From contig NC_135260.1 of assembly GCF_964204865.1 (NCBI RefSeq), positions 20,646,001 through 20,710,000 on the forward strand: a stretch of DNA of 64,000 nucleotides, read 5' to 3'. Every line of letters begins with the position of its first letter. Within the stretch, counting starts at the first letter, position 1. This DNA is from Styela clava (Eukaryota). Below are positions 1-64,000 of this stretch, piece by piece. Both the position numbers and the translations under genes were made by a program. The notes under the pieces were generated by a model that did not search any database, was not told where the DNA came from, and worked only from the letters and a program-made list of their open reading frames with translations.

Positions 1-275
1 TTTGTCTGTTTGTTTGTTTGTTTGTCTGTCTGTCTGCTAGATGCACGCGATATCTCATGAAAGCGAGGTTGAATCTGCTCCAAATTTTGCATGTGCATTC
101 ATTATAGCTCGGATCAGAAGTCTATTGATTTTCGATGGATTATGTCGTATAATCAGCGAGTTATTAATTATTTAGTGATGGGACACATGGTGTCACTATG
201 AAGTAAGAGCGCTGTCTTGGGGATCCTCAAACCTTCGATCGATAAGTCTTCGGTCTCCGACCGATATTCTCGTTT
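1..275 (+). mobile_element. Non-autonomous Helentron/DINE-like element, family C, 3' part (second copy ~20028-20317)
   Basis: Clear similarity between the two copies; (TGTC/TGTT)n microsatellite; subterminal IR ACTTATCGATC (~20030) / GATCGATAAGT (~237); 3' hairpin CGGTC-tcc-GACCG followed by a T-rich end. Confidence 0.6.
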
Positions 276-356
276 GTTTAGTTTCATGCTATGTACAAAA
301 ATGACAGATATTCTAGGCTAAATCGTCAAACAGTGCGAGTTGTCTTCATCACTTAC

Positions 357-2220
357 TATTTAAAAACTTTTGGGCCTCGACTGTCACTGTTAAATTTTCC
401 CTGACTGATTTTATCCATTTTCTGCAATGTTGGTCCGAATGCAAAAGCATATCGTCAATTTCAATGTTAGGTCTCGATTTTGCCGTATTGAATATTCCGT
501 CGAGAAATGCTTTTGAGGACTGTATTGTTCTTGTCGTATTGGATGATATAATTCTGAATTTATGTCATAAAGGATTGCAAACAAAGAAATTTTTCTTTTT
601 AGAGTCGAACCAAAGTTAATTTAGGATCAGGACCATTGACAGTTGGGTCGGATAAGGAGACACAACCATATGTATGTCTATTGAAAATTGAGCATATATA
701 TTTGAAAAAAAGTATAGTGTATTTGGATTATCAATTTCCATTAATTAATGAGAGATAAGACTTTATTTAAGTCGAATATTGATGGTCCAAGTATTTTGTA
801 GAAGACAACGATATGCCTAGTAGTACGTGGTTTGATACCAGATACTGCACTGTGGAATTACAGTGGTAAAGCCTGCCCTAGACTATGCCAAATCACACGT
901 GAAAAATATTAAGGTTTGAAAGGTTCATTTTTTGAATTTTGAATATTACGTTACATTGTAAGTCACAATGACATTTTTCGGATATGAATTTTTCACCTGT
1001 ATTTATTTGCATCAAGTTTTTCTTTGGACAGAATTTCAGGGAATGCTTTTGCTAATCTGCGGGTTATTCCATGTATTTCTGAATATCCGGTGGGAGCGAG
1101 GGTTTCGTCGTCGACTGTGTCATCAAACCAGATTTTCCAGTTTCGAAGTTTCTGAATATGAATTTGATAAATTTTTCATTATTATTTAACCTTGTGTTAT
1201 ATAAAAATTAATAATATATTCGATCACGCCGAATGCAATAACTAAATGAACAGTCATCCAAAATGCTGTAAAATGTTGATATATTTATATATAATATGTA
1301 ATTCTGAAAAGAAAAGGGTTCAGGCATGCCATGTCATATGTAAATATTCATTTACTGTATTTCATATTCAGTCTTGCATATTCATATAACAATACATATT
1401 ATTTGTCTCGGACTTTATATGTGTGATTAAAATGTGCATTCCTTGGTAAAGAGTGGCGTTGAAATATACAGAATTTGAATAAAAATGGCTTCTACCTGGA
1501 GATATTTAAACGATAATTCAGCATTTCCTGTAGAATTTAATATTGCTGTTATATCATAAAACGTTTTCATAATTTCATAATCCTCTTTGCCGGGATATCT
1601 TGATCCATGACGCGATAATAAAACAATGTGAACCAGGTTGCATCCTGAAAATATTAGTTTACACAAATAGTAAGGATGGAATGTTCCAATCGGCAATTTT
1701 TTTGCAAATTTCTCCACAATCAACGTGTTTTTGTGAGAGAGTAGCGTTTATGCCAATACACAAACAATAGTAAAAACAAATTTGAAAGTGTCCCAGAAAA
1801 TATACACAAACACATGAATTTTTAAAAATTTTCATTGCACACCGCGATTTTTATTATAGATCTTACTCAGACAGATGAATAATTACATTTTTTAAACGCC
1901 TCAAAAACAGAACGTGAGACAGTTCTGCGTGATGTGATAATAGTGAAACCTAATTCCACGCAAGTTAAAATTCAACCCCTTCGCCATCTTGCACTCTAAG
2001 ACCAGAACAATCTAACGGTAAGTGTATCCTTCACGAACGTAACCAAAATACCTTTGGGGACTTCACTGTGATCGTTTGGTAGTTTCCCTCGCACTCTGTC
2101 ATACAAAGTTTTCGTATTAAAATATTCATATGGCTGACTTTTCTCGTTCGTATGTCTGTTGATTACGGCATCCACATGCGTCGTCAGGCAGAAGAGAATA
2201 ACCAAAAAGTTTCCACACAT
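357..2220 (-). CDS. MINPP1: Multiple inositol polyphosphate phosphatase 1-like histidine phosphatase, 5' part (exons ~2220-2052, 1644-1496, 1151-997, 553-357; continues beyond the left edge)
   Basis: Signal-peptide-like N-terminus, YFNTKTLY motif, catalytic RHGSRYP, then LAPTGYSEIHGITRRL and SSNTTRTIQSSKAFLDG; GT-AG junctions are in phase. Confidence 0.85.
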
Positions 2221-2869
2221 TTTAAATACAAACTGAGTGATATTGGAGCCTAAACGCTTCTTTCACATTAAAACTACTTGTAACGGCTAAACATGCAGCA
2301 TAAATTTATCTCAATTGACAATGTCGTGTTCCATGGCATCTTGACAGATCAATCAATCGTTTTTTCGCGTCAACATGCGTGTATACGCAGTTTTGGCGCT
2401 AATGGGAATGAACAGTGTGCTGTGACGAATTGACGTAAGATCTCAACAAGTACATAATAACTATGAGGTGTACACAATTTTATGAGAAGTAGATCTTTTG
2501 TGGTGTTGCCCGAGACAGATACTATATAATGTATCTAACAGTTGCCTATGACTTCCATTGGAATACAATTTGCTCATGACGTTGACCCCGTTTTAACATT
2601 TAGTCTATATAATGTAATGTTTGAAAACATTTTCGCAATATGCCAAAGGCACGAACCCAGCTTGTAGTAAATAACAAAATTTAGAGTTTTACCCACTGGT
2701 CAGCGTATTTTTTGTAAACACCTACCTAGTTTTAGTTTCACAGTTCAGTTTTGAGTGCTTCATCTATCTAGCTTATCACCTCCGGAAACCAAAGTATTGA
2801 TACACACCAATAACAATGATAAAAACTGAACAAGATCAATCATAATCGAACGCATATCGACATCGCGAT

Positions 2870-4803
2870 TAACAAATTGTAAGACTCATCAAATTATCAT
2901 CTTCCGGTGTATAATTTCCGTGCTCCTCGCATTTTCCATCAAAGTATGTTTCAGGACTTGGTAGTCCGGCAGATTCGTGGCCGAAGCTCGTTTTGAAACA
3001 TAAAGTTTTTTTGATTGTTTGGATATAATATCGATGACATAAATAACGATACCCAGGTGAGTGTGGAGTATATAATGCTGAGCATTTTTTCTAAGTGAAT
3101 TTTAAGACGTCCGGAAGTATTCTTACCAAGATGACGTACATCCTGAACTCCAACCGGGTACACATACAATATTCAGGTTGTGCGCCATCTTGGTACGAAT
3201 ACTTCGGGAGCATCTTTTTGTTAAAAAAAATTATTTCTTAATTACATGAGTTACTTTTGAATACATAGTAACATTAAATCTCCTTACAATGTCAGAAATT
3301 CAATTTTAGTACAATGAATGGTAGTTTATTGCACTAATATAAGCCAAGATTCATTGCCAGCATCTAGCCACTTTCTTTTGCACTCTTTAAACTACATTTG
3401 TGTTGCCGCGGGCATTTCGTTTTCCTGCTTAAAGCTTCGGGACTTGGGAAATATTTTATTAGTTGAAATGGATTGGAATATTCGACCTCGTCTTTCACTC
3501 CGAACAAGGCCATGTAAAACCATCCACTGGTATCTAACAATGTGTAACGTGTTTTCTTTTGGAAGAACCGGAAACTTTCAGGTTCAGCATTGACTTTGGC
3601 CAAATTAATATATCCTTGTGGAGATAGAGGGTATGCGAAACCGAGATGTGCACCTGGTATGCCAACATAGTTGAGTCAAACACTTTGATCACTATAGTAC
3701 ACAACACACATTTCCTGAGTGCTTCGGTTGTACGTGGTAACGCGCACATGCATCAAATTCCACTTGTTTATTGACCTATAGGTTTTTGACGAGCTTTTGT
3801 GTATGATTTCATCCCATAGAATTTGTATGTTGTTCTAAAGAATACAAGTTTCAGCTTTTTCATTAATTCAAACCGCGTGTTGGGAGTAAGTTTTGTAATA
3901 TTGCGTGTTGGTTTTCAACTGGTTTATTGATATCCATCATTTGACATCCTTAAATCGATGATGCCAGTGAATCTTTAATACAAAAAGATCAGTATTATCT
4001 GCAATATAAACAGCAGTACCCGCTCAAATGACAGTTGGGGAATGGATACTCATTTCATCTGCTTCATCCCGTGGCGTTTTAATATGAAACCTGCCTTTTA
4101 CCAGTTTACATGAGTGCCAATTGGTATCTAAGCTCAGCCAGAGACAAAAAGTTTCGGACTGCGGTTAGCTTGATGAAATGTTATTAAATATACATCCTAC
4201 AATAAGATTTTTTGATTGCATATCACTGAAAGTTATGCCTTATATGTTTTTTTCCCATTGCACTATTCCTTTACTGATATTCGATAATATGACGCTCATC
4301 TGGCATAGCTTTTTAAGTTTGTAGACAAGTATAATCTTTTCCACGCAGTTCAGATGAGAATGCGCAAATATATCTAACAATCGCTAATATTGGTTTGCAC
4401 TGTGATGAAATCCCATCTTGGCATTTCCGCCTCTCGCAATTGCTGCGTATATTTATCGGAGAAGTTCTGTGGCGTGGTTATCAAATGAAGAAAACATGGG
4501 AGTATTTTTTCTACTTCTCCACTACTCTCAAACCTTGACATTTTGTGAAGCCTTTTTCCATTCAACCTTTTTTTTAAAAAACATCCCCAACAACCACAAC
4601 TGATTCTGTCATTAATCTTCCAAAACAAACACATAAAATCATCAACAAATGCATATCACCAAATAGTCAATTTAGTGTAATTTTTTGGCCTCATGTTTTT
4701 GATGTTTGTAACTAGATCTCTTGGGGATCTGTCAAACAAAGTTACATACAAAATATTCATCATGTAGTTGGAATAACTTTTTTACCACCCGTATATCATT
4801 CAT
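2870..4803 (-). pseudogene. Decayed Academ-like transposase fragment (XPG/FEN1-PIN nuclease region plus Cys-rich tail)
   Basis: Manual translation across frames gives ordered motifs: SSFDNHA, RWDFIT, RNFLS, DEADEMSIH...IADNTDLFVL (EAD/DTD-like), LPRTTEAL, AYQ, GW...PSPEAL...KC. Many stops and frameshifts. Confidence 0.5.
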
Positions 4804-7058
4804 GGTCAAGAATATTAAATGAAATAATAAAATCTAAAACCCGTTTCCGTGATTTTTTTTTGTTGTAACTGAATTCGGGGGACAGCATGACAACAGGCAA
4901 GAGAACCACGGTCGCCTCTTTTAGTGTATGACAGGGTTTCTTAAAAGGGGACTCCGGATCGGTTATCTGAGAGCACGAACAAACAGATGGGAATGCGAAT
5001 ATATAATATCTATGTATTTTTATAGAAGAGAAGAAGCAAAAGTGTTGAGGGTCTTTGGTAGTTTGAAAAGCATTGGCATGCAACATAAACATGAATTACA
5101 TTCTTTCTCACGGATATACTATAAAATGTAGCAATTTTATCATTCGTGTTCCCGTGATAGCATTATCTTTCACTGCATCGTCGTCATCATCCCGTTGCAT
5201 AACAATCCTTGTTAACAAATAATTGACTGTTTTCCACCGAGTATATATTTGCGCACAAACTATGCGCAATCCACTTGAACCACTGTCGACTGCATCAGCA
5301 GGCCTGTGTTGTTAATTGCAACAATAGCGGGTATTTTGAAATAGTACTCTTTATTTTACGCGTGTGTTCCAACAGTGTTTCCCTGTCTATGGTTCGCGAG
5401 TCGCGACTTAAAGCTGGATCGCCTGAAAATATTTTCGGTACGATTTTTTTTTAACAAATACCTAATAGTTATTGATTTTATTTCCTAGTAGATTTGGTGC
5501 TTCCGTAGTATGTGCACCAAGATGGCGCATAACCTGAACATAGTACGTGTACGAGGTTAGATTTCAGGTTGTGCGTCATTATGGTGCACAGATTTGACGA
5601 AAAACACTAATACAAATATCAAGCCGTAAAAAAATTGCTCAAGTCTGCAAACCTCACACCCCCGTAAAAATGATAGGCAATGATCCCAAGATGAATAATC
5701 ACAAATAAAAAAAACTTAATGTCTGAAAACAATGTTGGACCTTAAAAGGCCCCTTATCTGCCGAACTATGAAATGCATCAGCTAGATTAAGTCACCAATT
5801 TTTGTTTAAGTTGAAACCATGAAAATTTGATGAAGTATGGGGAAAAAGCAACTTCATATAACGGACAAACAAATCGTCGCATGAAATATGTGCAAGGTTG
5901 ATCAAAAGATTGTTGCCATCGAAGAAGGGTTGAAAATATGAAATTCTGAGATAACGAAGTGATTTCTGACGAAAATAGCGCGAACCTACAACGCAGCAGG
6001 TCGTGGAAATAAATATAATGATGCAAAAACCCGAAAATACTTTGAGAGGTTATTTTGCCTTTGTGACGTCACAATAGTCCAGCGGTGACAATGATAATTC
6101 ATTATGACGAAACAAATGTGCATGTCATACTAAATCTCCAATTTTATGGGTTTCGGAATTCTTAAAATATAATCTGAGTTAACAGACAGGTGCGCAGCAT
6201 TACATAAATACCTATTTTATAAAAAACTCAAAATCGCCAAAACTGACTTACGCAATTCGGTTATTAGCGTGACGATATTTTATAAAGTAATTTTTTATTG
6301 AAATATCGCATTCATGGAGATCACTATAGTAATCAGATAGCGGAGTTTCATGGTTTCATACCTAAAAGTTTTACAGATGGAAAGTATACTTGTCTGTATG
6401 TTCTGTTAAGTGTGTCATTTATACCAAATTGCTAATTTCTACAAATGGTATTACAGTATACAATCATCTGTATCATAAAATTCATAATCTTGCTAGCTTA
6501 TGTGATGTACAAAATTGGTTTTATTGAACCCTCATGTCTCTACCACATATCTGAACATTGCTCATTGTTATCTAAATCACTTGTAGACCGATGAACAAAA
6601 TCGATGATAAAAAGAAATGTTGTGAAAGAAATCTATTTGCGGCGAGCATAGTTCACGGAAGGCGAATGGTGGGCTTTTAATCGTGGCGATGTATTTTACT
6701 GATTCAGATTGCGTTGTAAATATTTGTTGTTTCAAATAAAAAGTTGTTTGGGGAAATGGATTTCGTATTCCCCAAAAGCCAGCTCAGTTGTTGAAATAGT
6801 TCGCCTATTGATGAAATCAATCAATCATTTGTGGTCTTTTTCCGCTCAAAGTAGTGGTGTCTCAAACCTAATATCATTGCTTAAAATTACAATATATATT
6901 TGGTGGCTTCGCCTTCGCACCAACACGACACAAAGGTGAGATTTAACGCACCACTGCACAAAATTGGAAGAAAGCGTGCTACTAGCTTCGCACTAATCAG
7001 CCTGGCTGTGAGATTTATTCCTACGCTGCACTCGTCGAGTATGCAATAAAGTGGAACA

Positions 7059-10000
7059 ATGGCTTTCACACCTAAAATTGAGATCAATGCGGACAAGACA
7101 GCAGTAAATGTGTTGTGGGATCCCACTCATACCAGCAGGTATGTAGATATAAATGAATTGAGGAATATGTCACGAACAGAAAATCGATCCAAGAAAGCGT
7201 GTTTTTCAAGTTTATGCATGTTGGTATCGGTTGTCGGTTATCTAATTTTGTGAGAAAGATTTGCATGTACGTACGTATGTGGATATGTTTGTTTATTTAT
7301 CCCAATGATGTAATATCATCTTCATAATAAATAAGCATGGAAACACAGGTTTGATGTATTTACGAGGCTTCGTTGGCCGCAATACAGTTGCGTGATATGC
7401 AACTTTCAAATGTGTCAAAATAACAATTCATGACTGCCACTAGAACTAGCGTATATTTTACTATTAGTACGCAGCAGTTAGAAGTGTAAGCTCGACAAAA
7501 GCTGTAAATTTGGTCCAGCGACATTTAAATTATTAACCGTAGTTTTCTTTTTGAGAAGAGAAACATTGCATGGTATCGAACATTTCGTAAAATTCAAATT
7601 GGGCGTCTTCACACCAACTGACGATACTTACCCTCACGGTGACGTGTATAGTATTTAATTTTTTAAGAAATGTTCCAAAAGCAATGTCATGTCCACAAAA
7701 ATGCCAACAGCTACAGAGACTATAAGGCAGTGGTTTCCGATCGGGAGCCCGTGGCCCACCAAGGGGGCCCGGAGAGCAGTTGGAGGGGGGCCACTAGCCA
7801 GGCGCAAAACTGATTTTTCTTTAACCAGTAAACTCCCCGTTTTTCCTAGTTTCATTGATAAGGTTATTTCACAGGGTGTTTTTTTTCCTTAGTTGAGCAT
7901 GGATTGTTTGAACATAATGGGATTTGGAATCTACTAATCAAAGTAACACTATGAATACCACTGTAATGATAAAGGGAGGTCATGTGTGCTTAAATGCCTT
8001 CGGAAAGGGGTGATGAGATATAAAATGTTGTGAATCACTACTATAAGGAATCACACTGCAAAATTGGGAGTTAAGTACACGAAAGCTCACGTCCAACCGA
8101 GTCTGACGACTAAAAACTTTTTATTAGAGGACAAGGTCAAAAGAACATTGCCCGTTATAATATATATATAGAGAGAGATATGTTCAATAAAATAGCACAG
8201 TGACCCAACATTTCGTCGATGGGACAATACTAGTTTGCTGCAACCGCAACTACATGCAAATGATGCGAATCGATCTTAAGTATTATGTCTTATCGAACAA
8301 TTGCACTTTTTCATACATATCCCTCTTGCTTATAGATGCAATGTCAAGTGGCTACGGTTTCACTGTCGATGCAAACGATGTGTTCCTGAATTTTCTGGAA
8401 TGTTCCCACTTGATAAGGATGAATTTGACGACGAACTATATTTAACAAGCGCTCAAGGGAAAGGCGAGTTGGAAATAATTAATTAACTCTAGTTTCTACT
8501 TTTTGATGAACAGGTCGAAGCAGAAATCCTATCGGCTGATCATGAGCGATATGATTTATTCGTATAGACATAGGGAATGTGAAAACATTGTCAAACGTGC
8601 CGAAATTGTATTTTGCGGCGAGGCGTTAATGGTCGAGAAATCAAACGTATAGATTCGAACCGGTACTATTTGTTGACAGTTCAAAGTCTCACGGGCGAGG
8701 TTTATCCGTGTAATGTAATCTCATTATACCGTTTTTTTTTTTGGGGCCTTGGTGAATCTAGGTCATATGACGATTTACCCTTAGCTCTGTTTGTATAATT
8801 TCAAACTCTGTTTTGCTGAATTGCAAAGTCTGTTCGGCACTATTGTTGGTTTGTGGTAGATGAATAATATTTGCGCATGTTTCGCAACGTGCACCACTTG
8901 TCGACTAGCTCAGAGATGGCCAACACGTCGATCGCGATCGGCCGGTCGATCGCCTTGTCTCGAGTAGTCGATGGCGTCTGATGTTTAGTGAATTTCACAA
9001 CATACATCAAAAATTGCCTTGAACCAGTTCCATGCAGGTAGAAAATTGTAAATTAGGAAGTTTCAGCAGTCATTTAACATTTATGGTTTGGGCATATTGA
9101 TTTTTCACTGTTCCTATAATACATGGATACTTAGCGAGTTTTTTTGAGGGATTTTTAAAACTTATGACTAAAATTTAAAAAGGTCTCAAATCTGAATTGT
9201 ATGATTTGAATAAATCTTGAATATCATGATGATACATTTACTCCTGGTACAATTACATAATCATATTAACAAATGAAATGGGACATTAGGAATACAAATT
9301 TTTGTGACAATTTCATTAAGAATGTGCCCAAAGAATATTTTGTATGCGTGTGTGCAGTGCAGCTATCTGCATATTCAGTACTCATACGTTTTTGGACACG
9401 TCAGTGTACATAACGATCGTTTCAATATTATGTAGTTGTTCTTGTTGACATTCTTCTTAGTCACCATAAAATCGCTTTTCTCTTCGAATACTGGACCAAT
9501 TGTTTTAGAATTTCAGTCGATCGCGAACTATTTTGACGATTTTAGTTGATCGCGGTCGAAAGCAGGTTGGCAACCCCTCATCTAGCTCATTGTTTCCCAA
9601 CCTCAGAGGACCGGTAAAATCTGACATAATGATTTCGCGGACCAGCAACAACATATCAAATTTATTGACACGAAGCATGAAAAAATGGTGAATGGTAAGT
9701 GACCAAGTCATTTTTTTCTCGGCTTTGTGGAAGCCGTCAACACTTTTTTGAATAATGGGACATTCTTTGTTCGAAAGTACTTCGATGCTTGGCGTACGGT
9801 GCAAAAAATTGGGAATACTCCATGCTTAATATTTTTGCTTAAAAAACATTTATTATGTTGTCAAGTATGATATACTTATGTAACTGACTGTATTTACTTT
9901 TATGGAGGGGTGGTTAAAAGTTTCAGGTCTTTGAAACTCGCAGGATTCAACAAAGCGATTTCGCGATGATTGGGAATCTGAAAAACGATTACTCGACGCC

Positions 10001-13000
10001 AAGGCGTCGCCGGGAAATTAATACCACATATCAAACGCGCGATATAACGGCGGAGAGAAATCGCCCAATAAAGCAAGGCAGCGTAGCGGTTGCGCCCACA
10101 GAAAAACAAAGAAACGATAAAAGCGTCTGCCCAGCGGTTGAACCACTGGTCTAGCTTAGTGCCGAACCTTGCCCAGAACCACGTTTTAGTGACAATCGAA
10201 AGTGAGTTTTGCTGAAATTTGATTGGCTACCTGCGCTATTCAACGAAAGTACTTCACAGAGGCGTACTTATAAGGTGTGATGACGGGAGTTGACAATCAA
10301 AACGAAAGGAAAACATCAAAATACTAATATATATGTGAATGTGATATTCCTCTATTTCACTAATGATTTTGTATCAGTATATATGGCCATAACTTTTAAG
10401 TACGTTTTTGTATTTTTCCTTCTCGTTTTATCAATTTGAGTTAGATGTCATTTTGGTCAATATATTCAAGGGTTTAGAAGAAAATCCAGGCTATATCATT
10501 AAATGAATATGTTGTTAACAGATGGCGTTTTGCATGTGCAAATCGACAAAGAGGTTATGGAAAATCACGAGACAGCTATACCTTTTGAATGGCTGAAGGA
10601 AAACTGCAACTGTGATTCGTGTCTAAAAGCCGACATTGCTCGGAGCAACTTCAACTTTGCAAACCCTGCAACCACTTCTGTTCCAAGAGTTTGTTATGAC
10701 TCTCTACAATCTCAAGAGGGAAAGTTTGAGTAGGCGAAAAATTAAATTTGAATGGCACAATAATTGTATTGCGATTCTATTTCGACTTAATTGTTCATTT
10801 TAGATGCCTTAAGCAAATTGTTGACGTTGGTTTCTGCGTGATAGAAAATGTCACGAGGGAGAGTCTAACAGTGCTCAAGGTGAGAATTTGGTGTGAATTC
10901 AATCATAGAATATCCTTAATGTGCAATACTTTTAAATTGCGTGCGCATAAGCACGCTTTGCTAGTTTCTATTCACTTTGGGAAGGATTAGGACTTTGGGA
11001 ACTTCGGTTAGGATTAGGACCATACATCCAATTCTCCATACTGTCCTAGTTATATGTTGGCGAAAACGGGAGTTGACAAGAGCAAATTAACCAACCATTT
11101 CAGCATCATTTAGACACGCAAAGTATGCTTAGAAATTTTCATCGAACGAAAATAAACGTTTTAGGTTTTTTCGTCATCATTCTAGCATATGCAGTAAAAT
11201 CGGTAATATATTGTTGTACTTATATATATATATATATATATAGGACTTATTCAAAAATCTAAAAATTTCTGTTTGTAGGTTGGCGAAATGTTTGGTTATA
11301 TTCGATCGACTCTGTACGAAAAAGTAAGTGCAGTTGAGAAAGAATCTCGTTTTCAATATTGAGTTGTTGTAGTTGCGATTGTACAATTGCGAATTTGTTA
11401 TTTATTTTTGTTATAAATCAATGATACAATCGCCGGCGTCAATGGATTGCTATGGTTCCAAAAGCAAATACAAATTGTGACGATAATCTGAGTAAGTACA
11501 CAAAGTAGACGATCAAACTTGGCCATCCCCTAAAAGAAATTTAATTGAAATAGAAGGGGTGTGATGCTCGACGATCAGCGTGTGTTAAGGATGTTGTGAG
11601 CGTAAATATCTGCTATTTTTATTTAGTTTTTCCAATACCATATTAAAAACTTTGCAGTATTTGGATACAACAGCGCAAAATAGGATTCGGAAATGAATAT
11701 ACATACAAGTCAGCCGTAAAGCTCAGAAATCGATTTAGGCACATATCCCGACCTCTGGAACCATTAATACGATGATGCAATTTGCTTACTGTTTCGTTTT
11801 TATTTAGTTCTTTGATGTCAAGTATGAGCCGGATCCTTATAACTCGGCATATACCAGTTTGGGACTTCCCTACCATCAAGATTTACCGTACTATGAAGCA
11901 ATGCCGGGAGTCCAACTTCTTCATGCTCTTGAGTAAGATTTCCGAGTAGGCCTACAACATTTTCATCACGATACTATTTCCCTAATTTAATAATTTCATT
12001 TAAAAATTATCAGATGCGAAATTGGACAAAAAATTATTGTAGTAACATGAAATTTTGTAATCTTTATAAAAACTTAATACGCAACTACGCATGTTTTATA
12101 TATCTATTGATCTGCCCTTGTATTCGCCATGTAGCCACATACATACATACATACTTGCGCGATTGACGGCACTCCCGAAGTATGTGCATCAAGATGGCGC
12201 ACAACCTGAACCCTAATCTGGTACACATACTATGTTCAGGTTGTGCGCCATCTTTGTGCACATACTGAGCTCCCGATTGACTTAGAATGTGAATTTTGAT
12301 ATCGAATAATAATTCCAAATGGTGCCTTGTTTCACATTTACAGAATACAACAATTATCCTTATTTTATATTTCCTAAGCTGCTTTTTACTTCCAAAATAA
12401 TTTCCAGTAGTTGAAACCAGATGTCTGTGTGATGCATTAAAAGACATTTGAAGTACATATACAGCTACGAGAATTTGCCAGCTTCCGGGTTTTTATTAAC
12501 TTCTGAGCCGATACTTTGAGCAACATTTTTAAATAAATTTCTATCGTATTTGATAGCGATGAATATAACTATATATATATAAGAGATAAGATACGCAAAT
12601 TTTCGAGCATAATGTAAGTTCTATTAGGAGTGGATGAAGAGATATACTATGGCGAGAATTGCTCTTCTATTTTTGGTACAGACCCATATATACAGATAAA
12701 AGTTTCAACCGACTTTTCGTCCACACTGAAAAAAAAATATATATACATATGTTCCGTGTGTGCACTAGCATTTAGAACTTTACGTAACTATGTTCAGATT
12801 CGACGATTCAATCAAAGGTGGTGAATCACAGCTGGTAGATTTATTTCACGTGGCGGATATATTAAAAAAGGAATCTCCCGAAAACTTCAAAGTGCTATGT
12901 ACAGTTCCTGGTACGTTTCAAACAAAGGATTTGAACCGCCCCAACCCAGCTTGGTACGAGCATACAAGGACGCATATTGAAGTTGATTACTTTGGAAACG

Positions 13001-16000
13001 TAAGTCAAGTCTAAGCTTTGTTGAACTGAGGCTAGCACTTGCAGTCGTGGGCAATTTTGTCAAATTCATCCAATTCAGAATATTGCTGTAGAACGGCTTT
13101 GAACGGTGTATTCCAAAACAGGGGCCGAATATTTAGTATTAATCAAATCTGAATGCTTAATAACATTAGAAATAGGCTGACTTCCACATGCCGCAATCGC
13201 GTACAATTTGAATTGTCTCGGATAAACTCGGTCATTTTCATTCATCCAGGAGATCGCGCCTCTTCGTCCTGTCAGAACATGGTAATAGGTAACCTTTTTT
13301 CATATATATATGCATGCTTCTGTGATAGCGCTAATTTGGGTCGTTTTTTCGTAGTTTTGGTGCAAATTATTATTTTGATACATATACACAAAAGCTCGGC
13401 GGTATGGCGCACCGTGCCAACGTTAGAAATACGCACCTCCGATTACCCTGTGCGGGTTCAATTATCCCGTGGAGGACAATTTTGCGCGAGGTGGAAAGTT
13501 GGAACCGCGGAGTGGTTCAGGTGAACGTAGTAGGTCGGTTTGGGGTTCCTCCACCATCAAGTCCATGCATCCAAAACAAATAACTGACCAACTAATTCTA
13601 TGCCCGATATGGACTGCTACCGATAACCCCACGAGAGGCCGTGGTACACCATATGAACAAGCTATCTTAACGACCTCCCTTGTGATAAATATGAAATACA
13701 ATCTACAATATTGAAACCGAACTTGCTTGTTTCAGACTGTATGAACAAGCTATCTTAACGACCTCCCCTGTGATAAATATGAAATACAATCTACAATATT
13801 GAAACCGAACTTGCTTGTTTCAGACTGTATGAACAAGCTATCTTAACGACCTCCCCTGTGATAAATATGAAATACAATATACAATATTGAAACCGAACTT
13901 GCTTGTTTCAGACTGTGGCAATCTACTGGAACCCGGGAGTGGAAGGAGCGTTAAGAGTTCGATTCGAAGATGAAGAGAGATACTTCAAAGCGTACGTGCA
14001 TTTCTTGAGAATATTACGGAGAAAGGAATTAGAGGTATAAATGAAATCTATCCATGCTATAATCTTACTAAATCTTATTTTTGACATAATATTCATGCCA
14101 TCTTTGGCGGGCTTATAAATAGATCAAGATCCCATAATTAGTGATAACGTGTTACAGTAAGGGCGCATTGGTGGGTGTGAGTAAAGTAAGTAAAGGTTAA
14201 TTAATACGCATTGGAACACCCAGTTTTGTCACCTAAACTTCTTCGAACATAAAGCACGATAGCGAGGCGACTTTGGCCAGTATATTCACCCCGACAAGAC
14301 ATTATATCAGCAACATAAGACTCTAATCAGGGATGGCCATTTCCGAATACTAAACTATTCCGAATACATTCTAAAATAATGTTTTCGAATCTGGACTTCC
14401 GAATACATTCTAAAATCGAAAATAACACATTTTTGTTTTAGTTTATTAAAACCCAGTAAATTAGGTAATGAGCTTTAATAGAAATATCAGAATAAAACCA
14501 CAAACCAACAGTATATGTACACAAAGTAATTGATAGTTTATAGCTATCAATAAAAAATAATAGCAACTTGTGGCACAGTCAGTTTATTAAAATTATTCAC
14601 TTAGTACAAATGACCATATGAAAAGATAGACAAGGAGTTGTCTGACGCTTCCTATCATTGGTACCATGATAATACGATAATAGTCAAGTCTATTGACAAA
14701 AATACTACTTGTATTCAGATAATTGTGTATATTTTCTGAGAGTAATAAAATTTATTGGCAATACAGGCAACTGAAACAAGCAACAACAATCGAAAATTCA
14801 TTATGCCCTTAAAAATTCTAATATTTAAGCCTAGAGTATTCTACTACCTACCAGTATATTTGTATATTAATTTATGTGAACCATATTGTTATTATGTGTA
14901 ACATATTGTCGCCTGCAACACCCATCGCGATTCCTCGCTCGTTAAAAAGCCGTCTTTTTCAGCGTATAATGATCATCCTGTCACGTAAAATATTCAATCC
15001 ATGACAACTACGAGATTCTATAATATTTTTAGATATTAATTTAATGTGTCCAACGTAACTCGCGGTTGCTTCTTCTTACGTCAAAAAAAACATTACTATT
15101 CGGTGAACGGCGATCTGTGACCTAAAAGTACGAGACAAACTGCCTGATGTATTTAATTTTAATACGTATTTTTGCAATCTTTCCAACTCGTTATCGCCGT
15201 TAGAAAAATCTCAAATAATGATATAAAATTCTCTTAAATTGTAGAGTATAAATCATTTCATATAATGAATATACATATAAAGTTTAGCAGTAAATTAAAA
15301 ATAGATATTCATCGCCGCGATTATGCCACCTGTTAAAAGAGTCGACTTTTACAACAAATAATATGACAACGAATGTATATTTTTCTGTTGTGCAAAGTGA
15401 TGAATTCGTGACCGACACGGGCATATTGGACACGTAGTGGACATAACGATCGTTTCAATATTATGTTGTTGTTGTTCTTTGACACGTTTTTAAAAAGTCG
15501 CTTTTCTCTTCGAATACTGGACCAATTGCTTTGAAATTTTCAGTGGTTAAAGATAAAAATTTTCTCCAGAAGGCTATTACTTTTTTTTTCGCTATGACGT
15601 CATCAAAATTATGTGACTCTACGTGTCCATATATTTGAGCATAGCTCTCTTGTTTAAAATGTCTTGCTTTATTAATTTAATTGTCTTCAATTTAACCTGC
15701 GGTTGCGTCGACAAAATAAAATCCTTACCACTCCTATATACCATTGCAATCCGCGGTCATAAAAATAAAAACGTGTGGTAAATTGCCGATTAAATAATGT
15801 TTTGATCCGTATTTTGCGAATTCGGCAAATATTTAGATGTACTTGTTAACAGTGACTCCGCTCAATCGAAATGCTGCGAACCTGATTATTTCTAATAAAA
15901 CCGTTCGAAAAATCCATAAATCTGCTGTTACTCAGAGTAAAATTCATTTCATCACAATAAAATTGATTGAATATACTTTGGATTAATTATATTATATACA

Positions 16001-17178
16001 TCCTCACAGCCCGAAAAAAGTCACGCTCCAAACCTTGTATCATGTTAACACGAAAATATTCGACGGCAATTTGAAGTAATGGATAATCAGGCAAATCCCG
16101 CCCTCAATTCGTGACGATATATTTCTAAACGCTGACCAAACATAATGTGTGCCAGAGGCACACGTAATTTTACGATTTTCACTGCCTAGAAAAGCGTTTT
16201 TTAAATTTTCGCGGGCCTCAATAAAACTTATATTGTTTGCGGTTTTATTTTCAGTATTTTAAATTGCTGCTTTTCAATCAAAAAGTTGCGTCTTTAGAAA
16301 CTCGCCGCCGATGAACGTATTTACCAGTTCACAATTCCGTGCGCGTACAAAAATGAAATAATTGTCATCGTTATCGTGGAACAAATTTGTGGAAAATTTT
16401 CGTTTTAGAGAAAATAACACAAACGTAAAGGCGTTTACGGCCTAAATAACACGGTACGCTGATGAGTGATGAAAACAATCACGCGCAAGTTTCTATCGAG
16501 AATGTTTTCATTCAACGGAAACGTCGTGAAAGCGGCGTCGAAAATGTGTGACGTCACACAAATATCCGATATTCTTATGAACGCTAATTCCGATATTCGA
16601 ATTGGCCATCCCTGACTCTAATATTACTTTGGAATATGAGAATATGATGGCTTTTCAATAAAAGACTATAAACGTTTGATTCGATATATAGTTTTGCTTC
16701 CGAATGAAGCCTGGAGACTTGATAATCTTCAACAACAGAAGAATGGCCCATGCTCGTAAGGAATATAATACGAAAGAAGGAAAACGTCATTTACAGGTGA
16801 CTGAGTTTGGGGGCATATATAGTGTCCAATCACAAACTTGTGAAGCAACTAGGATAATTTTGTTGGATTGTTCACCAGCATCTAGTGATATAACACACTA
16901 ACGCAGAACTCCCCTATCACTATCCATTGCATGTTATCTCAATGTTTTATTTTAAAAGAGGGCAAAAACAGTATATATTTTCAATGGTTTGTCACTAGAT
17001 TTTAAACTTGAATTTCATCAAACATTAGCCCTCAAAATAGTATTCTTAAATTTGACATCTACCTTACCAGGGTTGTTATATTAATCTTGATGACATGAAG
17101 AGCACTTATATGGTGCTGGCACACAAGCTTGGAAAAAAGGTTGTTCCACCCAAAGTCGGAAATCGGTGCTGGTACTAA
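7059..17178 (+). CDS. Gamma-butyrobetaine dioxygenase-like (BBOX1/TMLHE family) 2OG-Fe(II) dioxygenase, 10 exons (~7059-7138, 8336-8463, 10522-10729, 10804-10879, 11279-11323, 11808-11932, 12798-12999, 13912-14034, 16692-16796, 17071-17178)
   Basis: N-terminal WLRFHCRCKRC zinc motif, NSAYTSLGLPYHQDLPYYE (HxD), PGVQLLH, GGESQLVD, MKPGDLIIFNNRRMAHAR, RHLQGCY; all junctions in phase. Orthology within the family is not resolved. Confidence 0.9.
7728..8040. mobile_element. hAT-type MITE in BBOX1-like intron 1
   Basis: Imperfect TIR (CAGTGGTTTCC / GTGAATCACTA) with exact 8-bp TSD CTATAAGG. Confidence 0.75.
8911..9579. mobile_element. hAT-type MITE containing a partial family-B element
   Basis: TIR CAGAGATGGCCAAC / GTTGGCAACCCCT; degenerate TSD sharing CTAGCT; subterminal GATCG repeats. 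Confidence 0.55.
13400..13650 (+). mobile_element. tRNA-derived SINE-like repeat (second copy ~21040-21245)
   Basis: A-box-like TGGCGCA and B-box-like GGTTCAA; body CCA(C/T)CATCAAGTCCA(T/A)GCATC...AAATAACTG shared by both copies. Confidence 0.55.
13653..13916 (+). repeat. 88-bp tandem triplication spanning the intron 7/exon 8 acceptor of the BBOX1-like gene
   Basis: Near-identical units start at 13653, 13741 and 13829; each ends ...CTTGCTTGTTTCAG|ACTGT. Confidence 0.95.
14328..16614. mobile_element. Non-autonomous hAT element (~2.3 kb) in BBOX1-like intron 8
   Basis: TIR CAGGGATGGCCA / TGGCCATCCCTG; exact 8-bp TSD ACTCTAAT; subterminal CCGAATA repeats. Confidence 0.9.
15426..15654 (+). mobile_element. 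Non-autonomous Helentron/DINE-1-like element, family B (full copies also 38121-38370 and 44121-44368; partial at ~9392, 37194, 38555)
   Basis: Subterminal IR TGGACACGTAG / CTACGTGTCCA, (GTT)n microsatellite, 3' hairpin GAGC-ATA-GCTC, insertion in T runs. Confidence 0.8.
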
Positions 17179-17588
17179 TGAAACTGTGTCCATCATCCTT
17201 TAACTTTTGAAATTCATTGTTGTATGTACTTATGTTTTTATGTAATTATTTTTGATCGTCATGATTTTAAGTTGCAATAATGCCAATATGATATATGCCA
17301 AATGTTATTAAATGAGTAAATAAAATTTACGAAAGTATATGACAATTTCTACATTTTGAATGTAACAGATGGATTTCAGAGAGTACATGGGCAATAAGAA
17401 TTTATAATTTGCCTCAACACTGTGATACCATTCTTTATTAGTCTGGTGCTTGAATGATTTTAGCTCAACATCTTAGTATCTTTAACCATACCCCAATTCA
17501 CTCTTCAGACATTCATGTCATGTCGTGCACAGATCAGCAAGTCAGTACTCATTGGCTGGTATAGTAATCAGCTTACAGAAAACAGTCC

Positions 17589-19294
17589 TTACTCAGCATC
17601 GCGCTTTCGTTTTCTATGCCTGATTACCATTTCAGAAGCAGTTAATTTATGGCTAGTTCCCACCTCCCATTTCATATGACTATGAAGACTTTTTTGTCCA
17701 ACTTCAAATAAATTTCGTTCAACTTCATCCAGTTTTTCTTTATGTCTATTACTGTCAAATTTGAATGCATTGGTTGACCAATCCATTATCCTGCGAAATC
17801 TATCAGCAAATGCCTGCATTGAAGAATGAAACCTAATTCAAGATGTATTTGAAACTATCCCCTCAAGATTTTTACAAGGAAGTGATATAGGTGACATGGA
17901 AGCACATCATATTGGGCCCAACTATTGAAATCTCATAGATCCAAACCCTACCCCAGTGCGTGTGAAACAAATTAGGCTGAGCATTAACAAATTGAGAATA
18001 TTTTGATCCCTTTCACAGTTGCTTTACTAAAATCATCTTTCGAGAGGAATATGTGAAACACCTCCTAATGTAACAATAATCCTGTGCCTAAGAAAAGAAC
18101 ATGAATAAGTTACCTGAACTAGACTTCTTGCAACAAACACAGATTCATCTGCATTAAAAACCAGCATTTGTTGTCCCATTGCATAATAATATGGACCGAG
18201 TTTATGTAGATCTACAACTGATGCATCAGCCTATGTTGTTGAATGTAAAGAGAAATAACCAAACAGGGAATGAACAGAGCCACATGCAAAATATGAGGAG
18301 AGAATGCAGCAAAACCAAACATAGCACACACAAGGTTCATAAATTAAATAAAATATTATTTGACAAATTTTTGTGTTTATTAAATGAGGGACCACGACTA
18401 TGGCTGGAAAAGGCTAATAACAGAGAAGTGAACTATAAAAGAAGTGAAAATTGAGCTTCAATAGTTAGCCCGCTAATCAGCTTGTTACCATACCCATATT
18501 CCTATATAAATATTCAATATGAATTGTTGTTTGTACAATATACACATAATACCTTCTGTCTACAAAAATTTCATTAGAATATTAGTTTTCAAAATACCTT
18601 CAGAATTTCTCTATAAACTTCTCTGTAAGGTTTTGTTATTTCTACAGATACAAGTTTTCTTTTAGGATTTGCTCCAAGTGATGATGCAAGCCATAATGGC
18701 AAATCCATCTTTGTACCTGAAGATTAGCTTTGCATTATCAGAATGTGTGAACCAGGAATTATACTACACGGTTTATATAATAATACATGTAGCTAGTGGA
18801 TAGCCAGACAAACTCAATGGTATTTTGTTAAATTTAAATAATGCATTTCACAACATTCGAGCTAGCTGGCATACTCGTAAGAGAATGAACCTTCATAAGT
18901 GATATGCACCAGTGGAAAAAATAGGTTCAACTTAATCTATTAAAATTGGATTAAATGCGAGAGAAATAGGTCCATCCCGAATGACTAACGTAGATAGAGA
19001 TTTATGTAACAGCCTGAACAGTGGCTTCTTAAAAAAAAGTGTGATGAAACTTCATAAAAACAGTCCTGTAATTTAAAATTGGAATTATGTAAAATTTGCA
19101 TACTGCAACAATACATAATATTCAACTGCTGCAATACCTTCGGTTATGTCCTTTTTACCACTTCCTGGATCCAGAAAACCCAAACCAAACACTGGCAAAA
19201 GAAAGCTACATGGAACTTTTTCACTTGACATTAAAATATCATCAATACTAAAATAGTTTTGCTTCAAGCTTCCGCTCGGAGGAGCACAATCCAT
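17589..19294 (-). CDS. GINS3: GINS complex subunit 3 (Psf3), 4 exons (~19294-19138, 18716-18598, 18230-18114, 17813-17589)
   Basis: YFSIDDILMSSEKVPC, GTKMDLPLWLA, ADASVVDLHKLGPYYY, RFRRIMD, C-terminal HRKRK. Confidence 0.93.
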
Positions 19295-22240
19295 AAGTAT
19301 AATTAGTAATTATAGGTATATTATCTATAGACAAAAGTTTAATAACATATTATTCGCTCATTGGAAACTTTATCTACTTGGTCCTTTAACCATGCAGTGA
19401 ATATGATGGCCAGTATAATTCAAATGAATAACCAACTCCTGAACTCTGTTAGAAATTACAGAACATCTGGTTCAGGCTTGTACAGCAGTTGTAAACAAGG
19501 ATTCATCAATGGCATCAGCCTAACGAGGCACGATTATGTTTCAATATTTATGTACAGATAATTCTGTAATTTAAGTACGTTTAAACTATGCATGTATGTA
19601 CGGTACTTCCATCGGGTATAATATAGATTTAGTTGGGACTCCTGATTGACTCCGGGCAACCGAAAATATTCCCACATTATTAGTAGTATTTCTGTATTTA
19701 ATAATTGATGTAATCTGGACTACAATTTGGCAATATTTTGGCATGTTTTTGGCTAATGAAAAGGTTTAGCCTACCTCTTCATGCACTCAACTTTGGTTGG
19801 GCAACTTGGCACTTGACTCCAATTATAATCAGCTTAGCGAAATCATTTTTTTGTCCTTATATTAAATACTGTTCACTCTTGTTTGGATATTTTTATAAAA
19901 TTATAAAAATGGTGTGGCAAACAATCCTTATTATTTTTTACATTTCATCTTTTATTCTAATTTGTTTTTTATGTGTTTATTTATTTTTTTTTGGTTACCA
20001 TATAATTTATCTAAAGCTTCTTTCTTTTTACTTATCGATCTTAAGATCGGAAAGTATGTTGATGGGTATTTGTCTGATAGACACAAGCGATATCTCACGA
20101 AAAAGAGAATGAATCCGCTCCGAATTTTGCATATGCATTCATCATATCTCGGATCAGAAGCCTATAGATTTTGAATGAGTTATGTCGTATAATTAGCGAG
20201 TTATTAATTAATTAGTGATGGGACACAAGGTGGCACTATGGAGAAAGAGCGCTGTTTTGGGGGATCGCCTAACTTACTATTGATAAATCATGGGTCTCTG
20301 ACCGATATTCTCGTTTCTAATTTTATTAATGCCCTATGGTTGTGTGCGTGTGTGAATGATTTTATTTTTTTTTTCTTAGGTGAGTGAACACGTACCACTT
20401 CTTTTTGGCAATCCATCTTACAGTCTTATATTCTGTACGTTTTAAAACTTGTCCACGGATTTGTTTACTCTCCTGATTTCTGGATTTCATAATCAGTTTT
20501 TAATAATTTGTTTTTATCAAACATCTTATCGCCTTTTTGCTGATTATGGAGTCGTTATATAGACTACTCCCGATCCGATCCTGTTTGTTGAAAACCAGGC
20601 CCGGAATCCTGTTTTTCGGAGTCCTGGACCCGAATTCTGTTTGTGCTCAACACCCTCAATGCTCAACCATGGTTAACACTAGTGTGGGTGCAGATTTCAG
20701 GAATCGAAGTTGCACCGACCCTTGACCCCTGAAAAAACTTTTAAAATTTTAAACGCTTAGCGCGTATAATAAAAATCACAACAAAATGGTAGCCAAAGTT
20801 TGGATAAAATGTGGAGTTGATGGAATTGCAGAGAATTTTTGAGGTTCATGCGTAAAAGTAAAGTGTAACTTAGAAAAAGACAAATCTTGGGTGTATAATG
20901 AATCTTGCTATCCACTTGGCTGTTAAACTTGCGAAAAAATGTTGATGGAAGCTGGGAAAAATTTCATGAATGAAAAGCTTTCGGGTCAACTAAGAAGGGG
21001 ATTCATAAATATGCAATCGCTTCACACGATCATAGTTCAGGTTCAGTGTGGTGCAACATGCTAAGCGTTAGGAATGTTATTCTGCGTGGGTAGGCAGTTC
21101 CGAAATCCGTGGGAGATAACCATGTGCGAGAGGATTGCTGGACTCTTCGCCGCCGTAGGGTGGTTCACGTAACTGCGGGTCGGTTACAGCTTCTTCCATC
21201 ATCAAGTCCAAGCATCTGAAATAACTGGCTAATTACCCGACATACTGTCGCTGCTCTCATCACTGGGCTTATCATTTCCATCATCTAGCAATTGGGGGCC
21301 TGCGCAAAGTGGAAAAGAATGTAAGTAGCCGTTCGGGAACTCAGTCCCACAATACTTTCAGGTAATATGCATCTACATCTAACACTCCTTAATAGGATCA
21401 CTTATTTCTGCCATGTCTTCAGTTTCAACTTATCTGCTAAAAATGATTTCTTATTTGTGCATTATGAAACTGACGCTACCGTCAAATAGGTTCAGTAGGA
21501 GAATTTTCACCTTAAATTTATAATACGCCCTCAGGCATAATAGATGTTCATTTGGTTCCCAGGATAGCTTAGTTCGTACCCTTCTCCATTGTCAAGACCG
21601 TTTTTAATGCCCAAATCTTTCAGTTACTTTATTTAACAACACTTTTGATGTTTATTACTTATATTCACTATTCATCTTCAAAAAGATACCTATCAATGCA
21701 CTGTTTATGAATATACACCAAAATCTGCATGCGTATTAACATATTATGTAAATCACAAGTTCTTGTATAAGATTTTATATATATATATTCTTGTATATAG
21801 ACACACCCTTTTGAATACAACCGTGCCAAATTGAATTGCATGAGCAGCAAATGCCTTTGTGTGAAGTCTGTTTTTGCCTGCTCCAGTTTGTGCAGTAGTA
21901 ACGATTGTAGAAATACGGGTGCCACGCATGAGGAGAGATGATAATATTAATATTGAGTTATGGTTTTAACTTTCATGAAGTTTGATATCCTCCTAACCAA
22001 TTAGAATACTGATATACTTTCGTGAATATGAGGAATATTGAACTGGCTGTTGTTTTAGTATTTTTAATTACACATGCCTTTGCTTTGTACTCATTTTGTG
22101 TTCTTTTTATCTTGGAATTATGTTTAATTTTGCCACGTAATTTCAACATTGCTATATAATTATTTTTGTTAGTTTTACGAAATAATACGCCATAATATTC
22201 TATTCTATGTATATCGGCTGTAGGGATAGGCATTGCTAAT

Positions 22241-22569
22241 TGGAGCTAAGATCTGAAGCCCGACCCAAAATTCGGGCCGGAAATGTCAATCATTACGTTC
22301 GAATCGGATCTGGCTTCTCAATCGCTGACTTTTTTTTTAAATGAGGCGTTTTGACCACGAAAGATCATGGTCTGCAAAAAACAGAAGTTACCTCATCAAC
22401 ATGACACATACTGTACAAAACTCTTGCAATGACTATTCAATGAACGCCTAAATTAAATATGAAATTTCAGGCTTGGGTTGCAAATCCAGTTAATTAGACG
22501 GGCTCGGGTCGGGTTTAATACCCACGGGCCTGGGTCGGGGCGGAATTTTTGGGCCCGATCTTACTTCTA
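22241..22569. mobile_element. hAT-type MITE
   Basis: Imperfect TIR (TGGAGCTAAGATC / GATCTTACTTCTA), TSD T(T/A)GCTAAT, subterminal GGCCCG/CCCGAC repeats. Confidence 0.6.
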
Positions 22570-23693
22570 TAGCTAATTACTTAGTCACCGCACAAAGATG
22601 GAAAGAAAAGAAATTATGACGTCAGATTCATTTACAGAACTAATTGTGACACCAGGTGATATAAATGCTAACCCCTCCCTCAAAAAAAACATTTGTTTTT
22701 TTGTTTTTTTTCAACTTCATTTTGCGAGTTATTCTTGCTTTCCAGGTATTTCTGCATCTTGTTTTTCTGTTTATTTTTTGTGTTGTTCTCTTTTTTGTCA
22801 GAATACCGAAATAAAATGATGATGAGCCACCAGACCATAAAATTGTCAGGGTATTCCCCACTTCAGCTACATTGATGGCAATAACAGTTTGGGGAATATT
22901 TGAGGGGGCGTCGGTCGGTAGGTATAGGCGTATAGCCATGTGGGGTGAAGTGTTGGGCATTGAGAACTAATGGAATATATGATAAAGAACATTAGGTACA
23001 ATAAATCAATTAGAATTAACACACATAAGGTTTATAATAATGAATAGTGTTACTTGATGACTGAATGTAACCTACAGTCCTACACTTCAACTGTAACTGG
23101 CTGACCGATGTGGTAACGTATGTTGTGCTGATGAAGATAGGATATGATGTACATACCGGTAGTTATCCTGGTTACCCATATAATTGAAAGGAAAGCGTTT
23201 TCAAGTCCATTGGCATCTAAGCAGATTGTTGCCATGCCAAAAACTAAATGACTGGAATTTCTAATGTAATTAGAGGTTGAAAATTAATAAAGACAAATTT
23301 CTTAGCATAAATATAAATGCTGAAAGGAGCAATCATAACATCGATTTGGCAAAATATAACTGGTTTCAAAACACTGATGATGAAAATACAATGACAAGAC
23401 GCATCATTTTTAACAGCCACGCTATTTAGACACATTAAGGACGAAATGCTTAGGTTCCTACTGCTCACAGGAACAGTTTAACCAGAGCTATGCAATTATA
23501 ACATTTAGGACTGTAACACAATTTGAAATGGTTGTTACATTTTCTGCTAAATTTGTTAATTCAATTTTTATCCCTGCTAACATTAATAATCGATTTTGTA
23601 GCTTGAAACTGAAATACCACACAATAGTTTGCAGAAATCTCTAACAGTCAAACTTCCTTTTCTTTTGGTTCCATTACAGAATTTTATGCAATA

Positions 23694-24533
23694 ATGAAGT
23701 TGAGCACAAAAGGAAAATCATTGCAAGAGTTTGTTGAAACTGATATTAAAGCAATTGTTGTGGACATTGAAGGAACCACTACACCAATAACATTTGTCAC
23801 TGAAGTCCTGTTCCCATACATCAAAGAAAACATAAAGACATACTTGACCAAAAACTGGAATGAAAAAGAACTCTTAGATGATTATGAAGCTCTAAGAGCT
23901 TTGGCAGAGTCTGATAGACAATCGGAAATTGAAGATGTACCTTTAATACCATCACATGATGAAAAAGGTGCTCAAGAATCTGTGGTGAAAAACATTTTGT
24001 GGCAAATGTCTAAAGACAGAAAGTCGACAGCCTTGAAACAGTTGCAAGGCCACATGTGGCAGTCTGCTTACGCAGATGGACTTATCAAGGGTGATGTTTA
24101 TGAGGATGTGCCGAGTACTTTGAAATCCCTAAAGACTGACGGAAAATCGCTTTTTGTTTATTCTTCTGGAAGTATAAAGGCACAAAAACTACTTTTTGGA
24201 CATAGCAATAGGGGTGACCTTTGCCCACTATTTAGTGGATATTTTGACACAAATGTTGGCGCGAAGAAAGAAGCGTCGAGTTACATTAAGATATCAGATT
24301 CAATAGGCGAGAACCCAGAAAATATTATATTCTTGACAGATGTCCTTGCTGAAGCAGAGGCAGCAACAACAGCTGAAATGAATGCTTGTATTGTGCTACG
24401 TCCAGGAAACTACCCCATCTTAAAAGATGATCTGGAAAGATTTACAACAATAAAATCGTTCTCTGAACTTGTATTCACAGAGGAAGATATTCCAGAAAAG
24501 CGTCAGAAAGTTGACGAGTCCCTCAAGAAATAA
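23694..24533 (+). CDS. ENOPH1: Enolase-phosphatase E1 (methionine salvage, HAD family), single coding exon
   Basis: 279-aa ORF with DIEGTTTPI, DRKSTALKQLQGHMW, YSSGSIKAQKLLF, GYFDTNVGAK, FLTD, RPGN. Confidence 0.96.
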   Translation: MKLSTKGKSLQEFVETDIKAIVVDIEGTTTPITFVTEVLFPYIKENIKTYLTKNWNEKELLDDYEALRALAESDRQSEIEDVPLIPSHDEKGAQESVVKNILWQMSKDRKSTALKQLQGHMWQSAYADGLIKGDVYEDVPSTLKSLKTDGKSLFVYSSGSIKAQKLLFGHSNRGDLCPLFSGYFDTNVGAKKEASSYIKISDSIGENPENIIFLTDVLAEAEAATTAEMNACIVLRPGNYPILKDDLERFTTIKSFSELVFTEEDIPEKRQKVDESLKK

Positions 24534-25173
24534 AACTACGGTACTTAGTAATCAGTGATTGGTATTCCTAAACCTTGGGAAGCATGTGTCTTTGCATATT
24601 CTTGGTAATGTTTTGCTGATCCCAGTATTGGACAGCAAAATACTACTGATTGGCGCATATTCCCTTTTAAGCTAATAATTAGCATGCAGGCATATTTTAC
24701 ATAAATCCCAACTTAAATAACATTTTATTTAGGAAATAATTGGTTTGTGCATTATGTGGTGAAATTCATAAAGTTAAAAAAATATTGAAAAGATCTGTTT
24801 ATCATTAAATCAACCATCCATTGAAGGAGTCCAAGAAATTATCAAGTTGCTAGTTTGGGCTTAGCAGTTATAATACAAAACATATATCTCTCTCTGGAAA
24901 TCTCTGATAAAGGAAAGATTTAGCTAGCTTGTGAACCTTTTGTTGCAAAATTCTGCCCAGTGTCGAGTATTGAAATTCTAAGCATAGAGTAATTCCCTTG
25001 AAAAAGAAATTTGGAATGTCTTCGGATCCAGGACCCTATGTATGATGTAATAATAATCCAGTAAAATGAACTGATTCCATTTGAAGAATGATGATCTTGC
25101 AGTGGTAGTGATTAGACAAGACCCAGCAGGATGGAAATATTTCATTTGCCAGATGGAGCCTTACTTCTTCATC

Positions 25174-36851: not shown

Positions 36852-39718
36852 CAGTGGCGCAGCCAGGTGCAATTGCCTTCTGCTAAAATCGCCATTCGTT
36901 TCATCAACGCGGCATGTTATTTATGCCGTGAACGCCCTTTACATTGGCGTTTAGTCTCTTTAAATCACAAATTTGTGCCGCGGGAACAATGATAATTATT
37001 TTATTTTTGTACCCGCACGGAAATGTGAAAACTGGAAAAGCGTGCAATTGCCTTCTGCTAAAATCGCCCATGTTTTCATCAGCGTGTTATTTACGTCGGT
37101 TTTTATTCTTTCTAAATCATAAATTTGTGCCATGATAAACATGATAATTATTTTATTTTTGTACTTTGCACGGAATTGTGAATTCGTGAGTTATTGGACA
37201 CGTAGTGGACATAACGATCGTTTCAATATTATGTTGTTGTTGTTCTTTGACACGATTTTAAAAAGTCGCTTTTCTCTTCGAATACTGGACCAATTGCTTT
37301 GAAATTTTCAGTGGTTAAAGATTAATTTTTTCGCTAGAAGGCTATTACTTTTGTTTATTCTCAAATTTTATATGAATCCTATGAGATATGATATTTCATA
37401 CAAAATTTCGCGGTATTTATTTTTACTCATGGGAACACTGTTTTACACTTATTTCAAGCGGTTTCGCGATCGATTGTCTTGCTCAGTACTACAGCTACTG
37501 TAGGTCGGTACTGGTAAGTTGCCATACCGGTACCGTAACGCAGTGAAATTGACTTATTCCTTCCGCGGTATTACTAATGCTGCAATGCAAGTTTTATAGC
37601 CTATCGTATGCGGAACGGAATATCAGACCTACAGGTCCGGTACTGGTAGCTCAGTACGTAAGTACGATACTGGTACTGGTGCCGGTACCGGTGTCTTACC
37701 ACAATGAAATTACCGTAACTTATTCTTTCACGGTCCTACCAGTGCAGTAATGCAAGCGTTGTAGCACTTGTAGCCTACTATATTTGTTTATTTTGATGAG
37801 AGTCTACTGGAAACAACATAAAATTTGAAAGGGAAGAATTGTTCTGTGATCAATTATCTGTCCTAAAGTGTAAACAACATAAAATTTGCAAGGGAACAAC
37901 TGTTCTGTGATCAATTACCGTATATGGCCTACAGTGTACAGGTAAGATGCTGGCTGACTGCTAACCGGTACTGGTAGCTCAGTACGTAAGTACGATACTG
38001 GTACTGGTGCCGGTACCGGTGTCTTACCACAATGAAATTACCGTAACTTATTCTTTCACGGTCCTACCAGTGCAGTAATGCAAGCGTTGTAGCACTTGTA
38101 GCCTACTATATTTTTGTTTATTGGACACGTAGTGGACATAACGATCGTTTCAATATTATGTTGTTGTTGTTCTTGTTCTTGTTCTTGTTGTTCTTTGACA
38201 CGTTTTTAAAAAGTCGCTTTTCTCTTCGAATACTGGACCAATTGCTTTGAAATTTTTAGTGGTTAAAGATAAAAATTTTCTCCAGAAGGCTATTACTTTT
38301 TTTTTCGCTATGACGTCATCAAAATTATGTTACTCTACGTGTCCATATATTTGAGCATAGCTCTCTTGTTTTGATGAGAGTCTACTGGGAACAACATAAA
38401 ATTTGAAAGGGAAGAATTGTTCTGTGATCAATTATCTGTCCTAAAGTGTAAACAACATAAAATTTGCAAGGGAACAACTGTTCTGTGATCAATTACCGTA
38501 TATGGCCTACAGTGTACAGGTAAGATGCTGCCTGACTGCTAACTCAGTACCGCTTGACACGTTTTTAAAAAGTCGCTTTTCTCTTCGAATACTGGACCAA
38601 TTGCTTTGAAATTTTTAGTGGTTAAAGATAAAAATTTTCTCCAGAAGGCTATTACTTTTTTTACGCTATGACGTCATCAAAATTATGTGACTCTACGTGT
38701 CCATATATTTGAGCATAGCTCTCTTGTTTATTATACGTTCATCGGTGGCGAGGTTCTAAAGACAAAAGAAGGAGTAAACCGCGATCTAAATTTGATTGAA
38801 AAGCGGCATTATAAAATACTGAAAATAAAACCGTAAACAATATAAGTTTTGTTGAGTCCCGCGACAGTCTAAAAACGCTTTTCTAGTCGCAAAATCGCAA
38901 AATTTCGTGTACCTACGGCGCACATTATGTTTGGTCGCCGTTTAGGAACATACCGTCACTAAAATCGAAACACGGTTAATTGTGGGTGGGATTTGCCTTT
39001 TATCCATTACTTTAAAATTGTTGTAGAAAATTTTCGTGTTATCATCAAACAAGGTTGAAAACGCGATTTTTTCCCTGTTTCTGATGATATATAAGATAAT
39101 TAATCCGAAGTATATCCATCAATTTTTATTGTACTGAAATAAATTTACTCCATGAGAATTTACAGCAGATTTACGAATTTTTCAGGAGGTTTAATCTTTA
39201 AAAATAATCGGAGTGTCAGCATTGCCATTGAACGGAGTCAATGTTACAAGCACATCTCAAATTTGTCGAATTTGCAAAATAGAAAAAATGCGGATCAAAA
39301 CAATATATGATAGGCGACGGGCAGTTACCACAAATTTTTATGTCGGCAAATGGCCGAGGTATTTTAAAATTGTGAATTGTAAAAAATTGTTTTGTTTTGT
39401 CGACGCAAACGCTGGTTAAATTGAAGACAATTAAATTAATAAAGCAAGACATTTTAAATATGCCCTTATCCGTCACGAATTGATTACATTTTTCGTTGTA
39501 AACGTCGGCTCTTTTAACAAGTGGCGTAATCGCGGCGATGAATACGGTATGTATTTTTGATTTAACGATATACTTCATATGCATTTTCATTGTACGAAAT
39601 AAAATTGTACTTTTCGGGATTTTATATCAGTTATTGAGATTTTTCTAACGGCGATAACGAGTTGGCAAGTTTCCAAATATGCCCCCCCCCCCTTTTGAAA
39701 ATCCTGGCTGCGCGCCTG
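36852..39718. mobile_element. Second hAT element nested inside the 36696-40389 element
   Basis: TIR CAGTGGCGCAGCCAGG / CCTGGCTGCGCGCCTG; exact 8-bp TSD GTTCTATT. Confidence 0.85.
37637..38543. repeat. 328-bp tandem duplication; the second copy is interrupted by a family-B element
   Basis: Near-identical units start at 37637 and 37965. Confidence 0.9.
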
Positions 39719-42538
39719 GTTCTATTGACTGCGACAACATTCGCGAGATTTTTTTTTTTTTAAAATACAGTCATAGTTTTGGTGTTTAACACGATCATTA
39801 TTCCATGAAATAACAAATATAGCTTCAGTTGATGCATCGGATTCCTTGCCAAATGATATCATAAATTTCTGCTGTCTTTTCAGTATTAATATAAAGTCAT
39901 TTAATCTGTGTTTCCTTACAGCTGATTCACGAGGGTAGTTTCGTGCATAGTTTTTGTGATTCGTTATATGGTACCCATCCACATTGCTGACTTTATTCTG
40001 GCAGCTTATAAAGATTAAGAACAAAGGTTTATTTTCTTGACTAGTGAATGCATGCGTATTCTTCTTCCCATTCTGACTTGACAACTCCGTTTTCATCTTC
40101 GTATTATTACCCCTGACTTGACATATCGCAAGTGAGATTCGCCAACTCAGCAACATACATTTGACCATTGTGACGTAGGATTTGTCGCTTGGCTAATTTA
40201 AAACTCCACACCAAAACGATTTTCATACTAAAACATAATTTGTCTTAATTATTGATGAAAACTTCTTCCACCGCTTAATAAATTAAAATGAGTACTACAC
40301 TAGTTTCTTTAATTTAAATTTGGATAATAAATGATCGTAGTGAGAAGAGCCACAAAAAACTCCAGTGAGCCGCAGTTTTCCCACCGTTGCACTACGCACT
40401 ATGTAGGGAGCGGTATGTTAGTCGTTGGTAGGGAGATAAATCATCAATTCAAAGCTATTTCTTGCTTTTGAAGCTTTGCGCAATTTGTAAAAATCCTGGA
40501 GTTGTTATATTTTGCATGGGCAAAACAGTTTTAGGAGTGCCAAAGGTTTCTCTCAAATTCATTAACTTGAAATGTTTAGAGAAGTTTTACAAATATTCTA
40601 GGAAATATTTTCTGTTGAGTCAATTACACAATTACCAAAGCAATGTAAAGCAGACAATTCCAGCAATGTTCCAGAACTATAACTGCCAACCACGGCCATG
40701 TTCTTTTTTAATTGTTTTCAATAATTAAGTTATCGTACAAAATTTTGTGTTCAAGCAATTCAATTTTCAACCTACTTGTTTTTAAACTTGCTAAGACAAG
40801 CTTAAATCATTGAGGGCCACAAAACGCTCGTGTTACATGTAGCAGTTAGTGAATGAACTTAACAGTCAACAAGCTAGGCGGTTAACGAAAATGCCACTAC
40901 CCTACCTTAGTTAGTCCGCTTTAGGCAGACGGTGACGCGATACGGTCAATAGGGCGACAACTTCACGATCCCTAGATCGCCGTGGCGACCCATTTAGACG
41001 TATTTTTGATATATTTTTCACGGAACACTCGGAAGACGCTCGCGGAACACTAGTGTTCCGCGCAACATAGTTTGGGAAACGCATTGTTAGTGGGTATGTC
41101 CGCCAACCAATCACAACAAATGTATTTATTGTTGAGAAACAACAAAAATAACGAAAGGGTTAAAGAAGGGTAATTACTAATATATATATTTTATTGTTAG
41201 GTCTATCTTAGAACCATGATATAATCTTATGGTGCTTGGTAAACCATTCTACATAATGTGTATTTTGGTACATGGAAGGCACCTAGTGTAGCAGATCTAG
41301 GGCAATATGAGGGGACAGTAGTGTGCTTGAAAATTACCCTATGAATGCCTTTGAAAGTTTGTCGTCAAAATAATGGTGCATAAGTTTCGAAATATCAAAT
41401 TCATAGACGTGGTGAAGTTTCATCATGTTAAATCTACGGTACAAAGTATCAAATCTGGTGCGTGTGCCACTTGTGCCTCGTGTCCCTTTCGTCTCACGTG
41501 TCCCGCTTTTGCGCCCATGGACATTTGGGTACTCCCGTAGTGTATCAGGTTAGGTTTAGACCATAATTTTATTCCGATTTTTCTTATTTTAGTTCTATTA
41601 CGAGTTCGGAGACTATCTGTGTTAGCATTAAGTCAATTCTTATTGCATGTGTGAAGATAATATTAATTTGCGTAAAAGAACGAGCTACGCTTGTTGGCGA
41701 ATTATTTAAAACAGATTTCGTTATGAGCATATGAATGTATTTCATGGTGGTCATGTCTGTTGTTGGTCTTGTTGGACTGTTGCAAATTTATGTTAGAAGT
41801 CCAAGTAAGAATAAACATTTGCTTTTTTACTGTATATTTGGCAATGCCTTTCTGATATGTTTGTAATTTATTCCATTTGTGAATGTGACAGTTGGATTCA
41901 AATTTGGGTTTATCTAAAAATTCTCACAGTCTTGTTGTTTATTTGGGATTGTATTTACCGAGTCGTTGGATGTTTTGGTTTCTTGGAGAGATCGAATATT
42001 CATATAGAATGCAATGAAAACAGTTTCGTGGAACTCGATTCGTGGATAATTTTGAGCGATACCGGAGTATGATCTGGCGAAATTGTTTTATCATTGGGAT
42101 ATAACAAGCTAAAATTATAAATTCTTACGTGAAACGTCACTCCGCGATTAACCGGTCAATTGTACCCGGTTAACGGTTTAAGTGTTTTCCCTGAAATTCC
42201 CAACCCTAGTTTTTATTTAAATAAAAACTGACATTATGTGTTTAGTATTGTGTGACTGACTGTGGTGATGGTGAATCAACAATGGATGTTTCCCCGACCA
42301 TTGACCCCAGAAAAATTCTTCCTATATTTTACAATTGCAACATTTTTGGTTCTCATTTTAAGGGTGAATTCGCGAGTTGGCCCCTTAAACGGGTTTATAT
42401 GTTTCAAACAATCATTTTAATTCAAAATATTCAACCCTGTTATTTAAAAGTAACGGTAGAAAAGTTTAGCCTTGTCTATTTTTGGGCTAATTTTTGATTA
42501 CTGCAATTAAACTATATGAGAAGACAGTATAATCATTG

Positions 42539-43302
42539 GGTTCCATTATATTCGCGCCCATGAACAATTGCACCCGCATATTTTAGCACTCCCATACAGA
42601 TTGCGCCCATGAACATTTGCACCCATGGACATTTGCACCCACGTACATTTGCACCCACGTACATTTGCACCCACGGACATTTGAACCCACGGACATTTGC
42701 ACCCACGTACTTTTGCACCCGCGTACATTTGCACCAACATACAATTGAACCCACATACATTTGCACTTGTGAACATTGGCACCCACGGATATTCGCATCT
42801 ATGAACACTTGCACCCATGTGATTTTGCACCGAAAAGAGGTTCCATTGTCATTTGTGTCGAAATAGGGACATCCTAATGATATATTTTATAATGAAAACG
42901 AGCTCACTGCAAACCCGAACGTACATGATTGCAAATGTCTGTGGGTGCAAATGTACGTGGGTGGAAATATACGAGGGCGCAAATGTCCGTGAGGTGAAAA
43001 TGTACAAGTGTGCACATGTACGGGGGGGAGGGGGGCAGAGGGCAATGGGTGTAAATGCTCGTTGGTGCAAATGTCCGTAGGTGCAAATGCACATGGGTGC
43101 AAACGTCTATGGGTGCAAATTTTCGTAGGTGCAAATGTCCCCGGCCGCAAATGTGCATGGGTGCTAATGTCCGTGGATGCAATTTATATGCGGATGGTAA
43201 AATCTATAGGTGGAAATGTATGGGTGCAAATGTCCGTGGGTGCAAAACTATGCAAGTGCAAATGTTCTGAGTGCAGTTTACGGGTGCAAATGTGGTGTCA
43301 CT
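42539..43302. mobile_element. Foldback/Mutator-like element whose long inverted arms are made of ~20-bp tandem repeats
   Basis: Left arm (ACATTTGCACCCACG)n, right arm (CGTGGGTGCAAATGT)n, short unique spacer, exact 9-bp flanking repeat TAATCATTG. Confidence 0.75.
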
Positions 43303-44477
43303 TAATCATTGAGCTATTTGATTCGTTCTGAAATTTTCAACACACAACAAAAACTAACAAATACCATGCAAAAACGAGGTAATGTTTACAACCATGCCAG
43401 AAAATCTGTCTGTGTGACTACTAAAACGTCTACTGTTACGTCGCTTTTCCGAAATGGAAACAGAGCTTTTCCAAGAAATGCTGAGGATTTTCTTGCTTCA
43501 TTGGTTGAGCTTGGCATGTTTTTCCAACTTTGTGCATTGCATATTGTTTGTTACTCACAATCGACTACACAATTGCTAGTTGCGAACGATCTTACTCAAA
43601 TTTTAAACAGGTAAAACATATTTGAGGTCTTCGATGTTAAATTAACGCCTGTCAAGTTCATCGTTGATAAGCATGGAAAAGAATTTCCTGACGAGCGAGG
43701 TGAAAGAGGCTGTCGTTCAGACACTTGTTGCCAGCAAAGTAGCAAATGAACATAGAAATAAGTGATTTGCTTTTTGTTTATAATTGATGAGTTTGATCTT
43801 ATACATGTGAGTTAGTTGCTTAGTTTGAATATATATTTATTCAATAAAACAAACGTTTTTATGTTACTCGACCCGTAATTTATTTATTTTCATGTATAAC
43901 AACATTTATAATCTGTTTATCCACCGAATTATTTTTTAAATTAGGGATAAGGGGCATCATTATTAGAAACTCGCCCCGGGCAGCAGAAAAGTTTGGCACG
44001 CCCATGCTTGTGTGCGCATGTATAACAGAAATTAGGCGACCCCGGAAAATCGTCACGCAGCGCCACCCGGGGTCGCGACCCACAGTTTAATCTGACAACT
44101 GTGTTATTTTATTATTATTATTGGACACGTTTAGTGGCCATAACGATCGTTTCAATATTTTGTTGTTATTGTTATTTTCTTTCGTCATTATCATTAAAAA
44201 ATCGCTTTTCTCTTCGAATACTGGACCAATTGTTTTGAAATTTTCAGTGGTTAAAGATAAAATTTTTCTCCAGAAAGCTATTACTTTTTTTTTTTGCTAT
44301 GACGTCATCAAAATTATTGCCATTGGGTGGCGCTACGTGTCCATATATTTGAGCATAGCTCTCTTGTTTACTTATAGTTATATCGTAGTAGTATATATTT
44401 ACGATTTAATAAAAGAAACAGCCAAAATTGCTTAGTAGATCTTAAAAATATTGATATCTACGAAAGGTATATATAAA

Positions 44478-44655
44478 AAAAAAACATGTAAGAATTTGCT
44501 CATGTTCTTTATAGGATAATTTGATTAAAAATGTACTGTTATGTTTATATTTTGAAAAAAAATCTCTGAAAAAACATGTAAGAATTTTCTCATGTTCTTT
44601 ATAGGATAATTTGATTAAAAATGTACTGTTATGTTTATATTTTGAAAAAAAATCT
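44478..44655. repeat. 90-bp tandem duplication
   Basis: AAAACATGTAAGAATTT... recurs at 44481 and 44571. Confidence 0.9.
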
Positions 44656-47346
44656 TTTATGTCTCTTAAATTGTGTAATATTATTATTTATTTATTTCTA
44701 TATTTTAATTTTATAAAATCCAATTAAAAAAAAATAATAAAAAAATAAGTCTTCGGTTGATCTCGCAAAACTAGAGCGAAGCGCATTCTAGTTCTATTTT
44801 TATGTATAGCGGGGATACCGTACTACAGAATCAGACCATGTAATGATATTGAGATCGCCACGCAAAATATAGAGTCAGGCGATAAAATATGGCAAAATGC
44901 ATATGAACGATTTCGATAAGACACCTTGGGTAATGTTCTGTGGTCGTTAATGTTAGCTTTTTACTGATACGTTGACCATATTATTCAATCCACGTTTGAC
45001 TATCGTGGTCCATATCAAATAACACAAACAAATCAATTAACACGAGCAAATCCAAAATAGCACAGTATATATAAATACCATAATATAAGCAAATATAACA
45101 GCTAATATGAATCAAAAAACAGTCAAAATTAGCACGGTGTGGTAGGCTGGTCTATTAGCGTTTCAAATTTAACAAGTAACGAATCATGATCAGGCGAATA
45201 TGCAAGAAAAATCGACGCAAATAATTGATTTCTGTTAAATCCCTTATGAAATGCGTTAATTTAAATACAGTAGTTGGAAGTCTATCGTCAAAACGAGAGA
45301 GCCTTCAATTGACCCCGTAGAAATGAGAGAGAAGTGCACTCTACGTACGTCGTACAGTAACGTTATATCTCTGTCTGTGGATATGCGCGATCCCTGCAAA
45401 TAAGAATAAGTTCTTTGTTAACCAAATCTGCCAACTAGACACTAAGGCAGACAGGGTACCTACTGCAGTAATTGAGTATTGGAGCTGTTGAAGGACCCAA
45501 ATTTCGTGAATTTATCGAGAAAGAAGAATAGAAGTCTACGGGTGCTCTAGTCAGCAATCTGGAAGCGGTACTCCCACAGGCAGACAGCGGTAAGTTTCCG
45601 ACGTGTTTACAGAAGGCTGTTTGCTAGGGCTAGGAATTTCAGGTAAAACACTTTAACCGGTTAACCTCAGCGTGACGTTTGACGTAATAATTTTAACTTT
45701 GTCACAATGGTTACAAAGCACTTTCGGGTGATCGTATTCCACTATCGCTCAAAAATATTCACTGCAAGAGATATTCAGCATGCTTCGGACATCTGGAAGT
45801 ACTGAAGTATTTTAGTAAAACCCGAATTCGTTATTACATCCCATTTCCAGATTTATGTGACAAATTTTCAGTGTTCGATGGCAAATTATACTCTGAGATA
45901 TCATAAAGAAAAACAGCATCAACTGCGCACTTGTTGGATGACATTAAATATATGATTTTGCAATAAAATCGTGAACAATATATTTCGACCGAAAACTAAA
46001 TTTATAATTGTCAAATTTTCATAATTCTGTAATCAGCAATCTTGGTACTTCAATTATTGTTCACATTTATTGGGTCCTTACCAATACAGTTCTGCAGTGA
46101 TATTCTCTTGAATTAACTGCCACAGGAGATAAATTTGCGATGACGTAATCATTTTTGAAAAAATTGTACATCATAAAGATGATTTGTACCTAAGATGTCA
46201 GTTAACGCTTAAAATAAATCATAACCGTTGTCCATCTAAAATCAGTTAACCATTACCAGTCTTTCCTAATCCAGTAATTAAGGGTGCCCAAACTGATTCC
46301 AGCGTATTAATAAAACCGGTTTCAGTGAGATGCCATTACTGCAGACCTGCGCCAAGTCAGTCCAGCAGTCAGTTTTCAGTTGCAAATTCAAGGACAATTT
46401 CAAATTCAAAGAATTTTAATTTGAAAATAGGATTCTAAAATAATGACATTTGAAGTTGAAAAAGTGTTCAGCCTTTGAGGGGCCAAACTGCAGAAAACCG
46501 ATTTAAAGGAAAGTTTTTGTAATAACTCAAATTGCACTAACACCCATCCAGCCATCATTCCTGTATTTTTCAATTTCATCTTCGACGAGGATGATGAATC
46601 TTTCGCTGATACAGTGATAGCATTGTAACTTTCCAGCTTTTCGTTAAGTCAGGATTGTTTTTGTCACATGATTCACATAAAATTCAATGCTGTAAGAATT
46701 ATGGCAATATTTACGCCAGAACTGAAATTTCTGCAAAGCTATATATTACTGGTCTATTTGCTGATCACTGAATGATAGATAGATCTGTAGATAGTTTATT
46801 TTCAAAACTCTCTTCTCTTTACATCTTGCTGTCTTGTGAATGTTTCTGTTTCATACTGCAGTCAAACTTGATCATCAGTGACTGTCAACCTCAAAATCAA
46901 TTTCCCATCACAGTGTCTGTATTAATAGTGTATCTTACATATACATTATTATATCCGACATAATACTCATTACTCAATTTACATAATACAACCAAAGACT
47001 CAACTACAACCAAATGAATATGCCTAAATGATCTATCAGTATCTATTTCCCCTAACACTGCAAACACCTAGCCCTAAATGTCCTATAAATCTAGATGTAT
47101 TTAGGATTTTCATATTTATTCCGGTGTTGAAGCCGATAACACGGCCTAATCATTTGGCCTACCGCAGCATCTCGTTTGGTTACCATCCTAATATGACGAA
47201 CTAAAGAATCATTCCTTATTTCAGGATTCAGAAATTGGTCGTTGGAAGTCAATGACAGAATACATCTCACATTTTTTGCTTTACAAATACAGCAATCTCA
47301 ATCACAAGCAAGTTGGTAAGCCTTCATCCATTGTACCAATTTGAAA

Positions 47347-50300
47347 ATGTCTGCTCAAGCTCAAATGAAAGATCTTTTGGATCAGTTGATGGGGACACAA
47401 CGAGATGGTGAGAAAATTTCTATTGTTACATAGTACATTTTAAAACGTTTTGTTCTTGTTTTTTGTTTCAATATTGATGGTGTTTCATTTTTAACCTTTT
47501 CATGTCAAGGTGACTTATACATTTACGACATACTATGTCAACAACGCGGAGAAATTAAATGAAAGAATAGCTTGCAGCTGCCGTGAGTGCAAAATGTTCA
47601 TAAATTAGAGCGACTGTGTATTGTTTTATTTAAAATATACCATATATATATGAATGATCTATTATATATTTTTTGCGATCACTCCATTTTTTCTCAAGTA
47701 TGATATGTTCAGTCAAGTCAAATTCATCAGTCAAATTAGCAATTGGTAGTTACATACCAAGGACCAAATAAAGTTGTCTGCTCATATTTTCGATACTATT
47801 ACAAGACAGTTTTCTTGACTTATAGATAGTGAGTATTTTTTTATTTTAACTAACTCGAGCAACAGAAACTACAGTACAAAGTAAGGATTGGGTAAGTTGT
47901 ATCTTTACAAGAAATGATCCTGGCAGCACACTCGGATTTTCATCTAATAGAAGAAATTGATACTGAGATCCGTGTGTATGTTTAAGCTTGTTTTCAAACT
48001 TTCTTGTGTCCTCTCTGTCAATTATTTTGTTTACAGACTTATATTTTTATCATGTCAGTTTTGGATAAATTTGATTTAAGTTGAAGTTTATCAATTTATT
48101 GTCCTAAACCTAAAGTAGGACAATATGGGAAGCTCTTTTGCAAAAGCAGCATTAATAACTGTTACTTCAAGACCTTTTTGTATCAATTTTAATTTTGCAG
48201 TCTACAGTCTACACATTAATAAATAAATTTAAATTGAAAGTATTGGCATTTGGTTTTCACACATTTTAAACTGATTTTAAATTTTTTCGATTATCATTAT
48301 TATCAACTTATTTATGTTCTATCAGGTGTTGACACCGGTGCAGTAAGTTTCAGAGATGATGAAGTCTGCAAAACATTTCTTCTAGGATGTTGTCCCCATG
48401 AAATTTTATCTGGAACGGTATGATCTAATGATAATTATTGGTACTGTAATATATGTGATTATTTTGCATGTTGCAAAGTAGATCTCTATTAAGACGGTAA
48501 AGGTTGCATAGACATAGACATCGGGAAAATATACCAATATTTTTGGAATTGAAAATGCTGTAACCATTTCTAAAGTTTTTAAAGAGAGTTTTTTATTTGG
48601 TTTCATTTAGACCAAATTTTGACTTTCTAATTTTTTTCTCCAGAGAGCAGATATTGGAAGTTGCAGAAAGATTCATGATCTAGCATTAAAGGCAGACTAT
48701 GAAATGGCGACGCAAAGCAAAAAATATTACTATGAATTTGATGTAAGCTTGTTTAGTTTTGTCTTTGCCAATTATTACATGTTTTCTCTTTCTTTCATTT
48801 GTTGATTATTTTGTTTTTTAGTCATTCGATCATCTGACACGATTTGTTGCTGAAACAGATCAGAAGATTGAGATATCAAAGAAGAAATTAGCTGAACAAC
48901 AGGCTGAAATAAGTGCAGAAGTAAAAGCAAAGGTTTGTTCAATTTATTTTCTGATTGATCAGTATTCATGGCATCAACAAGCTTGCTTCATTGTTAAAGT
49001 GTATTTTGAAATTAACGTGGGGACTGTTAAACAATTTTGTACGTACCTCCTATATGGTGATGGTTATTTTGTGAAGTGGTTCGTAAACTGTGATACACTT
49101 GACCAGTGGGTATCAAACTTTTTAGCGCCCCCTTTTTGGAAATTGTCAAATAACTCGCTAACAATAAGCTACAAATAACAGATAGTAAGGTTCCACGCTA
49201 AGGATAATAAATATACAAGCACAACATCGCTTTGCAATTTCTAATCCAGGGGTTCCCAAGCTTCTTTCAGGACGACCCCAAAAACAAAGTGTCCTGTGTC
49301 AATATATATTTTTTTTTATGAAACTTTAGAGCTTCTTTCACTGGACTTATGAGTTTGGTCATGTGGTGGTATTAAGTAAAATAAGCTAAATCCAAACAAT
49401 GATGTCATAATAAGCACCTACATTTTCTATAGCATAAGCATAGAGCGGATGCCAATGGGCCTGTTTTACAGTTAGCAATTTAACATGGTTTGTCAAATCT
49501 TGGATGTTTTGTACATCCATCCTCTACCATACCTCAGCGACCCCATGACCTGTTTGCGACCCTACCTATCACTCCGACCCAATTTGGGGTTGCGACCCCT
49601 GGTTTGGGAACCCCTGCTCTAAACAATAAAGATATGTAAATATCTGAAATAAGGGCGAGATCAAATCTGACAATTATTTTTAATTAGCTTCACACCTCTC
49701 AAAAAACTGTCTATATGTCCCTTGTGGGGTTTGCCCCACCATTTGCGAACCACTGCACTAGACTAACTAAAGCATTGCAAAATATCAACTCATTTTCTAA
49801 AAAATTACACCATATCTGCCAGCAATTAGAGCTTGACATTAATCAAATTCATCAATTTGCATATCATCGAAATTTGTGTAATGAAATATTTTTGTCTTTC
49901 ATCTAGGAAGCTAAAGTTCAGGAGCTCACAGATCAAATTGGTAAATTATTGGCAAAAGCTGAACAACTTGGCTCTGAAGGTGAAGTTGATGAAGCTAAGA
50001 ATGTTCTAGAAGAAGTTGAAAAAGTCAAAGATCTTAAAAGAGAAGCAGAGGTTTGTATCTCATTTTGGGTTGTTTGCTAGGATTCAAGGGTACTTCGGTG
50101 GTGAGTGTTATTACGAAATCCAGCTTTAGCAGTCCCTTGAACCCTAGCAAACAACCAAAAATCATCCCTAAACCTATATTTATTAGTCTATAATTTACAG
50201 GATGCATACAGAAATTCCATGCCAGCTTCTACTTATCAACAACAAAAGCTGAGAGTTTGTGAAGTCTGTTCTGCTTATCTTGGTTTACATGATAATGATA

Positions 50301-63700: not shown

Positions 63701-64000
63701 CGACGTCCATACTTGTGTTGTTGTATCCCCTACCATATCCATTTTCAATGGAGGGTAGATTGGGGCTCTTGTTCAAGGATGCGCCAGTTATGCTATCAAT
63801 TGTACTACCAACGGTCTTATATGTGGGAGTAACTGGATTGCTCGATGATTTTGAAGCTTCAATCTTAGTCTGTCCTTCACCTCGATATTGGTTGTATAGC
63901 ATCATCAGCGAATTCGCAGTTGACCATGATTGTGGGCAACGTTCATTTTTTGATTGTTGGTGAAATTCTTTATAATGATTGTAGGAGGGAGAGCTTTCAT
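60762..64000 (-). CDS. Uncharacterised multi-exon protein (S/N-rich region, basic NLS-like motif, ~120-aa globular-looking segment, coiled coil, polyQ); 5' end may lie beyond the window
   Basis: In-phase exons ~>63905-63514, 63435-63164, 63040-62923, 62410-62310, 62184-62067, 61873-61697, 61610-61537, 61440-61389, 61266-60762, all GT-AG; no family recognised. Confidence 0.75.

Follow-up and report, generated by a model that had tools for sequence, protein, structure and literature searches.

A hairpin-enclosed donor-like site in intron 5 and a stop-containing cassette in intron 1 of the Styela clava LUC7L gene

Coding intron 5 of the LUC7L gene of the tunicate Styela clava is mostly a hairpin whose loop contains a consensus donor-like site, and coding intron 1 of the same gene contains a cassette exon with a premature stop codon. 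Both were found in a 64,000-nt stretch of the genome (NC_135260.1, positions 20,646,001 to 20,710,000 of the forward strand), hereafter the window. The hairpin and its looped site are real and unique, and they are most likely silent in splicing. Our preferred, still tentative reading is that the hairpin cages a strong right-handed donor-like site, while feedback on the gene would run via the stop cassette in coding intron 1. The original prediction of a poison donor in intron 5 is unsupported; the RNA-supported poison event of this gene lies in coding intron 1, and the gene's self-control is likely exerted there.

The gene and the cassette in coding intron 1

The gene (47347..51642, + strand) is of the LUC7L/LUC7L2 type and has nine coding exons encoding 323 aa. 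Its identity as LUC7L, initially read from the sequence, was confirmed in three ways: the nine-exon model built from the window translates into exactly RefSeq isoform X2 (P0122), the protein contains a Pfam LUC7 domain (E = 7.7e-75), and the translation of coding exon 6 is 100% identical to a S. clava Luc7-like protein. A search of the S. clava genome revealed one other LUC7 exon match, which belongs to a LUC7L3-type gene at a separate locus; the gene in the window is therefore the single LUC7L/LUC7L2-type gene found. Because a 5′UTR exon lies upstream (Table 1), the intron at 50051-50200 is coding intron 5 but transcript intron 6. The predicted stem around the donor of the 5′UTR exon (window 45580-45630) carries in its 3′ arm a 12-nt word that it has in common with the intron-5 stem; a match of equal length occurs in 1 of 64 background stretches. 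Elsewhere in the gene, coding intron 4 (window 49070-49760) contains several high-copy repeats with inverted ends and intron 6 contains shorter repeat fragments, and run X6 shows three changes and three other letters in exon 3 and at the start of exon 4, respectively (48709-48712 and 48823-48825), which are probably alleles.

Table 1. Features of the Styela clava LUC7L gene, in window coordinates
Feature	Position	Strand	Remarks
5′UTR exon	45387..45589	+	start approximate; contig X2:6 carries 202 unaligned letters ahead of 47224, the last 30 of which match the end of this exon
5′UTR-exon donor GCG/GTAAGT	45590	+	right-handed; inside a 27-nt loop closed by a predicted 10-bp stem
Coding exon 1	47225..47407	+	ATG 47347; second ATG 47405 starts the alternative frame through the cassette
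Poison cassette exon, 73 nt, in coding intron 1	47510..47582	+	T-rich AAG/G acceptor; TGA 47560 in the main frame; donor GCC/GTGAGT at 47583, Balance +3
Coding exon 5	49907..50050	+	authentic donor GAG/GTTTGT at 50051, Balance 0
Coding intron 5	50051..50200	+	GT..AG, 150 nt, in frame, TAG at 50078
Basal helix of the authentic donor	50049..50055, pairing with 50169-50175	+	predicted, 7 bp; adds at most ~1 kcal/mol to the opening cost
Hairpin 5′ arm	50062..50094	+	fold prediction; single copy
Looped donor-like site GTG/GTGAGT (cut at 50101)	50098..50106	+	weakly paired apex; Balance +2; no use seen
Hairpin 3′ arm	50131..50162	+	fold prediction; single copy
Coding exon 6	50201..50377	+	second zinc finger; 100% identity to S. 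clava Luc7-like protein

Splicing was assessed in six contig sets, which were taken as RNA by guess rather than by record and all of which show GT..AG joints. The joint that enters the cassette (47407->47510) is present in three of the four runs that cover the whole gene, and the contigs that carry it then read through to exon 2. Contigs with this joint have depths of 100, 13, and 59, compared with 471, 274, and 64 for contigs that skip the cassette; these depths are not inclusion levels. The joint from the cassette to exon 2 is absent among the joints listed, and its donor side is given by a RefSeq model: translation from ATG 47405 through the cassette equals isoform X1 (P0121), which means that the RefSeq annotation joins the cassette to exon 2. 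The cassette is placed between coding exons 1 and 2 and ends at a donor with a Balance of +3 (scored as defined in the accessible part of Kenny et al., PMC11842720); it is included in RNA and brings in a premature stop or, in the frame from ATG 47405, a replaced N terminus.

We found that GTGAGT is frequent in LUC7L intron 1 of other animals as well. Across eight lineages, the sense strand of intron 1 contains 14 copies versus 2.0 expected, with 3 copies in antisense, while the other LUC7L introns contain 4 versus 4.6 expected. Each lineage is represented by one member of a near-identical group (L044, L056, and L062 were dropped as duplicates of L043), and four loci were left out of the count, namely L081 and L084 (unclear exon 1), L042 (transcript-like), and L061 (lacking exon 1). 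Intron 1 of the fish-like L011 is devoid of GTGAGT, and a search for an N-terminal peptide match to lamprey P0038 found none. The AAG/G...(G/T)CC/GTGAGT layout of the Styela cassette recurs in three distant loci, where it delimits candidate exons of 108, 69, and 50 nt that would introduce a stop or a frameshift; the T-rich AAG/G acceptor pattern, which was written after these sites had been seen, matches a single one among 120 background GTGAGT sites, with the Styela site itself counted in that set. One of the three layout-sharing contigs is bryozoan-like; an exon of L061 is 97% identical to a bryozoan protein, and L064 has no close named match. In the transcript-like L042, exon 1 is followed by an insert with a stop codon, and the sequence continues past TTG/GTGAGT into exon 2, as in the Styela contigs. 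We regard these patterns as signs, drawn from sequence comparison, that the intron-1 cassette may be of bilaterian age.

Two further features of intron 1 were observed in these loci. TTG/GTGAGT recurs as a second conserved donor type (L032:5244, L042:648, L043:2756, L047:1558, L054:5122, and L019:59), and GTGAGT is found in predicted hairpin loops at L064:3540-3590 (with a perfect 14-bp stem), L043:2580-2605, L054:4980-5002, and L042:640-662.

The hairpin in coding intron 5

Folding of the 150-nt intron gave a minimum free energy of −47.1 kcal/mol (z = −6.66), and none of 200 shuffled sequences was equally stable. The core stem (50062-50090 paired with 50134-50162) contains 27 Watson-Crick pairs in 29 positions, with mismatches at G50067.A50157 and A50082.C50142, and is extended by a bulge and 3 bp (50092-94 with 50131-33), which bears out the near-perfect ~30-bp stem that had been proposed to fill most of the intron. 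The consensus donor reported in its loop, cut at 50101, is likewise there: its use would lengthen the exon by 50 nt, bring in the TAG at 50078 in frame, and truncate the protein to 178 aa, short of the CEVC...H..H finger encoded by the next exon (ZnF2), and the TAG precedes three later junctions. The authentic donor had been called weak on the intron side. Its sequence and its place in coding intron 5 were given correctly, but its Balance, scored by hand, is 0 (that of the looped site is +2), which makes it balanced rather than left-handed, and GTTTG begins three of the nine authentic donors of Styela LUC7L, so that this donor is ordinary and not unusually weak for its gene.

All six spliced contig sets contain the canonical joint 50050->50201. 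The joint expected from use of the looped site (50100->50201), which the original prediction would have sought in RNA-seq, is absent among the joints listed in all six, a weak negative because contigs drop rare, short, low-depth variants. In the whole-gene contig sets, the bin depths over the intron-5 region are those of the main contig alone. Because rare variants are lost from contigs and any NMD target would be scarce, these data show only that the canonical form dominates. Missing contig cover over intron 5 was dropped as evidence, as depth arithmetic showed coding introns 2 and 7 to be equally uncovered in X1.

The hairpin occupies one genomic locus, as determined by BLAST and four patterns, with one stray 18-mer elsewhere that lacks a hairpin. 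Similarly, two DNA-like runs contain no other genomic contig over 50036-50199, whereas repeats map on intron 6. Although its arms form terminal inverted repeats (27 of 29 bp) of the kind seen in MITEs and fold-back elements, a multi-copy MITE is ruled out by the single locus; control hairpins returned 41-317 candidates. We took as background 384 kb, made up of the window, 30 stretches of 10 kb at arbitrary positions, and 2 at the LUC7L3 locus, and found 6 hairpins of comparable grade (11 at a slightly looser setting), both counts including the intron-5 hairpin. Three of the others were searched and all proved to be repeats, with 41 to 317 candidates; six more belong, by eye, to two shared terminal-repeat types, so that 9 of the 10 others are classified in this way. 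These S. clava families (window 12179-12266 and 30675-30803; L087, L098, L102, L108, L113, and L118) have terminal inverted arms similar in length and quality to those of the intron-5 hairpin but exist in tens to hundreds of candidate copies rather than one. In the same survey, the hairpin at L090:890-1005 was seen to border a tandemly amplified array (~120 kb, contig C2). A GTGAGT hairpin near LUC7L3 was considered as a parallel device and rejected, because it lies ~6 kb upstream of the gene and is a multi-copy MITE.

The chance of a GTGAGT in a 45-nt stretch is 0.7%, and that of the motif in the loop 0.7-1.8%. Only 2 of 314 GTRAGT sites fold as stably as the intron-5 site, namely the site itself and one in a MITE, and GTGAGT is also found inside 1 of the 10 other background hairpins. 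The combination of a single-copy hairpin and a looped GTGAGT is unusual, albeit picked from many features scanned.

We compared these elements with 80 metagenome loci. The two closest, L007 and L008, are tunicate-like and intronless in the coding region and therefore cannot carry the intron-1 cassette; their open reading frames (L007:5491-6429 and L008:5343-6281, on 17-25 kb contigs) may reflect intron loss or retrocopies. Among eight distant loci that retain the intron position, none has a long hairpin in the orthologous intron 5 (best stems 16-20 of 29; z from −1.2 to +1.6 over the first 150 nt). GTGAGT occurs inside intron 5 in three of these eight, at unlike offsets and without a long stem, and the sense count over nine introns including Styela is 5 versus 1.55 expected (4 versus 1.5 without Styela), a weak excess. 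A pseudo-5′ splice site conserved in homologous introns, as in the ultraconserved class, was not found among the eight. The GTGAGT at +48 of intron 5 in L061 was rejected as a looped counterpart, being predicted to be paired in a locus whose own donor is already GTGAGT, and an introner origin of intron 5 was rejected because the intron position is common to L011, L068, and others. Nucleotide BLAST of Styela introns 0, 1, and 5 against the 80 loci gave no significant match, and the genome-contig search yielded no DNA of tunicates, its sole match being bacterial and weak.

Several features of the hairpin suggest that it may be incidental, that is, a young local inverted duplication or an orphan fold-back relic in which GTGAGT is a chance occupant, tolerated when looped out, with nothing under selection. 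The stem lacks G.U pairs, and the minus strand gives a slightly more stable fold (−50.8 versus −47.1), which leaves no indication that the transcribed strand has been selected. The divergence of the arms (2 mismatches in 29) is about that found when intron-6 alleles of different individuals are compared (10 differing letters plus 2 gaps over 238 nt), and a TCA direct repeat (50060-62 and 50162-64), of the kind that an insertion could leave behind, flanks the inverted repeat, although three bases match easily by chance. The lack of the hairpin in the eight distant orthologues and the presence of GTGAGT inside another background hairpin point in the same direction. No allelic variation was seen in the hairpin in X10 and X11, a short stretch for which X10 may be the assembly source. 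However, single-copy long hairpins are rare in this genome sample, the low-probability loop motif stands in a gene whose human paralogues act on that very donor class, and excising the inverted repeat with one TCA would leave an intron of 48 nt, below the 79 nt of the shortest intron in the gene. An incidental origin is in our judgment possible, though on the unlikely side.

We also weighed a lineage-specific intronic pre-miRNA or endo-siRNA hairpin, in which GTGAGT would again be incidental. A single copy within an expressed host gene would suit such an element, and the stem of ~33 bp comes close to the length favored by Microprocessor, but a loop of 36-43 nt with almost perfect pairing is atypical of pre-miRNAs. 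Furthermore, no Rfam family was found at threshold (best E 0.13, to generic hairpins), no basal UG or CNNC was seen by eye at the offsets that we take to be expected, and 8-9-mers from the arms are absent from four Halocynthia miRNA supplements, the Ciona matches being unrelated hairpins. Such a role is very improbable.

Predicted U1 binding and the proposed caging of the looped site

Binding energies were predicted with what we take to be the sequence of the U1 5′ end. The looped site is the best U1 match of 11 donor-like sites scored (−11.1 kcal/mol), with a predicted net binding of −6.1 kcal/mol in the fully folded intron, compared with −2.9 kcal/mol for the true donor, and of −10.4 kcal/mol before the 3′ arm exists; it is predicted to outbind the true donor at every transcript length tested. 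As a proxy for catalysis we used a 13-nt stretch of upstream exon, presumably in line with spliceosome structures. Freeing positions −13 to +12 at 37 °C would cost 19.2 kcal/mol at the looped site versus 8.5 kcal/mol at the true donor, and freeing from −7 instead would narrow the gap to just 8.9 versus 7.5 kcal/mol. Since U1 is predicted to be able to bind the loop and yet splicing there would cost ~19 versus 8.5 kcal/mol, caging of the site is likelier than its presentation; on these energies, the hairpin is predicted to permit U1 binding while hindering splicing at the looped site. The basal helix was also considered as a switch that masks the true donor and was rejected, because the predicted opening cost rises merely from 4.9 to 5.1-6.0 once the 3′ arm exists.

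If the hairpin cages the site, the arms would zip 30-60 nt after the looped site has been transcribed and so loop it out, the zipped arms would bring the true donor near the 3′ end of the intron, and the canonical junction would thereby win over a site with the better match to U1. If it regulates at all, the looped site would then act as a U1-holding pseudo-donor or as a leak under fast elongation. By extension from the human paralogues, surplus LUC7L would favor the Balance +3 donor of the intron-1 cassette, and the products of cassette use may be NMD-targeted, intron-retaining, or N-terminally replaced. That caging was selected for is a separate matter, against which stand the missing hairpin in the eight distant orthologous introns, the strand symmetry, the near-allelic arm divergence, and the flanking TCA repeat described above; in addition, a harmful cryptic donor could be abolished at lower cost by a point change than by a hairpin.

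The original prediction was that the loop presents a poison donor that senses LUC7/U1 and is used at high LUC7L/U1 activity, with the product removed by NMD. What holds of this proposal is that the site is right-handed (+2, versus a balanced true donor) and has the better predicted net U1 binding at all lengths tested. The predicted basal pairing of the true donor, the in-frame TAG before three later junctions, and the weak excess of GTGAGT in intron 5 also speak for it, and the predicted loops around GTGAGT in intron 1 of L064, L043, and L054 keep a structural LUC7 sensor in play. What is not supported is its use in splicing, as far as the contigs and the fold can tell: the decoy joint appears in none of the six contig sets among the joints listed, against three of four for the intron-1 event (a weak comparison, as contigs drop short low-depth bubbles), freeing the upstream exon has a high predicted cost, and the basal helix adds so little. 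Moreover, the eight distant introns lack the hairpin, and the position known from humans is already occupied in this gene by a Balance +3 cassette. We consider a presented poison donor unlikely.

A combined scheme appears similarly doubtful. In it, LUC7L would sense its own activity twice, through a bilaterian-ancestral intron-1 cassette and through a tunicate-evolved, hairpin-caged donor at which LUC7-stabilized U1 would divert intron 5 to mis-splicing or retention, followed by decay; the looped GTGAGT sites in intron 1 elsewhere would be convergent.

Significance and relation to known systems

Poison exons, studied mainly in human cells, hold the balance between LUC7L/LUC7L2 and LUC7L3, which tune two classes of 5′ splice sites. 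With its layout repeated in protostome-like contigs, a matching tunicate cassette would place the origin of this feedback in early bilaterians and make the T-rich AAG acceptor an overlooked conserved feature. The 150-nt intron 5, with two donors 50 nt apart and one stem, may serve as a compact natural reporter for asking if RNA structure can uncouple the binding of U1/LUC7 from splicing. Even as an incidental feature, the hairpin would illustrate cleanly how folding makes a strong cryptic donor harmless. In the literature, searched at the level of titles and abstracts (subscription journals and figure-only sequences, which may hold an invertebrate cassette, fell outside this scope), we found nothing on the hairpin or on a tunicate LUC7L poison exon, and the accessible part of Daniels 2021 contains nothing on autoregulation.

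The closest known system is human. According to the accessible part of Kenny et al. 2025 (PMC11842720), human LUC7L has an exon with a premature termination codon and LUC7L2 a homologous alternative second exon, AE2, with a Balance +3 donor. Their inclusion is promoted by LUC7L/LUC7L2 and repressed by LUC7L3, and right-handed donors in general are the class that LUC7L/LUC7L2 promote in human cells; NMD-linked LUC7L splicing has also been reported, in sources available in part, for non-mammalian genomes. The Styela cassette and the human exon are alike in position, Balance +3 donor, stop, and a frame that replaces the N terminus, a likeness read from position and handedness. The Styela cassette is thus likely a new member of this known system, in which LUC7 dependence would follow by analogy. 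The intron-5 hairpin, on the other hand, has no counterpart in the human LUC7L/LUC7L2 system as described in that part of the paper.

The available text on cross-regulation of U1C and U1-70K (PMC3798272) describes an alternative 3′ splice site combined with downstream cryptic donors, in a different gene and with a different sensor. In Styela intron 1, the contigs likewise show an alternative acceptor and then continue through donor-like sites (the GTGAGT at 47583 and a further copy). For intron 5, the nearest precedents in the accessible parts of their sources are the repression of an internal 5′ splice site looped out by inverted repeats (review, PMC7404189) and the paired regions that control poison exons in BRD2/BRD3 (PMC10789245). 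As in Styela, an inverted repeat surrounds a potentially unproductive splice signal; unlike in those cases, the Styela stem forms locally within a 150-nt intron, which it fills, and has one donor and no acceptor inside it. The ultraconserved pseudo-5′ splice site of ENOX1/Enox, as described in the available part of PMC13100119, binds U1 and is never spliced. The Styela site is likewise an intronic consensus donor that follows a used donor, is predicted to bind U1, and shows no junction among the joints listed, but the ENOX site is ultraconserved and LUC7-independent in Drosophila cells, whereas the Styela site is enclosed in a hairpin and was not found in the eight distant orthologues.

Follow-up and report, generated by a model that had tools for sequence, protein, structure and literature searches.

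The closest described systems are regulatory exons of vertebrate LUC7 genes, described here from the available sections of the cited papers. The human LUC7L PTC exon and LUC7L2 exon AE2 have a common donor of Balance +3 that is required for regulation, and AE2 replaces the N-terminal helix of human LUC7L2 (Kenny et al. 2025, PMC11842720). Work in human cells and Arabidopsis mutants demonstrated the model of right- and left-handed donors, and loss of LUC7L2 is a driver of myeloid neoplasms (PMC11842720). A 71-nt poison exon controlled by PRPF40A lies between exons 1 and 2 of mouse Luc7l, and the introns on either side of it can also be retained (PMC11648925). LUC7L splicing is also linked to NMD in non-mammalian vertebrates (PMC3176834). 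In the available sections of PMC11842720 and PMC3176834, the regulatory exon is traced only within vertebrates, and the available part of Daniels et al. (2021, PMC8078730) holds nothing on the exon. Decoy exons of other genes often bear several competing splice sites (Parra et al. 2018, PMC6097662).

The window, which is the whole stretch of 64,000 nucleotides of Styela clava DNA analysed here, contained a Luc7 gene on its + strand. The gene matched Pfam PF03194 (LUC7), and the translation of exons 1 to 3 was identical, letter for letter, to the S. clava RefSeq protein P0122. The zinc-finger-2 exon showed 84-86% identity to vertebrate LUC7L and LUC7L2, which places the gene in the LUC7L/LUC7L2 subfamily and agrees with the original prediction, in which the sequence had been assigned to intron 1 of LUC7L. 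A second LUC7 locus was found on C10 of the same genome. It was 37% alike in the zinc-finger-2 exon, and we take it to be of the LUC7L3 type. Judged by sequence comparison, the window gene is the sole LUC7L/L2-type gene found in the genome. Intron 1 comprised 918 nt. The donor of exon 1, ATG/GTGAGA, had a Balance of 0, and the terminal three bases of the exon (47405-47407) formed an out-of-frame ATG. The features of the locus are given in Table 1.

Table 1. Features of the Luc7l locus between coding exons 1 and 3, in window coordinates.
Feature	Coordinates	Strand	Evidence
Luc7l coding exon 1, 61 nt, N-terminal helix	47347..47407	+	joined to exon 2 in 7/8 runs
First 102 nt of intron 1, spliced out when acceptor 47509 is used; branch-like TTAAC and a T tract ahead of the AG	47408..47509	+	joints in X1, X4, X8, X9
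Poison cassette, 73 nt, about 300 nt upstream of the motif cluster	47510..47582	+	acceptor in 4/8 runs; RefSeq isoform X1
Right-handed donor GCC/GTGAGT, Balance +3, putative Luc7l-sensing site	47580..47588	+	sequence scoring; RefSeq isoform X1
Rest of intron 1 downstream of the cassette, 743 nt, unspliced in contigs	47583..48325	+	contigs in 8/8 runs, into exon 2 in 7/8
Pseudo-donor ATA/GTGAGT, Balance +2, with a T tract behind it; not seen in use	47826..47834	+	sequence, contigs
Motif cluster: branch motif, two CAG, donors 47881 and 47892; no use seen; candidate decoy	47845..47898	+	motifs, contigs, shuffles
Luc7l exon 2, 92 nt, start of zinc finger 1	48326..48417	+	sequence, Pfam, RNA contigs
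Luc7l exon 3	48644..48742	+	sequence

The gene was present in 13 runs, nine of which were guessed to be RNA. Eight of these nine (X5 was left out) and none of the four DNA-like runs were used. They originated from three studies and were analysed as contigs only. Exons were joined at GT..AG in all eight, so these runs contain spliced RNA. Contigs lose rare forms and show the presence of a form, not its absence. The joint between exons 1 and 2 was found in seven of the eight runs. Exon 1 was also joined to 47510 across a 102-nt GT..AG intron in four runs (X1, X4, X8 and X9), which represented all three studies. Contigs using this acceptor at 47509 kept the downstream part of intron 1 unspliced. 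Unspliced contigs ran over 47583 as well as over the motif cluster in every run, and those of runs X6 and X7 also crossed the border of exon 1. The introns downstream of intron 1 were bridged by joints. Unproductive splicing of intron 1 of the ascidian Luc7l is supported by these observations.

The segment that starts at acceptor 47509 is a cassette between coding exons 1 and 2, and its use breaks the canonical frame. A TGA at 47560-47562 becomes codon 38 of that frame, both with inclusion of the cassette and with retention of the rest of the intron. The cassette ends at an intronic donor that was missing from the original prediction, GCC/GTGAGT at 47583. When Balance was scored by the rule of PMC11842720, this donor was the only one with +3 among the eight canonical donors (-2 to +1) and the four intronic donors of the gene. 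Splicing was seen at the acceptor end in four of eight runs and at the donor end (joint 47582-48326) in none of the eight among the joints listed; use of the donor is implied by the RefSeq model X1 alone. The S. clava RefSeq cluster had four members, equally divided between the canonical form and isoform X1 (P0001/P0121). The isoform X1 protein consists of the terminal ATG of exon 1, 47510-47582 and exon 2; a 73-nt cassette with its end at the 47583 donor is thus modelled by an independent pipeline. Three ATGs and an upstream ATG come before its start, so that a role as a regulatory RNA is more probable for isoform X1 than one as a protein. The cassette is already in RefSeq as an isoform; in the literature searched, which covered openly accessible papers and part of their supplements, it is undescribed as a regulatory exon outside vertebrates, and no regulatory exon of an invertebrate Luc7 gene was found there. 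Variants in 47509-47591 numbered zero against 1.9 expected, which is not significant (P 0.15). Folds of the cassette regions had z values of 0.67-1.13 against shuffles. U1 duplex energies, calculated with an assumed U1 end, did not separate used from unused donors, and the measure was dropped.

Like the human LUC7L PTC exon and LUC7L2 AE2, the ascidian cassette lies between exons 1 and 2, carries a premature stop and has a donor of Balance +3; the donor likeness is one of Balance class. The modelled alternative protein of the ascidian loses the N-terminal helix, as does LUC7L2 with AE2. Two differences were apparent. The ascidian has one gene where human has the two paralogues LUC7L and LUC7L2, which points to auto- rather than cross-regulation, and its steady-state contigs show downstream retention, not inclusion. 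In length the cassette (73 nt) is close to that of mouse Luc7l (71 nt), for which inclusion and retention of the flanking introns are both unproductive, as proposed here for the ascidian. Inclusion (53%) exceeds retention (12%) in mouse N2a cells, whereas inclusion was not seen in the ascidian contigs (PMC11648925). By analogy with these systems, the cassette is likely the invertebrate counterpart of the human LUC7L feedback switch, likely autoregulatory and inherited from early bilaterians.

The explanation that we consider the most probable, with fairly good confidence, is that exon 1 is joined to exon 2 or, alternatively, to the stop-bearing acceptor 47509, that the cassette with its GCC/GTGAGT donor is likely a Luc7l-sensing switch, and that the cluster at 47845-47898 likely serves as an unspliced decoy. 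With abundant Luc7l, U1 snRNP loaded with this protein would bind the right-handed donor at 47583 and define the cassette. This definition would pull the exon 1 donor onto the near acceptor, 102 nt away. Two fates would then be open to the captured transcript: inclusion of the cassette, which would make it an NMD target, or a stall in which the 743-nt downstream intron stays in place. Full protein would come from neither. With scarce Luc7l, or with the presumed LUC7L3-type paralogue of C10 prevailing, the cassette would be skipped. The weakest step of the proposed mechanism is one in which retention would be favoured by unproductive binding of U1 and U2 to the right-handed pseudo-donors at 47829 and 47892 and to the branch motif. 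For the cluster taken by itself, a decoy role in aiding retention has somewhat less than an even chance of being correct; a chance origin is almost as probable, and a spliced microexon is unlikely. The original prediction had proposed negative feedback by donor competition within a microexon. Unproductive splicing of intron 1 was borne out, and mammalian-type feedback is the best reading of it; the microexon with its paired donors was not supported as the switch.

Luc7 loci of other animals were obtained from a metagenome scan, which yielded 11 loci: two with an intronless gene, six transcript-like, one without exon 1 and most of intron 1, and two with a whole intron 1. Searches for further loci gave none among 95 candidate stretches in genome contigs and none among 329 in viral contigs. 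The two whole introns measured 2355 nt (L016) and 1840 nt (L017). Together with L013, a spliced record described below, these loci were nearest to proteins of molluscs and other spiralians according to summed tblastn scores. The donor pattern CCGTGAGT (CC/GTGAGT), which had been fixed on the window sequence ahead of obtaining the foreign loci, was present in intron 1 of both (shuffle P 0.0115 for L016 and 0.016 for L017), a sample of two loci that may be related to each other. The genomic background held two occurrences in 320 kb. A looser +3 pattern was not rare in L016 (P 0.32). Upstream of CC/GTGAGT, a T-rich AAG/G acceptor was located at a distance of 50 nt in L016 and 69 nt in L017. The resulting candidate exons, hand-picked from sequence, would be frameshifting in L016 and stop-bearing in L017. 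The cassette bodies of the window and of L016 and L017 were not clearly alike in global alignment (P 0.037 and 0.019, against a null in which the common donor and T tract could still add to the score), and their lengths differed (73, 50 and 69 nt). Short elements of homologous introns that were kept across animals while their surroundings diverged are also described for the SF3B3 poison exon and the ultraconserved ENOX1 pseudo-5' splice site (available parts of PMC11162794 and PMC13100119). LUC7 is absent by name from the main text of PMC11162794, as far as available, and LUC7L2 appears in a single human row among the searchable supplementary files of PMC13100119.

The protein set comprised 371 Luc7 proteins, of which 302 include the beginning of zinc finger 1 and 277 have the canonical exon 1. 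The remaining 25 had other N-termini; three of them were dropped (two start inside exon 2 and one is partial) and 22 were kept. Arginine replaced the canonical glycine at the exon 2 joint in ten of the 22, from eight species: an ascidian, lamprey, opossum, oyster, an annelid and three decapods. An arginine at this position implies C or A as the last base of the upstream piece, as in the ascidian cassette. Glycine, the residue that reading through the end of the intron would produce, was found in the other 12. This tally, drawn from automatic gene models, hints at intron 1 cassettes elsewhere. In three decapod genera (P0312, P0318 and P0325), a near-identical alternative stretch precedes exon 2 and ends in Pro-Arg; crustaceans likely carry a conserved intron 1 cassette, to judge from these models. 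A start at the methionine of exon 3 was found in 33 of the 371 proteins, many of them mollusc and arthropod RefSeq variants with several transcripts each. Starts of this kind would be expected from intron 1 variants that disrupt the canonical frame.

The two intronless loci (L008:5343-6281 and L015:5786-6724) hold a tunicate-like Luc7l as unbroken coding sequence on contigs of 17 and 25 kb, nearest to the proteins of Clavelina and Phallusia. They are probably retrogene replacements that lost intron 1 together with its switch. With an intronless coding sequence, the switch would be dispensable there. The record L013 was spliced from exon 2 on; in place of exon 1 it had, at 1-270, intron-like sequence with a T-rich CAG at its end. 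It fits intron 1 retention in another phylum, although it could also be of genomic origin.

Taken together, the comparison suggests, at somewhat less than an even chance, that the Luc7l feedback switch is older than the protostome-deuterostome split and that its CC/GTGAGT donor, through which Luc7l-loaded U1 would sense the level of Luc7l itself, was kept for more than 550 million years, unlike the exon body. The ascidian form would capture exon 1 and stall the intron, aided by the decoy, and the switch would have been lost in the intronless tunicates. If true, the invertebrate counterpart would date the feedback loop to early bilaterians and would show that selection keeps the handedness of the donor rather than the exon sequence. 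The 918-nt intron would offer a compact natural reporter for the model of right- and left-handed donors, and RefSeq isoform X1 is suggested to be a mis-read regulatory RNA.

The motifs on which the original prediction was built were all found in the cluster: the branch motif TAACTAAC at 47847-47854, two CAG acceptors ending at 47865 and 47874, and the donors AAA/GTAAGG at 47881 and TGG/GTAAGT at 47892. The ATA/GTGAGT donor placed near 47829 was located at exactly that position. Balance was 0 at 47881 and +2 at 47892. Against 2000 dinucleotide-shuffled versions of intron 1, TAACTAAC had a P of 0.018, a branch-YAG-donor cluster one of 0.011 and three GTRAGT one of 0.016; the respective values in a genomic background of 320 kb (16 stretches, both strands) were 0.017, 0.008 and 0.006. 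A looser branch pattern gave P 0.066 in intron 1. The cluster patterns were defined post hoc, after seeing the sequence, and for this reason the cluster is unusual to a modest degree, not strikingly so.

A real switch in the cassette combined with a chance cluster that has no role is the alternative to be weighed most seriously, and we regard it as a substantial possibility, although below an even chance. The post hoc patterns favour it, as do a comparable branch-YAG-donor cluster in intron 4 at 49158, the lack of conservation in L016 and L017, and an ordinary density of variants (one seen, 1.3 expected). The cluster also has no stable fold: a hairpin concealing the branch motif by pairing with the donor at 47829 folded no more stably than shuffled sequence (z 0.71 and 1.43) and was rejected, so that, compared with the SF3B3 and ENOX1 systems, no stable stem conceals the branch motif in the ascidian. 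Against mere chance, intron 1 holds three GTRAGT in 910 nt, compared with two in the 2342 nt of introns 2-8. L017 likewise has four GTRAGT in intron 1 (P 0.0125), though L016 has only two (P 0.34). Human LUC7L2 also has a conserved pseudo-donor, which, from its coordinates, we place in intron 1. This pseudo-donor is conserved among vertebrates and shares the same seven letters with 47890-47896, a motif that is near consensus (PMC13100119, searchable part of the supplement).

The decoy role kept in our preferred explanation was compared with the known decoys of SF3B1, OGT, ARGLU1 and DDX39B, in which a cryptic multi-site cassette is located in a retained intron of a splicing factor and the downstream part is partially retained (PMC6097662, sections available). 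The ascidian segment 47826-47898 likewise lies in a retained intron and offers several competing splice sites. Known decoys are strongly conserved and located mostly in introns of more than 1 kb (PMC6097662, sections available), whereas the ascidian intron is shorter and its cluster showed neither conservation in L016 and L017 nor a leaky junction.

The switch as first proposed, a microexon of 6-26 nt, was not recovered. Its arithmetic was correct, with 15 or 6 nt in frame and 26 or 17 nt causing a frameshift and a TAA early in exon 2. The contigs of all eight runs passed unspliced through the cluster, and no joint or inserted letters were found at 47865, 47874, 47881 or 47892 in any of the eight runs among the joints listed. 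The microexon was also absent from all four RefSeq members of this gene. An insert of two or five residues between exons 1 and 2 occurred in none of the 276 canonical Luc7 proteins measured (273 normal, three with long inserts). Conservation of intron 1, proposed as a check, was not observed for the TAACTAAC branch cluster in either of the two foreign loci with a whole intron 1, both from distant animals. The pyrimidine share at -20..-4 was 0.47 and 0.35 for the two CAGs, compared with 0.47-0.88 for the eight canonical acceptors of the gene and 0.76 for acceptor 47509. One and two AGs lie upstream of the two CAGs, and none upstream of acceptor 47509. The branch A is just 12 or 21 nt from the AGs of the cluster. 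A spliced microexon would be expected to have a pyrimidine tract between branch point and AG; at 47866-47891 the T tract instead precedes the branch motif. Both CAGs are poor acceptors. The proximal donor carries a G>A variant at +6 in run X9. A microexon at 47866/47875-47880/47891, real in a minor cell type or stage and in frame or poison by donor choice, is accordingly unlikely, even if the near-perfect branch motif, the strong distal donor and a cluster modestly above chance (P about 0.01) speak for it. Rare forms are lost from contigs and poison forms would be hidden by NMD. Neuronal transcriptomes typically contain microexons (PMC11648925, sections available).

Splicing noise or unfinished pre-mRNA with a slow first intron could also account for the use of acceptor 47509 and the cover of the intron, and we hold this to be rather improbable. 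The library types of the runs are unrecorded, none being on record as RNA, and contig depths, a poor measure by which isoforms are not ranked beyond a rough hint, varied widely. For runs X1, X4, X8 and X9, the contigs joining exon 1 to 47510 had depths of 100, 10.6, 66 and 59, and those with the canonical joint 471, 338, 115 and 64, with the extremes in X4 (10.6 to 338) and X9 (59 to 64). Recurrence of one acceptor in all three studies and the bridging of the other introns argue against noise, as do the recurrence of the donor motif in distant animals and the same pattern in mouse (PMC11648925, sections available). The least probable alternative is a working isoform read from the terminal ATG of exon 1 into exon 2 with the N-terminal helix replaced: the 73 nt keep this ATG in frame, the Owenia model P0290 has the same build and AE2 of human LUC7L2 provides a precedent (PMC11842720, sections available), yet the ATGs ahead of its start, a frame that is not kept in L016 or L017, peptides unlike one another, and contigs with retention instead of inclusion make it very unlikely.

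Several minor observations were made at the locus. A repeat origin of 47480-47920 was rejected, as the segment had one genome match within the limits of the search. Intron 4 contains a repeat at 49148-49700, which includes the cluster at 49158 and is fitted in part by more than 200 contigs per run. Within 47810-47834, an acceptor-like TTATAG has its last base at 47825, three bases ahead of the 47829 donor, and would allow a 3-nt in-frame exon; no joint for it near 47826 was present among those listed for the eight runs. The retained part of intron 1 holds two AATAAA (47767 and 48218), and the pseudo-donors between them might suppress early cleavage. One contig of run X1 ends at 48229, just past the AATAAA at 48218. 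Intronic polyadenylation was set aside, as the seven other runs reach exon 2 and the signal comes from one study.

Upstream of exon 1, an acceptor-like site ends at 47224 (window 47017-47241), where a contig of run X7 joins after 1148 foreign letters. A low-depth contig of run X4 (47017-47224) ends at the same site. The site is likely a spliced-leader trans-splice site with an outron; spliced-leader trans-splicing is common in tunicates (PMC11155486, sections available). In exon 3, three linked base differences at 48709-48712 were present in all four runs of study P3, at the codon where two RefSeq versions disagree (Thr or Ser). On the minus strand, 52405-53157 comprises a single open frame of 250 codons with TPR repeats, positioned tail to tail with the 3' end of Luc7l near 52240.
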